Positions 1 to 64,000 of a stretch of DNA of 64,000 nucleotides are shown here, one piece after another. The stretch is from Candidatus Saccharimonadota bacterium (lineage in GTDB: Bacteria > Patescibacteriota > Saccharimonadia > Saccharimonadales > Saccharimonadaceae): positions 34,600-98,599 of the forward strand of contig WRNW01000001.1 of the NCBI GenBank assembly GCA_009776375.1, in the 5' to 3' direction. The translations under genes were made by a program, and so were the position numbers. Numbering within the stretch: the first letter of the stretch is position 1; every line of letters starts with the position of its first letter. The notes beneath the pieces were generated by a model. The model was not told the origin of the DNA. It worked only from the letters and a program-made list of their open reading frames with translations, and ran no database searches.

Positions 1-437
1 AGGTCGATCAACGAATAATCCCCGTGGTGCGTTAATTTCCCCGCGTCATCCTCTAGGTGGGCATGGTTGATTCTGACCCTCTCGCCGTTCGGCAAATCAA
101 CATATCCTGCTAAGATTATTGGATAGAACATCTGCGACAGTTGATACCCCCGCGGTAAATCTGGATAAAAATAATGTTTGCGATCGAAACTACTGACCTT
201 GGCGATTTTCGAATTCAAAGCTTTACCTGCCCGCGCTGCTAGCCGCACCGCTTCGTGATTGAGATACGGTAACATCCCCGGCAGAGCATAATCGCCAGCG
301 CTAATTTTGCTGTTCGGCTCGGCTTCGCGCGCATCGTTATCAACGCCGCCAAACAATTTCGTCTTGGTCGCCAGCTGGACGTGACATTCAATCCCAATCG
401 TCGGTAAATATTTATCGCGGGTTTCCTTACTGATCAT
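1..437 (-). CDS. gatB: Asp/Glu-tRNA amidotransferase subunit B, N-terminal part (gene continues past left edge)
   Basis: Not in ORF track (no stop in window). Reverse strand from ATG 437 reads MISKETRDKYLPTIGIECHVQLATKTKLF...FDRKHYFYPDLPRGYQLSQ, a GatB N-terminal signature. AAGGAG at 444-449; ATGA overlap with upstream stop. Confidence 0.85.
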   Translation of the reverse strand, partial: MISKETRDKYLPTIGIECHVQLATKTKLFGGVDNDAREAEPNSKISAGDYALPGMLPYLNHEAVRLAARAGKALNSKIAKVSSFDRKHYFYPDLPRGYQLSQMFYPIILAGYVDLPNGERVRINHAHLEDDAGKLTHHGDYSLID

Positions 438-988
438 TCTGCTCTCCTTATAATATCAAGTATTAACGGAAATTCTGTATAGCCAGATTCTGCGTTCAAA
501 TGCCCGCCGTTTTTTATGATATCCAAATCAACATGCAGGTTGCGCGCGATTTCCTGTGCTTGTTCGATCGGTACATACGGGTCATTATCACCGTGCAGTA
601 CGAAAAATTGCTTGGCACCGCGGTGGATTTTTTCCCAATCGAATTTTTTATCATAAAAAGGTTTATTCCATTCGTCATATTGTGGATCACCAATAGTGCG
701 GATATATCCACCAACCAAAATGGCTTGACGGACTGGTTGTTTTAGCGATTCCAGCACGCTTAATAAATAGGCTGCTCCCGTACTATGTCCGATTAAAATC
801 GTGTTTTCGTCAAACTCTGGCATGGATTTACGCAAAACTTTGTTCCAACTTTCGATATTCTGCCCCTCTGGGGTTGGAAATTGTGGTACGAGAACTTCGT
901 GGCCTTTGGCCTCTAATTCGTGTTTTAGCCACGGAAACCAACCTTCCTTTGGATCACCGTTGGTGCCGTGGATTATGACAACTTTCAT
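434..988 (-). CDS. alpha/beta serine hydrolase, YdeN/RBBP9-like
   Basis: MKVVIIHGTNGDP..., LIGHSTGA nucleophile elbow, HGDNDPYVP, GGH. Start moved to ATG 988 (ATGA overlap with upstream stop); the track ORF to 1042 reads through a junction repeat. Confidence 0.7.
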   Translation of the reverse strand: MKVVIIHGTNGDPKEGWFPWLKHELEAKGHEVLVPQFPTPEGQNIESWNKVLRKSMPEFDENTILIGHSTGAAYLLSVLESLKQPVRQAILVGGYIRTIGDPQYDEWNKPFYDKKFDWEKIHRGAKQFFVLHGDNDPYVPIEQAQEIARNLHVDLDIIKNGGHLNAESGYTEFPLILDIIRRAE

Positions 989-1030
989 ATCGCCCCCAAT
1001 TCTTTCAATGATTTTTTGTAGATCGCTAGC
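984..1030 (-). repeat. 47-bp gene-junction repeat, copy A
   Basis: TTCATAT...TCTTTCAATGATTTTTTGTAGATCGCTAGC; the last 33 nt match copy B with 1 mismatch. Confidence 0.8.
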
Positions 1031-1146
1031 TGAACATGACATTCAATCCCAATGGTTGGTAAATATCTACGAACCAAGTATTTTTTAACATCGTCCGAAA
1101 TCTCACTGCCATGTTTGCCAGCGGAATCTAAACCGTCGTTCATCAT
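985..1146 (-). pseudogene. 5' remnant of a second gatB allele fused to a 13-aa tail
   Basis: MMNDGLDSAGKHGSEISDDVKKYLVRRYLPTIGIECHVQL, then AIYKKSLKELGAI-stop. YLPTIGIECHVQL duplicates the live gatB N-terminus at 378-420 (about 36/45 nt identical, differences mostly synonymous). ATGA-coupled to the Nudix gene. Confidence 0.7.
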
Positions 1147-1598
1147 TTTAACTCCTTCACCAATTGCACCAGCCAATCTTCATATTCGCCCGCCAAGATT
1201 TTCGCGAGTGGTGCCCATTCATACTCGCTCAACTCATCGCCGTTTCGTGAAATATCAATCGGCGTTTTTTCGTCCAATTCACCGACAAAGTACAAATCAA
1301 TTTTCCCGACATTTTTAAGATATTCGTATTTTGCCAAATTTTCCGGTGTCAGTTTTTTCGCGAGACTTTCGTACGGGTAATATTTTTCGGCCTTTTTCAG
1401 CGTTAATTCTCCCTGAAAATTTATCCCCAATTCTTCGCGGATTTCACGCCGTGCTGCTTCAATCGGTTGCTCGTCATTTTCCAAATGTCCGCCTGGTGCC
1501 GTCCAAAACCCTTTGGCGCTGCGAAGTAAAATGATTTTATCTCGCAAAAGATTTAACAGAATCGCTTTCGCGCTAACTTGAAAAAGTTCGTGATCCAT
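1143..1598 (-). CDS. NUDIX hydrolase
   Basis: Nudix box GGHLENDEQPIEAARREIREELGI. Confidence 0.85.
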   Translation of the reverse strand: MDHELFQVSAKAILLNLLRDKIILLRSAKGFWTAPGGHLENDEQPIEAARREIREELGINFQGELTLKKAEKYYPYESLAKKLTPENLAKYEYLKNVGKIDLYFVGELDEKTPIDISRNGDELSEYEWAPLAKILAGEYEDWLVQLVKELK

Positions 1599-1679
1599 TA
1601 TATCGCCCCCAATCTTCTACTCAACAAAAGAGGTGCGTAGGGTTGGAACATACTGCCCCGGCTACACACCATTGCGGAC

Positions 1680-1688
1680 ATTGTAGCA
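1680..1688 (-). promoter_or_regulatory. extended -10 promoter (TGCTACAAT) for the Nudix/gatB' unit
   Basis: Reverse complement reads TGCTACAAT; ~80-nt leader. Confidence 0.5.
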
Positions 1689-1746
1689 AATACATTTCGC
1701 AAAGTCAAATATCCTCGCAAAATTCGCGTATATTTCGCAACGACGT

Positions 1747-2148
1747 TCATTTCCGCTCTCCAATTTTAACAACTTTGCGATCGTGCGTGACTTGCCATAA
1801 AATTTTAATGGATTTATTCGCCACAAAATATTTTTTCAACCATTCGGTCAATTTCTTATCAGGAAAGTTCTTCATACGTTGCGAGTCGATTACGATATTC
1901 TGCGCTTGTCGATTTGCTTTCTTTAAATTCTTTTCAATTTGCGTTATTTTGTTGGTAATTGGCGATTTTATTTCAAAAATCATACCGTCAATCAAAACAT
2001 CGGCACTTTTTTTACCATCAATTCTACTCGCAATGATAAATTCGACCGTATAACCAGAATTCGCTAACGCACGTGCTGTTCGTCGCTCGTGATCACGAAT
2101 ATTCGCACGCGGGTCCTCAATAATTTTGCCTGGTTTTGGCTTTTTCAT
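1747..2148 (-). CDS. small basic protein with PD-(D/E)xK-like nuclease core (possible toxin-type nuclease)
   Basis: ADVLIDG...FEIKSP gives a D...ExK arrangement. Family assignment rests on pattern recall only. Overlaps upstream gene by ATGA. Confidence 0.35.
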   Translation of the reverse strand: MKKPKPGKIIEDPRANIRDHERRTARALANSGYTVEFIIASRIDGKKSADVLIDGMIFEIKSPITNKITQIEKNLKKANRQAQNIVIDSQRMKNFPDKKLTEWLKKYFVANKSIKILWQVTHDRKVVKIGERK

Positions 2149-2190
2149 ATTGCTCCTAGCTCTTTTAATGATTTTTTGTAGATCGCTAGC
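2144..2190 (-). repeat. 47-bp gene-junction repeat, copy B
   Basis: TTCATAT...TCTTTTAATGATTTTTTGTAGATCGCTAGC; encodes the tail AIYKKSLKELGAI plus an ATGA start. Confidence 0.8.
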
Positions 2191-2564
2191 GCTCGGCGCA
2201 CGCTGGTGGTATTGATTTTGGCGTCGGTTTTGCGAGCAATTTGGTCACGCAGTTTGTGGGCAGTCAATACGATGTTCGGATTACTCAATTTATTTTTGGC
2301 ATTTTTTAATCGGTCGATCATTGTCTCGCCAGCCAGCCCCAATTCGTGCAGTGCCTGCTCGAGCAATTTATCCGCCGCTAGGACAGCAAATTGGTAGGTC
2401 GCAGTATTGTTTTTGTCTAAACCGTTTTCGATTTCCAACCAACGCACGCGATATTTTTCTTGGTCAAGCAATCCTTTCCGTCCACGTGTCAAGATAATGA
2501 TAACCACCAAAATCACGCCTATGATGGCGGCAACTGTGATCATGATGATGAGCGACAAATTCAT
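2145..2564 (-). CDS. membrane-anchored hypothetical protein
   Basis: One N-terminal TM helix (IIMITVAAIIGVILVVIIIL) followed by a helical soluble domain. The C-terminal AIYKKSLKELGAI tail is repeated at 985-1030. Confidence 0.5.
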   Translation of the reverse strand: MNLSLIIMITVAAIIGVILVVIIILTRGRKGLLDQEKYRVRWLEIENGLDKNNTATYQFAVLAADKLLEQALHELGLAGETMIDRLKNAKNKLSNPNIVLTAHKLRDQIARKTDAKINTTSVRRALAIYKKSLKELGAI

Positions 2565-3715
2565 TGTTCGATTCCCCTGGCGAAGTTTAGTAGTTTTGTG
2601 TCAGATTTCATCGGCCCGATGATCTGTATGCCGTTTGGTAGGATCATGGCGGGCAACCCAGCCAGGCTAGCCATCATGCTCGCCTCGGTCGAATCAGCCG
2701 AACAAACCAAGCAATCATATCGATCAAATAATTTGTCCAGTTCACTAATCAACATCGTTCGCGCCTTCATAGCCTGCATATAATATTTCTCGAAATTCTC
2801 GGACGATAGCACATAAAAGCCAGTCAAAATATATTGTTTCATTTCGTCGCTAAAAATCTCGGCCCGTGAACGGCTATAGATCTCAGACAGAGTTTTCGCA
2901 TCTGCACGTTTACCATACCTGATCCCGTCGTATTGCATAAAGTTCGAGCTAACTTCCGCTGGCATTAGCGTCCAATAGATCGACTGAGCATATTTCGCCA
3001 TATTGAGCGAAATCTCACTAACTGAACATTTCACCTCTGTTAATTTTTTCCTTAATTGATTCGCGGTTTTTCCTTCACCGCCCACAAATTCTCTAATCAC
3101 ACCAATTTTAGATGTTGTGTTTTTTACAACATTGTCAAAATTAAAATCTTCTTTATTAAGCAAAGTACTGTCACGATCATCCGGGCCAGCCATAATTTGA
3201 CAAGCCGATTCGATGTCGGCGATCGAACTCGCGATCACGCCAATCGTGTCCATACTACTGGTCATAGTTGCTACGCCGTAGCGGCTAATCATACCATAGG
3301 TCGGTTTATAACCAATCACACCCCCGCTCGCCGCTGATTGTAGAACCGAACCGCCAGTATCAACGCCTAGTGCAAATTTTGTTGCACCATGCACGACTGA
3401 ATCAACTAACGTGTCATCGCGAGCGTAGCGTGGCGATCCAGGTTTATTGCTGGATTGCTTCGTCGTTTCACTCCTCGCAATGACCGTGTGGTGTGCCCCC
3501 CGTAATGACTTAATGTTTGCGTCAACCAAAACCGCGCCATCGGCCAGCAGCCGATCGACCGCCGTCGCCTGCACCGGCGAAACGAAATTTTCCATAATTT
3601 TGCCCGTCGCGGCGCTCTCGCGGCCTAGAGCTAAAATACGCCCGTCAATCGCGAACGATACACCGATCAGATGATTGACGTTTTTATTTTTAGCGTTTTT
3701 TGGAGGTTGGCTCAT
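2561..3715 (-). CDS. gatA: amidase-signature protein, divergent and short GatA-like subunit
   Basis: GVDTGGSVLQSAA, GYKPTYGMISRYG, SSMDTIGV and C-terminal LAGLPAMILP match the GatA/amidase fold, and it lies between gatC and gatB. Only 384 aa, with a degenerate signature (see findings). Confidence 0.6.
   Translation of the reverse strand: MSQPPKNAKNKNVNHLIGVSFAIDGRILALGRESAATGKIMENFVSPVQATAVDRLLADGAVLVDANIKSLRGAHHTVIARSETTKQSSNKPGSPRYARDDTLVDSVVHGATKFALGVDTGGSVLQSAASGGVIGYKPTYGMISRYGVATMTSSMDTIGVIASSIADIESACQIMAGPDDRDSTLLNKEDFNFDNVVKNTTSKIGVIREFVGGEGKTANQLRKKLTEVKCSVSEISLNMAKYAQSIYWTLMPAEVSSNFMQYDGIRYGKRADAKTLSEIYSRSRAEIFSDEMKQYILTGFYVLSSENFEKYYMQAMKARTMLISELDKLFDRYDCLVCSADSTEASMMASLAGLPAMILPNGIQIIGPMKSDTKLLNFARGIEQ
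3413..3484 (-). repeat. palindromic in-frame element, family A (72 bp) in gatA-like gene
   Basis: GTCATCGCGAG...GATCCAGG...CTGGATTGC...CTCGCAATGAC; translated VIARSETTKQSSNKPGSPRYARDD. Confidence 0.8.
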
Positions 3716-4379
3716 CTATAATCCCCTTTACAATATCGATCATTTCTTGTCTGGCAGTATCCTTGAAATTATGGTCAGAACGGATTTCAATTAGTTTCAC
3801 ATCGTCCGCAAGGCCGCTATAATCTTGCTCGTCGACGACTTCGTCCTCGGTAGCCACGAGAATCGTTAGCTTGGTCAACTTTGCCAGTTCATTACACAGC
3901 GGTGTGAGATCTGGTATTTTATTGTAACTCCGCCAATAATCTGCGCCGATGATTGTGGTGGTACCGTCGCGACGCGGGATGGTCGCCATATCGTCTGTGA
4001 CGACCGCGCCCGGCCGATGTTCGAGATAGTAGCGAACTTTGTCACCAGAGTTCAATATCTGGAGCGGCGGTGCCAAGAGGATCGTCCGGCGCGCGTCGAG
4101 CTGGGCCATCGCCGCGATGGTGCCACCCTGGGAATGGGTGATAATGTCGATGATCGCGGTCGGGTTGTCCTGTTTGGCTTGATTAAAAATATCCGTCAAC
4201 ATTTTAGCCTGCTCGTCCAGCGGCGTAACGGTCACCGTCTTTTTCGCTTTGTCGATTTTGTTGTAATCAAAGATGATATGCTCAGCGGCCGGAAACTGCG
4301 CCGCGATCTCGGTGAACATTCCGCGATTGTCCGCTCTGACGCCGAAACCGTGCGAATAAATGATGATGTGGTTGCTCAT
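3690..4379 (-). CDS. alpha/beta hydrolase
   Basis: IIIYSHGFG and THSQGG (GxSxG-type elbow). Inserted between gatC and gatA. Confidence 0.6.
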   Translation of the reverse strand: MSNHIIIYSHGFGVRADNRGMFTEIAAQFPAAEHIIFDYNKIDKAKKTVTVTPLDEQAKMLTDIFNQAKQDNPTAIIDIITHSQGGTIAAMAQLDARRTILLAPPLQILNSGDKVRYYLEHRPGAVVTDDMATIPRRDGTTTIIGADYWRSYNKIPDLTPLCNELAKLTKLTILVATEDEVVDEQDYSGLADDVKLIEIRSDHNFKDTARQEMIDIVKGIIDEPTSKKR

Positions 4380-4681
4380 TATAATACCTTGGGTACCTTT
4401 ACTTGATTATTCTTAGAATCAGGAGCCAGCGCGAGTAATTTCTCACGCGGCAACTGCGGTTCGATGATATCGTTGCGCCAGACGCTAGTTAGACCTGTCA
4501 CCTGGCAAGTTGGTTCGACACCACTAGTATCAAGGTCCTGTAGTTTGTCAATCGATCCGATGATTTTGTTGAGATCGCCAACTAGCAATGTCAATTCTTC
4601 GTCACTGACGGTAATACTGGCCAGACTCGCTAAATGTTCCACGGTCGTTTGGTCAACCCCAAGAGGATTTCTCGCATTCAT
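4379..4681 (-). CDS. gatC: Asp/Glu-tRNA amidotransferase subunit C
   Basis: LASLASITVSDEELTLLVGDLNKIIGSIDKLQDLDTSGVEP, a typical GatC pattern; about 100 aa. Confidence 0.8.
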   Translation of the reverse strand: MNARNPLGVDQTTVEHLASLASITVSDEELTLLVGDLNKIIGSIDKLQDLDTSGVEPTCQVTGLTSVWRNDIIEPQLPREKLLALAPDSKNNQVKVPKVL

Positions 4682-4688
4682 AACAATG

Positions 4689-4694
4689 ATTTTA
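4689..4694 (-). promoter_or_regulatory. -10 box TAAAAT, 7 nt from the gatC ATG
   Basis: No TG extension; spacing fits the leaderless pattern. Confidence 0.35.
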
Positions 4695-4833
4695 CTACGA
4701 AATGAGAAAAAAGAAAACTATTTGTACGGAACTTTCTTGCGCACCATGCAACATATGCTTATAAAATCAAGTCTAGCATTCGCCCGCTATTTGACATATA
4801 ATCTCCTTACAAAGTAATAAAGGAGGAGTTATT

Positions 4834-5433
4834 ATGGGAGATGAACCGGTTTTGGACAAAACCAAAAATCATAAAAAGCCCCAGTCATTTATCGTGGCAG
4901 CCAACGCGTTTTCGGTGGTTTACGCTGTGCAGGCGGGTGCTTGGGCCCTGATCTTGGCCATTCAGGCGTTGGCCACGGGCGGCCTCAGTGGCGGGACGAT
5001 GGCTCTCGAACCGCTCCAGCTCGGCATTTCGGCTGTGGCGTTTGGGGTAATTGCCTTTTTGACGGCGAGTAAAATCACTGATCAAGACATGGTCAAGAAA
5101 GCCTACGGCGTAGCCAAGAAAATCCTGCTCGCCGAGCTGGTTTTGATGGCTTCATATTTGGTTGGCCTGGTGCTTTACGCTCTGTTCGCAGTCGGCTCCG
5201 ACTATGTGTCGCAACAAACTCTCTGGCTCGACAGATTCCTGCCACTGCTCGGTCTAGCGGTGGTGACAGCTGGTTTGCTCATGGCGGTCAAGAAAATCAA
5301 GTGCGGCATGAAGGAACTGTTGCCGATTATGACCTACATTATTTTCGGCGTAGCCGGGATTGCTCTGCTGCTAACGATTATTGCCACCTTTGTTGGTCTG
5401 TACGGTCACGGCTGCACGGGTTATTACTGTTAG
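4834..5433 (+). CDS. polytopic membrane protein, unknown function
   Basis: 5-6 hydrophobic helices; AAAGGAGG upstream of ATG; terminator at 5457-5490. Confidence 0.55.
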   Translation: MGDEPVLDKTKNHKKPQSFIVAANAFSVVYAVQAGAWALILAIQALATGGLSGGTMALEPLQLGISAVAFGVIAFLTASKITDQDMVKKAYGVAKKILLAELVLMASYLVGLVLYALFAVGSDYVSQQTLWLDRFLPLLGLAVVTAGLLMAVKKIKCGMKELLPIMTYIIFGVAGIALLLTIIATFVGLYGHGCTGYYC

Positions 5434-5456
5434 TAAAATAAATATTTTATAATCAG

Positions 5457-5490
5457 CCGCGCCGAGATGCGAATTTTGGCGCGGTTTTTG
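5457..5490 (+). terminator. intrinsic terminator
   Basis: CCGCGCC...GGCGCGG stem followed by TTTTT. Confidence 0.7.
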
Positions 5491-5571
5491 GTTTGTTGTA
5501 CGTTCGGCGACAACTTGTTTTTTACCCTAATAGTTATTTGACTTATGCTTGGGAATTTTGTAGCTATAATG

Positions 5572-5577
5572 TAGAAT
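5572..5577 (+). promoter_or_regulatory. -10 box TAGAAT, 6 nt from ATG 5584
   Basis: A TATAAT at 5565-5570 is an alternative. Confidence 0.35.
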
Positions 5578-5583
5578 ACCCCT

Positions 5584-6471
5584 ATGGGGAGAGTTTTTTC
5601 GGCCGAACAAATCCAACGCGGTATGTATCCTTCGCTCGATGATTTTGCAATCGCAAAACAAATATTCGCTGGCAGTGTAGCCGCAGGTGTGGAGTTGGGT
5701 CTTTTTTACGGCGGTGAAATATATGGTTCGGTAGCGGTTGGTACTCAAACTGTTCGTAGTGATATGGACGTTTTAATCTTACTAACGAGCGGAGGTGGTC
5801 AATGGCGTTCTGCGGCGCTACGTATTTTGAAGACTATAGATCGTATGACTGATGGCCGTGTCCTGGTTGATAGTCCTCTAGTCGAACCAGCTAGTTTTAC
5901 TCTATCAGGAGATCATGAACTTGATCAATTTTTCATAGAGACGCTTATTGGTCCTGATCGTATAACAGTTGGTCGTGACCCTGCTAGATACATACTAGCA
6001 AATGGTGCACTTCCTCGTGATGTTTTATATTCTTACATTATCCAAAAAAATCGTAGGCTGCGCGATGCTTATAATAGTCCAGACTCGGATATCGGGTATT
6101 ATAACGGCTTGCAGCGTCAATTAGAATTACCCGTAGCTATGGCGCGCAAAGCCCTGCAAGCATTAGGTGCAGCCGGTGTTTACCCCACTGAAAAATTTTC
6201 AGCTGTTAATAAACCAGCTGTTATAGAACTCGGTCGCAAATTATTTAGTAGTCGCGAATTATCTAGTGAATATAATCTGGTTGAAACTTTCGATAAATTG
6301 GTCAAGATGGACGAATACTATAGCTTTGTGCTAGATGAATTTATTAAGGGCAGAATCGATATTCCAGAATATAATAAAAGCCTAACCGAAATGCACGCGT
6401 ATTTACCAACCACCATTCAGTGGATTAAAGCTGTTCAAGCAGCAATTATTCCCCTTTTTGAGTCCAAATAA
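5584..6471 (+). CDS. Pol-beta-type nucleotidyltransferase domain protein
   Basis: YGSVAVGTQTVRSDMDVLI matches the G[SG]-x(9-13)-DxD motif; helical C-terminal domain. Confidence 0.55.
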   Translation: MGRVFSAEQIQRGMYPSLDDFAIAKQIFAGSVAAGVELGLFYGGEIYGSVAVGTQTVRSDMDVLILLTSGGGQWRSAALRILKTIDRMTDGRVLVDSPLVEPASFTLSGDHELDQFFIETLIGPDRITVGRDPARYILANGALPRDVLYSYIIQKNRRLRDAYNSPDSDIGYYNGLQRQLELPVAMARKALQALGAAGVYPTEKFSAVNKPAVIELGRKLFSSRELSSEYNLVETFDKLVKMDEYYSFVLDEFIKGRIDIPEYNKSLTEMHAYLPTTIQWIKAVQAAIIPLFESK

Positions 6472-6483
6472 ATCTCTGTTTAT

Positions 6484-8448
6484 CTATAATTTGTTTTTGA
6501 TTTCACTAATTAGATCACGCAGTTCAGCGGCTTTTTCAAATTCGAGGTTGGCGGCGGCAAATTCCATTTTGGTGGTGAGGTCGTCGATGAGGTCCTTGTA
6601 TTCTTCGCGCGGGATTTTCTTGAGATCGAGTTTCGGTTTGGTTTCTTTTAGCGGGACGATGGCGCGGAGACCTTCGTCAATGGCTTTGGCGATCGATTGT
6701 GGAGTAATGCCATGATCCTGATTATATTTATCCTGAATTTTGCGGCGACGATTGGTTTCATCGATGGCACGCCGCATCGAGCCGGTCATCGTGTCAGCAT
6801 ACATTATCACTGTGCCATCGATATGCCGAGCAGCGCGACCAATCGTTTGGATGAGCGATTGCTCGGAGCGTAAGAATCCTTCCTTGTCGGCGTCGATGAT
6901 CGCGACTAAGGAAACTTCCGGCAGATCCAAACCCTCGCGGAGTAGATTGATCCCGACCAAAACGTCGTAAACGCCGGTGCGCAAATCGCGCAGAATGTCC
7001 GACCGCTCGAGTGTGTCGACGTCGCTGTGGATGTAGGCGACTTTGATGTCGAGCTCCTGGAGAAAGGCGGTCAGATCCTCCGCCATGCGTTTGGTTAGTG
7101 TCGTGATTAGCACACGTTGGTGTTTCGCCACGCGTTCGCGAATTTCGGCGATGACGTTGTCAATTTGATGCTCGGACGGACGAACTTCGATTTTCGGATC
7201 GAGCAGTCCAGTCGGACGGATCACCTGTTCGGCTGGTTTTGGCGAGTGTTGTAGCTCATATTCCGCTGGCGTCGCCGAAACGAAAATGACTTGGTTGACG
7301 TGATTTTCAAATTCGTCGAACCTGAGTGGTCGATTGTCGAGCGCGCTCGGCAATCTAAATCCATATTCGACCAGAACTTCTTTTCGCGCGCGATCGCCGT
7401 TATACATGCCGCGGACTTGGGGGATTGTCATGTGACTTTCGTCAATAAACATTAAAAAATCATCCGGAAAATAATCGAGCAGTGTCGCCGGTTGTTCGCC
7501 AGGTTCGCGATCGGTCAAATAGCGCGAATAATTTTCGATGCCTTTGACAAAACCAGTTTGTTCCAACATTTCGAGATCAAATTTCGTCCGTTGGGATAAA
7601 CGTTGCGCCTCGAGATATTTTTGATGCTTTTCAAAGTAATCTAGCCGCTCGGCGAATTCTTCCTTGATTTTGGAAATCGCTAATTTGACCCGTTCTTGCG
7701 GCGTGACGTAGTGCGAAGTCGGGAAAATCTTAATCGTATCCGGTTGCGCCAGGATTTCGCCAGTCAATGGATCAATCTCCAAAATTCGTTCGATATCATC
7801 GTCGAAAAATTCCAAACGATAAGCCGTTTCGCGTCCCGCCGGCAAAATATCGATCGTATCACCGCGCACCCTGAAATTGCCGCGCGCAAAATCCATGTCG
7901 TTGCGATGATATTGAATATCGTTCAAATGACGAACGAATTTGTCCTGTTTATATTTTTGCCCTTTCGTCGCGGTGATCGACATTTCGGCGTAATCGGCCG
8001 GCGAGCCGATGCCGTAAATACAACTCACACTAGCCACGATGATCGTGTCAGATCGGGTCAATAGCGCCGCCGTTGCCGAGTGGCGCAAACGATCAATTTC
8101 CTCGTTGATTCGACTGTCCTTTTCGATATAAGTATCCGACGACGCGATGTAGGCCTCGGGTTGATAATAATCGAAATAGGATACGAAATAATGTACCTCG
8201 TTCTTGGGAAAAAATTGCTTGAACTCACTAAAAAGCTGCGCCGCCAGAGTTTTATTGTGCGCAAGAACGAGCGTTGGTTTCTGTGCCTGGGCGATAATAT
8301 TCGCCATCGTGAAAGTCTTGCCCGACCCCGTCACCCCGAGCAGAGTTTGAAATTTTTCACCATCATTCAATCCCCCAACCAGCTGGCTGATCGCTGTTGG
8401 CTGGTCGCCAGTTGGCTTGAACTTAGTATGAAGGTGAAACTTTGTCAT
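6484..8448 (-). CDS. uvrB: excinuclease ABC subunit B
   Basis: [10 protein letters not shown] Walker A, FIDESH box, helicase motifs, C-terminal UVR motif ([10 protein letters not shown]). Start moved to ATG 8448 because the -10 box lies inside the longer ORF. Confidence 0.95.
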
Positions 8449-8454
8449 CTTTTC

Positions 8455-8463
8455 ATTGTAGCA
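8455..8463 (-). promoter_or_regulatory. extended -10 TGCTACAAT, 6 nt from the uvrB ATG (leaderless)
   Basis: Read from sequence. Confidence 0.6.
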
Positions 8464-8496
8464 CAAAATCAGACATGACGTTTGTCAAAATATCAA

Positions 8497-9492
8497 TTAA
8501 TAATTCGCCGGGCGGATGTTGATTTTCATGTCGTGGAGGTCGGTGTACGATGACAGAATGCCGGTTTTGGTGCCGATCGCTCGGACGACTGCGTCAGAAT
8601 TAGCGGCGCCGTAAAGGAGGGCTTTTTTTAGGCCCAGGCCGCGCGCGTAGCCCAGCACGAACGCCGAGCCAAAACTGTCGCCAGCGCCAGTGCGGTCAAC
8701 GACGTGCGATTCTGGGTTGTATAATCCAGCGACCGCGAACGATGTTTTGTCGATAGCCGCAGCGCCCGCCGAGCCATCAGTGCCGACTACGACTGGACAA
8801 TAGTTGCGGGCACGATGCACCAATTCTTCTAAAGTTTCACCCGTAAAACATTGTTTTAATTCTTCGCGATTGGCGATCAAAATATCGACGTCCGATAGTA
8901 GCGAGCGCAGTTTTGGTGAATCGTCTAATTCGCCTCGACCTGGATTAAAAGCGATTTTGGCGCCGCGCTCTTTGGCTTCTTGAAATAATTTGTCCAAAAT
9001 TTCAAAATGTCCATTCAGCGTCGTCACGTACAACCAATCAAAATCCTGTTCGATTCTGGCGAGATCAAAATTGTCAAGTTTGAAGTGGGTACTCGCACCA
9101 CGATAAGTCAAAATCGTCCGCTCGCCGCTCGGCGCGAGTAGCAGCACCGAATAAGCGGTGTGATAGTCATCGCTAATCGCCAGACCAGCAGTGCTGATGC
9201 CTTCGTCGTCCAGCGCCTTGATAATGGCCGCACCCGCCGGATCGTTAGCCACCTGCCCCATAAAAATGGCGTTTTCGCCAGCCCGCGCAAAGGTTGTCGC
9301 CGCATTAGTCGCCCCACCACCAGTCGAAAAACGAATATAATTAACGTTGACTTTGGCGCCGAGCGGAATTTCGAAAAAGCAATCGTCAGGATTATCGCAA
9401 ACTGGTGCAAATTCCGACGAGTTACTCAAGAAGACATCCTGGATGGCCGCACCGACACAGAGAAAAGTTCGAGGTTTTTTCAAATTTGGCAT
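8497..9492 (-). CDS. PfkB-family carbohydrate kinase
   Basis: GGGATNAA and DRTGAGDSFGSAF (PfkB signature). Start moved to ATG 9492. Confidence 0.8.
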   Translation of the reverse strand: MPNLKKPRTFLCVGAAIQDVFLSNSSEFAPVCDNPDDCFFEIPLGAKVNVNYIRFSTGGGATNAATTFARAGENAIFMGQVANDPAGAAIIKALDDEGISTAGLAISDDYHTAYSVLLLAPSGERTILTYRGASTHFKLDNFDLARIEQDFDWLYVTTLNGHFEILDKLFQEAKERGAKIAFNPGRGELDDSPKLRSLLSDVDILIANREELKQCFTGETLEELVHRARNYCPVVVGTDGSAGAAAIDKTSFAVAGLYNPESHVVDRTGAGDSFGSAFVLGYARGLGLKKALLYGAANSDAVVRAIGTKTGILSSYTDLHDMKINIRPANY

Positions 9493-9498
9493 GAAATC

Positions 9499-9507
9499 AT
9501 TATAGCA
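9499..9507 (-). promoter_or_regulatory. extended -10 TGCTATAAT, 6 nt from ATG 9492 (leaderless)
   Basis: Read from sequence. Confidence 0.6.
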
Positions 9508-9542
9508 CAAGCTGGTTCAATCGCTGCAGCATAGCCCCCAAG

Positions 9543-10058
9543 CTAGGCCGTTGCTAGTTGCCGTATCTCCGCAAGCCGCGCTTCTATGTCCGCCAGCTCA
9601 GCCAAAATCTTACCGCTTAATTTTTTGTTGCCCTTGGTAGCCACGACTGTTTTCGTTAAATCCAAGTCCGTCCGCAATTCTTTGACTTCCTTTTCTAACC
9701 GATCAAGTCGTGAATTTATTAAATCAAACTGATTTTGAATATCAGAAAATGATTTGTTTAAAATCTCATCCTGTTCGTCGAATCGTTGGTCGATTTGTTC
9801 GAGGCGCTGATTAACTTGTTCAAAACGTTTGTCTACCGCATCGAAACGTTTGTCTACCGCATCGAAACGTTGATCGACTTGTTCGAACCGTTTATCTACT
9901 GCGTCGAAACGTTGATCGACTTGTTCGAAACGTTTGTCTACCGCATCGAAACGTTGATCGACTTGTCCGAAACGTTTATCTACCGCGTCGAACCGTGGAT
10001 TAACCACCTCGCGGACTACGCTGCCAATTTGCTGTAAATCATCCTTCGTTAAACTCAT
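9543..10058 (-). CDS. heptad-repeat coiled-coil protein
   Basis: About 11 consecutive 7-aa units RF(D/E)(A/Q)VD(K/Q) encoded by 21-bp tandem repeats; AGGAGG RBS. Confidence 0.6.
   Translation of the reverse strand: MSLTKDDLQQIGSVVREVVNPRFDAVDKRFGQVDQRFDAVDKRFEQVDQRFDAVDKRFEQVDQRFDAVDKRFDAVDKRFEQVNQRLEQIDQRFDEQDEILNKSFSDIQNQFDLINSRLDRLEKEVKELRTDLDLTKTVVATKGNKKLSGKILAELADIEARLAEIRQLATA
9780..10010 (-). repeat. 11 x 21-bp in-frame tandem repeat
   Basis: Alternating units GAAACGTTTGTCTACCGCATC and GAAACGTTGATCGACTTGTTC. Confidence 0.9.
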
Positions 10059-10079
10059 AGTTATTCCTCCTTACCAAAA

Positions 10080-10088
10080 ATTATATCA
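10080..10088 (-). promoter_or_regulatory. extended -10 TGATATAAT for the coiled-coil gene (leadered, AGGAGG)
   Basis: Read from sequence. Confidence 0.5.
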
Positions 10089-10100
10089 CAACTCGTCGCT

Positions 10101-11006
10101 CTACAACATGGCTTTGCCCGCCGAACCGAGGGCGGAAATTTTTTCCTCGACAACGGTTTGGACAGCGTCGCGGACTGCGCCCATCAATTTGACAACAGCG
10201 TATTGACCGGGATTTTCGCGCAAAACTTTTTCCAAAGTTGTCCGATAAGCAAACCGCAAATCGCTATTGATATTGATTTTGCTGACGCCGATTCGGGCGG
10301 CTTGTTCAAAATATTCCCGAGGCGTGCCCGAACCGCCGTGGAGCGAAATATTGCAATCGATCGCCTGGCGAATTTGCCGCAACAGTTCGAGATCAAGGAT
10401 TTTCGGTACTGGATATTTGCCGTGCAAATTGCCGACCGCCGCCGCAAAAGTCTCGATGCCAGTATCGGCCACGAATCTTGCCGCACCCTCGGGCGTAGAA
10501 AAAGTTTTCTTGATTTCTTCGTAGTCGATTTCTTCGCTATGGAGGTTCGATGATCCGCCGAAATAGTGCGGTTCAGATTCGACGATAGCGCCAGTCGTCC
10601 GCGCGTATTCGACGACTTCGCGCGTCGCCGCAATGATGGTTTCGTCGCTAGCGTCGTGGTCAGCCTGGCTGATATCAATGTGGATAAATTCAAAACCAGC
10701 ATCGATCGCCCGCCGGCAGGTCTCGACAGTTGGACTGTGATCGAGGTTAAGGTAGATTTCGATACCTAGTTCTGCGCGATAGTTGTTAACCATGTCGCGC
10801 ATATTTTTGATACCGATCGCCTGGACTTCGTCGTGCGTTAGTTCAACCAACACTGGCGAATTGAGATTTTTGGCGGCCGTCGCGATCGCTCGGAGCGTTT
10901 GTTGATCATCAACGTTAAATGCACCGACCGCGAACTGTTCAGTCCGCGCACGTTGCATCAACTCGCGCGCCTGATTCGTCCGTTCACGAATTTCCTGAAT
11001 CGTCAT
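10101..11006 (-). CDS. fba: class II fructose/tagatose-bisphosphate aldolase
   Basis: FAVGAFNV, LDHS, HIDIS, LHGGSG. Confidence 0.85.
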   Translation of the reverse strand: MTIQEIRERTNQARELMQRARTEQFAVGAFNVDDQQTLRAIATAAKNLNSPVLVELTHDEVQAIGIKNMRDMVNNYRAELGIEIYLNLDHSPTVETCRRAIDAGFEFIHIDISQADHDASDETIIAATREVVEYARTTGAIVESEPHYFGGSSNLHSEEIDYEEIKKTFSTPEGAARFVADTGIETFAAAVGNLHGKYPVPKILDLELLRQIRQAIDCNISLHGGSGTPREYFEQAARIGVSKININSDLRFAYRTTLEKVLRENPGQYAVVKLMGAVRDAVQTVVEEKISALGSAGKAML

Positions 11007-11031
11007 AAAATTCCTTTCTAGTTATGCTAAC

Positions 11032-11040
11032 ATTTTAGCA
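11032..11040 (-). promoter_or_regulatory. extended -10 TGCTAAAAT for fba (25-nt leader with SD)
   Basis: Read from sequence. Confidence 0.55.
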
Positions 11041-11063
11041 CAAAGACATTTTTTCGACGCACT

Positions 11064-11555
11064 TTAATCGATAGTGATTGGCGTAATTTCACAAAAATAC
11101 GGATACTGACGACCGTAGCGTTCAACCCGCAGGACATAACCAATCGCCGCGATCAGCACCCCGTGAGTAATCCAAATATTTTCCTCTGGTGGATTAGCGA
11201 GTAATTCCCGTGCACAGTCTAGCAGCTGCCGCGGCGGGTGACCGTCGGCTAAATCTTGCAACAGTCCCGGCCAGTCATCAGCGTCAAATTCGTTGAGCGA
11301 GGAATAGGCTTGAAGCTCGGTAAAGCCAGCGTATTCGGCCGTTTCCTGGGCTCGCCTGATTTCTGAGACTGCGACTGGCGTGTTAGCAACATCGATGCCG
11401 TAAATAGTTTCGAGAGTTTTGCCCAGTTCTTTGGCCTGCTCACGTCCTTCGTCCATGAGTGGCGCACCCCACGAACCATGAATCGGTTTGCCGATGTTGT
11501 CGCGATTATTCGCCTCCGACAAAGCGTGGCGGATCAGAAGGATTTTTCTACTCAT
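11064..11555 (-). CDS. histidine phosphatase (phosphoglycerate-mutase-like) family protein
   Basis: ILLIRHALSEAN and a C-terminal THG. Start moved to ATG 11555 because the track's TTG start overlaps the -10 box. Confidence 0.65.
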   Translation of the reverse strand: MSRKILLIRHALSEANNRDNIGKPIHGSWGAPLMDEGREQAKELGKTLETIYGIDVANTPVAVSEIRRAQETAEYAGFTELQAYSSLNEFDADDWPGLLQDLADGHPPRQLLDCARELLANPPEENIWITHGVLIAAIGYVLRVERYGRQYPYFCEITPITID

Positions 11556-11563
11556 CACCGACA

Positions 11564-11572
11564 ATTATAACA
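11564..11572 (-). promoter_or_regulatory. extended -10 TGTTATAAT, 8 nt from ATG 11555
   Basis: Read from sequence. Confidence 0.5.
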
Positions 11573-11575
11573 TAA

Positions 11576-12499
11576 CTAAACCAATTGCTCGATTTGTTGC
11601 GCGATTCGTTCGGCGGTCAAACCGTAAAAGTCGAGCAGCTCATCCGCGGTGCCCGATTGACCGAATTGGTCGTTGATGCCAATTCTTGTAACAGGTGTTG
11701 GTAATTTTTCGGATAACAGTTCGGTAATCGCCGAACCAAAGCCACCAGCGATTTGATGTTCTTCGGCGGTGATCACTCGACCGGTTTTTTTGACCGATTC
11801 CAGGATGGTTTTTTCGTCCAACGGTTTGATAGTTGGTACATGGATGACTTCGCAATCGATTTTATCCGCTAACATTTCGGCCGCCATTAGTAGTTGTGCC
11901 GTCATCGTCCCGGTGCCAAGTAGAGTGACGTCCTGGCCGGACTTTAATATATAGGCCGGACCGATCTCGAACTGATGTTGATTATCAAAAATCACTGACG
12001 AATCCGCCCGCGGATAACGCACATAATTTGGCCGGGCGTCGCGGGCCATCACCACCGCTACTTGCTCGGCCTCGATCGCATCACCCGGAGCGATCACTAT
12101 CATATTTGGCAAAACTCGCATCAATGCAATGTCTTCGAGCATCTGATGCGTCGCCCCATCCGGCCCGGCGTTCACCCCAGCGTGTGAACCGATAATTTTG
12201 ACTGGTTGATTATTGATACAAATCGTCGTCCGGATCTGCTCATAATTTCGGCCTGGACTAAACACTGCATAACTGGCTGCGAAAGGAATTTTACTCAGAT
12301 GCGCCATACCACTAGCGATCGTCACTAGATTTTGTTCGGCGATGCCGACTTGGATAAATCGATCGGGAAATTTTTTCGCAAACTCCCCAAACCCCACCGA
12401 ATCGGTCAGATCCGCCGCCAGCGCCACGACATTTTCGTCTAGTTCGGCCGCCCGCGCTAGACCGCGACCGAAGGCTTGACGGATACTAGCATTTTTCAT
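11576..12499 (-). CDS. tkt: transketolase, C-terminal (pyrimidine-binding) subunit
   Basis: FIQVGIAEQNLVTIASGMA; ATGA overlap with the N-terminal subunit gene. Confidence 0.85.
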   Translation of the reverse strand: MKNASIRQAFGRGLARAAELDENVVALAADLTDSVGFGEFAKKFPDRFIQVGIAEQNLVTIASGMAHLSKIPFAASYAVFSPGRNYEQIRTTICINNQPVKIIGSHAGVNAGPDGATHQMLEDIALMRVLPNMIVIAPGDAIEAEQVAVVMARDARPNYVRYPRADSSVIFDNQHQFEIGPAYILKSGQDVTLLGTGTMTAQLLMAAEMLADKIDCEVIHVPTIKPLDEKTILESVKKTGRVITAEEHQIAGGFGSAITELLSEKLPTPVTRIGINDQFGQSGTADELLDFYGLTAERIAQQIEQLV

Positions 12500-13365
12500 C
12501 GTAGTTCCTCTAGCGCTTTCCTAGCTTGTTCTTCATCCGGTGCGGTACCGTGCCATTTATAATCATTTTCCATGAAGCTAACGCCTTTGCCAGGGGTGGT
12601 GTGGGCCAAGATCACACTCGGCCGGTCGGTTTCAGCCCGAGCTTCACTGCAACCATCGATAATACTTTGTACATTATTGCCGTCAATTTCAATCACCTGC
12701 CAACCAAAAGCCGCCCATTTATCGTGCAGAATTTCCAGCGGCATGATTTCCTCTGTATCGCCGTCCAGCTGAATATTATTCCGATCCACAATCACGATCA
12801 GATTACCCAAACGATACTTAGCTGCGAACATCGCGCCTTCCCAAATATTGCCTTCGTCCAATTCGCCATCGCCGGTGATGCAATAGACGTACCTGTCATT
12901 GCGAGGAGTGGAGAGACGAAGCAATCCAGAATCATTTTCCGTCGCACTGGATTGCTTCGCTGCGCTCGCAATGACCCAGGCAGCACCCGCCGCCTGGCTG
13001 AGGCCTTCGCCCAGTGGTCCGGACGTCGTCTCTAGCCACGGTAATGCTGCGCGATGAGGATGACCCTGTAAACGCGAATTGAATTGACGCAGAGTCATGA
13101 GTTCTTCCTCGGGAATTAGGCCAGCCTCGGCCAGCGTTGCATATAGCACCGGGCAAACGTGGCCATTGCTCACCACCAAGATGTCACGATCCGGATCGTC
13201 CGGATTCTGCGGATTAAATTTCAGAATTTCAAAATACAGCGCCGCGAAAATATCTGCTAACCCTAAACTACCCGCCGGATGTCCCGACCCCGCCGCCGCA
13301 ATCATCCGAATAATATTGCGTCGGATGTTGGTGGCGTGTTGTTCGATTACTTTGATTGTTGGCAC
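12496..13365 (-). CDS. tkt: transketolase, N-terminal (TPP-binding) subunit
   Basis: GSGHPAGSLG and GDGELDEGNIWE; GTG start; carries an 81-bp palindromic insert. Confidence 0.85.
   Translation of the reverse strand: MPTIKVIEQHATNIRRNIIRMIAAAGSGHPAGSLGLADIFAALYFEILKFNPQNPDDPDRDILVVSNGHVCPVLYATLAEAGLIPEEELMTLRQFNSRLQGHPHRAALPWLETTSGPLGEGLSQAAGAAWVIASAAKQSSATENDSGLLRLSTPRNDRYVYCITGDGELDEGNIWEGAMFAAKYRLGNLIVIVDRNNIQLDGDTEEIMPLEILHDKWAAFGWQVIEIDGNNVQSIIDGCSEARAETDRPSVILAHTTPGKGVSFMENDYKWHGTAPDEEQARKALEELR
12895..12975 (-). repeat. palindromic in-frame element, family A (81 bp) in tktN
   Basis: GTCATTGCGAGG...GCAATCCAG...CTGGATTGC...CTCGCAATGAC; translated VIASAAKQSSATENDSGLLRLSTPRND. Confidence 0.85.
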
Positions 13366-13371
13366 ATAGAT

Positions 13372-13380
13372 ATTTTAGCA
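13372..13380 (-). promoter_or_regulatory. extended -10 TGCTAAAAT, 6 nt from the tktN GTG (leaderless)
   Basis: Read from sequence. Confidence 0.55.
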
Positions 13381-13430
13381 CACTATCGTTCTAAGGTTTT
13401 TCTTCTGTCGTTGTGTAGTTTTTCGGCCAG

Positions 13431-14078
13431 TTATTCGTCGGGTTTCTCGGTGGAGGTTCTGTCCATGATACTTAGCAGCAAGGCGACAGCTGCTCCAGGC
13501 AGCTCTGATTCATCGTTGAGTTGATCTAGTTGGTTATTTAATTCATAGAGGAGTCCCAAATCTTGAGGAGTGAACATGTAGTAACTCGGTATAATCTCAA
13601 GCACATACCCAGCAATGATAGAGATTTCACCACCGTTTTTTGTGAATTCCTCCATAGCATCAGCAAGTCGCGAATCAAAAACATGTGGCGATAAAGTATC
13701 ATCCATGATATATATCCTTTGGGGTGTTTTGAGCGCTTCAAAGAAATTTTTTCTTGCAGCATCATCAGCCTCTGTTCGTCCTAAGTTATATATAGCGAGA
13801 GCAATACTTTGCGATAAATTTTCCAACTGCTGGGCGCAGTACTGACCAAGAACAGACGCAAAAGCGGTAACACGATCTTCGTCTGACGTACTTTCAACTG
13901 GAATTACATAGTCAGTTGCGCGATAAGATCTTAGCAGATCACCCAGAGCCCGTGCGACATTATTGAGATCCTCTGCGGTTTCTCGTTCGACCTGCTTGTC
14001 GTACCAGTCAGCCTCTAGGCCTAAGTCGTTGCCCCCCCCCCTCTCAGATATTGGCACACCTTCAAAGTGTATACTCAT
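13431..14078 (-). CDS. acidic hypothetical protein with G10 tract near 5' end
   Basis: Intact 215-aa ORF with no recognised motif, lodged between tkt and rpe. Confidence 0.5.
   Translation of the reverse strand: MSIHFEGVPISERGGGNDLGLEADWYDKQVERETAEDLNNVARALGDLLRSYRATDYVIPVESTSDEDRVTAFASVLGQYCAQQLENLSQSIALAIYNLGRTEADDAARKNFFEALKTPQRIYIMDDTLSPHVFDSRLADAMEEFTKNGGEISIIAGYVLEIIPSYYMFTPQDLGLLYELNNQLDQLNDESELPGAAVALLLSIMDRTSTEKPDE
14032..14041 (-). repeat. homopolymeric tract, C10 on + strand (G10 in the coding strand)
   Basis: gttg-cccccccccc-tctc; encodes R-G-G-G at codons 13-16 of ORF 13431-14078. Confidence 0.9.
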
Positions 14079-14090
14079 GCTCTTGTTATA

Positions 14091-14825
14091 CTACACTTTT
14101 GCCGCAATTACAAGAGTGTCATACGTTTTTTCGGGTTCGGGGGCTCTGGCGATCGCCGAGCCGACGTTGATAACGTCGACGCCAGCGGCGGCGATTTCAG
14201 CGATGTTTTCGGCGTTGGCGCCGCCATCCCAGGCGATTTCACACCCGTCATTCTGAACTTGTTTCAGAATCTCGCGGATCTGTGCGACTTTTTCTAGCTG
14301 TTTTAAGTCCGCGGTGCCACCCTGGTAACCGAGACGTCCGCCGAAAACTAGCACGTGATCAATCTCCTTGATAATTTCTGCGACTTTTTCTGGCGCAGTT
14401 TCCGGCAAGATGGCCACGCCACATTTAATGCCAAATTCCTTGAGATGTGCAAAGATTCGTGGTAAGTTTTCTGCTGCATTATCACTCTCGGCATGGAGGA
14501 TCACCAAATCGGGATTGAGCGCAACAATCTGGTGCAACCACTCGATCGGTCGTTTGATCATTAAATGCAAATCAACTATTCTATCATTCTGAGAAATCGG
14601 CGACTTGGTAGGATCTGTGCTGTTTTGCGGAGATTCTTCGTTACGCTCAGAATGACGAGTGTGACAGTTATCCCAATAAACCTGGTTCAGGTTGATCGTT
14701 TCGCTCGGCGCAAATTCGCCATCAGTGATATCCAGATGAATTCGCGGCGCGAAATCGAGGCGCGTGAGTTGAGAAGCATACTCATTGGGCGTCGCAGCAG
14801 TGATAGTTGGGACAACCAAGCTCAT
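14091..14825 (-). CDS. rpe: ribulose-phosphate 3-epimerase-like
   Basis: HLDITDGEFAP, DLHLM, FGG..GYQGG, WDGG; interrupted by a ~74-bp palindromic insert. Confidence 0.7.
   Translation of the reverse strand: MSLVVPTITAATPNEYASQLTRLDFAPRIHLDITDGEFAPSETINLNQVYWDNCHTRHSERNEESPQNSTDPTKSPISQNDRIVDLHLMIKRPIEWLHQIVALNPDLVILHAESDNAAENLPRIFAHLKEFGIKCGVAILPETAPEKVAEIIKEIDHVLVFGGRLGYQGGTADLKQLEKVAQIREILKQVQNDGCEIAWDGGANAENIAEIAAAGVDVINVGSAIARAPEPEKTYDTLVIAAKV
14583..14656 (-). repeat. palindromic in-frame element, family B (~74 bp) in rpe
   Basis: (A)TCATTCTGAG...CTCAGAATGAC; translated RHSERNEESPQNSTDPTKSPISQND. Ends uncertain by 1 nt. Confidence 0.65.
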
Positions 14826-14832
14826 AATATTT

Positions 14833-14841
14833 ATTTTATCA
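14833..14841 (-). promoter_or_regulatory. extended -10 TGATAAAAT, 7 nt from the rpe ATG
   Basis: Overlaps the rpiB stop codon. Confidence 0.5.
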
Positions 14842-15294
14842 CGAAAGTTCGTCGAGTTCGCGGTTTCTGCGTTCGTGGCGGGCGGCGCCGGAGAATTCGG
14901 TTTCGAGAAAGGTGTCGACGATGTCTTGCCAATAGCGATCGTCGTCGTTATCGAGAATTCGGGCTGGCAAGCTCAGAGCGTTGGCGTCGTTATCGTTTCG
15001 GCCGTAACGTGCATCCTCGGCGGTCGTTGCAACAATTGCACGTACGCCGCGAAAGCGGTTGGCCGCTATCGCCATGCCTTGCCCACCACCGCAGATCAAA
15101 ATCGCCCGATCGGTGTCGTTTTCTTCGTCAATTAATTTCAAGGCTGCTGCCTGGGCGAACTGCGGGAAATCGTCGTCGGGTTTCAGTGCGTCGGCACCGA
15201 CATCTTCGACATCATAACCGCGCTTGACCAAATACGCAAAGACTCTGTTTTTGAGATGAAAACCCTGGTGATCTGCGCCTAGATAGATTCTCAA
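14839..15294 (-). CDS. rpiB: ribose-5-phosphate isomerase B
   Basis: GADHQGFHLK and ICGGGQGMAIAANR; TTG start 6 nt after AAGGAGG. Confidence 0.85.
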   Translation of the reverse strand: MRIYLGADHQGFHLKNRVFAYLVKRGYDVEDVGADALKPDDDFPQFAQAAALKLIDEENDTDRAILICGGGQGMAIAANRFRGVRAIVATTAEDARYGRNDNDANALSLPARILDNDDDRYWQDIVDTFLETEFSGAARHERRNRELDELS

Positions 15295-15333
15295 GTTCTT
15301 CCTCCTTTTTGATAATGTATCCAGAATGACAAA

Positions 15334-16344
15334 CTACTTGAGCGTTTTCGCCACATCTGCCGTGATTTCGACCAAACGGTTAGAGTAGCCCCATTCGTTG
15401 TCATACCAGGTGACGATTTTGACGAGATCACCTTCGACGACGTCGGTCAGGTTAAGGTCGACAATCGAGCTGTGCGCATTGCCAATAAAGTCGCTGCTGA
15501 CCAACTCTTCCTCTGTGACATCCAAGATTCCTTGATAGTACGGTTCTTTGGCGGCCTTTTTCATGACTTCGTTGATTTCCTCGACGGTGGTTTTACGTTT
15601 TAAAACAGCGGTGATATCAGCCAGCGACACGACGGGAGTTGGCACGCGAACGGACAGGCCGGTGAATTTGCCCTGGAGGGCCGGGACGGTCAGGGCGGCA
15701 GCTTTGGAGGCACCAGTGGTCGTTGGTACGATGTTCTCGGCCGCGCTGCGGGCTTCGCGGAGATCTTTGGCTGGGGCGTCGAGCAAGCGCTGCGATCCGG
15801 TGTAGCTGTGAACCGTCGTCATCATCGCTTTTTTCACGCCGAAATGGCGTTCCAAAACTGCCATGACGGGCGCGATACAGTTGGTCGTACACGATGCGTT
15901 GGAGATAATTTCGCCCGCACTGGCGATGGCTTCGTCGTTAGCACCGAGCACGATCGTGTCAGCGCCGTCGCCTTTGGCGGGAGCAGAAATGATGACTTTT
16001 TTGGCACCAGCATCGATGTGAGCGCGGGCTTTGTCGGGCTCGCAAAAGAAACCAGTCGATTCGATAACCACATCCACCCCGAGATCACTCCACGGCAGCG
16101 CGATTGGATCCTTTTCACTAAAGACGCGAAATTTCTGGCCATCGACAATGATATTTTCGTCGTCATGGCTGACCTTGCGATCGTAGGTCCCGTACGTCGA
16201 ATCGTACTTTAATAGATAAGCCAAAGTTTTCGTATCCGTCAGATCATTGACCGCCACAATTTCGATATCATCACGATCGATAGCGATTTTAAGCGCGTTA
16301 CGCCCAATCCGCCCGAAACCATTAATTGCCACTTTTTTTGCCAT
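15334..16344 (-). CDS. gap: glyceraldehyde-3-phosphate dehydrogenase
   Basis: INGFGRIGR and SNASCTTNC. Confidence 0.95.
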   Translation of the reverse strand: MAKKVAINGFGRIGRNALKIAIDRDDIEIVAVNDLTDTKTLAYLLKYDSTYGTYDRKVSHDDENIIVDGQKFRVFSEKDPIALPWSDLGVDVVIESTGFFCEPDKARAHIDAGAKKVIISAPAKGDGADTIVLGANDEAIASAGEIISNASCTTNCIAPVMAVLERHFGVKKAMMTTVHSYTGSQRLLDAPAKDLREARSAAENIVPTTTGASKAAALTVPALQGKFTGLSVRVPTPVVSLADITAVLKRKTTVEEINEVMKKAAKEPYYQGILDVTEEELVSSDFIGNAHSSIVDLNLTDVVEGDLVKIVTWYDNEWGYSNRLVEITADVAKTLK

Positions 16345-16369
16345 ATACCCTCCCTTAGTTATGGTTCAT

Positions 16370-16378
16370 ATTTTAGCA
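16370..16378 (-). promoter_or_regulatory. extended -10 TGCTAAAAT for gap (leader with AAGGGAGGG)
   Basis: Read from sequence. Confidence 0.55.
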
Positions 16379-16399
16379 GTTTATAAAACCTCGCGCAAG

Positions 16400-16408
16400 T
16401 GGTAAAAT
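16400..16408 (+). promoter_or_regulatory. extended -10 TGGTAAAAT, 9 nt from ATG 16418
   Basis: Divergent from the gap promoter. Confidence 0.5.
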
Positions 16409-16417
16409 AGCCTAGGT

Positions 16418-17905
16418 ATGAAACCTGCAGCATTCAATAAGTTGGTCAAGGAAAAATTCCCACGAGCAGCTGACCAGGAAAAGTTGGCCGCAGTTGTCGC
16501 CTATGCGACCGACAAACACGCTGGCCAAACCAGGCTGAGTGGTGATCCATACATTACCCACCCGCTGGCCGTGGCGGCGACCTTGATCGAATGGGACATG
16601 GATATCGATAGTATTATCGCCGGACTGCTCCACGATATTGCCGAAGACACCGAGACTGGACTCCAGGAAATCGAAACTCTGTTCGGCAAAGACGTCGCCC
16701 TCCTCGTCGACGGCGTCACCAAGGTCAGCAAAGCGCGTGCTCGTCGTCGCGATATTACGACCTACCTGCCGGAAACGCGCGATAATTTGACTAAACTATT
16801 AGTCGCCATCGGTTCGGACGTGCGAGTGATCATCGTTAAATTGGCCGATCGTTTGCATAATCTGCGGACTTTGGAATTTCAACCGCTCGAGAAACAACTC
16901 AAACTCGCTCGTGAATCGCTCGAAGTTTTTGGACCTTTGGCGGATCGATTGAATATGGGACAGACTCGCGTCCAAATCGAAGATCTCAGTTTCAGTTATC
17001 TCGCGCCCAAACGTTATAATAGTCTAAAGAGTGAGATCGATCGACGCCTCGGGGCCGCCAAGACACGCTTGGATCAAATTCGCGCCGAAGTTATCGCCAA
17101 ACTTCACGAAGAAAAACTCGATTTCGAAATGGACGGTCGAGTTAAATCGATTTATTCTCTTCATAAAAAATTATCTAAATATACCAACGACAAGGGTGAG
17201 GAGGATCTCGATTCGATTTATGATCTGATTGCGCTACGGATTATTGTTGATGATGTGACGACCTGTTATTTGGTGCTGGGACTATTACATTCGATGTATC
17301 TGCCGCTGATCGGTCGGATCAAGGATTATATCGCGCAACCAAAACCGAATGGTTATCAGTCGCTGCACACCACCGTTCAAACGCCCAACGGACAAATCGT
17401 CGAGTTTCAAATCCGCACGAAAGCGATGCACGAATTCGCCGAGCACGGGTTGGCGGCTTCCTTTCATTATAACGAGCAAAAATTGAACGAAGTTTATAAA
17501 ACCGGAAATTTGGCGCCGTTACCGGAAAATTTGCTCTGGATTCGCCAACTGCAGGAGGCGGTCGCCAAATTACGTTCTGGCAAAAAAGTTGATTTTAGCG
17601 CTCTCCGACTCGATTTATTTTCCGATCGGGTTTTTGTTTACACCCCCCAGGGCGACATTTTTGATCTGCCGAAAGGTTCGCTACCACTCGATTTTGCTTA
17701 TCGGGTGCATTCTGATATCGGTAACCAAGCCCATAGTTTTAAAATCAACGGACGCATCGCCAAAGCCAACACCGAGCTGAAAACTGGCGACGTCGTTGAA
17801 GTCATCACCAGTCCCAAAACCAAACCGAGTTTTCGATGGTTAAATCGCATTTTTACCACTCACGCTCGTTCGAAAATTCGTCAAAAACTTAATCAGAAAA
17901 AATAA
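16418..17905 (+). CDS. RelA/SpoT-homologue (p)ppGpp synthetase/hydrolase
   Basis: HD domain (HDIAEDT), synthetase motif (YQSLHT), TGS domain (FVYTPQGDIFDLPKGS). Confidence 0.9.
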   Translation: MKPAAFNKLVKEKFPRAADQEKLAAVVAYATDKHAGQTRLSGDPYITHPLAVAATLIEWDMDIDSIIAGLLHDIAEDTETGLQEIETLFGKDVALLVDGVTKVSKARARRRDITTYLPETRDNLTKLLVAIGSDVRVIIVKLADRLHNLRTLEFQPLEKQLKLARESLEVFGPLADRLNMGQTRVQIEDLSFSYLAPKRYNSLKSEIDRRLGAAKTRLDQIRAEVIAKLHEEKLDFEMDGRVKSIYSLHKKLSKYTNDKGEEDLDSIYDLIALRIIVDDVTTCYLVLGLLHSMYLPLIGRIKDYIAQPKPNGYQSLHTTVQTPNGQIVEFQIRTKAMHEFAEHGLAASFHYNEQKLNEVYKTGNLAPLPENLLWIRQLQEAVAKLRSGKKVDFSALRLDLFSDRVFVYTPQGDIFDLPKGSLPLDFAYRVHSDIGNQAHSFKINGRIAKANTELKTGDVVEVITSPKTKPSFRWLNRIFTTHARSKIRQKLNQKK

Positions 17906-17908
17906 TGT

Positions 17909-17938
17909 TTGACATGATAAAAATGCTTGTGCTACAAT
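17909..17938 (+). promoter_or_regulatory. canonical promoter TTGACA-18-TGCTACAAT for the TasA-like operon
   Basis: -35 at 17909-17914 and -10 at 17933-17938. The 5' UTR hairpin TCTCAA-GTATTG-TTGAGA (17958-17975) abuts the SD. Confidence 0.7.
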
Positions 17939-17991
17939 AGGGGACGTCAATTTAAATTCTCAAGTATTGTTGAGAAGGAGGGTAATAAGTA

Positions 17992-18618
17992 ATGGCAAAA
18001 AAGAAAAATCTAGGGCTCGACAAGAAGACCCTGAATTACATCATCGCTGGTTTTGCGGTGTTGGTTTTGGGCGGTGTTGTCTGGGCAGCTTCGACGGGTG
18101 TGCTACAAATCACTGGTTCGGTCAGTCGCGGTACATCAGTTGACCTCGACTTTATCACGGCATCATGCGTTACGCCGAAAACCGGTTATGGCACCGATGG
18201 TGTCACCTCGACCGGCGCGGCTGGCGGTGACCTCGGTTGCGGTCTCGTGATCGGTAATCGACCGGCCGTGGCTAACGGGGCTAACGACACTTTGACATTT
18301 GGTATGTTCCTAGGTGACGCTGGCGACGCGGAAACTGTCCAGTTCTATATCAAGAACGTTGGTGCGGTTGATACAACTCTTAGCGCAATTAATGTGACTG
18401 ATACAACCGGTTTTGGGGCCAGCCCAACTGGTAATGATATCACGCTCGGTGGTACTTATGCTTCAGGACTCGCTTCCCCGCTGTGTCTCGAGCCAGGTGA
18501 TCAGGTTGGACCATTCACCATTTCGGCGACTTGGCCATCAGGTTTGACTGGTGCGAGTGGCGATGCGTCGTTTGCAGCCGATCTTGATTATGCGGAAGCT
18601 TCCGTTGCTTGTATCTAG
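17992..18618 (+). CDS. TasA/camelysin-like secreted protein, paralog 1
   Basis: Basic N-terminus, TM helix, VWA|ASTGVLQITG, DAGDAETVQFYIKNVGAV, ATWPSG. Confidence 0.55.
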   Translation: MAKKKNLGLDKKTLNYIIAGFAVLVLGGVVWAASTGVLQITGSVSRGTSVDLDFITASCVTPKTGYGTDGVTSTGAAGGDLGCGLVIGNRPAVANGANDTLTFGMFLGDAGDAETVQFYIKNVGAVDTTLSAINVTDTTGFGASPTGNDITLGGTYASGLASPLCLEPGDQVGPFTISATWPSGLTGASGDASFAADLDYAEASVACI

Positions 18619-18654
18619 AAACGTAACTAAAAAGACGAAAAGTTAGGAGAAGAA

Positions 18655-19188
18655 ATGGCGCTCCGAAAAAGAGTTAACTTACGCAGGTTAGCAGCGCCAA
18701 TTGCAGTAGCTGCGGTGTTAGTCGTGTCTGGTATCGTCTACGCCGCAGCTTCTGGCTATCTCAATTTTAGTGGTTCAGTCGGGCGGAATGCCAGCTGTAA
18801 ATTAAATATTGAGGCAGCGAGCAATGTCAATTCTAGTTCGACGACGCTCTATCAGGCGGATCCGACCGTCACCGCGACGGTTGATGGATCGACGCGCGAA
18901 ACTCTGAGTTTTTCGACCAACCTGACCTATGGCGATCCCGCCAAGGAAATCACTTTCCAGGTGATCAATGTCGGCAACTGTTACCAAGAGCTCGGTGAGT
19001 TAGAAATTTTGACCTCGCCCAGTAATGGTATCACTGTGACTTGGCCAGATCTCGATGGTCTTCAACTCGAGCCAGAAGCTTCGACCGGAACGATGACGAT
19101 CGAAGTCGAGTGGGCGTCTAATCCGTCGTCACAAACCACTGAAACAATGTCAGCCAGGATTGATTATTTCGAATACGTTCCAGATTAG
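18655..19188 (+). CDS. TasA/camelysin-like secreted protein, paralog 2
   Basis: VYA|AASGYLNFSG, GDPAKEITFQVINVGN, VTWPDLDG. Confidence 0.55.
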   Translation: MALRKRVNLRRLAAPIAVAAVLVVSGIVYAAASGYLNFSGSVGRNASCKLNIEAASNVNSSSTTLYQADPTVTATVDGSTRETLSFSTNLTYGDPAKEITFQVINVGNCYQELGELEILTSPSNGITVTWPDLDGLQLEPEASTGTMTIEVEWASNPSSQTTETMSARIDYFEYVPD

Positions 19189-19237
19189 TCCTAAATAATA
19201 GGGGAAGGAGTTTGCTTGACCAAAGCTAGCAACAGCC

Positions 19238-19786
19238 ATGGCAAAGAAACTAAAGAAGCAATCGAGTTTTAAAAGAGCGGTCGCGTTCGCTAAACGACAT
19301 CGCGTCAGTATGTCGTTGATATTTTTGTTTTTCCTCGGTTTTATTTCGACAGGTCTAGCCTATGCGGCGGTGACTGGCGAATTACGCTGGTTTGGTACAA
19401 CGGCTTGGCTTAGTCAAACTAATGTTGATATTACTGGCGGTAAACTCCGTGACCTGAGTAATCCGGGAGATAGTCTAAGTGTTTCGATGGATGGTAAAAC
19501 CATAGTCTTTCATCTAGAATTTGAGAAAATCGATACACCAAAGTGGATTGATTTTTGTCTGACCAATAATGGTGCTGCGAACGTGTTATTTAGCACACCA
19601 ACGGTTTCACCACCAACCGATCCGAATGTCACGGTGATTTGGCCAGCGCTGGCGGGGGTGACGTTGAACGTTGGGCAAACTGTCTGTAACACGCTAACCC
19701 AGGTCCAGGTTTATTACACGGCGATGCCAACGAGCGGTCCTTATTCAGCAACGATGGATATGAGTATTAATTATGAGCAAATTTAA
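19238..19786 (+). CDS. TasA/camelysin-like secreted protein, paralog 3
   Basis: AYA|AVTGELRWFG, WIDFCLTNNGAA, VIWPALAG. Confidence 0.5.
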   Translation: MAKKLKKQSSFKRAVAFAKRHRVSMSLIFLFFLGFISTGLAYAAVTGELRWFGTTAWLSQTNVDITGGKLRDLSNPGDSLSVSMDGKTIVFHLEFEKIDTPKWIDFCLTNNGAANVLFSTPTVSPPTDPNVTVIWPALAGVTLNVGQTVCNTLTQVQVYYTAMPTSGPYSATMDMSINYEQI

Positions 19787-20378
19787 TGATGATAAATTAA
19801 AGAGTCATAGTTCCGTCAATATCTATAAACGGCGTTATTCGGCACGTGTGAAATTATTAATCGCCATCATGGTTTTTGCTTTTTCGTTTTCGGTTTCGTC
19901 GGTTTATGCGTTGTCGACCGGTTGGTTGACAATGACAGGTCTGGCGGCGCGCACCGAAATTATCCAAGCGATTTTTTCTTCGGCGAATTTGGTCGGAGCA
20001 CCGCGGGCGGGCGAAACTGTGACAATTTCCTCGGCGGATGCTGATCGGGTGATTAATGCTTCGTTGCTGCTGGCTGGACCGGGCGATTCGCGAACTATTC
20101 AATTCAAAATTACCAATACTGGTAACCAGGCGATTCGTTTGCTGAATCTGTCGCCTTATGTCGAGAGTAGCGGTACTGGGCTAACTGTGCAGTGGCCGGA
20201 TGATATTGGTGGTACGCCCAATCTAACGAATTATGTGATAACACCAGGTACAACGTCAGATACTTTTTCGATTATTGTTGGTTGGGATGTTAGTGCGACG
20301 AATGTTGATACCGGTTTGTTTCGTAATTTCTCGATGACTTTTAGTTTTCAGAATGCTAGTTTACCATATGGACCATAA
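19773..20378 (+). CDS. TasA/camelysin-like secreted protein, paralog 4
   Basis: VYA|LSTGWLTMTG. LAGPGDSRTIQFKITNTGNQAIRL resembles the TasA NLKPGD..F.F.NNGSLAI block. VQWPDDIG. Confidence 0.55.
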   Translation: MSKFNDDKLKSHSSVNIYKRRYSARVKLLIAIMVFAFSFSVSSVYALSTGWLTMTGLAARTEIIQAIFSSANLVGAPRAGETVTISSADADRVINASLLLAGPGDSRTIQFKITNTGNQAIRLLNLSPYVESSGTGLTVQWPDDIGGTPNLTNYVITPGTTSDTFSIIVGWDVSATNVDTGLFRNFSMTFSFQNASLPYGP

Positions 20379-20396
20379 AAGGAGGATCTATTAGAA

Positions 20397-21056
20397 ATGA
20401 CAGTGCCAGTTAAAAGAACCATTCGCAAAATCGCTAGCCTTAGCGCGGTGATGGCTTTTACTGGTTTGGTGATTAGTCTAGGGATTACCTATGCGGTTGG
20501 CGCGGGCCAAATGGAGATTAGCGGGCAGGCGTTCTTTATGGTGCAGAGTGGACTCGATCCGTTGATTTTGCCGATCGCACCGACGCCAGATGGTAATGGA
20601 GATTATTTTACATTTAATGCTACTGGTAATGGTACAGTGCAAATTCTTGAGCAGGATTACCTGAGCGGTGACCTGTATCTGTCAATTTGTGCGATGAACT
20701 CGAACAACGGTAATGTTTCGGGGTCGTTTACGTTTGCTTTTGCTAATCCAACAGTTTATGACTGGACGAGTGGCAGTGCCAGCTTCGTTTCACCCTGGCC
20801 GGTCAATCAGGGAGGTCTAGCAAATAATTCCTTTACCTTTAACTCGAGTTCGGTTTCACCAACGACTTTGTTGGCTGGTAATTCCGCCACCGTGACGTTT
20901 GCTTTCCAGGCCCAACTCGGCAAACCTGCTACTCAGGGTTCAGCGATTATTACGGTGCAATACACTGTCGCCGAGGATTATCTCCAACCGATCAAACAAA
21001 CGCATATTTATGTGAAATATTATCCGCGTGACGCGACTTATGGATGTAGCCTATGA
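20397..21056 (+). CDS. TasA/camelysin-like secreted protein, paralog 5 (most divergent)
   Basis: TYA|VGAGQMEISG and SPWPVNQG; same architecture; ATGA overlap with the peptidase gene. Confidence 0.45.
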   Translation: MTVPVKRTIRKIASLSAVMAFTGLVISLGITYAVGAGQMEISGQAFFMVQSGLDPLILPIAPTPDGNGDYFTFNATGNGTVQILEQDYLSGDLYLSICAMNSNNGNVSGSFTFAFANPTVYDWTSGSASFVSPWPVNQGGLANNSFTFNSSSVSPTTLLAGNSATVTFAFQAQLGKPATQGSAIITVQYTVAEDYLQPIKQTHIYVKYYPRDATYGCSL

Positions 21057-22204
21057 TCAAGAAAAAGTGGTTGGTTTTAATTATTTACACCGCCATGGTG
21101 GTAATTCACGGTCTGGCTCTAGTTATTCCAGCGAATTTTTATGATACTTATTTTAATATCCTCCGACCGCTCGCCTACATCGCGCTAGTGATTTTTGCTT
21201 ACTTTAGTTTTGGCAAGAATTACCGGCTGCATGGTGGGAAAACTACCCTGACGATGGTGGCGATTTTGGGAGTGGTTCTCTATGTTGGATTTACTTTCGC
21301 TGCCGGATTGTTCACTAATTTTGCGGCCAATGCGATGGATACTTCGCCGCTGGGACTGTTGCGCAATGGTTGGGCGTATCTCCTGGTGATTGTTATTCGT
21401 GAACTATTGCGCGCCCAGATTATGACGTCGTTTGGCGAAAAGTCGAAATACTGGATGTGCATTGTCATGACGATTGTCTTTACGTTCTGCTGTATCGATA
21501 ATTTACCAAATGTGCTGCGTTTTGATCTCTGGCAACAGGTTGATTATATCTTTACGACGCTGCTGCCGCTGCTGGCGCTGAACCTCTGGCTGTCTTATTC
21601 GGCGCTCAATGGTGGTCTAACTAGTAACTTGATTTTCATTTGTGCCTATTACGCGGTCGCGCTATTTTGTCCGATTCTGCCGAATATTCCGAAAATTCTC
21701 GATGCGATTGCGATTTATTGTATTACCTTTATTATGTTTATTATTTATGACAGTATCGAATGGATGGCCAAACGCCGCGATGGTTTGAATGTCCAATATC
21801 ACGACAAACGTCATTGGTGGGTGATGATTTTCCCCGGGATCGTGCTAGCGGTTTGTGTGATGTTTGGTCTAGGTATTTTTCCGATTATTCCGGTGGCGGT
21901 GGCGTCTGATTCGATGTCACCCGAATTCAAACATGGCGATTTGGTTTATGTCATCAAAATACCGATTGATGATTTGGAGCGGGGCGATATTTTGCAATAT
22001 ACCCAAGGCAACATCTCGATTGTTCATCGGATAATCGACATTAAATACACGCCGAGCGGTGCGCGTTATTTTGTCACCCAGGGCGATAATAATGCGACTC
22101 CTGATGTCTGGCCGGTTTACGACCACCAAGTGGTTGGCAAGGCCATCGCCCATACCCCTTTCATTGGTTGGCCAGCTTTACTATTTCAAGGTTTAAGGGA
22201 ATAA
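21053..22204 (+). CDS. archaeal/ER (SipW)-type signal peptidase I fused to an N-terminal polytopic membrane domain
   Basis: C-terminal 100 aa: SDSMSPEFKHGDLV, IVHRI, TQGDNN (Ser/His S26B-type pattern). The first ~280 aa contain ~7-8 hydrophobic helices. Confidence 0.7.
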   Translation: MIKKKWLVLIIYTAMVVIHGLALVIPANFYDTYFNILRPLAYIALVIFAYFSFGKNYRLHGGKTTLTMVAILGVVLYVGFTFAAGLFTNFAANAMDTSPLGLLRNGWAYLLVIVIRELLRAQIMTSFGEKSKYWMCIVMTIVFTFCCIDNLPNVLRFDLWQQVDYIFTTLLPLLALNLWLSYSALNGGLTSNLIFICAYYAVALFCPILPNIPKILDAIAIYCITFIMFIIYDSIEWMAKRRDGLNVQYHDKRHWWVMIFPGIVLAVCVMFGLGIFPIIPVAVASDSMSPEFKHGDLVYVIKIPIDDLERGDILQYTQGNISIVHRIIDIKYTPSGARYFVTQGDNNATPDVWPVYDHQVVGKAIAHTPFIGWPALLFQGLRE

Positions 22205-22249
22205 AATGGGGTTGCCAAAACGTTTAAGTTTAACTACAATAGAAAGGAT

Positions 22250-23398
22250 ATGATGAAGAAAAGTAAGAAAAGTTCTACAAAAAATGCATCGACCAAGGCC
22301 GAAGTTAGGACAGGTTTTGTCGCCCTAGCGGTAGTGTGTTTCGTAATCGCAGCGGCGGGTGTAGTGTCGTTCCTTTTAAAAACCGTTGGTGCTGAAGCTC
22401 CGGCTGACTATATTCATATGGCCGAAACTAGTGGTATCGATTACCAGGTCTACCTCAAACCGGACAACGGCGTGGTTAATAAACCATATCTCGGGATGAA
22501 CGAAACTTATACTTATGATATTGTCGATCGTATCGTTTTCACCAATTCTTATACTAGTCAATTGTCGCAAGCCACCAACGTTAAATATAATTACTCGGCG
22601 ACGATTTCGTTTATTGCTCGTGTCGCTCGGGGTAATATTATTAGCGATTCTGATCCAATTATCGCCGAGGAAGTGGTCGAAACACTCTGGCAATATGACG
22701 CTGACCAACCAGACGGCAATTCGAGTTTAGTCGAACGATCCGAAATTAATTTGGAGCGTTTCCGCGATAAGTATTCATCGATTAAATCTAGTTTGGATTT
22801 CACCGTCAGCGGTGAAATTCGGATTGATCTCGTCGTCAAGGCTAGCGATGGCGCTTCGCTCAATAACGAGTACAAACGTTCGATCACGATTCCGATTAGT
22901 CAATCTTACTTTGAAATCAAACTGGGTGGCGAAGACAAAAAAGAAACTGATTTCAATGCACCATCACGAACCACTGCCGAAGTGTTAGCTTTAGTGGCGC
23001 TGGGCGCGGGAGCGATTGGTGCTTTCGCGGTGATGCTCTTTTGCATCAAAAAAGCCCTCAGCTATAAATCCTGGTATCGCGAAGAAATCGATGCGTTGCT
23101 CAGTGATTACGATGACGCGATCATTGCGACCACCACGACGGTCAATCCCAAACACTACAAAGAACACATTGCGGTCGAGAGTTTCAAAGAAATGTTACAA
23201 CTAGCGACCGATATCGGCGAACCGATCATGTACTATGAGACTTCGAAAACGGCGGATTTCTACATTCCCAAGGAAGATATTTTATACACTTTCGTGATTA
23301 GAAAAACCGCCAAAGAACCAGAAGAATTCAAACCTCGACGCGAAATCGAGGCCGAAGAAGAAAAAGCCCTAGCCCACGGCAGCGATCAAAAAGAATAA
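22250..23398 (+). CDS. two-TM membrane protein with large external domain (DUF5305-like architecture, uncertain)
   Basis: TM1 VALAVVCFVIAAAGVVSFLL, a ~210-aa external domain, TM2 LALVALGAGAIGAFAVMLFCI, and a ~110-aa cytoplasmic tail. Confidence 0.45.
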   Translation: MMKKSKKSSTKNASTKAEVRTGFVALAVVCFVIAAAGVVSFLLKTVGAEAPADYIHMAETSGIDYQVYLKPDNGVVNKPYLGMNETYTYDIVDRIVFTNSYTSQLSQATNVKYNYSATISFIARVARGNIISDSDPIIAEEVVETLWQYDADQPDGNSSLVERSEINLERFRDKYSSIKSSLDFTVSGEIRIDLVVKASDGASLNNEYKRSITIPISQSYFEIKLGGEDKKETDFNAPSRTTAEVLALVALGAGAIGAFAVMLFCIKKALSYKSWYREEIDALLSDYDDAIIATTTTVNPKHYKEHIAVESFKEMLQLATDIGEPIMYYETSKTADFYIPKEDILYTFVIRKTAKEPEEFKPRREIEAEEEKALAHGSDQKE

Positions 23399-23406
23399 AT
23401 TTTAAT

Positions 23407-23934
23407 TTATTGTTTGCGCCAGCGATCGATCGCGCTAGCGATGACCTGCTTAGCTTCGTCCAAACCATCAAACGATTGAACGATGGTGCTACCCGGTTTT
23501 TTGAGATCTTTGTAATGATTAAAATGATGTTCGATTTGTTTGATTAATTGTTCTGGGACGTCCTTAAGAGTTTTTATCGAATTACCACTATCGCGATCAT
23601 CAACCGGTACACAAATGATTTTATCATCAACCTCACCATCGTCGGTGAATTTCATCACTCCGAGCACGCGCGCTTTCAAAAAAGTATTCATCGGCAGTGC
23701 GTCGTTCGTAATCACTAGCACATCCAACTCGTCACCGTCTTCGTCCAAAGTTTGCGGAATAAAACCATAATTCGTCGGTTTTGGAAAAATCGCTGGTTCG
23801 ATGCGATCGATTTCGAAAACCTTGAGTCTGCGGTTCCATTCAACTTTGTTGTTACTGCCTTTGGATATTTCAATAACCACGTTGATTTCGCCCGCCTGAA
23901 CATCGCCCGCGTCCAAAACTTGATTCCAGTCCAT
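23407..23934 (-). CDS. ppa: inorganic pyrophosphatase (family I)
   Basis: EISKGSNNKVE and DGDELDVLV. Confidence 0.9.
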   Translation of the reverse strand: MDWNQVLDAGDVQAGEINVVIEISKGSNNKVEWNRRLKVFEIDRIEPAIFPKPTNYGFIPQTLDEDGDELDVLVITNDALPMNTFLKARVLGVMKFTDDGEVDDKIICVPVDDRDSGNSIKTLKDVPEQLIKQIEHHFNHYKDLKKPGSTIVQSFDGLDEAKQVIASAIDRWRKQ

Positions 23935-23966
23935 CTTTCCTCCCTTAGTTAACTATCGCTAAAAGT

Positions 23967-23975
23967 ATTGTATCA
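23967..23975 (-). promoter_or_regulatory. extended -10 TGATACAAT for ppa
   Basis: Leader with AAGGGAGG. Confidence 0.5.
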
Positions 23976-24000
23976 GATTTTTCCCGCAGGTTAAAATATC

Positions 24001-25020
24001 TTACGACTGCACCGCCATGTCGAATGGCTGGTCGGTGATTGGTTGATCGGTCGTTAACGCCACGATTTTGGCTTCGGTTTCTTGTTTGAAAGCCTGAACT
24101 TCGTCGTAGATCCGAGCGGCTTCAGCGGCAGCTCTGGCGGATTCGGCCTTGGCATCAGCCGCACGCGCCAAAACCTCGTTGACAATTTCGCGCGCGTCTT
24201 CGAATCGTTCGACCTTACCGTCTGGCGGTTTTTTGATCAAGAATTCATCCGCCACATTCGGCACGGTGATACTCGGTGAATGTTCGTGGACGGCTTTGTC
24301 GATCGCCTCCAAAATGCTCCGTGCAGCCTCCGTAGCGCGCCTCAGCGCCTCATCGAATTCCTCCGTGTAAGTTTTAACGAAAGCCACTTTGTCCGGATCG
24401 TCCACACCGGGCATTTTGAACTTGAGCTCCGAAGCAAACGGCGGTGGTTCTGGTGTTGTCGTCTCAGGCATCGCGGGTTCTGGTTCTGGCATAACTGGTT
24501 CCGGCACGACCGGTTCTGGGATTGATGGTTCTGGGATTGATGGTTCTGGGATAATTTGTTCTGGTGTCAGCTCCGGCTCTGACGCCGCTTTGGCTGGTGC
24601 GGGAGGCATCAACTCCGGCGGCAATTCGAGTGCTGGTTCTTCTTCGTACTCGGTCGGGAGTAAAACCGACATATCTTCAACTGGCGCACTTGGCGGCCTA
24701 GTTTCGCCAACCTTGGACCAATCGTTGGTAGCGATAGTTTCATTAGGTATGATATCGTCGTCTTGGTCAGCAACAGGCGGTGCGGTCGTCGTTGTAGTTG
24801 AATCATCAGTACCCGCTAGCGGATCGCCAATTTGCGTTGTCGATGCCCGTGGACTAGCAGTCGTCGGATCGGGTGTCGTGGCGGCAGCAGGGTCACTGTT
24901 CTCCGCACCGAGCAATGAATCCGCATCAATCGCCGCCGAACCGCCCACCGGTGCCACGCTGTCCGCTGGCGCACTACTCGCACTCGCATTATCTTCGCTG
25001 AACAGCGTTGAAACGTCCAC
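24001..25020 (-). CDS. Pro/Glu/Thr-rich low-complexity protein with helical C-terminal domain
   Basis: IPEPSIPEPSIPEPVVPEPVMPEPEP from 15-bp repeats; GTG start after AAAGGTGG. Confidence 0.5.
   Translation of the reverse strand: MDVSTLFSEDNASASSAPADSVAPVGGSAAIDADSLLGAENSDPAAATTPDPTTASPRASTTQIGDPLAGTDDSTTTTTAPPVADQDDDIIPNETIATNDWSKVGETRPPSAPVEDMSVLLPTEYEEEPALELPPELMPPAPAKAASEPELTPEQIIPEPSIPEPSIPEPVVPEPVMPEPEPAMPETTTPEPPPFASELKFKMPGVDDPDKVAFVKTYTEEFDEALRRATEAARSILEAIDKAVHEHSPSITVPNVADEFLIKKPPDGKVERFEDAREIVNEVLARAADAKAESARAAAEAARIYDEVQAFKQETEAKIVALTTDQPITDQPFDMAVQS
24473..24562 (-). repeat. 6 x 15-bp in-frame tandem repeat (PEPxx units)
   Basis: GGGATTGATGGTTCT twice exactly, flanked by degenerate copies. 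Confidence 0.8.
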
Positions 25021-25049
25021 TTTTAACCCACCTTTCTTTAACTGCCTCT

Positions 25050-25078
25050 ATATTAGCATAAGAGTTTTTCGCACGCAA
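25050..25078 (-). promoter_or_regulatory. promoter TTGCGT-17-TGCTAATAT for gene 24001-25020
   Basis: -35 is the reverse complement of 25073-25078; -10 is the reverse complement of 25050-25055. Confidence 0.5.
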
Positions 25079-25087
25079 GTCCTCAGG

Positions 25088-25870
25088 CTACTTTTCTTCA
25101 TTATCATAACCATATAGTTGACAAAGTTCCACCGCCGGAATGCCATACTGGGTGGCGTACGACGCGAAAGCTTTCTCGCAAACCGCCAACGTGCCTTTGG
25201 GATAAGGAATATCATCGGGTGTCGCAATCGCCATAACGATAAATTTCAGAGGCGTATCGGGCGGAATGACGCAATTTTCCCCATCCTCATCACAGCCCGA
25301 ACCGTCCGCACCATAGGCTTTGTCCGCCGGAATCGTGATGAGACGCACTCCGCCAATTTTCATGCCGATAACGCCCTCGTTCCAACCGGTAATGTAACTG
25401 CCCGAACCAGGTAGCGGACTTTTTAAGGTCTCGCCATCAATCGACGAATCAAAAATCTCACCGGTCGGTTTCCAACCAATATAATACATGCTGTAGTTCG
25501 TGTTGTCATCAGTGATTTCGGCGCCGTCACCGATTTTTAGATCCTCGGTTTTAACATCGCCAAGACCGGTTGGTTCGAACGCTTGGACCTGCGACTGGTA
25601 ACTATTGAGCTCAGCCAAGTATTTTTTGGTCAGTTCTGCGTTTTGGGCATCAATCTTTTTTTGACGTTCGGTTTCTTTTTTCTCTAATTCCGCTTGTGCC
25701 TCCTCGGTCTTTTTCGCAGTAATCCCGCTCGACGCCAGCTCAGGATTCCTGGCAGCCAGCGCCATAAAGACAAACCCGAGCAGTGTGCCGCCCGCCATGG
25801 CGATGGCGATAATCCAGATTGTGATACGTTGCCAGCGTGGCGTCCTGGCTTCATAGTATGATTTTGCCAT
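25088..25870 (-). CDS. membrane-anchored FKBP-type peptidyl-prolyl isomerase
   Basis: GWNEGVIGMKIGGVRLITIPADKAYG. Start moved to ATG 25870, behind GAAAGGAGG. Confidence 0.8.
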   Translation of the reverse strand: MAKSYYEARTPRWQRITIWIIAIAMAGGTLLGFVFMALAARNPELASSGITAKKTEEAQAELEKKETERQKKIDAQNAELTKKYLAELNSYQSQVQAFEPTGLGDVKTEDLKIGDGAEITDDNTNYSMYYIGWKPTGEIFDSSIDGETLKSPLPGSGSYITGWNEGVIGMKIGGVRLITIPADKAYGADGSGCDEDGENCVIPPDTPLKFIVMAIATPDDIPYPKGTLAVCEKAFASYATQYGIPAVELCQLYGYDNEEK

Positions 25871-25978
25871 AATTCCTCCTTTCTGCCCATGAGACAAACC
25901 TACGGTTTTTCTCATCGCGCGGGGACAAAAAGCGCGGTTTTTGTCTCCGGCTGCTCTTTTCCCTTTTAGCGCATACAG

Positions 25979-28798
25979 TTAAATTACTTTTGCTCTCAGC
26001 TCCTTCTTCGCCAGATCCGCAATTCCATCTATTATACCAGCAATTTCTTTGCTATTCAAAGTTTTTTCATAAGACGCGAAAGTTAGTTTGAAACTGATAT
26101 TTTTGGTCTTTTTGTCCTCTCCCTGCCAGATCGAAACCGGAACACACTGAAACCATAAATTCTGTTCGGTCAAAGTTTTACAGAGGAGATTTTCGAGTTT
26201 TGCATATTCCAAATCGGAATATACTCGAAAAGTTATGTCACGTTCGACTTCTGGAAAATCGCTACGTTTCGAAACATCATTCACGCCAGACACAGCCGCC
26301 ATTAAATTATTAATATTGATTTCAAAGCCCGCCACTTCGTCGGGTAACTTGAAACTTCGCCGAACCGTCGTACGATAATTACCAACAATACCCAAAATCT
26401 TGTCGGTTTTCGCATCACGTATATCAGCCGTTCGTTTCAACTCGAATGGCACAGTCCAAGAATTTTGCACTTCGACTGATTTGAAAACCACATCCACGCC
26501 CAGAGCCTTGAATAAATCTTCGGCATATTTTTTGGCTCTATAAAAAGAGCCTTCTTGATCGCTCACCAGGACTAACCCCAACGCATTTTCAACTATCGGC
26601 ACACCGCCGTCTTTTGGATCCTTATGAAACTTGATGAATTCTTTATCGAAAACCTGGTTTATTTCGAACAGTGCGAACTCATCGAACTTGTCTTTGATGT
26701 TTGGGCTTACTTTTTCCAGCAAACTGGGCGTTATCATTTGGCGAATATATTGCAATTCAGGACTAATCGAATTGATGATTTTATAAGAGTTTTTGGAATC
26801 TTGTCCAACATTTTTTAACAGCTTTTCACTGATGAACGAATAGGTCAACACCTCATTAGCGCCAGCTTCTGACAGAATCTGGCGGATTTTCGATTTTAGA
26901 TCACCTAAAGTATCTGGTGTCGGCGACACAAAATCCCGCCGCGGCAAGCGTGCCGGGATGTTGTCATAACCGTTGAGCCGTCCAATTTCCTCAATCACGT
27001 CCTCGGCAATATGAATATCCGTTCGCCACCACGGTGCGGTAACTTTAAGGTAGCCACCGTCATTGCGAGGAGCGGAGCGACGCGGCAATCCAGAATCGTT
27101 TCTAATCGCACTGGATTGCTTTGTTGCGCTCGCAATGACGCCACTTCCCAGTGTTACTTTGAACCCAACATTCGACAGCGTGGTAATAATATCGTCAAAA
27201 GTAAAACCACTACCCAGCAGATTATTCACTTGTTCTGTTGTAACTTTTACAACAGGTGGTTTAACCGGTTTTGGATAAGCATCAACAATTTCGCTAACCG
27301 ACTTCATACCATGGTCGTTCGTCAGCGTTCTGATCGCTTCGCATAAAACCGGATCGGTCAAGGCTGGTGGTTGACCTTTGGTGAAACGCGTGATAGCTTC
27401 GCTAAAAATTCCGTGTCTAAACTGCGTTCCACGTAGATTATACAAACTAAACGTCGCCGATTCGATGACGATGCGGCGGGTCGATTCGTCGATTTCGGTA
27501 TTTTTACCACCCATCGCCCCAGCCAACGCTACTGGCACGTTGTTGCTGGTGATAACGATGTCACCCGGATCCAGCTCGATCGTTTTATCATCGAGTAGCT
27601 CGAGTTTTTCATTCTTTTTCGCCGCACGAACGATTATATGAGCGTTGTCATTCTGAGCCGCAGACGAAGAATCTCTTGAACTTTCTTTAGATCCTTCGCT
27701 CCGCTCAGGATGACAGCCTACGGCTATCAACTTATCATAATCAAAAGCATGCAGCGGCTGTCCGGTTAACAGCATCAAATAATTCGTCACATCCACAATC
27801 GGATTAATCGAACGCATGCCAGATTTGGCTAGCAGCACCGCCATCTCGGATAAATATTTCGACGGCTTGTCGTCAAATCCATCCAACACCAACGCCTGAT
27901 AGCGTGGGCAAAGTTTCGGATCTGTTATCTCAACATCCAATTCTATTGTGTCATTGCGACCGCGAGCGCGCGAAGCGAGCGTGGCGGGAAGCAATCCAGT
28001 ATCATTATCAGCCGCACTAGATTGCTCTTGCCCAGCACCTGCTTTAGCTGGTGCTGTGGTCGTCGTTACACTCCTCGCAATGACATCTGGCTCTTGAAAT
28101 TCTTTCCCCAAAATCCCCGCGACTTCGCGCGCAAAACCAATCACGCCAAAGCAATCTGGTCGATGAGTCAGCGATTTATTTTCAATATCTAGTAGTGTGT
28201 CATTCAGGTCAAATACTTCGGCGAAGTCATCGCCCGGTTTCGCCATTTCGGGGTTTATCTCGATAATTCCTGCGTGATCCGCGCCCAGGTCTAGCTCGTC
28301 CATAGCGGCAAGCATCCCAGCCGATTCCACCCCCATGACTTTACGTTTATCTAAAACCAATGGTTCAGAATTAAATGTTGCTGGCAAAACTGTTTTTGGT
28401 GGCAACCAAACCGCCAACATACCAGTCCGCACATTCGGTGCGCCACAAACAACCTGAATTAAATTGTCATCGCGATCCGCCCCACCGTCATTGCGACCGC
28501 GAGCGAGCGAAGCAAGCGTGGCGGGAAACAATCCAGGGTCATCGCCAGTCGCACTAGATTGCTTCGTCGTTACACTCCTCGCAATGACACCAGTATCAAC
28601 CTGACAAACTGTCAAGTGATCACTGCCGGGAATTTTTTCAACCGATCTGACTTCAACAATTTTAATCCCACGATATTTTTCGCCCAAGTCGATCACTTCT
28701 TCAACTTCAACCAATCGTGATCCGATTAGCTCGACCAACTCGTTTGTCGGCAGATCAATATCAACGTATTTTTTCAACCAATCTAATGAAATAATCAT
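25979..28798 (-). CDS. pheT: phenylalanine--tRNA ligase beta subunit
   Basis: MIISLDWLKKYVDI start, tRNA-binding, B3/B4 and C-terminal domains; 939 aa because of four palindromic inserts. Confidence 0.9.
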   Translation of the reverse strand: MIISLDWLKKYVDIDLPTNELVELIGSRLVEVEEVIDLGEKYRGIKIVEVRSVEKIPGSDHLTVCQVDTGVIARSVTTKQSSATGDDPGLFPATLASLARGRNDGGADRDDNLIQVVCGAPNVRTGMLAVWLPPKTVLPATFNSEPLVLDKRKVMGVESAGMLAAMDELDLGADHAGIIEINPEMAKPGDDFAEVFDLNDTLLDIENKSLTHRPDCFGVIGFAREVAGILGKEFQEPDVIARSVTTTTAPAKAGAGQEQSSAADNDTGLLPATLASRARGRNDTIELDVEITDPKLCPRYQALVLDGFDDKPSKYLSEMAVLLAKSGMRSINPIVDVTNYLMLLTGQPLHAFDYDKLIAVGCHPERSEGSKESSRDSSSAAQNDNAHIIVRAAKKNEKLELLDDKTIELDPGDIVITSNNVPVALAGAMGGKNTEIDESTRRIVIESATFSLYNLRGTQFRHGIFSEAITRFTKGQPPALTDPVLCEAIRTLTNDHGMKSVSEIVDAYPKPVKPPVVKVTTEQVNNLLGSGFTFDDIITTLSNVGFKVTLGSGVIASATKQSSAIRNDSGLPRRSAPRNDGGYLKVTAPWWRTDIHIAEDVIEEIGRLNGYDNIPARLPRRDFVSPTPDTLGDLKSKIRQILSEAGANEVLTYSFISEKLLKNVGQDSKNSYKIINSISPELQYIRQMITPSLLEKVSPNIKDKFDEFALFEINQVFDKEFIKFHKDPKDGGVPIVENALGLVLVSDQEGSFYRAKKYAEDLFKALGVDVVFKSVEVQNSWTVPFELKRTADIRDAKTDKILGIVGNYRTTVRRSFKLPDEVAGFEININNLMAAVSGVNDVSKRSDFPEVERDITFRVYSDLEYAKLENLLCKTLTEQNLWFQCVPVSIWQGEDKKTKNISFKLTFASYEKTLNSKEIAGIIDGIADLAKKELRAKVI
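27059..27139 (-). repeat. palindromic in-frame element, family A (81 bp) in pheT
   Basis: About 85 percent identical by eye to the tktN copy; translated VIASATKQSSAIRNDSGLPRRSAPRND. Confidence 0.85.
27647..27714 (-). repeat. palindromic in-frame element, family B (~68 bp) in pheT
   Basis: GTCATTCTGAGCCGCAGACGAAGAATC...GATCCTTCGCTCCGCTCAGGATGAC; translated CHPERSEGSKESSRDSSSAAQND. Confidence 0.7.
27950..28084 (-). repeat. palindromic in-frame element, family A with nested 33-bp hairpin module (135 bp) in pheT
   Basis: Same backbone as 28487-28588, plus CTCTTGCCCAGCACCTGCTTTAGCTGGTGCTGTGGT. Confidence 0.8.
28487..28588 (-). repeat. palindromic in-frame element, family A (102 bp) in pheT
   Basis: GTCATTGCGACCGCGAGCG...CAATCCAGG...CTAGATTGC...CTCGCAATGAC. 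An extra arm fragment, GTCATCGCGATCC, lies at 28466-28478. Confidence 0.8.
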
Positions 28799-29259
28799 TT
28801 TAGCCCCTCCCCTGCACCGTATTCATGATAAGTTTCGCCGCGAGCGATGCGTGAAATTACATCTCGAATGTAGGTGATGGTATTTTTTGGTAGTTCGTTC
28901 TCGTCAAAATATCCGAGGTTAGAATGTTTTTCTGGTTCCATAATCTGCGGTTCCTGAGTGATATCACGAACTTCGAAAAAGATATCGACATATTCATCGG
29001 TAATGCCCTGTTTGCTCAGGCGATGGATTGTGAAAACTTGTCGCCACTGCTGGGGGTTAATATGCAGGTTGGTTTCTTCTTTGACTTCTCGTGACAGAGC
29101 CTCACTCGGTGATTCGCCACCGTCCAAATGACCTGCTGGCAGACCAAAATAACCATCCATGAAACCGCTGTTTTGACGCTGGTGCAGTAAAACCTGACCA
29201 TTCGGATTTCGAATAATTCCGTAAACCGCCACTTTCATTCTGAAATGATCTTTCGTCAT
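28795..29259 (-). CDS. NUDIX hydrolase
   Basis: GLPAGHLDGGESPSEALSREVKEETNL. Start moved to ATG 29259 (ATGA overlap). Confidence 0.85.
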   Translation of the reverse strand: MTKDHFRMKVAVYGIIRNPNGQVLLHQRQNSGFMDGYFGLPAGHLDGGESPSEALSREVKEETNLHINPQQWRQVFTIHRLSKQGITDEYVDIFFEVRDITQEPQIMEPEKHSNLGYFDENELPKNTITYIRDVISRIARGETYHEYGAGEGLK

Positions 29260-29594
29260 TGATGCTCCTTTAGCCATTTTTCTAATCTAGCCGCGCCGCG
29301 CTGTAATTTTGCGTCGATGGTTTTGTCAACCTTGTCCGCTCCAAAAATCAATCGCAGATTACCAACTGTCACTAGCACGTCGGCAATTTCCTCGCGGATA
29401 CGTTGGTGGAGATTTTCCATTAACGCCTCCGGGTTGGCCTTGTTGTTGTCGCGCCAAGTGCTACAAAGCTCCTTCGTCAGTTCGGCCATTTCTTCGATTG
29501 CGATCTTTATTTCAGCATCGACGCCCCAAACATCAGTAAATCGCTGCATGATTTCTTCGCGTTCAGCCGGGGTGAGTTTTGTCGTTTGGGTCAT
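29256..29594 (-). CDS. MazG-like all-alpha NTP pyrophosphohydrolase
   Basis: AIEEMAELTKE and IREEIADVLV (EExxE ... ExxD pattern). Confidence 0.65.
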   Translation of the reverse strand: MTQTTKLTPAEREEIMQRFTDVWGVDAEIKIAIEEMAELTKELCSTWRDNNKANPEALMENLHQRIREEIADVLVTVGNLRLIFGADKVDKTIDAKLQRGAARLEKWLKEHQ

Positions 29595-30244
29595 CTTCGC
29601 TTCCTCGTGTTGACTTTTGCACGCGGCTTTGCTATACTCAGTTTACTATAGCCTTCGGGCTCCGAGGGCCTCGCAACTGCGAGGTCCGATTTTTGTTCAG
29701 TGAATTGCCCAATAAACGCCTCTTTGATTTTTCCGTAATCTTCAGTGGGCAGTGTGTATATCTTGCGTAACAGTCGTCGCGAATCAATTAGGCGCGCTTG
29801 TGATATCACCGCCGCATACATTCTGCCGCCAAACAAATATGGTATATGATGTAGATCATCTTTTATTCTACGAGACAACGGAATCGCCATTAGCATGCGA
29901 TGATTATATTTTTTTAATACCAAAATCGGCCGTTCGAACAGTTCATTTTTACCATCTTGTTCATGTCCAACATTAACGCCAATGGCCGAATACCAAACCT
30001 CGCGTTCCTTGAAGCCAATAAAATGCGCACGTGAATTAATGTGTTTCTTGTTCTCGTTCCAGCCATCGAAATCTTTTTCATATGCATTATTAGCCTGGTT
30101 GCAGCTAGTGTTTGATTTTGCGTCGATCTCCGACACAAGCTTCAGCACGCCCTCTGCAATACCATCAAAATCATACGTGTTAAACATGTCGTCGTGATTT
30201 CTTTTTAGAATGTCTCTTAAATCATTTATCACGCTAACGCTCAT
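29591..30244 (-). CDS. PemK/MazF-like domain protein with ~80-aa N-terminal extension
   Basis: REVWYSAIGVNVGHEQDGKNELFERPILVL, IPLS and ISQARLIDSRRL parallel MazF GDLIWVDFDPTKGSEQAGHRPAVVLS ... ADQVKSI. Confidence 0.55.
   Translation of the reverse strand: MSVSVINDLRDILKRNHDDMFNTYDFDGIAEGVLKLVSEIDAKSNTSCNQANNAYEKDFDGWNENKKHINSRAHFIGFKEREVWYSAIGVNVGHEQDGKNELFERPILVLKKYNHRMLMAIPLSRRIKDDLHHIPYLFGGRMYAAVISQARLIDSRRLLRKIYTLPTEDYGKIKEAFIGQFTEQKSDLAVARPSEPEGYSKLSIAKPRAKVNTRKRR
29610..29638 (+). promoter_or_regulatory. antisense promoter TTGACT-17-TGCTATACT inside the MazF-like CDS
   Basis: -35 at 29610-29615 and -10 at 29633-29638. Confidence 0.45.
29645..29695 (+). ncRNA. candidate ~50-nt cis-antisense RNA opposite the MazF-like gene 3' end
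   Basis: Lies downstream of the TTGACT-17-TGCTATACT promoter. Has a UUCG hairpin (29650-29661) and a 9-bp GC stem (29666-29687) followed by GATTTTTG. Confidence 0.35.
29666..29695 (+). terminator. intrinsic terminator of the candidate antisense RNA
   Basis: 9-bp stem GGGCCTCGC/GCGAGGTCC, loop AACT, then GATTTTTG. Confidence 0.4.
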
Positions 30245-30831
30245 TTTAATATCTCCTCTAGTAATTCTGGGAAAGTTCGGTTGATCTCACCGGCAGTCGA
30301 TATGGTGAAATGCCCGCGGTTTTTTAACATAATTTCGCGAAAGTTATCAACATTTTTCTTGATAAATTCACGACTTTTCTTAATATTCTCTCCGTCATCA
30401 GTTGATTGAAAAATCGTTAGGCCATTAGTTTTTTTCGCTAAATCGCGATCTAATTTAAAATCATTAAAGAATGGCATTTTTAGATCATCGCTAACATTAT
30501 CTTGTTCTTGATTTATATATGGTGCAACGAGGAAAACTTTACCAACTTTTTTGTCAGTTTCAGAAAGCCAGCGCAGCAAGAAACCGCCGCCAAAACTTTT
30601 TCCAATTAAAACCATATCTTCATCCAAATCGTAACGCTCCAATTCGCGTTTCCACTTTTCATAAGTTGGGAAAAATGGCTTGGGCATCAATGGGGCGTAA
30701 ACCAAATAATCTTTGGTCGTCAATTGTTTGAGCAACCACGGTGTATAATTTTTGAAATTTATCAAATCCGTCTCTGGATCATAATATTTTTCCTTGTCAT
30801 AATACCCATGAATAAAAATTGCACGTTTCAT
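30241..30831 (-). CDS. alpha/beta serine hydrolase, YdeN/RBBP9-like (paralog of 434-988)
   Basis: MKRAIFIHGYYD, LIGKSFGGG, QSTDDGENI, NRGHF. Confidence 0.65.
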   Translation of the reverse strand: MKRAIFIHGYYDKEKYYDPETDLINFKNYTPWLLKQLTTKDYLVYAPLMPKPFFPTYEKWKRELERYDLDEDMVLIGKSFGGGFLLRWLSETDKKVGKVFLVAPYINQEQDNVSDDLKMPFFNDFKLDRDLAKKTNGLTIFQSTDDGENIKKSREFIKKNVDNFREIMLKNRGHFTISTAGEINRTFPELLEEILK

Positions 30832-31841
30832 CGAAACTCCTTTAGAAATCGCAATTTACCCGATTCGAAATGGCGGATGTCGTCGATACTGTATTTTAGC
30901 ATGACCAAACGTTCGATGCCGCCGCCCCAAGCGAAACCGCGATATTTAGTCGGATCGATGCCGGCTTCACGCAGGACATTCGGGTGGATCATGCCGCAAC
31001 CGAGCATTTCCAGCCAACTACCACCTTTGCCGCCCAAACTGGCTGGCTTTTCAATCAAAAATTCCAGACTCGGTTCGGTAAATGGGAAAAATCCTGGTTG
31101 AGTTTTTATCCGCAGTTTTTGTCCATAATAAGTTTCGAAAAATTCACGCAGCACTGCGATCATTTGGCCTAAACTCGCATCGCGCGACACAAACACGCCC
31201 TCGCATTGATAAAAAGTATGCTCGTGAGTGGCGTCAGTATCTTCGTTACGAAAAACTCGACCGTAGCTAACGGTAGCGATTTGCCCGCCGGCCTCGAGTT
31301 TTTTTCGACCGGCTCGCAAAATCCGGTTTTGCATGGTTGACGTATGCCCAGGCGGGACGAAACCTTCTTCGGTCCAAAACGCATCATAACCATCGCGCGC
31401 CGGATGCCCAGGCGGGAAATTTAGGCTGGTAAACATATGATAATCATCATCGAGTTGACGCGACTCAATCGCGTCAAAACCCATTAGATTATAGATCTGA
31501 ATCACTCGTTCCATTTCACTCATCAGCGGATGTCGCGACCCATGATCGGCTGTCATCAGCTGCGGCAAAGGTTCGTTAATTGCACACGGCGCAGTGACAT
31601 CGATCGGTTCAACCGTCTCGTCAGCAACCAAGTTTTCGCGTTCTAAAATCGCCGCTTCTAAAACCTGTTTTAGTGCGTTAATTTCCCGTCCAAAATCACC
31701 GCGCTTTTCTGGCGAAATTTTCGGAATTTCAGCGTACAATTTCCTTAGTTCTGGCGCACGCAAAACCGAGCGTGGTTGATCCGACGCCGCCACGCGCTTT
31801 AACAATTCTAACCTAACCTCATCGATATTCACATCGACCAT
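30828..31841 (-). CDS. pheS: phenylalanine--tRNA ligase alpha subunit
   Basis: FPPGHPARD and GFAWGGGIERLVML. Confidence 0.95.
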   Translation of the reverse strand: MVDVNIDEVRLELLKRVAASDQPRSVLRAPELRKLYAEIPKISPEKRGDFGREINALKQVLEAAILERENLVADETVEPIDVTAPCAINEPLPQLMTADHGSRHPLMSEMERVIQIYNLMGFDAIESRQLDDDYHMFTSLNFPPGHPARDGYDAFWTEEGFVPPGHTSTMQNRILRAGRKKLEAGGQIATVSYGRVFRNEDTDATHEHTFYQCEGVFVSRDASLGQMIAVLREFFETYYGQKLRIKTQPGFFPFTEPSLEFLIEKPASLGGKGGSWLEMLGCGMIHPNVLREAGIDPTKYRGFAWGGGIERLVMLKYSIDDIRHFESGKLRFLKEFR

Positions 31842-31848
31842 TGTATCA

Positions 31849-32454
31849 CTAATTGACTTTTTTCTGAAACTCAGTAATGCGAGTGTTCAAACTTTCACGC
31901 AGCTCGGTTAAAAATTGATCGCCACTTTGGAGGATGGTATCAATGTCGCCACTGACCGTGTCAAACTCGGTGCTCGAAGTAATTTTGGTCAGTAACTCCC
32001 CGATCGCCCGAGCGCGATCCGCTTCGCCCGGAAAACGATTCTCGATGACCGCCTTGTATTTATTAACAGATTTTAAAAGATCACCGCCGAGCGGTTTTTC
32101 GCCTTTGATGCCGGCATTATATTGTTCAACCAGCGCATTATGAGCATCGAGAGCCGCCACGTAACTTTTAGTATCAGTCAATAAAATCTGGTATTCGTTA
32201 TCCAAAGCTTTAATCTGTCGATAGTCGCCGCTCAGCGTTTCGCCAAGCAAAACACCACGCAGTTGGACCGGCACGCCAGTGGTTTTACCAGCAATCACAT
32301 CGTTAAGCTGCGTCGTCGCGTCGCCGCGATAATCACTAATCGCCCACCGCGCCATGACGATTAAAATCACTCCTCCCAACAAGGTCAAAATGACAACAAT
32401 CGCGACCGACCACAGTGCTATCCTTAATTTTCGATGTGTCCTTAATCCTTTCAT
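31849..32454 (-). CDS. membrane-anchored hypothetical protein
   Basis: N-terminal TM helix (IALWSVAIVVILTLLGGVILIVM) followed by a helical domain. Confidence 0.5.
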   Translation of the reverse strand: MKGLRTHRKLRIALWSVAIVVILTLLGGVILIVMARWAISDYRGDATTQLNDVIAGKTTGVPVQLRGVLLGETLSGDYRQIKALDNEYQILLTDTKSYVAALDAHNALVEQYNAGIKGEKPLGGDLLKSVNKYKAVIENRFPGEADRARAIGELLTKITSSTEFDTVSGDIDTILQSGDQFLTELRESLNTRITEFQKKVN

Positions 32455-32470
32455 GCCAGATGTTCCTTTA

Positions 32471-32716
32471 TTAACTAATTACTACCAGAATCAAGATTAT
32501 CACACCAACCACTGCTAGAGCAATCAAAATCCACGCCCAAGCAAGCGATGTGGTTGTTTTAGTTTGTTCCAAATACGCACTATTTTCGTCGTTATATTCT
32601 GGTGCCGCCAAATCGTCGTCGACTAAATTTTTACTTGTTTGTTTTTGGCGCAACTCGGCCGCGATGCGTTGTTGTAGTTCGCTTTTGTGATCAGTCTGGT
32701 TAAAAATAATTGCCAT
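32471..32716 (-). CDS. small C-tail-anchored membrane protein
   Basis: 81 aa with a C-terminal TM helix; leaderless-type promoter. Confidence 0.45.
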   Translation of the reverse strand: MAIIFNQTDHKSELQQRIAAELRQKQTSKNLVDDDLAAPEYNDENSAYLEQTKTTTSLAWAWILIALAVVGVIILILVVIS

Positions 32717-32723
32717 AGAAGAT

Positions 32724-32732
32724 ATTGTAACA
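32724..32732 (-). promoter_or_regulatory. extended -10 TGTTACAAT, 7 nt from ATG 32716
   Basis: Read from sequence. Confidence 0.5.
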
Positions 32733-32747
32733 TTTTTAAAAAGTTTG

Positions 32748-32756
32748 TGCTATAAT
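32748..32756 (+). promoter_or_regulatory. extended -10 TGCTATAAT for the aquaporin gene
   Basis: 31-nt leader with AAGGAGGG. Confidence 0.6.
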
Positions 32757-32787
32757 TAATCGTGTCAACTTATAAGGAGGGAGAAAG

Positions 32788-33756
32788 ATGGCTACAAAAC
32801 GAGCCTCTTCGTCAAAGGTCACAAAAAAACGACCAGCGACCAAAAAGCCCGCGGTGAAGGTTGCAGCAAAGACAACAATCGTCGCGGCAAAAACGGGTGG
32901 TAAAGAAAAATTAACGTTCAGCGAGAAAGTTGCGCTACTGCGTCCGGGCGCACTGATTGCCGAGTTTTTTGGCACATTCGTGTTAACGGCCACAGTGATT
33001 AATTTGACTGGTGGCGGTCTCATGACGATGATGGCGATAGCTTTGATCCTCGCTATGCTGGTGATCATCTTTGGCGTGGTTAGTGGCGGACATCTCAATC
33101 CGGCAATTACCATCGCCCAATATGTCAACCGCAAAATTGACGGCGTCAAAACTGTCGCTTATATTTTTGCGCAAGTTTTGGGTGCGCTGGCGGCGTTTGG
33201 TGTGCTACTCGGTTTGTTCAATGCATCATTTCCCAGCTTGGAGACGCAGGTTTATGATGCTTTGACTAGTAGCGGTTATCTTGTTGCCGCAGACGTCGAC
33301 GAAGGTGGTGGTATCGCTGCCTACCTCGACGAGATGTACAAAATGACTGTTGACGAGGTTGCTCAACAATTAGGCATCAGTGCTCCAGAATTTATCGATC
33401 ACAAAATGACCGCTGATAAAGAATGGGTCGACCTATTGTTCGAGCTAGTTGGTGCGATTGTCTTTGGCCTCGGTGTTGGTTACGCGGTTTGTGCGGAAAA
33501 GAAATGTCAGGTCAAAACTGGTTTGGCTGTCGGCATGTCGCTATTGGCTGGTTTGGCAATTGGTGGCGCAACTGTTATTCTCAACCCAGCTGTCGCTGCG
33601 GCGATTGGTGGTTTTGAAGCAGTCAACCCGTTCGGCACAGACGCGATGACTTTCTGGTGGCCAGTCTTCACCTATATCGGTGTAACTATCATCGGTATCA
33701 CTGCCGGTTTCACGGTTTATCGACTCGCTCTGCAGGACGCGCTGAGCGAAAAATAA
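32788..33756 (+). CDS. MIP/aquaporin-family channel with Lys-rich N-terminal tail
   Basis: Two NPA boxes (GGHLNPAITIA, ILNPAVAAA); AAGGAGGG RBS; terminator downstream. Confidence 0.85.
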   Translation: MATKRASSSKVTKKRPATKKPAVKVAAKTTIVAAKTGGKEKLTFSEKVALLRPGALIAEFFGTFVLTATVINLTGGGLMTMMAIALILAMLVIIFGVVSGGHLNPAITIAQYVNRKIDGVKTVAYIFAQVLGALAAFGVLLGLFNASFPSLETQVYDALTSSGYLVAADVDEGGGIAAYLDEMYKMTVDEVAQQLGISAPEFIDHKMTADKEWVDLLFELVGAIVFGLGVGYAVCAEKKCQVKTGLAVGMSLLAGLAIGGATVILNPAVAAAIGGFEAVNPFGTDAMTFWWPVFTYIGVTIIGITAGFTVYRLALQDALSEK

Positions 33757-33772
33757 TCAAACTGGGGAAACG

Positions 33773-33804
33773 AAAAACTGCTCCTAACTAGGGGCAGTTT
33801 TTTT
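33773..33804. terminator. bidirectional terminator between the aquaporin gene and rmuC
   Basis: AAAAA, CTGCTCCT-AACT-AGGGGCAG, TTTTTTT. Confidence 0.75.
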
Positions 33805-34858
33805 AAGTTTCACTCGGTTTATCGAGACGTAGCGGTTCAACCGTCGTGTCGCCACCAGCGATTTTGACAACGTCCTTATCAACTTTGGCGAATTCTTGGT
33901 GCGCGCTGTTAAAATGATTGACCGTGGTGCCCAAAGAACCGCCGAGCTTGGTCATGTATTCGCTATACTTGTCCAAGTGTTGACCCAATTTTTCGACACG
34001 TTTTTGGATTTCTTTGGCCTGCTCTTCGATCCTTAGACTGCGCAAACCCTGCATGACCGTTTGGAGATAAGCCAGCAAGGTCGTCGGACTAACGATGATG
34101 ACTTTTTTCTCATTAAAGGCATAATTAATGAGGTTTCGCGAACTGCCACCCTGGCCGACATCGCTGGCGATCACATCATAATAAAGCGCTTCGCTGGGAA
34201 TAAACATGAACGCAAACTCCATCGTGTTTTCGTTCGGGCGAATATATTTAGCAGTTTCATCGATCCGATTTTTGAGATCGCGTTTTAATTCTTGACCAGC
34301 CCGTTCGCGCTCGATTTTGTTCGGCGCTTCGATCATCCGATTGTAATTTTCGAGACTAAATTTAGAATCAATCGGCAGGATTTTACCATCTTTTAATTTG
34401 ACAATCGCGTCAACCGCTTCGCCATTTTTAAAATGATATTGTTTTTCCCAAATCCCTGGCGGCAAAACATTACCAAGCACATTCTCGAGATAATATTCGC
34501 CGAGACCCCCGCGTTGTTTGGCATTAGTTAGGACATTTTGAATAGTTTTTAATTCTTCGGCCACATCGATCACCCGTTTATTAGTATCATCTAATTTAGT
34601 CAAACGCGTCGAAATATCAGCGACGATTTTCGATGAATTACGCAGTTGCGCCGCCATCGAATCTTGCGTTTTATCGAGTTTTTCATCAAAAGTTTTACGC
34701 AAATTTTCCGACAATTCCGTAACATCGCGTCGCAGATTCGCTAAATCGTTTTGGAGAAATTTATCACCCTCGCTAGTTTTTGGTTTCCTTTGCACAAAAG
34801 TCAAAACAAGCAAGCCCAAAAGCACCGCGACCAGTAGAACAATCGTCACAATTTCCAT
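33803..34858 (-). CDS. rmuC: DNA recombination protein RmuC
   Basis: N-terminal TM helix, coiled coil, C-terminal FMFIPSEALY block. Start moved to ATG 34858, below the -10 box. Confidence 0.8.
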   Translation of the reverse strand: MEIVTIVLLVAVLLGLLVLTFVQRKPKTSEGDKFLQNDLANLRRDVTELSENLRKTFDEKLDKTQDSMAAQLRNSSKIVADISTRLTKLDDTNKRVIDVAEELKTIQNVLTNAKQRGGLGEYYLENVLGNVLPPGIWEKQYHFKNGEAVDAIVKLKDGKILPIDSKFSLENYNRMIEAPNKIERERAGQELKRDLKNRIDETAKYIRPNENTMEFAFMFIPSEALYYDVIASDVGQGGSSRNLINYAFNEKKVIIVSPTTLLAYLQTVMQGLRSLRIEEQAKEIQKRVEKLGQHLDKYSEYMTKLGGSLGTTVNHFNSAHQEFAKVDKDVVKIAGGDTTVEPLRLDKPSET

Positions 34859-34865
34859 GAAAACT

Positions 34866-34874
34866 ATTGTAGCA
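34866..34874 (-). promoter_or_regulatory. extended -10 TGCTACAAT, 7 nt from the rmuC ATG
   Basis: Read from sequence. Confidence 0.55.
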
Positions 34875-34880
34875 CAAGCG

Positions 34881-35426
34881 TCACGCGCGCACCACCAGCC
34901 AGAAAACGACAATTAGCGCCGCCATCAAAATCATCGCCAGGACGTAGCGTTTAATCGCGGCAATTAGCGCAAATAATAGGTAAAAACCAGTTGCAAAAAC
35001 CGCCGCCAGGATCGTCGCTACCACCGCGCCACGAACATTCAGCAGCGGCCAGAGAGCACCGACACTGACGAGAGCTGCCGTCGTGATCACCGCGGCACGA
35101 AAAACACGATTGGATGCTAAAATCGCCACTGCAATAATACCAACAACTACCAAACAAATAACAAACGAAGTCAGCCCAGCGTTCGCACAAACACTCGCCG
35201 TGTCGGGCGTTCGACAAAACAACGGTTTCATCGCCCACTCTTCAAAGGCCAATCGTCCCAACCACACCGCTATCCCGCTCAGGAATCCAACCACAACTAG
35301 GCGCAAGACTTCGCGCTTGGGCAGGGTTCGCGTCGCTCGTGGTTTTTCCACTTCGACGGTCGAAAAGTCAAAATCTTTCCACTCGTCAGAGGACGTATCA
35401 CTACCTGAAACCATCGTTTCACTCAT
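34881..35426 (-). CDS. polytopic membrane protein, unknown function
   Basis: Four hydrophobic helices after an acidic N-terminus. Confidence 0.5.
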   Translation of the reverse strand: MSETMVSGSDTSSDEWKDFDFSTVEVEKPRATRTLPKREVLRLVVVGFLSGIAVWLGRLAFEEWAMKPLFCRTPDTASVCANAGLTSFVICLVVVGIIAVAILASNRVFRAAVITTAALVSVGALWPLLNVRGAVVATILAAVFATGFYLLFALIAAIKRYVLAMILMAALIVVFWLVVRA

Positions 35427-35435
35427 AATGATCGT

Positions 35436-35444
35436 ATCTTAGCA
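35436..35444 (-). promoter_or_regulatory. extended -10 TGCTAAGAT, 9 nt from ATG 35426
   Basis: Read from sequence. Confidence 0.4.
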
Positions 35445-35456
35445 TAGATTTGACTT

Positions 35457-36386
35457 TTACGCAATAGTCGCCAGGTATTCGCGAATCGCTAGGGCGGCGG
35501 TTGTGCCTTCGCCACAGGCTGAGGTGACCTGTTTGGTGGCGCCCGAGCGGACGTCACCGCTGGCGAAGATGCCAGGGATGTTGGTCATTAAATTCTCGTC
35601 CGTGATAATATGACCCGCGCTATCCAACTTAATTCCCGAACCTGACAGAAAACCAGTATTCGGCACCACACCGATAAAAACGAAGACGCCGTCGGTCTTG
35701 AGCTCCTGTTGTTTATCTGGCGCAGTGGTAGCATGCATTTTGACGGCAGTTATCTGGCCATTGGTTGTTATGATCTCATCCGATGTCCAGTTTTCGTGGA
35801 CAGTGATTTGCTTATTCTTCACAAATTGCGCTAAATCTTTTTGCAATATTTCCGAAGCTTCGATACCAACGCGTGCAACCAAGTCAATATGGGTAGCGAA
35901 TTTGGTCAAGAAGATAGCTTCTTGAACAGCCGAATTGCCGCCGCCAATGACGACCAGTTTTTTATCCCGATAAAAAGCGCCGTCACAAGTCGCACAATAA
36001 TGAGCGTGTCCGGCTTCGCCAGGAATCCCCAGTTTACGATGATCGCTACCCGAAGCAATCAGAACGGTACGCGATTGAAATTCACCGACGTCAGTTTTGA
36101 TGAGGAAAGTTCCTTTGGTTTTCTTGATTTCTCGCACTGCGGCTAGTTCGATTTTGGCACCAAACTTTTCGGCTTGAGCCTGGAAATCCATGGCCAAAGT
36201 TAAACCTTCGATACCCTCGGGGAAACCCGGATAGTTTTCGATTTTATCAATCGTCGCCAGCAAACCACCGATCACACCTTTTTCAATTAAAACCGTATCG
36301 ATGTTTTCGCGCGTCGCGTAAATTGCCGCCGTCAGAGCGCTCGGTCCAGCGCCGACAATCACTAAATCATGAATTGGTTTAGTCAT
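35457..36386 (-). CDS. trxB: thioredoxin-disulfide reductase
   Basis: GAGPSALTAAIY, CATCDG, GGGNSAVQEA. Confidence 0.95.
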   Translation of the reverse strand: MTKPIHDLVIVGAGPSALTAAIYATRENIDTVLIEKGVIGGLLATIDKIENYPGFPEGIEGLTLAMDFQAQAEKFGAKIELAAVREIKKTKGTFLIKTDVGEFQSRTVLIASGSDHRKLGIPGEAGHAHYCATCDGAFYRDKKLVVIGGGNSAVQEAIFLTKFATHIDLVARVGIEASEILQKDLAQFVKNKQITVHENWTSDEIITTNGQITAVKMHATTAPDKQQELKTDGVFVFIGVVPNTGFLSGSGIKLDSAGHIITDENLMTNIPGIFASGDVRSGATKQVTSACGEGTTAALAIREYLATIA

Positions 36387-38113
36387 TTTTTCTCCTTTTC
36401 TTCTGCCATTAATTCTGTATAAGCCACTTTGCCAATTTTGGTTTTTGGCAAAGTTTTTCTAAATTCAATCGATCGTGGCCATTTGTATTTGGCCAAATCA
36501 CTGTGACACTGTTTCATGATTTTTTCGCGGATTCGATCACTAGGTTTGACGCCGTTTTGCAACACCACGAAAGCTTTGGCGATTTGTCCACGATATTTAT
36601 CATCGACGCCAACCACTGTTGCGAGCAAAACTTCTGGTACATTCATAATCGCAGCTTCGACTTCGTTGGGATAAATGTTGTAACCGCTGCTAATAATCAA
36701 GCGTTTGATCCGACCGCTAAAGTAAATATACCCGTCCTTGTCCATGTACCCCATATCGCCAGTGTGCAACCAAATCCGACCGTCAGGATGAACCTGGAGC
36801 GTTTCGTTGGTTTCTTTTTCGTTGTTGACGTAACCTTTCATGACGGTCGGACCGCTAACCACAATTTCGCCAATTTCATTGTAGGGTTTCTCGATATGCG
36901 TGTTTGGTTCAACAATTTTGAAAAAGTTGTTTGGCCACGGCAGCCCAATCGACTCGTCGCGATTCGCATCGAACAGATTGACACAGACTACCGATAGACA
37001 TTCGGTTAGGCCGTAACCCTGCAGTAGAACATTAGTTTCCGCACCGCGCTCGGTTAAGAAACGATCGACTGCTTTCTTGAGCGGCAGCATCGCGTTATCG
37101 CCACCCGAAACCGCCGCTTTGATAAACGATAGATCCATTTTGCGAATTTTCTTGTTCTTGATCATCGCTTCATACAGTGTTGGTACACCCACTAGCAGAT
37201 TTGGTTTACCATCAGCCAGAATTTTGTCAAAACGCTTAGCGTCAAATTTCGGCAACATGTTGATGGTCATACCATTGGCCAGCATTGTGTGGACACCGAC
37301 ACCGAGGCCGAAACCGTGGAAAATCGGCATGACGCCGAGAATTCTGTTACCCGGCGTGACTAATTCCGGAAAACTATTACACGCCTGCAGGGCCGTCGCA
37401 TTAAACGCCAGATTGGTCAGAGCGATACCTTTGCTAGTACCGGTCGTGCCGCCACTATAGAGCACCACCGCGACGTCTTCGCCGGACATTTTCTCATAAG
37501 CCTCGTTGACCACATATTGTCCACGACCCAAGAAAGTTTCCCAACTCATCGCGTGTTTGTTTTTGAGCAGAATCTGACTCAGAGTTTTCCGTAGTTCTTT
37601 GGGTTTCAATAATTTATAACCTAGATAAGTAAACAGCGGCAATGAATCAGCCGGCGAAATAATGATCGTTTGTTGGACTTCGGTATCGGCCAGAATTGGT
37701 TTAACGTTTGGCCAAGCAATATCAATCGCCACAAAGATTTTACTACCGACCAGGTTCAGATAATCGCGAATTTCATTCGGCGCACTAAGAGGGTGAAACA
37801 CATTCGCCACTGCGCCGATTTTGTTAATCGCGTAAATCGCCACAACGGCTTCGGGCACGTTCGGCGAACAGACGCTGATGACATCACCTTTTTTGGCACC
37901 GAGCGACATGAAGGCTTGTGCCGCATGATCGATCTCAGCCAGCAGTGTGCCATAATTGATCTTGTTGCCAAAATAATCGATGGCGATTTCGTCAGTGTTT
38001 TTTTCGGCGCTGCTGCGGACTTCGTCGTACATCGATCCGTTTGGAAACTTTAACGACTTTTTGTGCGTACGACCATATTGTTTGAGCCACGGCGCATTAA
38101 CTTTTGCCGCCAT
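36383..38113 (-). CDS. AMP-dependent acyl-CoA synthetase/ligase
   Basis: LYSGGTTGTSKG and GYGLTE. Confidence 0.85.
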   Translation of the reverse strand: MAAKVNAPWLKQYGRTHKKSLKFPNGSMYDEVRSSAEKNTDEIAIDYFGNKINYGTLLAEIDHAAQAFMSLGAKKGDVISVCSPNVPEAVVAIYAINKIGAVANVFHPLSAPNEIRDYLNLVGSKIFVAIDIAWPNVKPILADTEVQQTIIISPADSLPLFTYLGYKLLKPKELRKTLSQILLKNKHAMSWETFLGRGQYVVNEAYEKMSGEDVAVVLYSGGTTGTSKGIALTNLAFNATALQACNSFPELVTPGNRILGVMPIFHGFGLGVGVHTMLANGMTINMLPKFDAKRFDKILADGKPNLLVGVPTLYEAMIKNKKIRKMDLSFIKAAVSGGDNAMLPLKKAVDRFLTERGAETNVLLQGYGLTECLSVVCVNLFDANRDESIGLPWPNNFFKIVEPNTHIEKPYNEIGEIVVSGPTVMKGYVNNEKETNETLQVHPDGRIWLHTGDMGYMDKDGYIYFSGRIKRLIISSGYNIYPNEVEAAIMNVPEVLLATVVGVDDKYRGQIAKAFVVLQNGVKPSDRIREKIMKQCHSDLAKYKWPRSIEFRKTLPKTKIGKVAYTELMAEEKEKK

Positions 38114-38116
38114 TAC

Positions 38117-38785
38117 CTACATCCCTTCCTTAGTTTTCTCTCGCATACTATTGATAGTATACCACAATTTTTCGTTAGCGTTTTTTAAATCATTCGCATC
38201 AACCATCACCGGTTTACCATAAGTAATCGACAATTTTTTACGAAATGGTAAGTACCGACCAACAATCACCACTGGCACAATCGGCACTCTGGCACGTCCA
38301 GCCATCGCCACTGCACCAAATTTGAACGGCGCTAGTTCTGCTTTTCGATTGGTATGACCCTCGGGCGCGATGGCGATGATACCACCCTGTTTTAGAACCT
38401 GGATAGCCAGGTTGAGCGCTGTCGAGTTGCGTCGCGCCCGATCAACTGGGATGATTCCCCAACTCTTGAGGATTTTGCCTTTCCAGCCACGCGCTAGTTC
38501 AACCTTGGCCAGAAAAAACAGTTTGCGCCGCGCGGCGACTGTCACGATTGCCGGATCGAGGCTACAAATATGATTAAAAGCCAGCACCATGCCACCTTCT
38601 CGCGGTAAATTCTCGCGCCCGTAGACTTTTGCTGGAAAAATAATCCGCACTAGCCCAGAGACCGGCCAAAATATCACTCGATAAATCAGCCCATGCCGCG
38701 GCCGAAACGACAGCTCATTTTCTTCGTCGAGTAGCGGCAATCCAGTTTTTGGATTAATTTTCTCAGAGTTAATTTTCTTGGACAT
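38117..38785 (-). CDS. plsC: 1-acyl-sn-glycerol-3-phosphate acyltransferase
   Basis: NHICSLDP (HX4D) and IAPEGHT. Confidence 0.8.
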   Translation of the reverse strand: MSKKINSEKINPKTGLPLLDEENELSFRPRHGLIYRVIFWPVSGLVRIIFPAKVYGRENLPREGGMVLAFNHICSLDPAIVTVAARRKLFFLAKVELARGWKGKILKSWGIIPVDRARRNSTALNLAIQVLKQGGIIAIAPEGHTNRKAELAPFKFGAVAMAGRARVPIVPVVIVGRYLPFRKKLSITYGKPVMVDANDLKNANEKLWYTINSMREKTKEGM

Positions 38786-38793
38786 CGTCTTTT

Positions 38794-38802
38794 ATTTTAA
38801 CA
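38794..38802 (-). promoter_or_regulatory. extended -10 TGTTAAAAT, 8 nt from the plsC ATG
   Basis: Read from sequence. Confidence 0.5.
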
Positions 38803-38843
38803 CGAAAAAGTGAACTTTTTATGCTTACTAGGCTAGGCAATCA

Positions 38844-39581
38844 TTATTTTTCTGTCAGCGACGACATTAACTCGAGCAATGCGGCCTGTTCACTGGATGA
38901 AAGACTCGACCACGGATTTAGTGAGAGAAAGGCGATATCATCATCAATCACCCAGTCGGACAGTGACTCTTGACATGAAATCGTTTTGCTCGTGGAACCT
39001 GACGCAAACTCTATGCGGCTAACATAAATTATGCCAGATGGAGCTGGTGTCCCAGGGTCCAGCCACGGATAGGCATATTTCGACTGCTGTATAATCGCTA
39101 GACCATTTTTGGTGGTGCCGAGTTTGGTAATTGTTGTTGGTGGCTCAGCGTCTGGGCACCAATCACCGAGACTGTCAAAAGGACCTACTAATCTGGCGCC
39201 AATAGTCGGGTTAGCTTGCAGACGAAATTCTACAGCTTCGGGACGGCCCGCAGTACTGCCCGTATTATCGGCAAACGTTTTACGTTCCGTTGTCCAAATA
39301 GCATCCGAAAACGCCACGGAAAATTTACCGAGGACTTCTTCGTTTGTTGTGCTGTTGGTTTGGTTTCCGTTTTGGCTATTACTGTTTTGGTTGTTGTTGG
39401 TTGGATTGTTTGTAGCGTTATTATCAGAATCACGGGTAACCAACGCGTAGACCAGCGCTCCACCGAGCAGAATAGCCAGCACGATTAAAATCACGGCAAA
39501 CATTTGCAGTTTTTTAACTTTGGCGTTTGGTGGTTCAGTCTGTTGATTTTGGACAGGCGTATGAGATGCTGTCTCATCCAT
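38844..39581 (-). CDS. membrane-anchored exported protein with Asn/Gln-rich linker
   Basis: TM helix MFAVILIVLAILLGGALVYALV followed by an N/Q/T-rich run; AAGGAGG RBS. Confidence 0.5.
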   Translation of the reverse strand: MDETASHTPVQNQQTEPPNAKVKKLQMFAVILIVLAILLGGALVYALVTRDSDNNATNNPTNNNQNSNSQNGNQTNSTTNEEVLGKFSVAFSDAIWTTERKTFADNTGSTAGRPEAVEFRLQANPTIGARLVGPFDSLGDWCPDAEPPTTITKLGTTKNGLAIIQQSKYAYPWLDPGTPAPSGIIYVSRIEFASGSTSKTISCQESLSDWVIDDDIAFLSLNPWSSLSSSEQAALLELMSSLTEK

Positions 39582-39610
39582 TTTGCTACCTCCTTAGCTT
39601 ATATTGACCT

Positions 39611-39684
39611 TGGCTGGGGCGGTAGGATTTGAACCCACGATCACGGGACCAGAACCCGTTGCCTTACCACTTGGCTACGCCCCA
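39611..39684 (-). tRNA. tRNA-Gln (anticodon CUG)
   Basis: 74-nt cloverleaf folded by hand: acceptor TGGGGCG/CGCCCCA, anticodon loop TTCTGGT, T-loop TTCAAAT, encoded CCA. Confidence 0.9.
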
Positions 39685-39695
39685 ACACTCTAGCC

Positions 39696-39704
39696 ATTGT
39701 ACCA
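39696..39704 (-). promoter_or_regulatory. extended -10 TGGTACAAT, 11 nt upstream of tRNA-Gln
   Basis: Read from sequence. Confidence 0.55.
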
Positions 39705-39722
39705 CGATGAAAGAGTTTGGAG

Positions 39723-40229
39723 CTATTTTTTCTTGGTCATTTTTGCCCGCGGTTTGAGGCCAGTGGCGTCATACCAAATTTTCTCGATATTTAATTGTTG
39801 GACGGTATAAAAGTTAAAGGCCAACCAGACGACATTGAGCGCCAGCAGCCACCAATCAATTTTGATACAGCCAATGATGCCGAACTGCGCCACATTGACA
39901 TCGGGTCCGCCGATCGACCAAACCATTACGAGTACCCAGACCCAAGGCGCGATTACTGCTGCGACACCACTGAGGATGCCCGCGAGATAGCTGAGTTTTC
40001 GACGCAACAGAAATGGTAGCGCCGCGAGCTCGGTCACCACCGCGATGACCGCCACTGCGATCGCCCAACCGTCATGGCCGTCAAACTGGGTGCTGAGACT
40101 CGATAAAACTTTGCTAAAACCGATTAGTTGCAAGCCGAACACCACAAACAAGATGCCAGCCGCCACTAGACCGAGGATTGGTGCGTTTTTCGATAGTGGT
40201 TTGGGCGCTGGGTGGGCAATAATTTTCAT
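39723..40229 (-). CDS. four-TM membrane protein (DoxX/MauE-like size, unassigned)
   Basis: Hydrophobic helices throughout; AAGGAGG RBS. Confidence 0.45.
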   Translation of the reverse strand: MKIIAHPAPKPLSKNAPILGLVAAGILFVVFGLQLIGFSKVLSSLSTQFDGHDGWAIAVAVIAVVTELAALPFLLRRKLSYLAGILSGVAAVIAPWVWVLVMVWSIGGPDVNVAQFGIIGCIKIDWWLLALNVVWLAFNFYTVQQLNIEKIWYDATGLKPRAKMTKKK

Positions 40230-40257
40230 TGAAACCTCCTTAGATTTTGTTAATTTT

Positions 40258-40266
40258 ATTGTAGCA
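40258..40266 (-). promoter_or_regulatory. extended -10 TGCTACAAT for gene 39723-40229
   Basis: Leader with AAGGAGG. Confidence 0.5.
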
Positions 40267-40324
40267 TAACCGTCATGATTTTAAAAACGTGGTAAGGGAT
40301 TCGCGCAAACTGTGGAAAAAGGGC

Positions 40325-40353
40325 TTGCGTTTGGTTAATGTTCATGGTAACAT
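40325..40353 (+). promoter_or_regulatory. promoter TTGCGT-17-TGGTAACAT for the candidate sRNA
   Basis: -35 at 40325-40330 and -10 at 40348-40353. Confidence 0.4.
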
Positions 40354-40359
40354 GACTCT

Positions 40360-40467
40360 GAACAAAGGTTCAAACAAAAACTTTTAAACAAGCGCTTGGG
40401 CGAAATTTTGTTCAATGTCTCCACCACACACCTCTTTTAAGCCCCGGTCTCTGCCGGGGCTGTTTTG
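40360..40467 (+). ncRNA. candidate ~105-nt intergenic small RNA
   Basis: Bounded by the promoter at 40325-40353 and the GCCCCGG/CCGGGGC hairpin plus TGTTTTG. No plausible ORF. Contains CACACCTCTTTT. Confidence 0.35.
40441..40467. terminator. hairpin terminator (trmD side and candidate sRNA side)
   Basis: GCCCCGG-TCTCTG-CCGGGGC followed by TGTTTTG. Confidence 0.6.
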
Positions 40468-41112
40468 CTAATTTGAGTGTTCTTGGCGCCATTTGGCGAT
40501 CGCGGCGTGATTGCCAGAGAGCAGCAATTCTGGAACCATGAGATCGCGGAAATTTTCCGGTCGAGTATATTGTGGATATTCGAGATTTTTCCCATCGCTG
40601 TAACTTTCGATTTCGGCCGAAGTTTCACCACCCAACACGCCCGGAATTAGGCGGACGATTGAATCAACAATTGTCATCGCTGGCAGCTCACCCCCCGTTA
40701 GAACATATTGACCCACGGAGATTTTTTCATCGATAAATTGGTCGATGCGAGCGTCAAAACCTTCGTAGCGACCACAGACGAGAATCAGATCATTGTCGGT
40801 TTGGGCAAAATTGGCTGCTTGTTCTTGTGACCAGAGATTATCACACGGTGTCATCAGCAGCACCCTAGCATCGGGCATTGATTTCTTGGCGTGTTCAATC
40901 GCTGCGACTAGTGGTTCGATGCGTAGCAGCATCCCGTCGCCACCGCCGTAGACTGTATCGTCAACGGTTTTTCTGGGGCCGATGCCAAAATCGCGTAGGT
41001 TGATGATTTCGAATTTCACTAAATTATCTTTTTGGGCTTTCCAGAGCATCGACGAATTCAGATACGATTCGACCACCTCTGGAAATAACGTAATTACTTG
41101 AAATCTTTTCAC
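40468..41112 (-). CDS. trmD: tRNA (guanine37-N1)-methyltransferase
   Basis: VITLFPE and DDTVYGGGDGMLL; GTG start. Confidence 0.9.
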   Translation of the reverse strand: MKRFQVITLFPEVVESYLNSSMLWKAQKDNLVKFEIINLRDFGIGPRKTVDDTVYGGGDGMLLRIEPLVAAIEHAKKSMPDARVLLMTPCDNLWSQEQAANFAQTDNDLILVCGRYEGFDARIDQFIDEKISVGQYVLTGGELPAMTIVDSIVRLIPGVLGGETSAEIESYSDGKNLEYPQYTRPENFRDLMVPELLLSGNHAAIAKWRQEHSN

Positions 41113-41118
41113 TTTTCT

Positions 41119-41127
41119 ATTCTAGCA
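41119..41127 (-). promoter_or_regulatory. extended -10 TGCTAGAAT, 6 nt from the trmD GTG
   Basis: Read from sequence. Confidence 0.5.
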
Positions 41128-41132
41128 CAATT

Positions 41133-41163
41133 AAAAATTCCCCATCGAACGACAGGGATTTTT
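41133..41163. terminator. bidirectional-type terminator after the KH-domain gene
   Basis: AAAAA, TCCCCATCG..CGACAGGGA, TTTTT. Confidence 0.6.
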
Positions 41164-41215
41164 AACACGCATAAGTCTCGCATCGTGTGTTAGTTCTCGC
41201 ATGAACTGACGGACA

Positions 41216-41671
41216 TTATATATCAAGATCATCCAAATCCGCAAGCTCTTCGCGAGTTCTTTGCGCAAAATCGCTCATCTTTTCCACAGGTTCGGTGTTG
41301 ATTTTATCCACAATCTCGACTTTGTCAGTAGTTTCTGTCACGATGTTGTCGACTATTGGCGCGGTTTTGATCGGTGCTGCAGTGTCGATCGGTGTTACAG
41401 TGGCGATTTCTTCGCGCTCGGATTCTGGTTTATCGACATCAATAATTTTCAAGTTGTAATGTTCGTCGTTTTTGGTGCCGAGCGCGCGCAATAGGTTTCG
41501 CAGGCTCTGCGCCGTCGCACCGTGTTTACCAATGACGCGGCCTAAATCCTCTGGCGCCACCGTGAGCTTAAGCAAAATCCCGCGTTCGTCAACGACCCGT
41601 TCGACCTTGACCGCCTCTGGTTTGTCGACTAATTGTTTGACAACATATTCGATGAATTGTTGTTCGATCAT
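41216..41671 (-). CDS. KH-domain RNA-binding protein (UPF0109/YlqC-like) with acidic C-terminal extension
   Basis: LGRVIGKHGATAQSLRNLL; lies between rpsP and trmD as in other bacteria. Confidence 0.8.
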   Translation of the reverse strand: MIEQQFIEYVVKQLVDKPEAVKVERVVDERGILLKLTVAPEDLGRVIGKHGATAQSLRNLLRALGTKNDEHYNLKIIDVDKPESEREEIATVTPIDTAAPIKTAPIVDNIVTETTDKVEIVDKINTEPVEKMSDFAQRTREELADLDDLDI

Positions 41672-41715
41672 TTCTCCCCTTTCTCAGCCTCATGCTGAAT
41701 TAACTGCTAATGCTA

Positions 41716-41724
41716 ATTTTAGCA
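41716..41724 (-). promoter_or_regulatory. extended -10 TGCTAAAAT for the KH-domain gene
   Basis: Leader with GAAAGGGGAG. Confidence 0.5.
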
Positions 41725-41908
41725 AAAATCACCACTGTGTGCAAATATAAGGATTGTTTCACCTGCTCACTCGACTAATTTCCGCGACAAAAAGTTCGCT
41801 TCTAAAATTTCCGAATCACACTCCATGTATTCGTGCTATCGAAAATTTTAATAAAGGAAACTTTTTCGGGAAATTAGAGAGATCGCAGAGCGAAACAGTC
41901 CTTATGTC

Positions 41909-42397
41909 TTAACTCTCTGTTGACTCTTTAGCTTTTTCTTTGACTGGTTCGGAAGCTTCGGTAGATTTCTCAACACTTGTTTCAACAGGTTCCTCAATCG
42001 GTGCTTCCGCCGCTTCGGCTGGCGTCTCTGCCACCTCAGCCGGTTCTTCTGGCACAACCTCCTTAACAGCGGCCACCTCAGCCGGACGGTTTTTGCGAAG
42101 TTTATCCGGATGGCGCGTGGTGCGAGTTTTTTTGAGATTCGGTTCCCGGACCCAGTTCGGTAATTTAATTTTGGCATCTTTTAAAAGTTTAATCACCCGC
42201 GGACTGGGTTGTGCGCCGTGGCTCAGGTATTTTTCGATCTGTTCCTGATCTAGATTAACGGTTTTTGTGTGTGGATTATAATTGCCGACATAGGCAATCA
42301 CCTTGCCGCTGGACGGATGTTTGGCGGCCTCTTGGACCACCACACGATAGGTGGTAAAATGCGTTTTGCCATAACGCTTTAGACGAATTACTAGCAT
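41909..42397 (-). CDS. rpsP: 30S ribosomal protein S16 with Glu/Ala/Pro-rich C-terminal extension
   Basis: MLVIRLKRYGKTHFTTYRVVV. Confidence 0.9.
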   Translation of the reverse strand: MLVIRLKRYGKTHFTTYRVVVQEAAKHPSSGKVIAYVGNYNPHTKTVNLDQEQIEKYLSHGAQPSPRVIKLLKDAKIKLPNWVREPNLKKTRTTRHPDKLRKNRPAEVAAVKEVVPEEPAEVAETPAEAAEAPIEEPVETSVEKSTEASEPVKEKAKESTES

Positions 42398-42425
42398 TCA
42401 ATATCCTCTCAAATTTAAACTTAAT

Positions 42426-43271
42426 TTATGACGGTTTACCGCGCATTGTAGCAGATGTGTTTAATTTTTGCAACTTGGGATTTTTCTGGCGATAGGTTAG
42501 CAGCGCCTGGCGGGCGGCGTTTTGTTGGGCGATTTGTTTGCTCGAACCATCACCACGACCGATTTCCTGGCCGCGGACAAACACACCGACCACAAACATT
42601 TTGTCGTGATCAGGACCTTCTTCGCTAAGCACGCGGTAATCTGGTGTTTCGTTATCGACACGTTGACTGATTTCCTGGAGGTGGGATTTTGGATCACGCC
42701 AACTGCCGTTTTCCAAAATATCGTCAATCTGGTTTAGGATATGAGTATCGATAAAAGTTTTCGCGATGTCGTAACCTTGATCGAGATAAATCGCGCCGAT
42801 TAGTGCTTCAAAAGCATTGGCGACGATGTGCAATTTGGCGGCTTCTGAGCCTTGCTTTTCGCCACGCGACATGCGAATCAAAGATTGATAGTTCAAATTC
42901 GCGCCCGCTGCGGCGATGCTTTCCGTCCGCACCAAGGCCGACCGCCACGAAGTTAAGATGCCTTCTGGCTGTTCAAAATTATTGAACAAAAATTCGGTGG
43001 TAGCCATTTCCAAAACTGCGTCACCGAGGAATTCCAAGCGTTCGTTGTGAGTTTTGGTCGATTTCTTATGCTCATTGACATAACTGCGATGAGTCAGCGC
43101 GGTGACTAGTAGCGACGGATTTTTGAATTCAAAACCTAAGCGGTTTTTTGCAAACTCTTGGTATGGCGTAAAGTCAATGCCGGTGATCGACGGCACAGCC
43201 GGCAACTCTGAGGATCGACGTTCAAAATTTGCCAGCAGTGCTTTTTTTTGACGGGGATTTTTCGGCATCAA
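42426..43271 (-). CDS. rnc: ribonuclease III
   Basis: ERLEFLGDAVLE signature and a C-terminal dsRBD. Confidence 0.9.
   Translation of the reverse strand: MMPKNPRQKKALLANFERRSSELPAVPSITGIDFTPYQEFAKNRLGFEFKNPSLLVTALTHRSYVNEHKKSTKTHNERLEFLGDAVLEMATTEFLFNNFEQPEGILTSWRSALVRTESIAAAGANLNYQSLIRMSRGEKQGSEAAKLHIVANAFEALIGAIYLDQGYDIAKTFIDTHILNQIDDILENGSWRDPKSHLQEISQRVDNETPDYRVLSEEGPDHDKMFVVGVFVRGQEIGRGDGSSKQIAQQNAARQALLTYRQKNPKLQKLNTSATMRGKPS
42445..42453 (-). promoter_or_regulatory. extended -10 TGCTACAAT for rpsP, embedded in the rnc 3' end
   Basis: Read from sequence. Confidence 0.45.
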
Positions 43272-43837
43272 GAAATTTCCCCTCTCTGGCGCAGGCGTTT
43301 CCGAGCCAGTAGAACTAACTTGGCGACGTCCTCATAGGCGATTTTATCCACAGCTTCGTCAAAGTCAAACCATCTCACATCGCGCATCCATTCTTCCTTT
43401 TTTGGCGTATCGTTTTTGCCAGCTTTGAACAGATAAGTTTGCATGTTAATAATCACTAACGAATTGATCCGACGATAGCGAAAGTTGACTTTGCCGAGCC
43501 AGCAAACTGGTTCGATGTCGAATAATCCGACTTCTTCGCTAATTTCGCGAATCGCCGATTCTTGAGCGGTTTCGCCTTCTTCGATGTGACCTTTGGGGAT
43601 GGTCCAGCGATCGCGGACGTCCTGGAACAGAACAATTTGCAATTTTCCCGCTTTAGTGATGCGATACACCACACCACCAGCTTCGGCCTCGCGGACAATT
43701 TCGTTGATGGCTGGTTTATTGCGCCGAAACGGCCGCGTCAGCTTGGCAAAACCGCTTTCGCCCGTATCATTTTCGTTGCGAATCGTTGTCAAATCTGGCG
43801 CCGCGTCTCCGGCATGTTTGTCGTTAGTCTCGGTCAT
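43268..43837 (-). CDS. NUDIX hydrolase
   Basis: GHIEEGETAQESAIREISEEVGL. Confidence 0.85.
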   Translation of the reverse strand: MTETNDKHAGDAAPDLTTIRNENDTGESGFAKLTRPFRRNKPAINEIVREAEAGGVVYRITKAGKLQIVLFQDVRDRWTIPKGHIEEGETAQESAIREISEEVGLFDIEPVCWLGKVNFRYRRINSLVIINMQTYLFKAGKNDTPKKEEWMRDVRWFDFDEAVDKIAYEDVAKLVLLARKRLRQRGEIS

Positions 43838-44278
43838 CTACTTTTCCTCTCCGTTCGTCTGGCGCCAAAGTGTCCCGAGCACGCCGTTGACGAACCGCGA
43901 GGAGTTTTCCGAACCGAATGATTTAGCCAGCTCGACCGCCTCATTGATAGCCACTTTGGGTGGTACCAATTTAGTCATGTTGGCTAGTTCATAGGCCGCC
44001 ATGCGCAGAATCTGATGATCAATTAGGGCGATCTGATTGAGCGGCCATTCGGGCGCGACTGGCGCTAACTGGGCGTCTAATTCTTTCGCCGTTTTGATCA
44101 CGCCACGCGTCAATTTTTTGACAAATGCTTTGTCGTCGATTTTCTCGTCGTAACGTTCCAAATTACGCGTCAAAATCTCGTCCAGATCGACGCTATCATC
44201 GCCCAATCTTCGTCGAAAATCGTACTCGTAAAGTGTTTGCAGGGCGATAATCCTACCCAGGTGCCGATTGCTTGCCAT
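43838..44278 (-). CDS. nusB: transcription antitermination factor NusB
   Basis: RIIALQTLYEYDF, ILRMAAYEL, INEAVELAK. Confidence 0.85.
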   Translation of the reverse strand: MASNRHLGRIIALQTLYEYDFRRRLGDDSVDLDEILTRNLERYDEKIDDKAFVKKLTRGVIKTAKELDAQLAPVAPEWPLNQIALIDHQILRMAAYELANMTKLVPPKVAINEAVELAKSFGSENSSRFVNGVLGTLWRQTNGEEK

Positions 44279-44329
44279 TTTAGGAAAACTCCTCTTAGCT
44301 TAATCTATTATTAAAGTTCGTTTAGAAGG

Positions 44330-44479
44330 TTATTTCGCCTTTTTACCGGTCTCGCGTTTAGTTGTGGTGGCTTTGATCGGTGATCTAGCGTTGACTCGGC
44401 GCGCTAATTTCAGCACCAGGTGGCTGCGACGCAGGCCGGTTTTTCGTGGGCTGGACTGTTTTTTTGGCTCACTACTCAT
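44330..44479 (-). CDS. rpmF: small basic protein, probably 50S ribosomal protein L32
   Basis: Below the ORF-track size cutoff. MSSEPKKQSSPRKTGLRRSHLVLKLARRVNARSPIKATTTKRETGKKAK; the PKK..S..R...RRSH block resembles the L32 N-terminus. GAGAGGAG RBS. Confidence 0.5.
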   Translation of the reverse strand: MSSEPKKQSSPRKTGLRRSHLVLKLARRVNARSPIKATTTKRETGKKAK

Positions 44480-44544
44480 TTTTCTCCTCTCGTTTATCTG
44501 CCTTTATTCTACTACAAAACGAGCGACAAGCCAAGTATCTAATC

Positions 44545-47064
44545 TCAGGATTTAACCACGATATTGATAATTTTCTCTGGTACATAGATGATTTTGGCGG
44601 GAATTTCGTCGTTGGTAAATTTGGCGACGTTGTCGAGCGCCAGCGCCGCCCGCTCAATATCAGGTTGTGCCGCGTCGGTATCGACAGTGATTTCGCCGCG
44701 CAACTTACCGTTCACTTGAACAGCGATCGTCATTTGACTGTCGGTCAGATAGTTTTCGTCGTACCGTGGCCAATCGGTCGTTTCAATCGAGTTTTGATTT
44801 CCCAACTGTTCGTACAGTTCACTAGCGATATGCGGTGCGAATGGCGCTAGTAGCTCGAGCAATGTTTCCAAGTTAGCGCGACTAACTTTGGCTGGATTTT
44901 TGCTCAGCACGTTCAAGTATTCCATTAGTCCCGCGATTGCTGTGTTAAAGTTCATCTTGTCCAGATCGTCGGTGATCTTTTTGATAGTCCGATGTTCGGC
45001 GCGCAATAGTTCATCGTCCGCTTTGATCGCTGGTTTTTCTTTAACCTGTTGTGTCAGATTCCAAACCCGGGTTAAAAAGCGATAACAGCCGGCGACCGCT
45101 TCTGGGCTCCACGGTGTTGTTTGATCATACGGCGCCAGAAAAGTCACCCCCAGGCGCGCCGCGTCGGCACCATAACCACTGTTAATAATCTCTGTCGGAT
45201 CAACCACGTTACCCAAGGATTTTGACATTTTACGCCCATCGGCCGCCAAAATTATCCCCTGCCCTCGTCGAGCGGCGTAGGGCTCAGGTGTCGGCACTAA
45301 TCCTTGATCATAGAGGAATTGATGATGGAATCGCGAATAGAGGAGATGCAGAGTAGTGTGTTCCATGCCGCCGAGATAGAGATCAACCATATCCCAATAT
45401 TTTAACTTCTCGGGGTCGGCAAAAACTTTATCATTATGCGCGTCATAATAGCGCAGATAATACCAGTTTGACCCCGCCCAATTCGGCATCGTGTCAGTTT
45501 CGCGTTTGGCGGGTTTACCACATTTCGGGCAAGTCGTCTTGACCCAAGATTCAATCCTCGATAAAGGTGACTCGCCATCATCGGTCGGTTCGTAATGCTC
45601 AACTGCTGGTAGCTCAACCGGCAAATCCTTTTCAGGCACCGGCACCGCACCGCACTTATCACAATGAATAATCGGGATCGGTTCGCCCCAATAGCGTTGG
45701 CGGGAATAGACCCAGTCGCGGAGTTTGTACTGAGTTTTTCGCTTGGCCACGCCGCGCTCGATCAACCAATTGGTGATTGTTTTACTAGCTTCGGTTGAAT
45801 TTAGACCATTAAACTCACCAGAATTAACCATCGTACCTTCATCTAAATAGGCGGTTTTAGTTATATCGCCACCGCTGACAACTTCGGTGATTGGTAAATT
45901 AAATTTAGTCGCAAATTCGTAGTCACGTTCGTCGTGCGCCGGGACGGCCATGATTGCGCCGGTGCCGTAGCCCATCAAAACGTAATCGGCGATCCAGATC
46001 GGGATTTTTTCGTTTGTCGCTGGGTTGATGGCATACGCACCGGTCGGTACACCGGTTTTTTCGCGATCGGTTTCCTGACGTTCGATTTCGGATTTCCCCT
46101 CAACCGCGCGGATATAAGTCCCGACTTCGTCCTTTTGCTCTAGCGTGGTGATTTTTTGGACTAACGGGTGCTCTGGTGCCAAGACCATAAAAGTCGCGCC
46201 GAAAATCGTGTCGGGGCGGGTGGTGAAAACTTTGATCAGATTGTCATCCCTCACCACTTTTTCGGAAAGTGGTGAGGGATCCAGTGTGGTTTTTTGGCTG
46301 GATTGCTCTTGCCCAGCACCTGTTTCGCTAGAAACTGGTGCTGTGGTCGCTTCGCTCGCAATGACGAAGTCGATTTCTGCGCCTTCGCTACGACCAACCC
46401 AATTAATCTGTTGATCGGCGATGCGGGCGGGATAATCAACATTTTCTAAACCATCGATCAGCCGTTCGGCGTAATCGGTAATCCGCAGCATCCATTGCTT
46501 CAACATTTTTTTCTCGACCAAGTTTTCGCAACGTTCGTGACGACCATTAATCACTTCTTCGTTAGCCAAACCAGTTTTACAAAATGGACACCAGTTGATG
46601 GCGATTTCGTCCTGATAGGCCAATCCCGCGCGGTAAAATTGCAAAAACATCCACTGTGTCCAGCGGTAAAATTCCGGGTCGGTGGTGCTAAAACTCCGAT
46701 TCCAATCGATCGAACAACCCATCGCGTCGAATTGACGACGCATGTTGGCGGTGTTCTGTTTGGTCGCAATTTGCGGCGAGATTTTATTTTTAATCGCAAA
46801 GTTTTCGGTCGGTAGGCCAAATGCATCATAACCCATCGGAAATAACACGTTAAAACCATTCGCTCGTTTGTAGCGCGCGATGATATCGCCGAGCGTATAT
46901 TCGCGCAAATGTCCCATATGTAATCCCGTGCCCGAAGGATAAGGAAACTCCGTCAAGATCGTAAATTTCGGCCGATCAGAAAAATCTTCGGCCGTATGTG
47001 TGCTAGAATTCGACCAAATCTTTTGCCATTTCGGCTCCACCTCGCTGGGATTGTAGCGTTTCAT
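44545..47064 (-). CDS. leuS: leucine--tRNA ligase
   Basis: HMGH (HIGH) and KMSKS motifs and the TTRPDT editing-domain block; carries a 123-bp composite palindromic insert. Confidence 0.95.
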   Translation of the reverse strand: MKRYNPSEVEPKWQKIWSNSSTHTAEDFSDRPKFTILTEFPYPSGTGLHMGHLREYTLGDIIARYKRANGFNVLFPMGYDAFGLPTENFAIKNKISPQIATKQNTANMRRQFDAMGCSIDWNRSFSTTDPEFYRWTQWMFLQFYRAGLAYQDEIAINWCPFCKTGLANEEVINGRHERCENLVEKKMLKQWMLRITDYAERLIDGLENVDYPARIADQQINWVGRSEGAEIDFVIASEATTAPVSSETGAGQEQSSQKTTLDPSPLSEKVVRDDNLIKVFTTRPDTIFGATFMVLAPEHPLVQKITTLEQKDEVGTYIRAVEGKSEIERQETDREKTGVPTGAYAINPATNEKIPIWIADYVLMGYGTGAIMAVPAHDERDYEFATKFNLPITEVVSGGDITKTAYLDEGTMVNSGEFNGLNSTEASKTITNWLIERGVAKRKTQYKLRDWVYSRQRYWGEPIPIIHCDKCGAVPVPEKDLPVELPAVEHYEPTDDGESPLSRIESWVKTTCPKCGKPAKRETDTMPNWAGSNWYYLRYYDAHNDKVFADPEKLKYWDMVDLYLGGMEHTTLHLLYSRFHHQFLYDQGLVPTPEPYAARRGQGIILAADGRKMSKSLGNVVDPTEIINSGYGADAARLGVTFLAPYDQTTPWSPEAVAGCYRFLTRVWNLTQQVKEKPAIKADDELLRAEHRTIKKITDDLDKMNFNTAIAGLMEYLNVLSKNPAKVSRANLETLLELLAPFAPHIASELYEQLGNQNSIETTDWPRYDENYLTDSQMTIAVQVNGKLRGEITVDTDAAQPDIERAALALDNVAKFTNDEIPAKIIYVPEKIINIVVKS
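46243..46365 (-). repeat. composite palindromic in-frame element (123 bp) in leuS
   Basis: Left module GTCATCCCTCACCAC...GTGGTGAGGGATCC. Right half shares the GATTGCTCTTGCCCAGCACCTG...CTGGTGCTGTGGTCG module with pheT and ends CTCGCAATGAC. Confidence 0.75.
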
Positions 47065-47071
47065 AACTAAG

Positions 47072-47080
47072 ATTATAACA
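47072..47080 (-). promoter_or_regulatory. extended -10 TGTTATAAT, 7 nt from the leuS ATG
   Basis: Read from sequence. Confidence 0.55.
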
Positions 47081-47084
47081 CAGA

Positions 47085-48392
47085 TTAATCATCGTGTTTA
47101 ATCTGTCTGATCGATTCGATCCAAGCGTTTTTCCTGGCTAGCCATTCTTCATCCTGGCGGACTAACCACGGTCCTTGGGCAACCGGATCGCGGAGGAGAA
47201 TTTTGACAGCTTCCTCGGCAAAGACACCGTTCTGCGATCCTTTGGCGAGAACAATACCGCCCTTTTCGAGGATTTTATTAGCAAAAGCACCCGCTGAAAT
47301 TGGATCAGGAAAAGTCGCGACCTGACACCCGTTGGCTTTGGCGGCTGGCGCCAAATGTTGTTCGGCCTCCGCACCGATGGTGATCACCCAGCTAAGGAAA
47401 TTAGGATCACATTGCGCACCAACCGCCGCGTGATACTGCGCCGAATCTGGACCTAGTTCATTCATCGAACCAAGAATCGCCACCCGTTGTGGAGCGTCGA
47501 TTAAATAGAGCGTTCGGAGGGCCGCAATCGCCGCGCTCGGATTCGAATTATAAGTATCGTCAATAATTATCGTTCCACGGACACCGTGGAGGACATTCAT
47601 GCGACCCGGTACGGGTTTGATTTGTGGCAGAGCAGTCGCGATTTCTGCTGCATTCATACCAAGCTTCGCCGCCACAACGGCCGCCGCGAGAGCGGATTTT
47701 AGAACATGTTCACCAACCAGATGGACTGTCGATTCGACACCGTTCGGAAACTCCGGCCCAATAAATTTAATATTGTAGCCAGTTAGCGCCGTACCACCAG
47801 TTATCTCGAAACGATATTCTCCACCTTCTAATCCGTAATTCGTAATGTTGGTGGTTTCGGCGAACTGAGCAAATCGCGCATCGACGTCATCGCGGTTAAT
47901 AATCGTTAAGCCAGAATATCTCGCTACGGTTAGTTCTTCGCGCGCAACTGCATCCAGGCCGCCCGGGAAATTTTCTAGATGTTCTGGCGCCACGGCCGTC
48001 ACCACCGCGATATCGGGACGAAGATATTTCTGGTAATGCGCAATCTCGCCCGGTCGATCGGTGGCGAGTTCTTGAACCACTACTTCGACGTTGGTTTTCG
48101 ACCTGATCCGCTGACGCATAGTTTTGAAAACCCGATGCCAAGTACCGATTTTTTTCAACGCCGAAAACGGTGGGTACTCAACCCCGACAATGCCGAACGG
48201 TACGCTGAGTTGATCGTTTAGATTACCACGACTAGCGACGACGCGAAACTTGGTCGACAGCACCGTGGCGATGGCACTTTTGGTGGTCGTTTTGCCAACC
48301 GAACCAACTACTACCACCAATTTCGGGCGATGCTTTTTTAAATAGCGACGGGCGTATTTTTCCAATTTTCTTTGGATGTGCTGTTTAAACAT
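47085..48392 (-). CDS. murF: Mur ligase, MurF-like (UDP-MurNAc-tripeptide--D-Ala-D-Ala ligase)
   Basis: GSVGKTTTKS P-loop and GNLNDQLSVPF. Confidence 0.7.
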   Translation of the reverse strand: MFKQHIQRKLEKYARRYLKKHRPKLVVVVGSVGKTTTKSAIATVLSTKFRVVASRGNLNDQLSVPFGIVGVEYPPFSALKKIGTWHRVFKTMRQRIRSKTNVEVVVQELATDRPGEIAHYQKYLRPDIAVVTAVAPEHLENFPGGLDAVAREELTVARYSGLTIINRDDVDARFAQFAETTNITNYGLEGGEYRFEITGGTALTGYNIKFIGPEFPNGVESTVHLVGEHVLKSALAAAVVAAKLGMNAAEIATALPQIKPVPGRMNVLHGVRGTIIIDDTYNSNPSAAIAALRTLYLIDAPQRVAILGSMNELGPDSAQYHAAVGAQCDPNFLSWVITIGAEAEQHLAPAAKANGCQVATFPDPISAGAFANKILEKGGIVLAKGSQNGVFAEEAVKILLRDPVAQGPWLVRQDEEWLARKNAWIESIRQIKHDD

Positions 48393-48398
48393 AAACTT

Positions 48399-48407
48399 AT
48401 TGTATCA
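48399..48407 (-). promoter_or_regulatory. extended -10 TGATACAAT, 6 nt from the murF ATG
   Basis: Read from sequence. Confidence 0.55.
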
Positions 48408-48411
48408 TCTT

Positions 48412-50736
48412 TTAAGGTTCAGATAAAACTACTAATTTTCTGACCGCTGTCACTGCGACAGCGCCAATTAAACCAATCACCAGAGTTAGCGGTAAAATTG
48501 ATAAATCGAGTGCATAATTAAAGTGCGTGGCGATCGGTGAAAGAATAATCGCCACAAAAGCCGCCGCGCAAGCGATGATTAGACCGAGTTTCCAACCCCG
48601 CAGTGGCCGCGCGAGGAGGATCAAGACTTGAATCACAATCATCATCACGACGATTGACACACTCGTGCCAGCCACGTCCATCGACATATCGCGATGATTC
48701 ACTAAAGCGTAATTAACCATCATAGCGATCGCCGCGATCACACCGACAGGGACAGCAAATTTGAGCACCCGTTTTAAAAAGCCCGCGCGGTAAATCGTCT
48801 GATTCGGCGCCAACGCCAAACAGAACGCCGGAATACCAATCGACAGAGTCGAAATAATCGCCATTTGCGCTGGCAAATACGGATAAGTCATCCCCGCCAC
48901 CGTAACCGCTAGCGCCAGGGTCAACGAATAGACGTTCTTGATGATAAAGAGATTAGCCACTCGTTCAATGTTGGCGATGACGCGGCGACCTTCGTTTAGG
49001 ACGTCCGGCAAATGCGAAAATTTATTATCGAGTAGGACGATCTCGGCAACCGCTTTGGTGGCGGCCGAACCAGAATTCATGGCGATACCGAGGTCAGCTT
49101 TCTTGAGCGCCAGCGCGTCGTTGACCCCATCACCAGTCATCGCCACCACGTGACCTTGACTTTGCAAAGCCGCTGCAATCGCGCGTTTCTGTTCAGGTTG
49201 AACGCGACCAAAAACGTTATAGGTTTGGATAATTTCCGCAAACTTGGACGCCTGTTTTTTTGGATCCGGTAATTGGCGAGCGTCGAAAACTTTGACATTT
49301 TCTAGGCCGACCGCTCGAGCGACTGCACCGACGGTCAGCGGCGCATCGCCCGAAATGACTTTAATATCAACCTTTTGTTCGGCAAAATAAGTTAAAGTTT
49401 GGGCCGCATCATCGCGAATTTTCTCGCTCAAAACGACTAGAGCGCAAGGGGTTAAGGATGTAGGCAAACGATCGGCGGTCGGTGCCGTTTTGGACGAAGC
49501 CAGCATTAACACTCGTTTGCCCTGCCGGGTGATACCGGGAATCTGGCTGCACAAGCTATGTTTGAGCTGGTTTTTGAACAAAATCTCTGGCGCACCGAGC
49601 AGCCAATGCTGATCATCACTAGAAATCGCACTCCACTTGCGCGCCGAACTAAACGGCACTTCGTGGCTAAATTTGAGCAACTTGGCGTGATCTAGGGCCG
49701 CCTCGATCGCATCGTTGGTCGGTGATTTAGCTCGCCTGGCCATCGTCACTAGAACACGTTCGATCGTTTCGCTGGGTCGTCCGTCTTCGGCCAAAATGAC
49801 CGCTTCAAAACGAATATTACCTTCGGTCAGAGTGCCGGTTTTATCGAGCAGTAGCGTATCAACACGCGCCAAAGTTTCGACAGCTGGCATTTGTTGGACG
49901 AGAACCTTGCGTCGCGCTAGAGCGATGGTCGCCAGCATAAACGCCGCCGATGTCAAGAGCACCAATCCTTCGGGAATCATCCCGACAATCGCCGCAGTCG
50001 CGTGGATAATCGCATCGCGCCAGTCACCGAAATCAATCCGTAGTTGGCCAAACACCAAAATCGGCGCGACAATCACCAGTAGCCAAGAAATCCATTTCAA
50101 GAGCTGATTGGTACTGTCGATCAATTCGCTGCTCGCCCGTTGAAACTTTTTCGCCTGAATGGTTAGTTGTGATGAATAAGCGGTCGCGCCGACTTTTTCC
50201 GCCCGCATCAAACCACGACCAGCCACGACGATTGAACCGCTGAGGACCGGGTCGCCTACGCCCTTGACAATTGGATCAGATTCGCCGGTCAGGAGACTTT
50301 CGTCGATTTCGAGTTCTTCACTATCCACGATTTCCCCATCAGCGACAATTTGATCACCGAGACCAAGGACGATAGTGTCGTCCTGGACTACTTCATCTAC
50401 CTGGATTTCTTGTTTTTTACTGTCGCGAATAACGACGATCCGCGGAGTCGCCAAAATCGCTAGTTTGTCCAGAGTGTATTTGGCACGTAGTTCCTGGAAA
50501 ATGCCGACACCGCTGTTGATAATCATCGCCAGGCCAAACAGAGCGTTGAGCGGTGAACCATCAATCGCTATCACAGCTACCGCTAGCACGGCCAGCAGGG
50601 CATTAAATCGCGTTAAAATATTGGCGCGCAAAATATCAGTCAGCGAGCGCGACGATTTATCGGGCACCAAATTAATCAAACCGTCCCGCTCGCGCTCACG
50701 CACCTCGGTCGATGATAAACCGGAAAACTTCTTCAC
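48412..50736 (-). CDS. cation-transporting P-type ATPase
   Basis: TGES, DKTGTLT, TGDGVNDA; GTG start. Confidence 0.9.
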   Translation of the reverse strand: MKKFSGLSSTEVRERERDGLINLVPDKSSRSLTDILRANILTRFNALLAVLAVAVIAIDGSPLNALFGLAMIINSGVGIFQELRAKYTLDKLAILATPRIVVIRDSKKQEIQVDEVVQDDTIVLGLGDQIVADGEIVDSEELEIDESLLTGESDPIVKGVGDPVLSGSIVVAGRGLMRAEKVGATAYSSQLTIQAKKFQRASSELIDSTNQLLKWISWLLVIVAPILVFGQLRIDFGDWRDAIIHATAAIVGMIPEGLVLLTSAAFMLATIALARRKVLVQQMPAVETLARVDTLLLDKTGTLTEGNIRFEAVILAEDGRPSETIERVLVTMARRAKSPTNDAIEAALDHAKLLKFSHEVPFSSARKWSAISSDDQHWLLGAPEILFKNQLKHSLCSQIPGITRQGKRVLMLASSKTAPTADRLPTSLTPCALVVLSEKIRDDAAQTLTYFAEQKVDIKVISGDAPLTVGAVARAVGLENVKVFDARQLPDPKKQASKFAEIIQTYNVFGRVQPEQKRAIAAALQSQGHVVAMTGDGVNDALALKKADLGIAMNSGSAATKAVAEIVLLDNKFSHLPDVLNEGRRVIANIERVANLFIIKNVYSLTLALAVTVAGMTYPYLPAQMAIISTLSIGIPAFCLALAPNQTIYRAGFLKRVLKFAVPVGVIAAIAMMVNYALVNHRDMSMDVAGTSVSIVVMMIVIQVLILLARPLRGWKLGLIIACAAAFVAIILSPIATHFNYALDLSILPLTLVIGLIGAVAVTAVRKLVVLSEP

Positions 50737-50743
50737 ATTAACT

Positions 50744-50752
50744 ATTGTACCA
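50744..50752 (-). promoter_or_regulatory. extended -10 TGGTACAAT, 7 nt from the ATPase GTG
   Basis: Read from sequence. Confidence 0.5.
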
Positions 50753-50779
50753 GATTACACGCCGAATAAATTGAATAAT

Positions 50780-51703
50780 CTACGCTAGTAGCAACCCCAG
50801 CATAATCGGCAATGTCACTATCGACATCAATGTGCTCACCACCACTAATTCGCTGGCTCTGACCGAATCTCCGCCGTATTTTTCCGCGAATAGCCCTAGG
50901 CTCGTTGCCGTCGGTAGCGCCTGCAGCAGCACCATCATAGCCGCAACTTCCACCGGAAAATTAAACAACTTCATTAGGCCAAATGCTACTAACGGACCGA
51001 GCGTTAATTGTATCGCCGCTGTTAAAAACAGCTTCCATTTTTTCACTAAAGTACGAAAATTCGCCCGGCTCAACATAAATCCTATACAGAGTAGCGACAG
51101 CGGCGTCATAATCGCCGCCACGTATGAGATTGCACCATTGACTTGATCCGGTAATTTTAGCGAAAATATAAAGAAGATTGTTCCTAGTAGCACCGCGATG
51201 ATATTCGGATTAGTTAGGGTTGATTTGACTAGTTGCTTGTCTAGTTTGCGCTTGAACAGATACACTCCATAGCCAAATAACGCCAAGTTAAACACTAGGA
51301 TGAATCCGCAATACGGCAACATGCCCTCTTGTCCATAAATTGCCAGTACTAACGGATAGCCCAGGAAACTCGCGTTGTTAAATATTAATGCAAATTGTCC
51401 TTGATATGATGCTTCCTTGTCAAACAGTTTTTTGTTAAATAGCAGCCTGCCAATCACGATCAAACTCCCCAGCACCAGCGCCCCACCACCCAGACCGAGC
51501 AGGAACTGCCCTAGGAGTTCTGGATCAAACTCCTGTGGATAGGCTCTAAACAGCGCACACGGCCAAGCCACCGTCAGCAGCAAATTGATCAAATGTTTGT
51601 TGGCTTCCGTTGTGATAATCTTTGTTTTGCCAAGGACAAATCCCAGTACAATAATAAGTCCTACCGTCACCAAGCTTGAATAAAAAATGTTTAGATCAAT
51701 CAC
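50780..51703 (-). CDS. AEC (auxin efflux carrier)-family transporter
   Basis: About 10 TM helices in two halves; GTG start. Confidence 0.6.
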   Translation of the reverse strand: MIDLNIFYSSLVTVGLIIVLGFVLGKTKIITTEANKHLINLLLTVAWPCALFRAYPQEFDPELLGQFLLGLGGGALVLGSLIVIGRLLFNKKLFDKEASYQGQFALIFNNASFLGYPLVLAIYGQEGMLPYCGFILVFNLALFGYGVYLFKRKLDKQLVKSTLTNPNIIAVLLGTIFFIFSLKLPDQVNGAISYVAAIMTPLSLLCIGFMLSRANFRTLVKKWKLFLTAAIQLTLGPLVAFGLMKLFNFPVEVAAMMVLLQALPTATSLGLFAEKYGGDSVRASELVVVSTLMSIVTLPIMLGLLLA

Positions 51704-51709
51704 CTGCTC

Positions 51710-51718
51710 ATTTTAGCA
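51710..51718 (-). promoter_or_regulatory. extended -10 TGCTAAAAT, 6 nt from the AEC transporter GTG
   Basis: Read from sequence. Confidence 0.5.
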
Positions 51719-51730
51719 CGAGCGATTAGG

Positions 51731-51759
51731 TTGCGCAAGCTGGCGAAATTTGCTATTAT
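51731..51759 (+). promoter_or_regulatory. promoter TTGCGC-17-TGCTATTAT for tRNA-Ala and the SGNH hydrolase
   Basis: -35 at 51731-51736 and -10 at 51754-51759. Confidence 0.55.
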
Positions 51760-51781
51760 ATCCCTGTTCTTTTCAAAATGT

Positions 51782-51857
51782 GGGGTATTAGCTCAGTTGG
51801 TAGAGCGCATGGTTCGCAATCATGAGGTCGGCGGTTCGAGGCCGCCATACTCCACCA
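51782..51857 (+). tRNA. tRNA-Ala (anticodon CGC)
   Basis: 76-nt cloverleaf: GGGGTAT acceptor with a G3:U70 pair, anticodon loop TTCGCAA, encoded CCA. Confidence 0.9.
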
Positions 51858-51883
51858 AGCACTTTAAATTAAAGGAGGGTTCG

Positions 51884-53029
51884 GTGAAAAAAATTATTTC
51901 CTTAATAATGACGTTCGTGTTGGTGGTTCTGGTGCCAGCCAGCAGCGTAATGGCGGCTAGCGACAAATCACAGATTATCGTTTTCGGTGACAGTATCGCC
52001 ACTGGCTATGGTCTACCCGGTTACACACCCCAACCAACTCCTACAGCATCCGCTAGTTATGCTTCGATTTTAGCGGCGAGAACGGGCACTTCGATTGTGA
52101 ATCTGGCGATTGATGGTTTGACTTCTGATGGACTGTTACAGATGCTCGCTGCTGATCAATCGCTAGGTGACGGCGATGTTTTTATCCTGTCGATTGGTGG
52201 TAATGATCTATTGCAAGCCCTATTTTCCGTCTTGACAGCGCAGTTTGGCATTAATCATGATAACGCTGCTGAACGAATTGCGATCATCGCTCAAGAGGAA
52301 GGTCTTTCTGGCATGCTCCGTCTACTGAACGCCATAGCCGACATCGATGTCACTGAAATTGGCGCGAAATATACAAATAATCTCAAGCAAATAATTACTA
52401 CTCTAAAGGTAATTAATCCAAATGCTCGAATTATCGTCCAGACCGTTGCCAATCCATACAAAGGTATCACCACGCTCAATGCGGCCTACAAATCTCTCGA
52501 AGATCTCGCCGAAAAAGGTGTCACCACCATCAACCAAGCGATCATCGATGGAGCTGGCACGGAAACTTACGTCGTCGCCGATGTTTATACGGCGTTCAAT
52601 AGTTCGTCCGCCGTGCTCACTAACGCGGCCAATCCAGATACTTTGTTTGATCCGCACCCAAATGTCGCCGGTCACTCGGTTATCGCCGATGTCGTCGGAC
52701 AACTTGTTCCTTATCAAATAACCATTAGCGATACCGTTAACGGCCAGGTCGTCGTCGATCAAGTCACCGCGCTGCCTGGCGAAACGATCGAGTTAACCAT
52801 CACCCCCGACAAGGGTTACCGCCTGGCGTCGTTACAACAAAACGGTGTCGACATTCATGACAAGGCTTTCACCATGCCAGCCGAAAATGTCGAGATTACC
52901 GCGACCTTTGAGCCAGCCAACGGAATTGTCCTCCTGATCCTCGTTTCCGTCTTTGCTGTACTGTTACTCGTCGACGCGTTCTTCTTTATTAGACAAGCCC
53001 GACGCAAGAAAGCGGCTGGCGCGGTCTAG
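51884..53029 (+). CDS. secreted SGNH/GDSL hydrolase with B-repeat-like domain and C-terminal TM anchor
   Basis: FGDSIATGYG and GGND. GTG start 51884 after AAGGAGG; the track ORF start at 51731 overlaps tRNA-Ala. Confidence 0.75.
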   Translation: MKKIISLIMTFVLVVLVPASSVMAASDKSQIIVFGDSIATGYGLPGYTPQPTPTASASYASILAARTGTSIVNLAIDGLTSDGLLQMLAADQSLGDGDVFILSIGGNDLLQALFSVLTAQFGINHDNAAERIAIIAQEEGLSGMLRLLNAIADIDVTEIGAKYTNNLKQIITTLKVINPNARIIVQTVANPYKGITTLNAAYKSLEDLAEKGVTTINQAIIDGAGTETYVVADVYTAFNSSSAVLTNAANPDTLFDPHPNVAGHSVIADVVGQLVPYQITISDTVNGQVVVDQVTALPGETIELTITPDKGYRLASLQQNGVDIHDKAFTMPAENVEITATFEPANGIVLLILVSVFAVLLLVDAFFFIRQARRKKAAGAV

Positions 53030-53080
53030 AAAGACATACCGTTTGTGACCACTGTTTATGATTGTTAAAGGGATTTTGTG

Positions 53081-53362
53081 TTAGGCAGCTTCACTGATTT
53101 CAGTATTAGGATCCTCCAATAATAACCTTAGATCATCCACCTCGTCTGGTTTAGGCTCTTGGCTCAATAGGTCTCTTATCGACATGCCGTCCACCTGCAC
53201 CACATGCAGTTTACAGTACGCGCAGCATAGTTGACCCAGAGGAGGGCCCATATTTTTTGCACAATCTGGAAATCTGCTAGGTGGGCAGTTTATCCCAGCG
53301 CCTTTACGCATGAGCTCGTTGATACCCAACTTGTTATTGTTATTGTTATTCCCAACACCCAT
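53081..53362 (-). CDS. orphan Cys-rich small protein (93 aa)
   Basis: MGVGNNNNNNKLG...CPPSRFPDC...CCAYC. Start at ATG 53362, 7 nt after AAGGAG. Confidence 0.5.
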   Translation of the reverse strand: MGVGNNNNNNKLGINELMRKGAGINCPPSRFPDCAKNMGPPLGQLCCAYCKLHVVQVDGMSIRDLLSQEPKPDEVDDLRLLLEDPNTEISEAA

Positions 53363-53390
53363 CTCAAACTCCTTTACATTAATTAAATTT

Positions 53391-53413
53391 AAAAAACGGC
53401 TTCGATCGAAGCC
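53391..53413 (-). terminator. intrinsic terminator in the leader of the Cys-rich gene
   Basis: GGCTTC-GATC-GAAGCC followed by G and T6 on the minus strand. Confidence 0.65.
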
Positions 53414-53526
53414 TCTTTTATTCTCGGCTGTGTCGGTAGGCGTCCTAGGCCCGGGCTTCAATCAATGCTAAACACAGCCGCCGATAGGCGACAGTATAGT
53501 GATATAGCACAAAACCCGATTTCATG
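53391..53526 (-). promoter_or_regulatory. structured leader with intrinsic terminator upstream of the Cys-rich gene (attenuator or riboswitch-like)
   Basis: Promoter at 53533-53541, long-range helix GGCUGUG...CACAGCC, terminator GGCTTC-GATC-GAAGCC plus T6, then the RBS and ATG 53362. Confidence 0.4.
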
Positions 53527-53532
53527 CCCGCT

Positions 53533-53541
53533 ATTGTAGCA
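53533..53541 (-). promoter_or_regulatory. extended -10 TGCTACAAT for the leader and Cys-rich gene
   Basis: A second candidate, TGCTATATC, lies at 53501-53509. Confidence 0.5.
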
Positions 53542-53575
53542 CCATCGATCTGGCTTGGCAAGACCTTTTCCCCAC

Positions 53576-53597
53576 CAAAAAACTCGCCCGGAGAAGC
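53576..53597. repeat. 22-bp perfect direct repeat, copy 1
   Basis: CAAAAAACTCGCCCGGAGAAGC. Confidence 0.9.
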
Positions 53598-53704
53598 TTG
53601 GATGCACCTCGCTTGACAAACGACTGCGCTGTATGATACACTTTGGGCATCACCATAACCGGACTAGCCTAAGGTTTCGACCGAACGCGAATGCCGGTTT
53701 TTGA

Positions 53705-54190
53705 TTACTTTGTAATTTTGTCTCTGATCACCGACAACGGCAAAATGTGCTGTCCAAATGGTTTGAGCAGTTTTGAATAATTTTTGGTAGGTGTGATAAT
53801 TTTGTCTAGCTTGTTCTTGCTAATCAAGAACCGCATCAAACAGGCAAAATCTCCGTCACTGGTGATAATAATTGCTTTATCGTAATTTCGATACTCGATC
53901 GCGGCTGAGTATAACACTAATTCAGCATCAACGTTGCCCTTCATTTGACGCTTGCCATTTTCAACATAAACCACCGTCGGTTTATGAATCAGAATAAAGC
54001 CAATTTTCTGCAGATGAGCGTAAAGGTTTGTGTTGTTGGGATCATAACCGATAAACAAAAAGGCTTTGTCAACGTTAAATTTGTTCATGAGATACAAACG
54101 CAACTTTTTGTAGTCCAAATTGATGCGTTGTGACTTTGCGCCTAAATACAGGTTATTACCGTCAATAAAGACATAGTTTTTCTTGTTCAT
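53705..54190 (-). CDS. NYN/LabA-like domain protein
   Basis: NYVFIDGNNLY and IITSDGDF. Start taken at MNKKNYVFIDG (54190). Confidence 0.7.
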   Translation of the reverse strand: MNKKNYVFIDGNNLYLGAKSQRINLDYKKLRLYLMNKFNVDKAFLFIGYDPNNTNLYAHLQKIGFILIHKPTVVYVENGKRQMKGNVDAELVLYSAAIEYRNYDKAIIITSDGDFACLMRFLISKNKLDKIITPTKNYSKLLKPFGQHILPLSVIRDKITK

Positions 54191-54271
54191 TACCAATAAT
54201 TCTATCTCAAATGCACATTGCAGTAAAGCTGGCCGCTCTTTAGGACGTAACTGACGCTTGTTTCTTCTTAT

Positions 54272-54293
54272 CAAAAAACTCGCCCGGAGAAGC
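54272..54293. repeat. 22-bp perfect direct repeat, copy 2
   Basis: CAAAAAACTCGCCCGGAGAAGC, 696 bp from copy 1. The two copies bracket the NYN gene. Confidence 0.9.
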
Positions 54294-54303
54294 CGCGACG
54301 AGA
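54272..54303 (-). terminator. intrinsic terminator (imperfect stem plus T6)
   Basis: CTCGTCGCGG-CTTCT-CCGGGCGAG then TTTTTT on the minus strand. Confidence 0.45.
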
Positions 54304-54412
54304 TTTTTGTTTTGCTGTTGCGCGCCCACCCTGGGGCCTTTTGGTTTTTATTTTTCCTGACACAGGGCTTCGGCCGAACCGCCGTGCCCCGTGCGCACCA
54401 GCGTCAGAATGT

Positions 54413-54441
54413 ATTTTAGCATAAGAAGTTTTCTTGCGCAA
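54413..54441 (-). promoter_or_regulatory. promoter TTGCGC-17-TAAAAT
   Basis: -35 is the reverse complement of 54436-54441; -10 is the reverse complement of 54413-54418. Confidence 0.5.
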
Positions 54442-54461
54442 GTCCCAAGTGCCAAGTAACT

Positions 54462-55490
54462 TTAACCCAAACAATAAATTATTTTCTCGCCATTGCTGCC
54501 ATTCAGCAATGAAAATATTGCCCACGCACTGGTGCCGACGGATTGACTATTTCTATAAGTGTAATTTGGCATATCCGCTGATGCGCACCTTGCGTTAGTA
54601 ACTATTACGTATCGACCAAACTCAACATTGACCGAACCATCGGCTACTGCAGCACGTATTTCAATAGTACCTACATTATCCACAAAACTACGATACGGCT
54701 GGATATCAGATGCAGAGGTCGGTAACTTATTATTGCGAGAGATATATGTACTAACCGATGCCGATAAGTCAAGCATATTTCTCTTGATCGTATCATTACT
54801 CATTTCGGATTGTGTTTGTTGAGCCATTTGATTTATATGAAAGGCTATTCTAATAAGTGGTAATACCTGTATAAAAAAGAGTAACGCAATAACAACAACG
54901 TCAATTACTAGCGTTGTAATTGCCAAAGTTAGCCCTCGTCCACCAGTTTGTTTCATTTTCCTAAGAGCAACTATGACTAAAATCAAGCTAACAACAGGCA
55001 ACCCTAATTTAACTATTATAGTAATTATTAAGGATAGCATTGCGCCCAAGTTAATTTTCAGCAAAACACCCCCGATCCAATTGCCAACTTGGGGTATAAG
55101 CATAACTAGAGATATGATTACCATGATTAACGCATTTTTCGCCATAGCAGTAGCGTCATTGCTGTATGAAATCGGTTTTTCTGCTGGTGGAGTTGTGAAA
55201 TTATTGGGTGGTACTGTCGTAGTATCTATAGGTTGCGGCGTTGGGTTTATTGATTGAGTGCTAGTATTGTTTTGATTGCTTGAGGAATCAACTTGTTCAG
55301 CATTGGTAACCGGTCTAGGCTTTTGATAATCATCGGGACGTAGTTCATTTATACCCTGGCCACTAGTTGGTGGCATTATAATTCTCGGCCCACTAGTTTG
55401 CTGGGACTGCTGTCCAAAAGGTTGGTTGGTAGGATCTAAAGCCTGCCCTCCACCTGGACTAAACGAGTTGTTCTGATTTTCGTTGTCCAT
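54462..55490 (-). CDS. membrane protein: Gln/Pro-rich N-terminus, 4 TM helices, pilin-like C-terminal domain
   Basis: NDTIKRNMLDLSASVSTYISRNNKLPTS resembles the pilin RD..R..DL..I...L..Y...N..YP block. Two C-terminal Cys residues. Confidence 0.45.
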   Translation of the reverse strand: MDNENQNNSFSPGGGQALDPTNQPFGQQSQQTSGPRIIMPPTSGQGINELRPDDYQKPRPVTNAEQVDSSSNQNNTSTQSINPTPQPIDTTTVPPNNFTTPPAEKPISYSNDATAMAKNALIMVIISLVMLIPQVGNWIGGVLLKINLGAMLSLIITIIVKLGLPVVSLILVIVALRKMKQTGGRGLTLAITTLVIDVVVIALLFFIQVLPLIRIAFHINQMAQQTQSEMSNDTIKRNMLDLSASVSTYISRNNKLPTSASDIQPYRSFVDNVGTIEIRAAVADGSVNVEFGRYVIVTNARCASADMPNYTYRNSQSVGTSAWAIFSLLNGSNGEKIIYCLG

Positions 55491-55524
55491 TATTGCTCCT
55501 TTAATTCACACTGTACCAGTATGA

Positions 55525-55533
55525 ATTGTAGCA
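55525..55533 (-). promoter_or_regulatory. extended -10 TGCTACAAT for gene 54462-55490
   Basis: Leader with AAAGGAG. Confidence 0.5.
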
Positions 55534-55572
55534 CCTTTATTAGCTTATGGCAAAAACACTTATTTTTAAGCA

Positions 55573-55601
55573 TTGTATTTTTGCTTGTAACCTGCTACAA
55601 T
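55573..55601 (+). promoter_or_regulatory. promoter TTGTAT-17-TGCTACAAT for the RRM protein gene
   Basis: ~73-nt 5' UTR with hairpin CCAGAGA-CGGTCGAC-TCTCTGG at 55642-55663. Confidence 0.55.
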
Positions 55602-55680
55602 TTCTCATACAGAGATGGTTTTATGGTGCGGTTGTTCCTATCCAGAGACGGTCGACTCTCTGGAATTTTAGGAGTAAAGA

Positions 55681-55932
55681 ATGAAAAAACTATTTGTTGG
55701 CAGCTTGGCCTGGACGACTACGGACGCCAGCCTGCGTGCTTTCTTTGAGCAGTTCGGCGAAGTAACCAAAGCCGAAGTTGTCTACGAGCGTGACAATCCA
55801 AGCCGCAGCCGCGGTTTCGGTTTCGTCGAATTCGAAGACGACAAAGCCGCTGAAGCAGCCATCGCCAAAGGTAATGGTGCAGAGCTCGACGGTCGAGTTA
55901 TCACCGTTAGCGAAGCGCGTAGCAAAGACTAA
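55681..55932 (+). CDS. RRM-type RNA-binding protein
   Basis: RNP2 LFVGSL and RNP1 RGFGFVEF. Confidence 0.9.
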   Translation: MKKLFVGSLAWTTTDASLRAFFEQFGEVTKAEVVYERDNPSRSRGFGFVEFEDDKAAEAAIAKGNGAELDGRVITVSEARSKD

Positions 55933-55947
55933 TAATTTTGTTGCGCC

Positions 55948-58138
<2,191 letters not shown>

Positions 58139-58141
58139 CTT

Positions 58142-59596
58142 TTACATTTTCATTTCTTTGAAGGCAGCCTGTAACGCCCAGAGGACAGTTTGGTATTTGT
58201 TGGCCATTTCCAGCGTTTGGTAAATCGAATCGTTGGCCTTTTTGCCCACTTGCCGTATCTCTTTGATTGGTGAGTAAATGTAAACTACATTATCGACCAC
58301 TTCGATATTGATTTCGAACTGCACCGCCGCTAATTGTTCCATGTATTTCGGGTTCAACAGTTCCAAACTAGTGGCTTGTTCGGGACTAGTGGCAAAGACC
58401 TGATACATTTTGTTAAAGTCCGTCCATTCGGTTGAAACTTTTTTGAGACCCTTGATTTTGAACTGGAATGCGCCTTTGCGCCGACGTACCACAATATCGC
58501 CGTAGCTTTTTGGCAAAGTCGCCTGGGCAATCAAATAGGTATTGAGATTCTGGGCTGGATTAGCCGCATAAGTATAAATCTGGGTCAGAATTTTATCATG
58601 CGTTCCCTGTACCCAACCGATGCAGTGGTTATTGATATCCGACCTGCCAAAAGTACCGCCTGCAAAAAGCTGCCCGCGGCGCGGCAGGAGTAACCAACCC
58701 CAATCTAACGAATAATATAGCCCGTTGTTGATGGCAAAATCCTCTAGAGTCGGATTATGCGACCATTCGTTGGCAGTAGCAGGTTGAATGCCGTCGAGTT
58801 TCCAACTATTGCCGACTCGTTGGAAACGCCAAAATTCAGTAAATTCAGCGGGGTTGGTAGCCATGACTGTGTTAGTCGCGATGTCCACAATCTGATCGGT
58901 TGCATGCGCCGTGAAGCCTACTACGAAACTGTCGCGTGTGTCGTCGGGGTGATCATCAACCTCAGTAATCAGCGCTTCGGTAATCTGCACCTGATCCATG
59001 TGATTGCGTCGCCCGATTTGCTGTAATGCCGCTACCATCAACTTGGCGTGTTCGAGATAACGCGGCGTTAGATATTCCGCCATCGGCACGACGTTGTTAT
59101 TGCTCCAATCCTTTTGATAAGCCAAAAAAACTCGTTTGGCACCTTCGGTTAGTGCAACTTCGTCCCAGCCTGACGCTTTTAGCTCCGCTTCCTCACGCTT
59201 ATTACGCCTCATTTTACCAAACCAGTTATACAGGCCAGCGCCAGTTCCGATTAATGATCCAACGGCAGCAGTCAAAAACAAGATTTCCAAGAGGAAAGCA
59301 TCGGCCGATATGACCATTATTCCCACAATTAACAAAACTGTCGCATAAACAATACCTAGCATCCAAGTAATGGCCTGGCGGGTCGTCCACCAATCAATAT
59401 CGTCTTGGTGCTCGGACTGTTTGAGACGAAACGTTCGCCCCAGTAGATGCATTGGTACGTAGCCCACCAAAAAGGCCAAGACAAAAATCCCACCTTCACC
59501 TGACCCGCCGCCTGATCCACCACCGCCACCGCCGCCACCCGACCCTCCGCCGCCGGCACTAGCGATGAGTTGTATAATCGAGAACAGCCACGTCAT
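58142..59596 (-). CDS. membrane protein with Gly-run and Tim44-like domain
   Basis: GGGGSGGGGGGGGSGGGSG followed by TM helices. YQKDWSNNN...FWRFQRVGNSWKLDGIQ fits a Tim44-like pattern. Confidence 0.5.
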   Translation of the reverse strand: MTWLFSIIQLIASAGGGGSGGGGGGGGSGGGSGEGGIFVLAFLVGYVPMHLLGRTFRLKQSEHQDDIDWWTTRQAITWMLGIVYATVLLIVGIMVISADAFLLEILFLTAAVGSLIGTGAGLYNWFGKMRRNKREEAELKASGWDEVALTEGAKRVFLAYQKDWSNNNVVPMAEYLTPRYLEHAKLMVAALQQIGRRNHMDQVQITEALITEVDDHPDDTRDSFVVGFTAHATDQIVDIATNTVMATNPAEFTEFWRFQRVGNSWKLDGIQPATANEWSHNPTLEDFAINNGLYYSLDWGWLLLPRRGQLFAGGTFGRSDINNHCIGWVQGTHDKILTQIYTYAANPAQNLNTYLIAQATLPKSYGDIVVRRRKGAFQFKIKGLKKVSTEWTDFNKMYQVFATSPEQATSLELLNPKYMEQLAAVQFEINIEVVDNVVYIYSPIKEIRQVGKKANDSIYQTLEMANKYQTVLWALQAAFKEMKM

Positions 59597-59598
59597 GA

Positions 59599-60753
59599 TT
59601 ATGCGTCCTGATGTTTCTTAGTTTTGACTTTAGCCTTAGCCGCAGCGTTGACTTTCAGTTTGGCTTCGGCGGAAAGTCGATTTTTACGTAATTTTTCACG
59701 GATAGTTGGTGTGAGTGGCGTCGGATCATCAACCATTTTTCTATACAAGAGGTAAATATAGGTCGCGCACCAAATTAGCGTCAGTGTGGTTAATAGTAAT
59801 ACAACGATCGGCACCAGCGGTTGCCAAGTTAACCCTAACCAACCATCAATCAAAATTGCTGGAATGAGCACCAACAGCCACATCAAAACCATCGGCAGGA
59901 CCATGAACAAGAGGCGCAGCACCAATTGCAGACGACGGCCGATCACCAAATCGCCAGCCGCCCGGAGCGCGCGAAACGGATACATGCCTGGCAATGTGAC
60001 GATGATCAGCGCGATAAAGGACGAACAAATCCAATATAGCGTCATGATGGCCGCCACCGCCAACGCGCACCAGGCCGCCATGTTTTCGATCTGGATGCCG
60101 GTGTTGATCCAACCGACCGCTGTGACGCTAGCGTAGGCTAGCAGGACCAGCGCGAACGGTAATAATTGAACCAGGATGACGAGTAAAATCGTCGCGGTAG
60201 CCAGTACCGGTGCGCCACCGGTATAGAGCCCGTCGCGCAGTTTCAGCTTCTGGCCATCGCCGCCGACGATGCGTCTGAGCAGCCAAATCAACGTCAACCA
60301 ACCATATAAAAATAGTAGTGCTGCTAAAATCTGTTGTCCAGTATCGGTCGCGCTAGATCCGCTAGTCATCGCATTCGAAAATAATGTCGAGTATTTATTA
60401 AAGAAACCAAGATTCGGGACTTCGTTCAGCGCGTCCCGCAGCGCCGCAAAATTTTCCTGACTCATCAAACCAACAATCACCGCGGATAATAGTGCGTATA
60501 ATAGGAGAAACTTGACAAACAAACGTTTATTTTTCCAAATCAAACCCCAAACTTCGCCAGAAAAAGCAAAATATTTACGAATCCCAAAAGTCCGACGAGT
60601 TGTCTCACGCGGCGTCATATAAAAACTCCGATGTGGTCGACGTGATAGAAAATCCCGCTGCCGTCCAACAACTTTTCGCCAAATACCTCGAAAAAATCGA
60701 CCTGTCCCAAAAATCGGTCGGAGCAAAATGAAAGGTTTTTTCTTGGCCATCAC
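59599..60753 (-). CDS. polytopic membrane protein, unknown function
   Basis: 6-7 TM helices; overlaps the htpX stop. Confidence 0.5.
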   Translation of the reverse strand: MMAKKKPFILLRPIFGTGRFFRGIWRKVVGRQRDFLSRRPHRSFYMTPRETTRRTFGIRKYFAFSGEVWGLIWKNKRLFVKFLLLYALLSAVIVGLMSQENFAALRDALNEVPNLGFFNKYSTLFSNAMTSGSSATDTGQQILAALLFLYGWLTLIWLLRRIVGGDGQKLKLRDGLYTGGAPVLATATILLVILVQLLPFALVLLAYASVTAVGWINTGIQIENMAAWCALAVAAIMTLYWICSSFIALIIVTLPGMYPFRALRAAGDLVIGRRLQLVLRLLFMVLPMVLMWLLVLIPAILIDGWLGLTWQPLVPIVVLLLTTLTLIWCATYIYLLYRKMVDDPTPLTPTIREKLRKNRLSAEAKLKVNAAAKAKVKTKKHQDA

Positions 60754-61619
60754 ATTTTGGTCGCATTCTCGCGCAGGCGCTTGATCCGTTCGTCGAGTGG
60801 TGGATGCGTTTGAAACAGACCACCAGCTTTCTTGAGCGGATTAGAAAAGAACATCGAAGCGGTCGACTTGTTTTGTTTGATCATCGGTTGACCGTGAGTT
60901 TTTAACTTTTCCAGCGCCGAAGCGAGCGCTTCTGAGTCGCGCGTCGTTAGCGCTCCGCTCGCATCCGCCAAATATTCGCGCTGACGAGAAATCGCCAGTT
61001 GCACCAGAGTCGCCGCGATCGGCGCGAGGATTAGACCAACCAAACCAAAAACTATCATGATGGGATTTTTGTTATCGCGATTATTCTTGCCATAGAGAAA
61101 AGTGCGCGCCAAAATATCGGCCAACATGCCAATCGCGCCAACTAGACCAAAAGCTACCAGATTGACCAAAATGTCGTAGTTTTTGACATGACCCATTTCG
61201 TGCGCCAAAACGGCCGTGACTTCGCGTTTGTCCATGATTTCGAGCAGTCCGGTCGTCACCGCCACTGAGGCGGTCTTGGGATCACGACCAGTGGCAAAAG
61301 CGTTCGGCGACGGATCCTGCATGATGTAAACTTTCGGTGTTGGTAAACCTTCGGTGATGCTGAGGTTTTCGACAATCCGGTAGAGTTCTGGCGCGTCTTG
61401 TTTGCTAACCTCACGAGCGCCATTGATGGCTAAGGCTTCGCGACTAGCCATGAAAAATTGGATCAGCGCGTAAATCATCGCGATGATTATCACCGCGATC
61501 GTCACCGTCCAGCTCTGGTAAGCATAACCCGCCAGCGCGCCCAACCCGCCGATAATCAGCAGAAACACCGCCATGATGACGACAGTGTTTCGCTTGTTGG
61601 CACTAATCGAGCGATACAT
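60750..61619 (-). CDS. htpX: M48-family zinc protease HtpX
   Basis: HEMGHV; four TM helices. Confidence 0.9.
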   Translation of the reverse strand: MYRSISANKRNTVVIMAVFLLIIGGLGALAGYAYQSWTVTIAVIIIAMIYALIQFFMASREALAINGAREVSKQDAPELYRIVENLSITEGLPTPKVYIMQDPSPNAFATGRDPKTASVAVTTGLLEIMDKREVTAVLAHEMGHVKNYDILVNLVAFGLVGAIGMLADILARTFLYGKNNRDNKNPIMIVFGLVGLILAPIAATLVQLAISRQREYLADASGALTTRDSEALASALEKLKTHGQPMIKQNKSTASMFFSNPLKKAGGLFQTHPPLDERIKRLRENATKM

Positions 61620-61643
61620 CGATTCAGGTATCTCCCTTTTTGA

Positions 61644-62210
61644 TTAAAACGATACTTTCGGAGCTTCTTCGATCGTCGCTCGATCGGCCACTTCAAAGAA
61701 TTCACGCGCCTTGAAACCGAAAATGCTAGCGAAGACGTTGTTCGGGAAAGTCTGAATCTTGGTATTTAGATCACGCACACCGCCGTTATAGAATCGGCGC
61801 GAAGCTTGGATTTTATCCTCGGTATCGGTGATTTCACCCTGCAGTTGCAGGAAATTTTCGTTGGCTTTGAGCTCGGGATAATTTTCCGCGACCGCAAATA
61901 GCGATTTGAGCGCACCCTCGAACTGACTTTCAGCCTTGGCAGCCGCCGCCGGGCCTTCCTTGGCCGCCGACATGATTGCCGAGCGCGCTTCGGTAACTTT
62001 TTCAAAAACCTCTTTTTCGTGTTTGGCGTAACCTTTGACCGATTCGATCAAGTTTGGTATTAAATCGGCTCGACGCTTTAGCTGCACCGTGATGTCGCTC
62101 CACGCTTCGTCGACACGAACACGCAGTTTGACCAAACCGTTATAGATGCCGACGATGATGACGACTAGCACCACAACGACGGCGATAATTATCCAACCCC
62201 AAATTGGCAT
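61644..62210 (-). CDS. lemA: LemA family protein
   Basis: N-terminal TM helix, YNGLVKLRVRVDEAWSDI and RRFYNGGVRDLN. Confidence 0.85.
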   Translation of the reverse strand: MPIWGWIIIAVVVVLVVIIVGIYNGLVKLRVRVDEAWSDITVQLKRRADLIPNLIESVKGYAKHEKEVFEKVTEARSAIMSAAKEGPAAAAKAESQFEGALKSLFAVAENYPELKANENFLQLQGEITDTEDKIQASRRFYNGGVRDLNTKIQTFPNNVFASIFGFKAREFFEVADRATIEEAPKVSF

Positions 62211-62312
62211 TTTTTCCTCCTTACCTTAATGATACGTCCCTAGTATACACTACTTTTAGTTTTTGTTAAAGGTTTTTTGTTGGTTTAATATGTGACTTTT
62301 GCTCCAGCAGTA

Positions 62313-62321
62313 TGATAAAAT
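62313..62321 (+). promoter_or_regulatory. extended -10 TGATAAAAT for gene 62342-62911
   Basis: Leader with GAGGAGGG. Confidence 0.5.
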
Positions 62322-62341
62322 AGCCCGAGAGGAGGGTTATT

Positions 62342-62911
62342 ATGTTTAAAAATTTATCAACCAAAACAAAAATTTTAGCGGGAGTGGCGATAGTCGCGAT
62401 TATCGCTGCGGCGATCGTGCTAGTAATAATTCTAACGGGTGGTAACACGAATGACACGAATAAGACGAACGAGCCAAATGGCACAAATTCGCCTAGTAAC
62501 AGCACCGGTTATAGCGATATAAAAAATGCTGCGAATATGTTGCCAGATCAGACGGCACTGGATTATATTTTGGCGGAACTAGATGGTTATTGGGTTTCTG
62601 GAGCCTGGTTCGTCGGATTTTCTAGCCAGGGTCTTGAATATGGACTATTGCAAAGCGGGTACTGGATTAGCGGCGAGATTGTTGGTTCGGGTGTGACGGG
62701 GGAAAATTCGTTTGGGCTGACCCTGCTGATACCGGCTAGGATGGCGACCGAGCTGGAAAATATAGATTTGCAGCCAGAGCACAGCGAGACGGTTTATGTT
62801 GATGTTAGTAATTTTAGCGACGGACGGATCAATATAAAGCTGGAAAACTCAACTGATAACCAGTGGTATACTTATGAATATATCGGGAAGTCCTTGACGG
62901 AGATAGAATAA
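62342..62911 (+). CDS. membrane-anchored exported hypothetical protein
   Basis: TM helix ILAGVAIVAIIAAAIVLVIIL; AGGAGGG RBS. Confidence 0.5.
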   Translation: MFKNLSTKTKILAGVAIVAIIAAAIVLVIILTGGNTNDTNKTNEPNGTNSPSNSTGYSDIKNAANMLPDQTALDYILAELDGYWVSGAWFVGFSSQGLEYGLLQSGYWISGEIVGSGVTGENSFGLTLLIPARMATELENIDLQPEHSETVYVDVSNFSDGRINIKLENSTDNQWYTYEYIGKSLTEIE

Positions 62912-64000
62912 TGAAAACTCTCAAATCAAAGTGGGGTTTATGGCTAATCGCCGCCGCCCTAGCCCCCATCGCTTTCCCGATGAGCGCCAGCGCTGCCACC
63001 GCCATCACCAGTGCATCAGCAACCATACCAGAACCAATCGGTCAGCAAAAGTTCGCCGATATGACTTCCAGCAGTGTTGGAAACTCTACTCAATATCAAT
63101 TCGCGTCTATTTCCTGGTTTGCCTGTACCAATTCCAGTTATAGTTCTTGTGATAAAGCAACATATCTTAGTAGTGCTGATACTGCTGTTGGTGGTAAATA
63201 TTATATATCTCAAGTCGTCTTGGTTGCTAAATCAGGATATGAAATTCATAACATCAATCAAGCAAATGTTACTATCAACGGCTCGCCTGTAACATCCTTT
63301 TCCAGTGCAGCATCTACGCTTTCTTCAATAACGATTACTAGTAAAGTTTTCCAAGCCAAACAGGTTTATTCTTTCACTCTAACTCCATCAAAAAACTATA
63401 CCTTTCCCGCCAAAACAGTCGGCTATAGTTCGGCAGATTCCTACTCGGTTACGATCTCAAATAAGACTAAAGCGGCTTATAGTTTAATGATTACTCTGTC
63501 TGGGCCGCAAGCTTTTAACTTCACCACGTCACCAACATCTGTGTCGCTGACAGCAACGGGCCCAAATAGCACCCAGGCCTTCAAAGTAACGCCAAAAACT
63601 GGCCTAGCAGCGGGGACATATTCCGCGACAGTCACCGTACAAGGCACTAACGCACCAGCCAAAAGTTTCAATGTCAGTTTCAAAGTTAATCCTGCCGCCG
63701 CTCCCACCATCTATTCCATCACCATCCAAAACGACGGTCACGGCACCGGCAGTTCCAGCCCCACCGCCACCGCCACCGGCACGGCGGTAGATCTAATCGC
63801 TACGCCTGAGTCTGGCTATAAGTTCAAAAGCTGGCAGGTAGTCAGCGGCGGCGTCACCGTCACCAACAACAAATTCATCATGGGCACCGCTAACGTAGTC
63901 ATCAAAGCTCTCTTCGAACCTCTACCATCGGGACATTACGCCGTCAACGTCTCTGGCGGAGTCGGCGGGACGGCCTATGCCGATGTTACCTCCGCTGCGT
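62911..64000 (+). CDS. secreted multi-domain surface protein, partial (runs off right edge)
   Basis: Not in ORF track (no stop). ATG 62911 overlaps the previous TAA. Signal peptide MKTLKSKWGLWLIAAALAPIAFPMSASA. B-repeat-like modules (YSITIQNDGHG...GYKFKSWQV...IKALFEP). Confidence 0.65.
   Translation, partial: MKTLKSKWGLWLIAAALAPIAFPMSASAATAITSASATIPEPIGQQKFADMTSSSVGNSTQYQFASISWFACTNSSYSSCDKATYLSSADTAVGGKYYISQVVLVAKSGYEIHNINQANVTINGSPVTSFSSAASTLSSITITSKVFQAKQVYSFTLTPSKNYTFPAKTVGYSSADSYSVTISNKTKAAYSLMITLSGPQAFNFTTSPTSVSLTATGPNSTQAFKVTPKTGLAAGTYSATVTVQGTNAPAKSFNVSFKVNPAAAPTIYSITIQNDGHGTGSSSPTATATGTAVDLIATPESGYKFKSWQVVSGGVTVTNNKFIMGTANVVIKALFEPLPSGHYAVNVSGGVGGTAYADVTSAA

Follow-up and report, generated by a model that had tools for sequence, protein, structure and literature searches.

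A module of subunit genes, a signal peptidase I (SPase I) with 10 transmembrane (TM) helices, and a DUF5305 gene is known from Archaea, Bacillota, and Chloroflexota (2026 preprint, bioRxiv 10.64898/2026.01.04.697558). The same work describes Pyrodictium abyssi AbpX (PDB 9sj2/9rhp) and homologous loci in Thermoproteota, Bacillota, and Chloroflexota, reports that AbpX homologues are acidic and AbpX-linked peptidases ten-TM, and puts the DUF5305 protein forward as a signal-peptidase accessory. The haloarchaeal Tat-fimbriae (Tafi) comprise the TafA/TafE pilins, the TafD peptidase, and the DUF5305 protein TafG; the fibre is lost upon TafD knockout, and TafD is involved in TafA processing (PMC11821415, PMC12337348). 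A major/minor/tip subunit organisation has been described for both AbpX and Tafi loci (bioRxiv 10.64898/2026.01.04.697558; PMC11821415, PMC12337348). TasA fibres of Bacillus subtilis assemble by donor-strand exchange (PMC9674648). Lastly, according to the entry title of PDB 4n31, Streptococcus pyogenes SipA is homologous to signal peptidases, and sortase-type pilus polymerisation cannot proceed without it.

Here, we analysed a 64,000-nucleotide stretch of DNA (the window), part of a 163,841-bp contig annotated as Candidatus Saccharibacteria by NCBI, and found seven co-directional open reading frames (g1-g7, 17992-23398, + strand). In our judgement, this operon probably encodes an AbpX-type (TasA-superfamily) surface-fibre module. 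An initial reading of the DNA, made without database searches (the sequence-only reading), knew of no equivalent in CPR or Saccharibacteria-type epibionts, which was overstated, as the 2026 preprint has the module and a 2022 PNAS paper (PMC9245690) had already pointed to PF12389 homologues in Patescibacteria. What is new is the host lineage, reduced-genome Saccharibacteria of termite-gut type, a phylum absent from the list in bioRxiv 10.64898/2026.01.04.697558; the kind of system is already described and is cross-domain. The features are as follows.

17909..17938, + strand: sigma-70-type promoter candidate, TTGACA / 18 nt / TGcTACAAT (extended -10), consensus match
17992..18618, + strand: g1, AbpX-like subunit, 208 aa (family HMM E 3.6e-34; AbpX-seeded jackhmmer E 3.7e-18)
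18655..19188, + strand: g2, AbpX-like subunit, 177 aa (family HMM E 8.5e-38; AbpX-seeded jackhmmer E 2.7e-21)
19238..19786, + strand: g3, AbpX-like subunit, 182 aa (family HMM E 9.9e-22; AbpX-seeded jackhmmer E 1e-13)
19773..20378, + strand: g4, AbpX-like subunit, 201 aa (family HMM E 5.6e-37; AbpX-seeded jackhmmer E 5.9e-21)
20397..21056, + strand: g5, divergent subunit-like protein, 219 aa (shared signal and N-terminal strand module, different body)
21053..22204, + strand: g6, ER/archaeal-type signal peptidase I, 383 aa (TIGR02228)
21812..22204, + strand: C-terminal part of g6, residues 254-383, anchor helix 255-273 and signal peptidase I domain (TIGR02228, Foldseek)
21053..21811, + strand: N-terminal domain of g6, residues 1-253, nine predicted TM helices (AF2 model)
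22212..22240, + strand: possible internal promoter before g7, TTGCCA / 17 nt / TACAAT, 10/12, consensus match only
22250..23398, + strand: g7, DUF5305 protein, 382 aa (PF17231 E 1.3e-19, 71 bits vs cut-off 29)

The promoter elements and seven co-directional genes first noticed in the sequence are indeed present, as are all the motifs quoted with them, and public gene calls give the same seven ORFs, differing only in a g7 of 381 aa. The -35 element TTGACA ends at 17914 (17909-17914), the -10 element TACAAT lies at 17933-17938, and the 18-nt spacer closes with TGc. With an 11/12 match plus the TG, this was the top-scoring site across 17500-24000, a scan that returned 17 sites versus 10.5 +/- 3.2 in shuffles, i.e., little above expectation; the site may work as a promoter. 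Intergenic gaps range from -14 to +49 nt, no convincing terminator was found inside the seven-gene cluster, and we infer that g1-g7 are transcribed as one operon.

With E-values of 1e-22 to 1e-37 against an independent family HMM, g1-g4 are shown at the sequence level to belong firmly to a large family whose members are small, secreted beta-sandwich proteins. A profile of the paralogs searched against the PDB reached AbpX (9rhp/9sj2) at E ~1e-5. A 117-sequence family profile did so at E 2.5e-8; this alignment covers 119 profile positions and keeps AbpX residues 3-12, the donor strand, in register. An AbpX fragment used as query matched family members directly at 1e-7 to 1e-5, and AbpX-seeded jackhmmer iteration recruited g1-g4 at E 1e-13 to 1e-21. 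AbpX is both the top match and the sole clearly significant solved relative of the family. The 117-sequence profile also aligned with B. subtilis TasA (5of1/8aur) at a borderline E of 2e-3 over the block L-x-PGD-x5-F-x-F-x-N-x-G, which the sequence-only reading had likened to TasA and quoted as LAGPGDSRTIQFKITNTGNQAIRL, located in g4. This block is common to CARDB, DUF11, and choice-of-anchor-D beta-sandwich domains and also occurs in an archaeal type IV pilin (8q30, globular domain), and is thus unspecific on its own. Profile searches, set beforehand as a test of that reading, did find TasA-superfamily relatives of the subunits, but Pfam PF12389 (TasA/camelysin) had no match in g1-g5 at E <= 1. 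Profile comparison places g1-g4 in the AbpX branch, TasA-superfamily-like, and not in Pfam TasA/camelysin.

The common plan proposed for the five proteins of 177-219 aa was borne out: each has a basic N-terminus, a single hydrophobic helix, a cleavage-type site (VWA, VYA, AYA, VYA, and TYA from g1 to g5), and (S/T/A)G-x-(L/M)-x3-G beginning two residues past it. In g1, which has a GGAGGG ribosome-binding site, the signal peptide spans residues 1-32 (..VWA↓AS, the arrow marking predicted cleavage), leaving a mature protein of 176 aa with a pI of 4.05 and 4 Cys. The corresponding regions are ..VYA↓AASGYLNFSG in g2, ..AYA↓AVTGELRWFG in g3 (after a long basic n-region), and ..VYA↓LSTGWLTMTG in g4, whose gene overlaps g3 by 14 nt; the exact cleavage positions are predictions. 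Family columns rank in conservation from the cleavage Y-A, through L and G in the N-terminal strand, to PGD..F..N.G, W, and Y. Directly after cleavage, the alternating hydrophobic L-x-(F/I)-x-G-x-(A/V) is among the family's most conserved segments.

How these proteins might work can be sketched from the analysis. The g1-g5 pre-proteins, in which a Lys/Arg-rich n-region is followed by a long hydrophobic helix and then a (V/A/T)-(Y/W)-A site, would be exported by Sec and cut by g6, working with the two-TM DUF5305 protein g7. Once cut, each subunit would start with the conserved amphipathic strand A-x-x-G-x-L-x-(F/I)-x-G. By donor-strand complementation, this strand could complete the unfinished beta-sandwich of the following subunit, and a thin fibre would grow outside the cell. 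As the operon's first gene, with its GGAGGG site, g1 is the likely major subunit; g2-g4 would be minor subunits and the divergent g5 a likely tip or base. Polymerisation of g1-g4 into fibres, the subunit roles, and the biological function, perhaps adhesion or matrix formation, are inferred, polymerisation from homology. The AF2 model of g1 (pLDDT 83.2) is beta-rich, with ten strands after a long N-terminal helix, and leaves the mature N-terminus free (35-51 without regular structure).

Like AbpX loci, this cluster encodes acidic mature subunits (pI 4.05-4.43), several paralogs plus a divergent one, and a dedicated ten-TM SPase I with a DUF5305 gene directly downstream, and its g1-g4 are significantly similar to AbpX in sequence, donor strand included. 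Unlike AbpX loci, it has a lower acidic content (6-13% D+E), and LPXTG or SLH anchors, sortases, and regulators are all missing from the cluster. The strand also differs: because it reads A-x-x-G-x-L-x-F-x-G, with A/S/V/T at position 2 and an almost invariant Gly at position 4, rather than x-W-x-(D/E)-x-L, the g1-g4 family lacks the aromatic residue at 2 and the acidic one at 4, on which the AbpX structure critically depends and which are tied to Ca2+-mediated strand complementation. The absence of this Trp2 and acidic-4 pair would fit secreted or surface proteins of beta-sandwich fold, such as CARDB-like adhesins or components of a coat or matrix, that depend on the peptidase to mature but form no polymer through strand donation; the N-terminal motif would then be a peptidase or export recognition element. 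Family members do weakly match CARDB, DUF7507, HYDIN/VesB-Ig, DUF11, and repeats of a 2414-aa choice-of-anchor-D protein, and Foldseek with the full-length g1 model returned only generic beta-sandwiches from the PDB, with nothing at E <= 1e-3 and both TasA and AbpX outside the top 50. We nevertheless consider such a non-polymerising role rather unlikely: the best solved relative is a proven donor-strand fibre aligned in register at the strand, the post-cleavage pattern is among the top conserved segments, and multiple paralogs with a divergent one per locus fit the AbpX/Tafi organisation.

The donor-strand fibre reading also draws on g6, in which the quoted SDSMSP, VHRI, and GDNN motifs are all present. 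TIGR02228 scored 82.7 bits (cut-off 51.85), and Ser287 (SDSMSP), His325 (VHRI), and Asp345 and Asp351 (GDNN..PD) are invariant in 29 homologues, showing by sequence an ER/archaeal-type signal peptidase I with catalytic Ser287/His325. The best Foldseek matches were human SEC11A/C (7p2p and 7p2q, E 1.3e-5, TM(target) 0.62). The peptidase had been called SipW-type, which holds for the class, but with 48.7 bits g6 falls well short of the 190 required of a SipW equivalog, and it brings nine further TM helices. In the AF2 model these precede the catalytic part (4-24, 27-53, 63-88, 99-126, 129-147, 159-185, 189-205, 214-242, and a short helix, 151-155) and, with the anchor, make ten. This domain has no Pfam family or PDB fold match; its invariant residues are P39, G85, F90, E117, R120, L171, P172, P207, L209, and P210. 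As in tapA-sipW-tasA, the beta-sandwich substrates are encoded beside an ER/archaeal-type SPase I of their own; there is, in contrast, no TapA-like gene here, and the Bacillus operon lacks a DUF5305 partner by its published description. As in Tafi, an SPase I and DUF5305 gene pair adjoins several donor-strand pilin paralogs, here putative ones. In Tafi, however, most pilins bear Tat signals, and TafD combines four TM segments with a second outside domain. S. pyogenes SipA/LepA-type (4n31), which ranks third among structural neighbours of the g6 catalytic domain, likewise puts a signal-peptidase fold in the service of a surface fibre, whereas g6 retains Ser287/His325 and has no sortase or LPXTG pilin beside it. 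The two-TM protein of the sequence-only reading is g7 (hydrophobic/TM spans 16-50 and 241-270, with an extracytoplasmic middle and a cytoplasmic C-terminal domain), identified as DUF5305 and proposed in the literature as an accessory subunit of the signal peptidase. Taken together, the core of that reading holds: the cluster encodes secreted TasA-superfamily-like subunits and their own SipW-class peptidase, conserved together, and a donor-strand fibre system is plausible.

Among 82 loci, a DUF5305 gene was nearby in 71 (directly 3' of the peptidase in 62) and at least one subunit gene in 70. A second test set beforehand, joint conservation of the subunit genes and the peptidase, also favoured the sequence-only reading: the triad with DUF5305 occurs in 49/55 loci with enough flank (Bacillota, Chloroflexota, Archaea). 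The module is rare in Saccharibacteria-labelled genomes (3 of the best 80 loci), and the nearest relatives outside them are termite-gut Bacillota MAGs, as might be expected of a mis-binned or chimeric Bacillota contig. This is very unlikely, given the NCBI annotation of the contig, the cluster G+C of 0.455-0.484, like the remainder of the window, and the housekeeping genes directly flanking the cluster. The module is also intact, with different flanks, on at least two other Saccharibacteria-labelled contigs; in one locus all seven genes are collinear between unrelated flanks, and in another the module lies among purine genes with only four small genes, g3 missing. Because the Saccharibacteria peptidase clade adjoins termite-gut Bacillota in a neighbour-joining tree, the sequences suggest horizontal acquisition of the fibre module by a termite-gut Saccharibacteria sublineage, probably from Bacillota.

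The helix-plus-sandwich shape of the full-length g1 model, a family-profile match to the S. acidocaldarius Aap pilin 8q30 (globular domain, E 4.9e-4), and the Foldseek rank of 15 for the same pilin might suggest type IV pilin-like proteins, cut before the helix by a prepilin peptidase and retaining it as filament core. This is highly improbable: g1-g5 have no G/A↓F-T-L-x-E or archaeal class III motif before the helix, their n-regions are variable, Lys-rich, and Sec-like, the invariant Y-A↓A of the family alignment is a signal peptidase I site at the helix C-terminal end, and the genes always adjoin SPase I, not a prepilin peptidase, in a cluster without PilB/PilC. That g1-g5 are camelysin-type (Peptidase M73) secreted metalloproteases is scarcely credible, as only the historical family name and weak PF12389 matches to 2/117 members (best E 0.0025) speak for it, while PF12389 misses g1-g5 and the family has no conserved metal-binding His/Glu motif.

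It is also important to separate g5 from the AbpX-like subunits. Of the five paralogs originally proposed, g1-g4 are demonstrable by the family HMM; g5 (..TYA↓VGAGQMEISG, 4-nt overlap with the g6 start) shares no more than the signal peptide and the N-terminal strand with them. Its subfamily aligned with the independent family profile by hhalign at 96% probability over columns 27-96 only, and its body alone at 1.4%. AbpX-seeded jackhmmer did not recruit g5, and its body matched no PDB sequence, i.e., no detectable relative among solved structures. It is a candidate tip, cap, base, or anchor subunit, and its body carries two Cys, C98 and C217, that are invariant in the subfamily alignment.

The operon occupies 17909-23398 of the window and opens with a sigma-70-type promoter close to consensus (TTGACA and TGcTACAAT with an 18-nt spacer; an 11/12 match with an extended -10), followed by seven co-directional ORFs. 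Genes 1 to 5 encode small, predicted secreted proteins (g1 to g5; 208, 177, 182, 201, and 219 aa), and the last two encode a 383-aa signal peptidase I (g6) and a 382-aa DUF5305 protein (g7). Intergenic gaps range from -14 to +49 nt, and no convincing terminator was found inside the seven-gene operon. Public gene calls on the 163,841-bp contig give the same seven genes, differing by one residue at the g7 start, and the NCBI protein records carry the name "Candidatus Saccharibacteria bacterium" with locus tags from FWH58_00255. The G+C content of the cluster is that of the rest of the window, Rfam and tRNA scans of the cluster returned nothing relevant, and the cluster contains no LPXTG, SLH, or sortase gene. 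Separate expression of g7 could come from a promoter-like site in the 45 nt that separate it from g6:

22212-22240, + strand, possible promoter before g7 (TTGCCA, 17 nt, TACAAT; 10/12 match)

In each of the five small proteins, a basic n-region leads into a single long hydrophobic helix; a (V/A/T)-(Y/W)-A site follows, with (S/T/A)-G-x-(L/M)-x3-G two residues further on. Because every motif quoted in the sequence-only reading was found, its description of these proteins is confirmed at this level. The (V/A/T)-(Y/W)-A sites fit the -3/-1 rule as putative cleavage sites, with the predicted cut in g1 following VWA32, and the predicted mature proteins are acidic (pI 4.05 to 4.43). Tat export, raised by the RR in g2 and g4, was rejected: n-regions across the family (a 117-sequence alignment of small secreted beta-sandwich proteins around g1 to g4) are Lys-rich and do not have the S/T-R-R-x-F-L-K pattern. 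A type IV pilin (class III) signal was rejected as well, as neither g1 to g5 nor the family N termini have a site before the helix with G/A on one side of the cut and F/M/L-x-x-x-E on the other. N-terminal conservation in the family is instead located at the C-terminal end of the hydrophobic helix.

Pfam and NCBIfam scans assigned g1 to g5 to no family at a useful threshold; weak matches to UpsA, LPxTATN, CcmE, and DUF7507 were attributed to the TM helix or to a generic beta-sandwich. In a profile search that exhaustively covered 1.84 billion representatives, 374 relatives were obtained at E <= 1e-3, most of them 160 to 220 aa with the same N-terminal plan. A later protein search seeded with the 117-sequence alignment gave 13 proteins and did not broaden the set. 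Within the family, conservation is highest at the cleavage-site Y-A, at L and G in the N-terminal strand, in the PGD..F..N.G block, and at one Trp and one Tyr.

A profile of the paralogs matches AbpX, the solved donor-strand fibre subunit of the archaeon Pyrodictium abyssi (PDB 9rhp and 9sj2), at E about 1e-5. When the 117-sequence family profile was compared with PDB sequences, AbpX was matched at E 2.5e-8 across 119 positions, with the family sequence S-G-t-L-t-i-s-G-t-a in register with AbpX S3-E-T-L-S-L-S-A-T. The 12 residues after the cleavage site, which are among the best-conserved family columns, align in register with AbpX residues 3 to 12. The same profile matches TasA, the Bacillus subtilis biofilm fibre subunit (5of1 and 8aur), at E about 2e-3 in an alignment that covers the block NLKPGDKLTKDFQFENNGSLAI, the TasA-like segment pointed out in the sequence-only reading. 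An AbpX fragment also directly matches family members, and AbpX-seeded jackhmmer iteration in a local database recruits g1 to g4 (E 1e-13 to 1e-21) and does not recruit g5. As judged by these profile comparisons, g1 to g4 belong to the AbpX branch of the TasA superfamily. Because domains of the CARDB, DUF11, and choice-of-anchor-D types and the head of an archaeal type IV pilin share the PGD..F.I.N.G block, most of the weight falls on the long AbpX alignment and the gene context.

The original description of five TasA/camelysin-like paralogs thus stands in part. It holds for g1 to g4, which are recruited from AbpX, but not for the body of g5, which has no significant similarity to AbpX or TasA. 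An hhalign comparison of the g5 subfamily with the family alignment (99.7%) was discarded as circular, since that alignment includes g5-type sequences, and an independent comparison was used instead. PF12389 (Peptidase_M73), the model for TasA/camelysin proper, has no match to g1 to g5 at E <= 1; it is weakly matched by 2 of the 117 family members (best E 0.0025). A reading of these proteins as camelysin proteases was rejected.

With the 117-sequence alignment as input, AF2 modelled g1 (pLDDT 83.2, pTM 0.72) as a signal helix, an unstructured mature N terminus (residues 35 to 51), and ten beta strands; the model is all-beta after the helix. A Foldseek search of the PDB with the full-length model, including the signal helix, returned nothing at E <= 1e-3, and TasA and AbpX fell outside the top 50.

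The peptidase g6 scores 82.7 bits against TIGR02228, the archaeal-type signal peptidase I class that includes SipW and SEC11 (cut-off 51.85), and 48.7 bits against the SipW equivalog NF046067, far under the cut-off of 190. The dedicated SipW-type peptidase proposed earlier is therefore upheld as to class but not as SipW itself, and it has ten TM helices, whereas prokaryotic SPase I typically has two (bioRxiv 10.64898/2026.01.04.697558). In its AF2 model (pLDDT 83.0), nine TM helices are followed by an anchor helix (255-273) and a catalytic beta domain. The best fold matches are human SEC11A/C (E 1.3e-5, TM 0.62 on target) and then Streptococcus pyogenes SipA; the nine-helix part has no match in the PDB or Pfam. 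Homologues of g6 align across its full length, and Ser287, His325, Asp345, and Asp351 are invariant among 29 full-length homologues, as are Glu117, Arg120, and the P207-x-L-P motif of the membrane domain. Instead of being a passive anchor, the nine-helix domain may be the missing platform on which these chaperone-free fibres are assembled in single-membrane cells; it could couple signal-peptide cleavage to strand donation and hold the growing fibre at the membrane. The locus offers a compact natural test case for the role of this domain.

The partner protein g7 is a DUF5305 protein (PF17231; E 1.3e-19, 71 bits against a cut-off of 29) with TM spans at 16-50 and 241-270. TafG is the DUF5305 protein of haloarchaeal Tafi, a system that makes no fibre once its peptidase TafD is knocked out (PMC11821415, PMC12337348). 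TafG-like DUF5305 proteins have been proposed to act as SPase accessories. Sleutel et al. (bioRxiv 10.64898/2026.01.04.697558) describe AbpX-type loci as consisting of major and minor subunits, a tip protein, a ten-TM SPase I, and a DUF5305 accessory, and the window carries this combination of subunits, ten-TM SPase I, and DUF5305.

A scan of one genome per GTDB species, with the Saccharibacteria-type subset of the peptidase alignment as query, found 361 peptidase relatives, and synteny was counted in 82 analysed loci. A DUF5305 gene lies nearby in 71 of the 82, immediately downstream of the peptidase in 62, and 70 loci carry between one and six subunit-family genes at most 6 kb from the peptidase. 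Where flanking DNA was sufficient, 49/55 loci carry both DUF5305 and subunit genes, in agreement with the expectation that the small-protein genes are co-conserved with the peptidase. Hosts of the module include Bacillota (Clostridia, Bacilli, and Mycoplasmatota), Chloroflexota, some Deltaproteobacteria MAGs, and many Archaea, and the Mycoplasmatota hosts include strains WC44 and zrk6 (loci L031 and L035), which can be cultivated or have complete genomes; among the best 80 loci of the 361 relatives, 3 are labelled Saccharibacteria. The module of subunit, ten-TM peptidase, and DUF5305 behaves as a mobile cassette across phylum and domain boundaries.

Loci around g6 relatives were numbered (L001, L002, and so on). 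In L004, from a termite-gut Saccharibacteria MAG, all seven genes are collinear with the window and the flanks are unrelated, and L002 does not have g3 and is set among purine genes; the module therefore moves as a unit. Saccharibacteria peptidases form one clade in a neighbour-joining tree without support values, and their nearest neighbours are from termite-gut Bacillota MAGs (L006, L007, L008, L010, and L070), which suggests that the module was acquired horizontally in that habitat. The L006 peptidase (WRII01000028.1, a termite-gut contig labelled Peptococcaceae) shares 44% identity with g6 and is sister to the Saccharibacteria clade, nearer than any other Bacillota sequence. L006 represents either the donor lineage of a transfer or a mis-binned contig.

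Some loci depart from this layout. Multi-TM peptidase ORFs of about 620 to 700 aa in Hadesarchaea/Hadarchaeota (L018 2267-4120, L021 4247-6352, L026 1242-3113, and L033 3902-5818) match the subunit-family profile at E 7e-4 to 1e-10, an apparent fusion of peptidase and subunit-like domain. A Desulfurococcales MAG (L074 7713-10052) encodes peptidase and DUF5305 as a fusion, with matches to both profiles in one ORF of 779 aa; peptidase-DUF5305 fusions have been mentioned for Anaerolinea and others (bioRxiv 10.64898/2026.01.04.697558). A 1.0-Mb contig (L001 3357-5184, ERZ21869602:ctg94708l) has a cluster of four W/acidic-type subunits, ten-TM peptidase, and DUF5305. Its immediate upstream neighbours are a HisKA_3 histidine kinase, which has a 6TM_PilS domain, and a LuxR/GerE-type response regulator; the window cluster has no such regulator.

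The N-terminal strand sets the window proteins apart from AbpX. In AbpX and most subunits beside ten-TM peptidases, x-W-x-(D/E)-x-L follows the cleavage site. [quoted passage not shown] The window proteins, in contrast, begin A-x-x-G-x-L-x-F-x-G; in g1 to g5, the aromatic +2 and acidic +4 are absent, with S, A, V, S, and G at +2 and G at +4. Gly is found at +4 in 80 of the 117 family members, and 73 of the 117, like the loci L002, L004, L006, L007, L009, and L010, share the start seen in the window proteins. Among subunit ORFs of the 82 loci, 81 are of the W/acidic type and 18 of the Gly type, the latter coming from the Saccharibacteria loci together with a few from Bacillota and Chloroflexota. 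The Gly-type signature occurs mainly in the peptidase clade with the Saccharibacteria sequences; this hints that enzyme and substrate N terminus co-evolved and that the Gly-type strand is a calcium-independent variant. As a natural variant without the calcium-binding donor-strand residues, the locus could be used to test the calcium need of this fibre class.

Taken together, these data point to a probable pathway in which g1 to g5 would be exported by Sec and cleaved after (Y/W)-A by g6 together with g7. The exposed N-terminal strand would then be donated to a neighbouring subunit, and a fibre would form by donor-strand complementation, as expected from homology. We take g1 to be the probable major subunit on account of its leading position in the operon and its ribosome-binding site, which is the strongest; g2 to g4 would be minor subunits and g5 a tip or base subunit. 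The g5 gene lies directly upstream of the peptidase gene, with a 4-nt overlap with its start, and many Bacillota loci have a weaker-scoring, larger ORF in this position.

Saccharibacteria live attached to host bacteria, and no fibres other than type IV pili are known to be tied to this lifestyle. The locus is a candidate for an epibiont adhesion fibre that is not a type IV pilus, and a complete, compact TasA/AbpX-type kit in a reduced genome implies that a few Saccharibacteria lineages would have a second, mechanistically different filament route. In termite-gut Saccharibacteria, the horizontally acquired, putatively calcium-independent Gly-4 variant could serve as a second adhesion organelle attaching to host bacteria, independent of type IV pili. 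We regard these two linked proposals, on the nine-helix domain as assembly platform and on the Gly-4 organelle, as improbable. As to novelty, the locus defines no new class of system; the type is already known, and what the locus adds to it is an unusual host and a donor-strand variant. The sequence-only reading, which was aware of no equivalent in such epibionts, was too broad in this respect, as PF12389-type TasA homologues in Patescibacteria were mentioned in 2022 in PNAS (PMC9245690), but our literature search found no paper on AbpX-type loci and no study of TasA/AbpX-type fibres in Saccharibacteria.

Other features of the window include a low-complexity protein with PEPS(I/V)PEP repeats and an Ala/Glu-rich, helix-like C-terminal part, which has no Pfam match in the public record:

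24001-25020, - strand, ORF for a Pro/Glu/Thr/Ala-rich protein of 339 aa

A palindromic repeat with termini GTCATTGCGA...TCGCAATGAC is present in at least five copies:

3413-3484, palindromic repeat copy, 72 nt
12895-12975, palindromic repeat copy, 81 nt
27059-27139, palindromic repeat copy, 81 nt
27950-28084, palindromic repeat copy, 135 nt
28487-28588, palindromic repeat copy, 102 nt

The repeat pattern has 6 matches, against 0 expected in shuffles. Three copies lie in a 939-aa pheT-like gene (25979-28798, - strand), where the repeat is translated as '..ARSVTT..SSA..ND.GL.PATLAS.ARGRND..'. Every copy falls within a protein-coding ORF and is a multiple of three nt long, and the repeats resemble in-frame Rickettsia palindromic elements.

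Follow-up and report, generated by a model that had tools for sequence, protein, structure and literature searches.

The window, that is, the whole stretch of 64,000 nucleotides of Candidatus Saccharimonadota bacterium DNA that was analysed, carries on its forward strand five paralogous genes of the AbpX/TasA superfamily, an open reading frame (ORF) in which a polytopic membrane domain precedes a signal peptidase I domain, and a gene for a DUF5305 protein. The features are as follows (positions of the window):

17909 to 17938, forward strand: best promoter-like site of the region, TTGACA-18-TACAAT with TG (11/12 in a consensus scan; a pattern match only)
17992 to 21056, forward strand: five paralogous AbpX/TasA-superfamily subunit genes (17992-18618, 18655-19188, 19238-19786, 19773-20378 and 20397-21056), assigned from the family profile A5, the alignment and the N-termini
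21053 to 22204, forward strand: complete ORF of the fusion (383 aa and a stop), predicted to comprise a CPBP-fold domain, a linker, a TM anchor and a signal peptidase I domain (ORF list and conservation)
21053 to 21778, forward strand: residues 1-242, eight-TM domain of predicted Rce1/CPBP/SpdC fold, without a sequence family (AlphaFold2 model, VIA, Foldseek)
21401 to 21412, forward strand: E117-L-L-R120 (ELLR) on TM4, candidate remnant of CPBP motif 1 (EExxxR), codons verified
21671 to 21682, forward strand: P207-I-L-P210 in the outside loop between TM7 and TM8, in a predicted beta-bridge with residues 90-92 (conservation; strands in both models)
21779 to 21817, forward strand: residues 243-255, predicted basic cytoplasmic linker (K/R positions; pLDDT ~55 in the full-length model)
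21818 to 21868, forward strand: residues 256-272, ninth TM helix and predicted membrane anchor of the peptidase (hydropathy and model helix 256-272)
21884 to 22201, forward strand: residues 278-383, predicted extracytoplasmic signal peptidase I domain of the archaeal/ER (Sec11/SipW) type (TIGR02228, invariant residues, Foldseek/VIA)
21911 to 21913, forward strand: predicted catalytic S287, invariant in 47 sequences
22025 to 22027, forward strand: predicted catalytic H325, invariant in 47 sequences
22085 to 22087, forward strand: predicted catalytic D345, invariant in 47 sequences
22103 to 22105, forward strand: predicted catalytic D351, invariant in 47 sequences
22250 to 23398, forward strand: DUF5305 protein, 382 aa (PF17231, E 1.3e-19), with a TM at ~17-48, an outside domain, a TM at ~242-267 and a cytoplasmic tail

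The promoter-like site, located 54 nt before the first subunit gene, is likely the start of the operon, judging from its match to the consensus. Each of the five has an n-region that is basic, together with a hydrophobic core and the conserved motif [WY]-A-x-x-x-G-x-[LM]-x-x-x-G, and the signal peptides are of the ordinary Sec type. The A5 profile matched AbpX (9sj2_C, E 2.5e-8; 9rhp_A, E 2.1e-7) and reached TasA only at E ~0.2; at the sequence level, the subunits are nearer AbpX than TasA. In most loci, the ORFs directly preceding the fusion were homologous to these subunits, and on the strength of this conserved neighborhood the five upstream proteins, which a preliminary description of this DNA had regarded as substrates, are most likely the substrates of the fusion peptidase. 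Immediately downstream of the fusion, a DUF5305 homolog was present in most of the 52 loci as well as in the archaeal locus. DUF5305 has been called a putative accessory of signal peptidase I (bioRxiv 10.64898/2026.01.04.697558), and the protein encoded here is probably a further subunit of the peptidase.

The fusion ORF is a single unbroken reading frame, whose ATG shares four nucleotides (ATGA) with the stop of the preceding gene. Full-length homologs (n = 32) extended down to 26% identity, a search of genome contigs found the fusion in more than 45 species, and in an exhaustive profile search 123 of the 149 top cluster representatives were 330-415 aa long. Each of the ten strong matches in Saccharimonadia fell within an open frame; the frames ranged over 318-451 aa, and all but one had 384-451 aa. 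At ~375-405 aa, the fusion was found in Clostridia, Bacilli, Mollicutes, three Saccharibacteria clades and one Desulfurococcaceae archaeon, and a profile of the N-terminal domain (N-domain) matched at least 1,386 bacterial cluster representatives (E<=1e-10) plus at least one archaeon. This domain occurs almost only joined to the peptidase of fiber loci. We found nothing in favor of reading the ORF as two genes merged by a sequencing or assembly error; hundreds of independent assemblies, spanning several phyla and including both bacteria and archaea, show the same architecture, and this recurrence refutes the artifact reading and leaves it a practically negligible probability. The preliminary description of a signal peptidase I catalytic domain fused to a polytopic membrane domain was therefore borne out by the single ORF and its conserved architecture, and the fusion gene is confirmed as genuine and widely conserved.

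A search for split forms among shorter proteins gave one fragment, and in 27 loci with a stand-alone SipW-type peptidase, no separate ORF for the N-domain lay next to it. Some of the short representatives cluster with full-length proteins and are therefore truncated. The short clusters remaining are P0136 (247 aa) and P0084 (264 aa), on contigs of up to 8 kb, and a metagenome scan with P0136 returned no matches. A 396-aa peptidase from Bathyarchaeia (L077) was rejected as a family member, its N-terminal region being different.

The catalytic module begins at about residue 285, as first placed, with S287 as the predicted nucleophile. The protein matched TIGR02228 (sigpep_I_arch) with 82.7 bits over residues 263-374 (cut-off 51.85) and with 86 bits in the genome search, whereas Pfam S26 matched only below threshold and the SipW model NF046067 scored 48.7 bits against a cut-off of 190. 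The S-x-S-M box (S285-D-S287-M288) and H325-R326 were invariant in both the 22-sequence and the 47-sequence alignments, so placed that the general base would be His (H325), followed by Arg, rather than Lys. Within the GDxNxxxD box, G344, D345, N347 and D351 were likewise invariant, and G274-x-F276-P277 was conserved directly after the ninth TM helix. The best structural matches of this domain were human SEC11A/C (Foldseek: 7p2p_A, E 9e-6; 7p2q_A, E 5.5e-5; VIA: Z 12.3 to 7p2q_A). By these features, the C-terminal domain is a Ser-His (Sec11/SipW-type) signal peptidase I, predicted to be active. The housekeeping LepB is encoded elsewhere in the genome, so the fusion enzyme would be an extra, dedicated one.

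Dedicated Sec11-type peptidases beside TasA-superfamily subunits are also seen in SipW of the Bacillus tapA-sipW-tasA operon and in TafD of the Haloarcula tafi cluster, the latter being required for TafA processing and paired with the DUF5305 protein TafG (PMC11821415). Unlike the fusion, SipW spans the membrane with two TM helices and lacks a polytopic domain, while TafD carries a second outside domain in addition to four predicted TM helices. The eukaryotic signal peptidase complex resembles the fusion in its catalytic subunit, as SEC11A/C (7P2P/7P2Q) provides the best fold match, but its accessory subunits are unrelated small proteins.

Regarding topology, the predicted inside loops hold ~13 K/R residues against 1-2 outside (from hydropathy positions and model helix ends); therefore, the protein is predicted to run N-in, with eight TM helices in residues 1-242, the ninth at 256-272, and the peptidase domain outside behind this anchor. 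The linker contributes K/R at positions 252 and 253, and K240-R242 stands immediately before it. The initial description, in which a polytopic domain is followed by a SipW/Sec11-type peptidase, thus agrees with both the TIGR02228 match and the eight-helix models. In the full-length AlphaFold2 model, the linker and TM9 have a pLDDT of 55-63 (TM9 ~60), and no confident contact is predicted between the N-domain and the peptidase domain.

At the sequence level the N-domain stands apart. Pfam and NCBIfam searches of the window protein, and Pfam searches of 47 N-domains, assigned it to no family; its profile returned nothing at E<=10 from the PDB sequences, and its look-alikes in the ESM Atlas fell only into unnamed clusters. 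Both AlphaFold2 models, full-length and domain-only, fold residues 1-242 into eight long helices, the domain-only model reaching pLDDT 89.4 and pTM 0.86. Its top VIA match was SpdC (6u0o_A; Z 15.0, 225/248 aligned, rmsd 4.6; with a Z range of 13.8-15.0), followed by Rce1 (4cad_C; Z 11.9, 221/251, with a range of 11.9-12.4 and 221-225 of ~252 aligned), and only 2 of 48,161 chains reached Z>=8 with the domain-only model. Below these two came a 224-aa multipass-translocon chain (Z 7.6) and APH-1 (Z 7.3), unrelated chains remaining at or below 6.2. In Foldseek, the top four matches of the N-domain were Rce1 chains (4cad; probability 0.92-1.0, TM 0.42-0.51). Because the confident model matched SpdC, Rce1 and then only APH-1, the N-domain is predicted to have the CPBP/Rce1 fold. 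Hence, the earlier remark that these helices held no placeable motif stands for sequence, with no Pfam or NCBIfam family, but not for fold.

This outcome of the structural search with residues 1-242, in which SpdC and Rce1 were the only strong matches, also bears on the suggestion that the N-domain serves translocation. A polytopic domain would suit transport of the subunits, whether by a transporter or through a translocation channel; however, no transporter or channel exceeded Z 6.2, whereas SpdC and Rce1 reached 12-15, no transporter family emerged by sequence, and the subunits' Sec-type signal peptides are ordinary ones. As transporters and channels have a different fold, the translocation role is left unsupported and appears very improbable.

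The relation to CPBP proteins was also examined by direct comparison. Neither the window protein nor any of the 47 members matched PF02517 at E<=1, and an hhalign comparison with 25 genuine CPBPs of Saccharibacteria gave the N-domain a probability of 1.2%, local and global runs being not significant, while as a positive control a real CPBP profile from related genomes found Rce1 (E 6.4e-5). The link of the N-domain to CPBP proteins therefore lies in predicted structure, a sequence-level link being absent.

Residue conservation within the N-domain centers on TM4, where E117 was present in 170/170 sequences and R120 in 98%, making E117/R120 the only conserved charged motif of the domain. The spacing is ExxR with a single Glu, compared with EExxxR in CPBP motif 1, and ELLR could be a possible remnant of that motif, with E117 and R120 as putative equivalents of Rce1 E140 and R145. 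Motifs 2 (FxxxH) and 3 (HxxxN/D) are absent, because no N-domain column among the 170 sequences exceeds 18% His (or 15% Cys). ELLR had been described as weakly resembling the CPBP motif without its second Glu and the His motifs; the resemblance and the absences hold, and the fold searches give the CPBP likeness, there taken as weak, a central place in understanding the domain. Other conserved positions comprise N105, N177 and Y182 (87-95%), as well as P207 (97%) and P210 (98%), with strands 90-92 and 208-210 found in both AlphaFold2 models.

Such conservation might be expected of an active intramembrane protease with a noncanonical site, in which E117 would work with N105, N177 or Y182 in place of histidines, either clearing cleaved signal peptides from the membrane, as a built-in signal-peptide peptidase, or cutting the subunits a second time. 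A protease family shares the fold, and the motif-1 Glu of Rce1 acts as the catalytic base according to PMC12260438, where Manolaridis 2013 is cited. Nevertheless, both His motifs of active CPBP enzymes are missing family-wide, and SpbR and SpdC retain motif-1 residues while acting noncatalytically, the mutation of these residues being without effect (PMC12260438; bioRxiv 10.1101/2020.05.21.109470). Altogether, we regard catalysis by the N-domain as quite unlikely. To our knowledge, a His-less CPBP protease has no precedent.

Another role to be weighed, also put forward in the preliminary description, is that of a platform for fiber assembly or anchoring, apart from any control of the peptidase, in which the N-domain would hold the base of the donor-strand polymer or its first subunit. 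Bacillus requires TapA as a separate anchor or nucleator, and a platform of this kind would be in keeping with the near-exclusive fusion of the N-domain to the peptidase of fiber loci, and with conserved outside loops (F90, P207-P210) that could touch the subunits. Yet the sequence has no sign of a subunit-binding strand, the known CPBP-fold scaffolds bind an enzyme partner rather than its product, and many loci have separate candidate anchors, namely DUF5305, SLH and LPXTG proteins (bioRxiv 10.64898/2026.01.04.697558). We therefore consider this role unlikely.

CPBP-like pseudo-proteases that serve other enzymes offer the closest parallels to the fusion: SpbR for SpsB, SpdC for SagB and, according to Pei et al. 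2011 as cited in PMC12260438, APH-1, a noncatalytic CPBP-related scaffold for presenilin in gamma-secretase. SpdC (LyrA; SagB-SpdC, PDB 6U0O), the best match of the N-domain, is an eight-TM noncatalytic CPBP-fold scaffold that orients the single-pass hydrolase SagB (bioRxiv 10.1101/2020.05.21.109470). It differs in that SagB is a glucosaminidase and not a peptidase, in being a separate chain from its partner, and in an identity of only ~7-9%. Rce1/CPBP (PF02517; PDB 4CAD) likewise has the eight-TM fold predicted for the N-domain and, on TM4, a conserved Glu and Arg, but the N-domain lacks its motifs 2 and 3, has ExxR for motif 1, and exhibits no HMM or profile-profile similarity to it. In Staphylococcus aureus, SpbR, a CAAX/CPBP-like polytopic protein with degenerate motifs, inhibits SpsB, to which it is physically coupled via the SpsB TM helix, packed on TM5/TM7, and the outside domain, and its motif 1 keeps a Glu and an Arg (HELYMR, residues 118-123; PMC12260438). 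Both systems couple a degenerate CPBP-like protein to a type I signal peptidase, with E117/R120 as a possible counterpart of HELYMR, so that the fusion is best read as a covalent counterpart of the SpbR-SpsB complex. The differences are that one polypeptide replaces two proteins, that SpsB is a bacterial Ser-Lys (LepB-type) enzyme whereas the fusion peptidase is Ser-His (Sec11/SipW-type), and that SpbR, unlike the N-domain, is recognized by HMMs as CAAX-like. Moreover, SpbR inhibits, and a permanently fused inhibitor makes little sense; the role of the N-domain must hence differ in detail, toward positioning or gating.

Taken with the operon context, these parallels lead us to favor, as the fairly probable explanation, a dedicated signal peptidase of an AbpX/TasA-type donor-strand fiber operon, with a noncatalytic CPBP-fold scaffold or gate built onto the enzyme. 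The ninth TM helix would keep the peptidase domain at the outer membrane face, where it would cleave off the five subunits' long signal peptides at or next to the conserved [WY]-A-A motif, probably with the adjacent DUF5305 protein as a further subunit. The eight N-terminal helices, having presumably lost the two histidine motifs and kept the intramembrane Glu-Arg pair, most likely cut nothing; by comparison with SpdC and SpbR we infer a noncatalytic scaffolding or regulatory role, in which a built-in membrane scaffold would position, gate or tune the peptidase and may dock the transmembrane signal peptides of the subunits. The invariance of E117 at 15-25% identity among the 170 sequences exceeds what a purely structural role would need, and this runs counter to the scaffold reading.

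A broader reading, which we hold to be rather improbable, is that the CPBP-fold domain, the Sec11-like domain and DUF5305 make up a prokaryotic multisubunit signal peptidase complex, in which the N-domain would read the unusually long signal peptides of the fiber subunits within the membrane and thereby set substrate specificity or, as a His-less Glu-dependent intramembrane protease, would clear these peptides after cleavage. If so, the partnership between the CPBP fold and signal peptidase seen in SpbR-SpsB would be ancient, shared by archaea and bacteria, rather than a staphylococcal peculiarity.

Signal peptidases are usually viewed as simple one- or two-helix enzymes, and the first regulator of a bacterial signal peptidase, the CAAX-protease-like pseudo-enzyme SpbR, was described only in 2025. 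The fusion family represents a natural "Rosetta-stone" joining of a CPBP-like pseudo-protease and a signal peptidase, whose spread over the bacterial cluster representatives counted above and at least one archaeon argues for an old and general partnership, and it may offer a compact system to probe the effect of CPBP-fold pseudo-proteases on partner enzymes. Saccharibacteria live attached to other bacteria, and the operon, as a horizontally acquired surface-fiber cassette, could bear on their attachment or biofilm life.

In the literature searched, we found no fold assignment for the extra helices. AbpX loci have been reported to encode a "ten-TM" signal peptidase I, in one sentence that gives no fold or function for the extra helices (bioRxiv 10.64898/2026.01.04.697558, January 2026), and a text search of that preprint for CAAX, Rce1 and CPBP found no mention. 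The operon resembles the AbpX loci in its AbpX-like subunits, the polytopic TIGR02228 peptidase and the adjacent DUF5305 protein, and a search with the N-domain profile also detects the fusion at an AbpX-type locus of Desulfurococcaceae. It differs in that the Saccharibacteria copy has nine predicted TM helices and five paralogous subunits. The bacterial members lack a C-terminal TM, their last element being a short amphipathic helix, whereas in the archaeal member (L115) residues 376-393 make up a tenth hydrophobic segment.

The 383-aa fusion is encoded by a single uninterrupted ORF in the window's ORF list, whose ATG and the stop of the gene ahead of it overlap by 4 nt (ATGA). According to hydropathy and two AlphaFold2 models, eight long helices occupy residues 1-242 (the N-domain); a basic linker comes next, then a ninth helix (256-272) and a beta-rich domain (278-372). 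Among the NCBIfam models, TIGR02228 (archaeal-type signal peptidase I) matched residues 263-374 with 82.7 bits (cut-off 51.85), the Bacillus SipW equivalog and bacterial LepB models remained far under their cut-offs, and Pfam returned only a sub-threshold S26 hit and no match in residues 1-260. The ORF, the TIGR02228 match and the helices confirm the signal peptidase domain joined to a polytopic membrane domain that the preliminary description had reported. In the topology check also proposed there, Lys and Arg were concentrated in the loops predicted to face inside (about 13, versus one or two outside), hence the predicted arrangement of eight helices and a ninth anchor helix would leave the N-terminus inside and the peptidase domain outside, which fits the signal peptidase requirement. 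Residues S287 (S-D-S-M), H325-R326, and D345 and D351 (GDxNxxxD) were invariant both in 22 and in 47 sequences; the predicted catalytic residues are the Ser-His-Asp set of Sec11/SipW-type enzymes. The top structural matches of this part were human SEC11A and SEC11C (Foldseek E 9e-6 and 5.5e-5; VIA Z 12.3), with SipA, LexA and LepB ranking behind. Since an ordinary LepB (104 bits to TIGR02227) is encoded on a different contig of the same genome, the fusion comprises an extra, dedicated peptidase.

The following features surround the fusion in the window:

17992-21056: five upstream ORFs (subunit genes)
21053-22204, plus strand: fusion ORF
22212-22240, plus strand: second promoter-like site, TTGCCA-17-TACAAT, 10/12, pattern match only
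22250-23398: DUF5305 protein (PF17231, E 1.3e-19), two TM segments

Each of the five upstream ORFs encodes a basic n-region and a hydrophobic core, along with the conserved stretch [WY]-A-x-x-x-G-x-[LM]-x-x-x-G. Their profile, built with the counterparts at other loci, matched solved AbpX chains (E 2.5e-8 and 2.1e-7) and reached TasA only at E ~0.2. Because the AbpX-chain alignment begins at residue 2, directly behind the conserved Y-A-A motif, the subunit cleavage site likely lies there. The gene order subunit(s)-fusion-DUF5305 recurred in most of 52 loci and in an archaeal locus. Among promoter-like pattern matches in the region, the best lies 54 nt upstream of the first subunit gene, and the second falls within the 45 nt separating the fusion gene from the DUF5305 gene. 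It has been reported in a January 2026 preprint on Pyrodictium AbpX, whose text does not mention CAAX, Rce1 or CPBP, that the dedicated SPase I of bacterial and archaeal AbpX loci has ten TM helices and that DUF5305 probably serves SPase I as an accessory subunit (bioRxiv 10.64898/2026.01.04.697558). In Haloarcula, TafA processing needs the peptidase TafD, whose partner is a DUF5305 protein (PMC11821415). The window gene is an AbpX-locus polytopic signal peptidase, a new Saccharibacteria member of a kind already outlined in one 2026 preprint. Elsewhere in the window, the pheT ORF (25979-28798, minus strand) carries repeated in-frame stretches (ARSVTT...GLLPATLAS.ARGRND).

Neither PF02517 nor any other consistent Pfam family was detected among 47 N-domain members, the N-domain profile retrieved nothing at E<=10 from the PDB sequences, and hhalign against 25 genuine CPBP proteins of related Saccharibacteria genomes gave 1.2% probability; as a control, the profile of these genuine CPBP proteins recovered Rce1 (E 6.4e-5). 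Judged from these searches, the N-domain belongs to no sequence family. Structural comparison of the domain-only model (pLDDT 89.4, pTM 0.86), a check suggested in the preliminary description, yielded Z>=8 for only two of 48,161 representative chains, namely SpdC of the SagB-SpdC complex (6u0o_A; Z 15.0, 225 of 248 residues, rmsd 4.6) and Rce1 (4cad_C; Z 11.9, 221 of 251 residues). APH-1, linked to CAAX proteases (Pei et al. 2011, as cited in PMC12260438), ranked third (Z 7.3), and unrelated chains followed from 6.2 downward. A second look gave 13.8 for SpdC, 12.4 for Rce1 and 7.6 for a 224-aa multipass-translocon chain, on a scale where helical bundles may score Z ~13 by chance. The four top Foldseek matches were all Rce1 chains (prob 0.92-1.0, TM 0.42-0.51) with SpdC next, and the full-length model again matched these two proteins. 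A chance match is disfavoured because of the whole-domain coverage, the wide gap to other chains and the convergence on one superfamily; as modelled, the N-domain clearly has the CPBP/Rce1 fold. The interpretation in the preliminary description is partly supported, its fusion and its ELLR clue having stood; a transporter is very improbable.

Across 170 aligned N-domains, E117 was conserved in every sequence and R120 in 98%, followed by P207/P210 (97-98%), G85/N105 (95%) and P172/N177/Y182 (87-88%). No column exceeded 18% His or 15% Cys, so that CPBP motifs 2 (FxxxH) and 3 (HxxxN/D) are missing family-wide; motif 1 (EExxxR) is reduced to ExxR, on the fourth helix. With E117 and R120 conserved within an Rce1/SpdC fold, the resemblance seen earlier in a "weak ELLR" was the right clue. 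E117 may plausibly be equivalent to Rce1 E140, given its position on the same helix and in the inner membrane half. The predicted structure is that of a CPBP-fold domain with a degenerate active site. Because E117 is absolutely conserved, some weight is left to an active protease devoid of His, which we regard as improbable.

The most likely role of the N-domain, and in our view a fairly probable one, is that of a built-in scaffold or gate, which would act on the attached peptidase together with the DUF5305 protein. [quoted passage not shown] SpdC scaffolds SagB, likewise non-catalytically (bioRxiv 10.1101/2020.05.21.109470). Compared with SpbR-SpsB, the fusion would be a covalent counterpart. 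The literature searched held no description of a CAAX/CPBP-signal peptidase fusion; what is added here is the assignment of the CPBP fold and the connection with SpbR-SpsB. The scaffold or gate reading builds on predicted structure, and the full-length model predicted no domain-domain contact confidently (TM9 pLDDT ~60). The earlier proposal of a platform for fibre assembly or anchoring appears unlikely.

A word-indexed search revealed 32 full-length homologues (343-411 aa, identity down to 26%), one of them named Candidatus Saccharibacteria. Scanning one genome per species, as part of the survey proposed earlier, we found the whole architecture kept in >45 loci (ORFs of ~375-405 aa), mostly from gut and rumen Clostridia MAGs (27-32% identity), the remainder from Saccharibacteria, Nanosyncoccaceae, Mycoplasmatota, Mollicutes, Erysipelotrichaceae and Bacilli. 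A profile of the N-domain alone, run exhaustively through HMMER, detected 1,693 cluster representatives at E<=1e-3 (1,386 at E<=1e-10), and 123 of the 149 best have fusion length (330-415 aa); many of the 25 shorter ones either terminate within the peptidase domain or belong to clusters with full-length members. This profile also detected a 399-aa fusion in a Desulfurococcaceae archaeon (E 3.9e-27). This recurrence in independent homologues, loci and an archaeon argues against an artefactual ORF, the probability of which is negligible. At one locus of an Oscillospiraceae MAG (L054:6764-7905) the gene is split into a 114-aa N-terminal and a 111-aa peptidase ORF between intact subunit and DUF5305 genes, likely a pseudogene or assembly error. 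In one representative (P0151, 812 aa, on a 4.5-kb ENA contig), a calcineurin-like phosphoesterase/5'-nucleotidase region is attached to the N-domain and the beginning of the peptidase domain, perhaps through a chimeric gene call or because the gene is broken.

The N-domain was present in 11 of 301 Saccharimonadia genomes, all of one family, with ten strong matches whose open frames span 318-451 aa (384-451 aa for nine of them). A quick ML tree placed the Saccharibacteria copies (L004, L005, L045, L047, L055 and L110-L114, versus Firmicutes loci) in three separate supported clades, one of which (L110, L045, L047 and L055) was nested among Bacilli and Erysipelotrichaceae; the tree and the restriction to one family suggest that the cassette was acquired horizontally on more than one occasion. 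Other Saccharimonadia (G091, G172, G050, G105, G143, G077 and others) encode TIGR02228-type peptidases within open frames that span 286-485 aa, with weaker matches in frames of ~578 aa; the CPBP-fold profile matched none of these, which therefore comprise further, different extended architectures. In Clostridia loci L006-L036, the fusions share a conserved, acidic C-terminus (...VETG[NK]) and the subunits a conserved ...YEQ-x-T-...-H-[TS]-D-A tail, both absent from the window proteins. Additionally, one Erysipelotrichaceae genome (G322) encodes two full-length paralogous fusions of 380 and 396 aa (C3:92027-92728 and C12:65524-66243), and its locus L060 harbors five tandem AbpX-like subunit genes, as in the window.

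Follow-up and report, generated by a model that had tools for sequence, protein, structure and literature searches.

Four in-frame palindromic repeats probably read as protein loops in the pheT gene of a Saccharibacteria genome

The stretch of DNA analysed here (64,000 nucleotides, referred to as the window) belongs to a Saccharibacteria (TM7) genome whose pheT gene, encoding the beta subunit of phenylalanine--tRNA ligase, contains four short, selfish palindromic DNA elements, which would be translated into additional surface loops. These inserts are a real feature of the gene and a fresh example of an already known, RPE-like phenomenon. It seems probable to us that they are in-frame repeats of the REP/RPE type residing at old sites, and that one of them has received a nested hairpin by insertion.

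Four palindromic elements in an unusually long pheT

The pheT coding sequence (positions 25979-28798, minus strand), as defined by the ORF list and its translation, encodes a protein of 939 aa with a complete set of Pfam domains (B3_4, B5, tRNA_synthFbeta, FDX-ACB and tRNA_bind). An identical protein is recorded at NCBI as phenylalanine--tRNA ligase subunit beta of Candidatus Saccharibacteria bacterium. An earlier reading of this DNA, made from the sequence alone (the sequence-only reading), had considered the gene product unusually long, and 939 aa is indeed the maximum among the listed Saccharibacteria homologues, most of which measure 793-830 aa. The four in-frame elements account for this length, as all four are missing from homologues of 816-825 aa and each of them interrupts the alignment with 2rhs_B, a PheT chain of solved structure. 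The four loops add ~136 residues, and ~14% of the subunit is repeat-encoded.

Repeat and palindrome detection recovered three copies of one family (family A) and one copy of another (family B) on the minus strand of pheT, in the numbers that the sequence-only reading had given. The element at site 1 (28487-28588, minus strand) is a family-A copy of 102 nt that encodes PheT residues 71-104 (VIARSVTTKQSSATGDDPGLFPATLASLARGRND) and has a fold z = -4.1, and the family-A element at site 2 (27950-28084, minus strand), 135 nt long and encoding residues 239-283, is of the site-1 type with an additional hairpin of 33 nt. Site 3 (27647-27715, minus strand) is occupied by the family-B copy, in which the palindrome proper, GTCAT..ATGAC, spans 27647-27714 within an in-frame insert of 69 nt (residues 362-384, CHPERSEGSKESSRDSSSAAQND). 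The family-A element at site 4 (27059-27139, minus strand; residues 554-580, VIASATKQSSAIRNDSGLPRRSAPRND) has the canonical length of 81 nt and is 86% identical to a window copy at 12895-12975. A partial terminal arm, GTCATCGCGATCC (28466-28478, minus strand), which had also been noticed before, lies 8 nt from the site-1 copy and has one mismatch to the element terminus; PheT residues 105-111, GGADRDD, are encoded by this arm and the spacer 28479-28486. A comparable stuttered terminus was found in the leuS gene of another locus (L131).

The palindromes of the elements end in GTCAT...ATGAC, and when the flanking bases are read by eye (C/T)GTCAT stands at ~13 of 16 element ends in the window. 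With at most one mismatch, GTCATTGCGA occurs 17 times in the window compared with 6.8 +/- 2.6 times in shuffled sequences, and none of 100 shuffles reached 17; most of its 10 exact matches are family-A termini, which had been detected independently as repeats. The inner tails of the family-A units read ...GCAAT-CCA-G. All whole elements tested fold far better than shuffles (z between -2.9 and -6.5), those of pheT with z between -3.2 and -4.2.

Eight element copies are present in the window and one more in locus L127, and they are hosted by pheT (four copies), leuS, a transketolase subunit gene, an amidase-family gene, rpe and, in L127, gatB. The leuS element (46243-46365, minus strand; 123 nt, residues 234-274, z = -6.5) is a heterodimer of the family-A type, in which one unit carries the hairpin module described below and the other is a long-stem GTC-AT-CCCTCACCAC...GTGGTGAGGG-AT-CCA hairpin; at this site LeuS homologues either have no such element or hold different elements or whole domains. 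Family-A copies were also found in frame in the gene for the N-terminal subunit of transketolase (12895-12975, minus strand, 81 nt) and in an amidase-family gene (3413-3484, minus strand, 72 nt; Pfam Amidase), which is probably gatA because it lies between GatC-family and GatB-family genes. A family-B-like copy with uncertain boundaries, in the gene for ribulose-phosphate 3-epimerase (14583-14656, minus strand), is read as HSERNEESPQNSTDPTKSPISQND.

This genome is very compact. Only 779 of the 22,820 bases of one examined locus (L128) are intergenic when the gaps between called genes are summed, and with ~97% of the DNA coding, the elements land almost only in genes. In ~82 kb of the genome, comprising the 64-kb window and 8.9 kb on each side, the Pfam gene tables contain no transposase family and no Y1 transposase, and no parent insertion sequence with matching ends was seen. 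An Rfam search of the whole window brought only two tRNAs to the gathering score.

Reading frame, protein loops and the age of the sites

All six family-A copies in the window, as well as the gatB copy, have lengths divisible by three, lie in codon phase 0 and are free of stop codons, and both family-B copies are read in one frame. Six coding copies in relatives use the same frame, as calculated from the gene starts. Codon phase 0 means that a stop-free, hydrophilic V-I-A...R-N-D frame is read; frame 3 of the elements always ends in TGA. The host ORFs are intact and retain their full Pfam domain sets. We suggest that the copies that persist would be those with lengths in multiples of three, in phase 0 and in loops that tolerate extra residues.

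The AlphaFold model of PheT has a mean pLDDT of 82.8, with values above 90 in the flanks of the inserts, and its segments with pLDDT below 50 (residues 74-108, 246-280, 370-381 and 555-580) coincide with the four inserts. The alignment to 2rhs_B falls into five blocks, split at query positions 70/111, 242/280, 357/387 and 552/581, and the positions of the solved chain are nearly continuous across each insert. By the model, the inserted peptides are predicted to sit where the fold tolerates them, at the surface or in loops. The elements would be transcribed and translated within PheT, probably remaining in the mature protein as four disordered surface loops that leave the domain cores intact, and they are presumably neutral.

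In a neighbour-joining tree the PheT of the window is the sister of the PheT of another lineage, P0002. Comparing pheT between related genomes, as the sequence-only reading had recommended, showed that all four sites are filled in both sisters, in P0002 by different element variants; these sites are therefore old, and their contents turn over. Sites 1, 3 and 4 share their junction codons between the two genes, although the third-codon-position identity is only 44%; the interiors differ in subfamily, orientation or family. At site 3 the left junction is shared, but P0002 has a different, canonical CGTC-type dimer there. A codon alignment places the CGC GAT GAC of the partial arm opposite the right end of the element at site 1 of P0002. 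Elements in different genes of different species have arms that agree at 34/34 and 36/36 positions, although pheT third codon positions are near saturation, and the arms of the amidase-gene copy match those of the site-4 element in the pheT of P0009 at 100% (34 nt) and 97% (29 nt) identity.

We propose that the four pheT sites were already filled in the common ancestor with the P0002 lineage, that each genome has later replaced or homogenised the sequences residing there, and that the partial arm beside site 1 may be a leftover or a stutter of this turnover. The same-site pattern could also have arisen by repeated independent insertion into permissive hot spots. We saw no empty-site allele of the source genome itself, so that each insertion is deduced from relatives at no more than 65% amino-acid identity. 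The sequences on either side of the coding copies revealed neither a target motif nor a target-site duplication; comparison with insert-free homologues showed no duplicated residues, and no direct repeat flanks any copy. Since neither a duplication nor a target motif nor a mobilising enzyme was found, we infer mobility from copy number, distribution and the near-identical arms across species only.

The expansion of the same four sites in the sister PheT, and of several of them in other Saccharibacteria, together with the retention of the inserts in an essential gene of a reduced genome, might suggest that they are lineage-specific functional loops, perhaps contacting the host or tRNA, which are palindromic by coincidence. 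However, unrelated enzymes (transketolase, amidase, GatB, LeuS and Rpe) contain these sequences too, the sequences also lie between genes in other phyla, the peptides at a given site are not conserved between the sister lineages, and the inserts are predicted to be disordered, so we regard such a function as highly improbable. The contig is metagenome-assembled, and an assembly or binning artefact that wrongly joined repeats into the gene would be another explanation, to which we attach hardly any weight: the reading frame is unbroken through four inserts, the identical protein is on record from several sources and carried by two contigs, the contig of 163,841 bp is syntenic with relatives, and independently assembled relatives have inserts at the same sites. 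Among other candidates, an intein was rejected as nothing of the required size or motifs was present, and an intron or ribozyme because there was no Rfam match and the frame constraint would have no reason. Simple low-complexity slippage was rejected in view of the palindromic structure of the inserts and of their homologues in other genes and phyla.

The hairpin module nested at site 2

The 135-nt element at site 2 exceeds the 102-nt element at site 1 by exactly 33 nt, a multiple of three, in agreement with the sequence-only reading; identity between the two is 88% over the left 77 nt and 100% over the right 25-26 nt. The difference consists of the module CTTGCCCAGCACCTGCTTTAGCTGGTGCTGTGG (28027-28059, minus strand), for which that reading had quoted a string of 36 nt because 2+1 flanking bases were included. 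The module encodes the peptide TTAPAKAGAGQ, inside ...TTTTAPAKAGAGQEQSS..., and it forms a hairpin in its own right (-10.1 kcal/mol, z = -3.7), as had been claimed. Neither target-site duplication nor microhomology was seen at its pheT junctions. The nesting is not private to pheT, since the leuS copy holds the same module in a 39-nt form with a longer loop (46308-46346). In both genes it lies at a common junction, between GATTGCT and TCG, within different arm backgrounds.

Hairpins of this kind also occur outside the source genome. In a related genome, a module-like hairpin that matches the leuS version at 30/33 positions lies by itself between genes (L123 14045-14073), and hairpins of the same type are found at three other positions within another family-A element (L123 7563-7790). 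The ~82 kb of the source genome examined contained no free copy. A pattern scan of a genome collection with GCCCAGCACCN{5,30}GGTGCTGTGG was too loose, yielding at least 119 loci that are almost all chance matches in GC-rich genomes, with no family-A flanks among the matches listed. A stricter scan of a metagenome collection, from which the source contig is absent, gave two matches, one of which looks like chance. The other is a module-like hairpin in an RHS-type ORF of an organism with 36% GC (L120), and it is either related or due to chance.

The sequence comparisons support an insertion, rather than a deletion, as the probable source of the 33-nt difference; this part of the earlier nesting proposal stands, and a nesting event peculiar to pheT finds no support. 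In the converse case, which the sequence-only reading had itself named as fatal to nesting, the 135-nt composite would be ancestral, and precise loss of the hairpin would have produced the 102-nt copy and the other copies without the module. In favour of this, replication slippage readily removes hairpins precisely, each of these two pheT copies has its nearest relative within the window in the other over their shared parts, and the same junction holds the module in two copies. However, the canonical family-A unit in a library of 1.84 billion proteins is 26-27 aa long (78-81 nt), and the module is absent, in any of six frames, from the best 150 family-A matches of that library. It is also missing at corresponding sites of sister lineages (P0002 pheT site 2 and P0272 leuS) and from the remaining copies of the window and of relatives, whose GATTGCT-TCG junction is uninterrupted. 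The hairpin stands alone elsewhere, and its junctions lack microhomology that could drive precise deletion. Loss is thus very unlikely in our judgement, and the module, as a separate small hairpin entering the apical part of a unit, looks like an insertion and not like something deleted from the shorter copy.

How the module came to be in two genes is a separate matter. The sequence-only reading took it for an independent mobile hairpin inserted in place in pheT, in which case leuS would represent a second insertion at a preferred target. The near-identical solitary hairpin of the relative, the similar hairpins at other positions of another family-A element, the unlike loop regions of the two nested copies (33 nt versus 39 nt) and their unlike arm backgrounds (TCGTCGTTACACTCC... 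versus TCGCTTCGCTCG...) all speak for it, yet a single insertion, with the composite then copied or spread by gene conversion, explains the identical junctions equally well, and neither a target duplication, nor a recognisable target motif, nor a free copy in the 82 kb was found. We consider independent insertion in both genes plausible, while somewhat doubting it. In the explanation that we prefer, a 33-nt hairpin would have entered the apical part of one unit in the source lineage. The shared junction would then mean either that the module prefers one site in the unit, with two insertions there, or that the composite was spread by copying or gene conversion between copies.

The conserved sites with swapped elements, the identical arms and the stuttered termini could also be the traces of an active process, in which a cut-and-replace or conversion reaction directed by the tag (CGTCAT) still operates in essential genes of these very compact genomes and small untagged hairpins move independently into units. 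We hold this to be rather unlikely. To our knowledge no transposase is known for CGTC-type REPs and RPEs, and if such replacement were true, Saccharibacteria would offer a tractable view of how these repeats are mobilised. Conserved sites, swapped contents and nested hairpins make good material on the spread of transposase-less CGTC-type repeats.

Family breadth and kinship with known repeats

A peptide profile of family A matches 508 protein clusters, mostly short multi-unit ORFs with a modal unit of 27 aa. Full-length DNA matches were found in Novosphingobium (39 places in one replicon), Methylosinus and Methylocystis, and partial matches to one arm in Methylobacterium. Family A thus also occurs between genes in Alphaproteobacteria, the one copy inspected there lying between convergent ORFs. 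Short "hypothetical proteins" in databases with the motifs VIARSEATKQS, HCEERSDEAI or SLRGA look like translated family-A repeats, judged by the matched sequences. A protein word search with the 45-aa site-2 peptide gave no candidates, probably owing to a limit of the word index. Literature searches, both on the motifs of peptide and DNA and on palindromic or MITE-type elements of candidate-phyla-radiation bacteria, returned nothing specific to the family or the phylum, and the DNA-motif matches were unrelated.

These results extend the RPE phenomenon, in which selfish palindromes become protein loops, to a candidate-phyla-radiation bacterium and to an essential aminoacyl-tRNA synthetase subunit. 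They also serve as a warning that odd protein lengths or "novel insertions" in these bacteria can be repeat DNA. The kinship with CGTC-type REP dimers and RPEs, as well as the prior occupancy of all four sites in the sister PheT, had escaped the sequence-only reading.

We propose to place the four inserts among the non-autonomous palindromic repeats of REP/RPE type, built from units that would comprise a (C/T)GTC tag, a stem base starting with AT, a variable apical part, the stem base again and a 3-nt tail (CCA, CTA or CTC). Each element would be a head-to-head pair of units that can also pair together into one long hairpin. Such elements resemble MITEs in being small, non-autonomous and present in many copies, with terminal inverted repeats and the possibility of in-frame fusions. 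However, MITEs are defined by terminal inverted repeats and a duplicated target, whereas the present elements are dominated by hairpins and show neither a target-site duplication nor, in the DNA examined, a parent insertion sequence with matching ends. GTAG-tagged REP and REPIN elements are mobilised by RAYT transposases, and REPINs are mainly extragenic. They share with our elements the inverted-doublet hairpins able to form one larger hairpin, but no GTAG or CTAC was seen at the element or module ends and no RAYT gene was in view.

The closest likeness is to the CGTC REPs. As described by Di Nocera, De Gregorio & Rocco 2013 (PMC3733652), their unit consists of an unpaired CGTC (or TGTC/CCTC) tag, an 8-9 bp stem with complementary A and T at the first and second positions, a loop of 4-5 nt and a 3-nt tail that is mostly CCA. 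They are predominantly head-to-head dimers, and small stem-loops are described in the dimer spacers. Copies inside genes encode 20-30 residues, a dedicated transposase is reported to be lacking, and the superfamily includes RPE-4 (CGTC-4) and RPE-6 (CGTC-1) of R. conorii and dRS3 of Neisseria. Judged by their architecture, the pheT elements are head-to-head dimers of CGTC-tagged REP-like units. Like the elements of that description, those of the window bear the CGTC/TGTC terminal tag, their units start with AT after it (ATTGC.., ATTCT.. or ATCCT..) and end in ..AT before a 3-nt tail (CCA in family A, CTA or CTC in family B), all copies have tags outward and tails inward around a spacer of 5-51 nt, and intragenic copies occur.

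Two differences from the CGTC REPs should be noted. The A and B units of the window have a stem base of 5 bp and an interior of 12-18 nt, the dimer folding as one long hairpin, and their single arms fold no better than shuffles (z between -0.4 and +1.4); as they do not fold alone, they fall outside the description of an 8-9 bp stem with a 4-5 nt loop. In addition, the extra hairpin lies inside a unit here and in the dimer spacer there. The elements at the corresponding sites of P0002 and P0003, on the other hand, are textbook units, with the tag, an 8-9 bp stem starting with AT, a loop of 5-6 nt and a 3-nt tail (z between -2.5 and -5.4). The peptides and termini of the window were not matched in the supplements of PMC3733652.

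RPEs are short palindromic repeats found in frame in Rickettsia genes (Ogata et al. 2000, Science 290:347, as reviewed in PMC10969869), and those first described were ~150 bp long (PMC10969869). The link to them is indirect, running through the CGTC superfamily. Like RPEs, the present elements are short palindromes in many copies, in frame in unrelated housekeeping genes of a reduced genome, and they encode a stereotyped peptide at positions tolerated by the fold, with several possible in one gene. They differ in being hosted by Patescibacteria/Saccharibacteria, in measuring 63-135 nt, in belonging to a family that is also intergenic in Alphaproteobacteria, and in occupying sites that are kept between species while their contents are swapped.

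Four in-frame palindromes in pheT

The pheT ORF (25979-28798, minus strand) encodes 939 aa with the full PheT set of Pfam domains (B3_4, B5, tRNA_synthFbeta, FDX-ACB and tRNA_bind), and a database entry with exactly the sequence of its product, encoded on a 163,841-bp contig, is named phenylalanine--tRNA ligase subunit beta and assigned to a Candidatus Saccharibacteria bacterium. Repeat detection and self-BLAST recovered the four palindromic elements that a sequence-only reading had placed in this gene: family-A elements at 28487-28588 (site 1, 102 nt), 27950-28084 (site 2, 135 nt) and 27059-27139 (site 4, 81 nt), and a family-B element at 27647-27715 (site 3, 69 nt in frame), all in the minus-strand ORF. 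The whole elements fold far better than shuffled controls, and the terminus GTCATTGCGA is enriched in the window (17 matches versus 6.8 expected). The partial arm reported beside the site-1 copy was found as well (GTCATCGCGATCC, 28466-28478, within the same ORF).

The proposal that these elements lengthen pheT is borne out by Saccharibacteria PheT homologues of 816-825 aa, from which all four inserts are absent. Alignment with HMMER to the solved PheT chain 2rhs_B yields five blocks, and each break between blocks coincides exactly with an insert, with chain coordinates nearly continuous across all four (70/72, 201/204, 279/283 and 448/448). An AlphaFold model of the window PheT, for which 63 homologues were used, has a mean pLDDT of 82.8 and low confidence only at residues 74-108, 246-280, 370-381 and 555-580. 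Since these segments match the element-encoded peptides (residues 71-111, 239-283, 362-384 and 554-580), the inserts are predicted to be disordered loops off intact domains.

Further family-A copies lie in genes for a transketolase subunit (12895-12975) and an amidase-family protein (3413-3484), in leuS (46243-46365), and in gatB just beyond the window edge (12224-12298 of L127, a stretch of the source contig); rpe carries a family-B-like copy (14583-14656). All family-A copies have lengths divisible by three and begin at codon phase 0, and all use a single frame (GTC ATT GCG..., read V-I-A ... R-N/D-D) regardless of the direction of the asymmetric arm; frame 3 always has a TGA at its end. The same reading frame is used in six coding copies from relatives. 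Removal of the inserts ahead of translation would leave these constraints on length, phase and frame unexplained, and we infer that the inserts are translated as part of PheT. At site 3 of one homologue (P0043) the loop is 8 residues longer and reads SASLRGASATKQ, which resembles a family-A arm in frame 2; judging from this loop, the frame-1 rule may fail in some lineages.

At 9776-10000 of the window, within the minus-strand ORF 9543-10058, a 21-nt (7-aa) unit is repeated in tandem about 8 times and encodes (F/V)D(A/Q)VDKR/QRF heptads. The 171-aa product has no Pfam match and resembles a coiled-coil repeat protein. Near pheS and pheT, toxin-type domains (CdiA_C and a weak PemK_toxin match) are present in small ORFs interspersed with housekeeping genes, at about 1750-2150 (L127 9451-9852) and 29591-30244 (8555-9208 of L128, another source-contig stretch).

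The nested hairpin

Two stretches are shared by the 135-nt and 102-nt copies, one of 77 nt that is 88% identical and one of 25-26 nt that is 100% identical, and the length difference is exactly 33 nt (28027-28059). This 33-mer is a hairpin (z = -3.7, folding versus shuffles), so the earlier description of the longer copy as the shorter one plus a 33-nt hairpin insert holds. The size given for the insert was correct; the string quoted for it is 36 nt and includes three flanking bases. The nesting is not private to pheT: the leuS copy contains the same module at 46308-46346 (39 nt, with a longer loop), at an identical junction (GATTGCT before the module, TCG after it) in a different arm background. 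The two modules could reflect two site-specific insertions, or a single insertion that was later copied or spread by conversion. The stretch CCCTCACCAC...GTGGTGAGGG of the leuS copy resembles a second module but is more plausibly a separate tagged unit with a long stem, GTC-AT-stem-AT-CCA.

A 33-nt difference could also arise by deletion in one copy of a longer ancestral element. Among the 150 best family-A library matches, however, none has a module-like segment in any frame, and in all other copies the junction is uninterrupted. Sister-lineage elements at the same sites (site 2 in the sister PheT, P0002, and the leuS of another relative, P0272) also lack the module. Hairpins of this type stand alone on L123, a related contig carrying the P0003 pheT: one at 14045-14073, 3' of a gene, is 30/33 identical to the leuS module, and a second lies at 383-411. 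The same contig has a 228-nt intergenic family-A element (7563-7790) directly 3' of the relative's pheT stop codon; it holds three nested hairpins, CCCAGC(A/C)CC...GG(T/G)GCTGGG, one per arm and one in the spacer, at positions that differ from the pheT/leuS module junction. These comparisons favour the nested insertion originally suggested over a deletion.

The P0003 pheT has inserts at further sites (L123 5899-5925 and 5255-5350); one insert in this gene is an in-frame hairpin, CCCATCACCAC...GTGGTGAGGG, translated ...GDPITTSDGDGEGRS..., and another is a canonical CGTC-type dimer translated CHPELDSGS...IPDQVRND. In an organism of 36% GC, an RHS-like ORF contains, in a different reading frame, a hairpin that matches the module plus 6 flanking bases (CTTGCCCAGCACCTGCGCCGCTGGTGCTGTGGTCGTC, L120 5440-5470); this hairpin could be a free-standing relative of the module or a chance match. 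The hairpin GCCCAGCACC...GGTGCTGTGG occurs in two candidate-phyla-radiation genomes, Portnoybacteria and a Patescibacteria bacterium (L025 6311-6341 and L033 857-902), in a region resembling conserved structured non-coding DNA with common ...CGATGAGAC... motifs upstream.

Age and probable turnover of the insertion sites

In a neighbour-joining tree of 63 PheT sequences, computed with insert columns removed, the window PheT and P0002 are sisters; all four sites are filled in both, and most of the other sequences have short loops there. A codon alignment of the two genes places the junctions at identical codons at sites 1, 3 and 4, with a three-codon offset at site 2, and their third-position identity is only 44%. 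Taken together, these alignments make it most likely that the four sites are older than the split between the two lineages. What occupies the sites differs between the two: the site-1 elements are related but lie in opposite orientations, the extra segments at site 2 are different, and site 3 is filled by family B in the window and by a canonical CGTC dimer in P0002, with only TGTCATCCTGA in common. Yet arms are identical (34/34 and 36/36) between elements in different genes and different species, which points to turnover or homogenisation by replacement, gene conversion or recent spread.

In the alignment with P0002, the partial arm (28466-28478) falls opposite the right terminus of that lineage's site-1 element; it also has the appearance of a second copy of the final ~14 nt of the adjacent element. 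A similar structure is seen in the P0272 leuS (locus L131, 10700-10804), where a family-A element occupying the same leuS site as the window element has its left terminus in a triple stutter of 24-nt period (GTCATCGCGAGCGAAAACCCTCCC / GTCATTGCGAATAAAACCTCCTCC / GTCATTGCGAGC..., translated VIASENPP-VIANKTSS-VIASKQS); this leuS contains another family-A copy at 12476-12538. Such terminal relics seem to be a regular by-product.

Since about 96.6% of the 22.8-kb stretch around pheT is coding (from the sum of gaps between called genes), insertion into genes is expected. Selection would act on frame, length and placement in permissive loops. In leuS (44545-47064) the element encodes residues 234-274, just N-terminal to the ...VFTTRPDT motif at the start of the editing domain. 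Many Saccharibacteria LeuS homologues (P0272-P0390) reach about 960-1270 aa, with additional Pfam domains such as NUDIX (PF00293) or Ser_hydrolase (PF06821), and several of the longer ones have large insertions aligned at this site. Elsewhere in the Saccharibacteria the site is occupied by different repeat families or by entire NUDIX or hydrolase domains, which supports the idea that a few permissive sites receive inserts. No transposase families appear in gene tables covering 82 kb of the genome. We infer that the elements are mobile and the inserts neutral. The pheT feature is real, and is well explained as in-frame selfish palindromes of the REP (tagged hairpin repeat) or RPE (Rickettsia palindromic element) type plus a secondarily acquired hairpin.

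Relation to known palindromic repeats

The elements match no Rfam family, and the literature searched holds no description of them in Saccharibacteria, which is not proof of absence. When a library of 1.84 billion representatives was searched with a family-A peptide profile, 508 protein clusters matched, mostly short ORFs with 2-8 units each and a modal unit length of 27 aa (81 nt); these ORFs carry the motifs VIARSEATKQS, HCEERSDEAI and SLRGA, which correspond to the three reading frames of one DNA. The 81-nt copy has full-length DNA matches in Novosphingobium (39 places in one replicon), Methylosinus and Methylocystis, and a match to one arm in Methylobacterium. The Novosphingobium copy inspected is intergenic, flanked by convergent ORFs. 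These matches in Alphaproteobacteria indicate that family A is a cross-phylum palindrome that is normally extragenic. On the Novosphingobium resinovorum plasmid pSA1 (NZ_CP017076.1), no annotated feature lies beneath the 39 places, and in one copy (L130 2501-2581) the palindrome reaches 5 nt past GTCAT (ACTTC...GAAGT).

Among described architectures, the closest is the CGTC-tagged REP superfamily of Di Nocera et al. 2013 (PMC3733652). There, units have a CGTC or TGTC tag, an 8-9 bp stem beginning with AT, a 4-5 nt loop and a CCA tail, form mostly head-to-head dimers, encode 20-30 residues when intragenic, and are described as having no dedicated transposase; in R. conorii, CGTC-1 equals RPE-6 and CGTC-4 equals RPE-4 (PMC3733652). 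On that description, the P0002 and P0003 elements at the corresponding pheT sites fit exactly. The family-A and family-B units of the window retain the tag, the AT, a 5-bp stem base and the tail, but their interiors are larger and fall outside the stem and loop sizes described; their single arms do not fold alone, and the dimer forms one long hairpin. MITEs differ in their target-site duplication and RAYT-linked REPs in their GTAG tag, both absent from the window elements. We therefore file these elements as relatives of CGTC-type REP dimers and functional analogues of RPEs.
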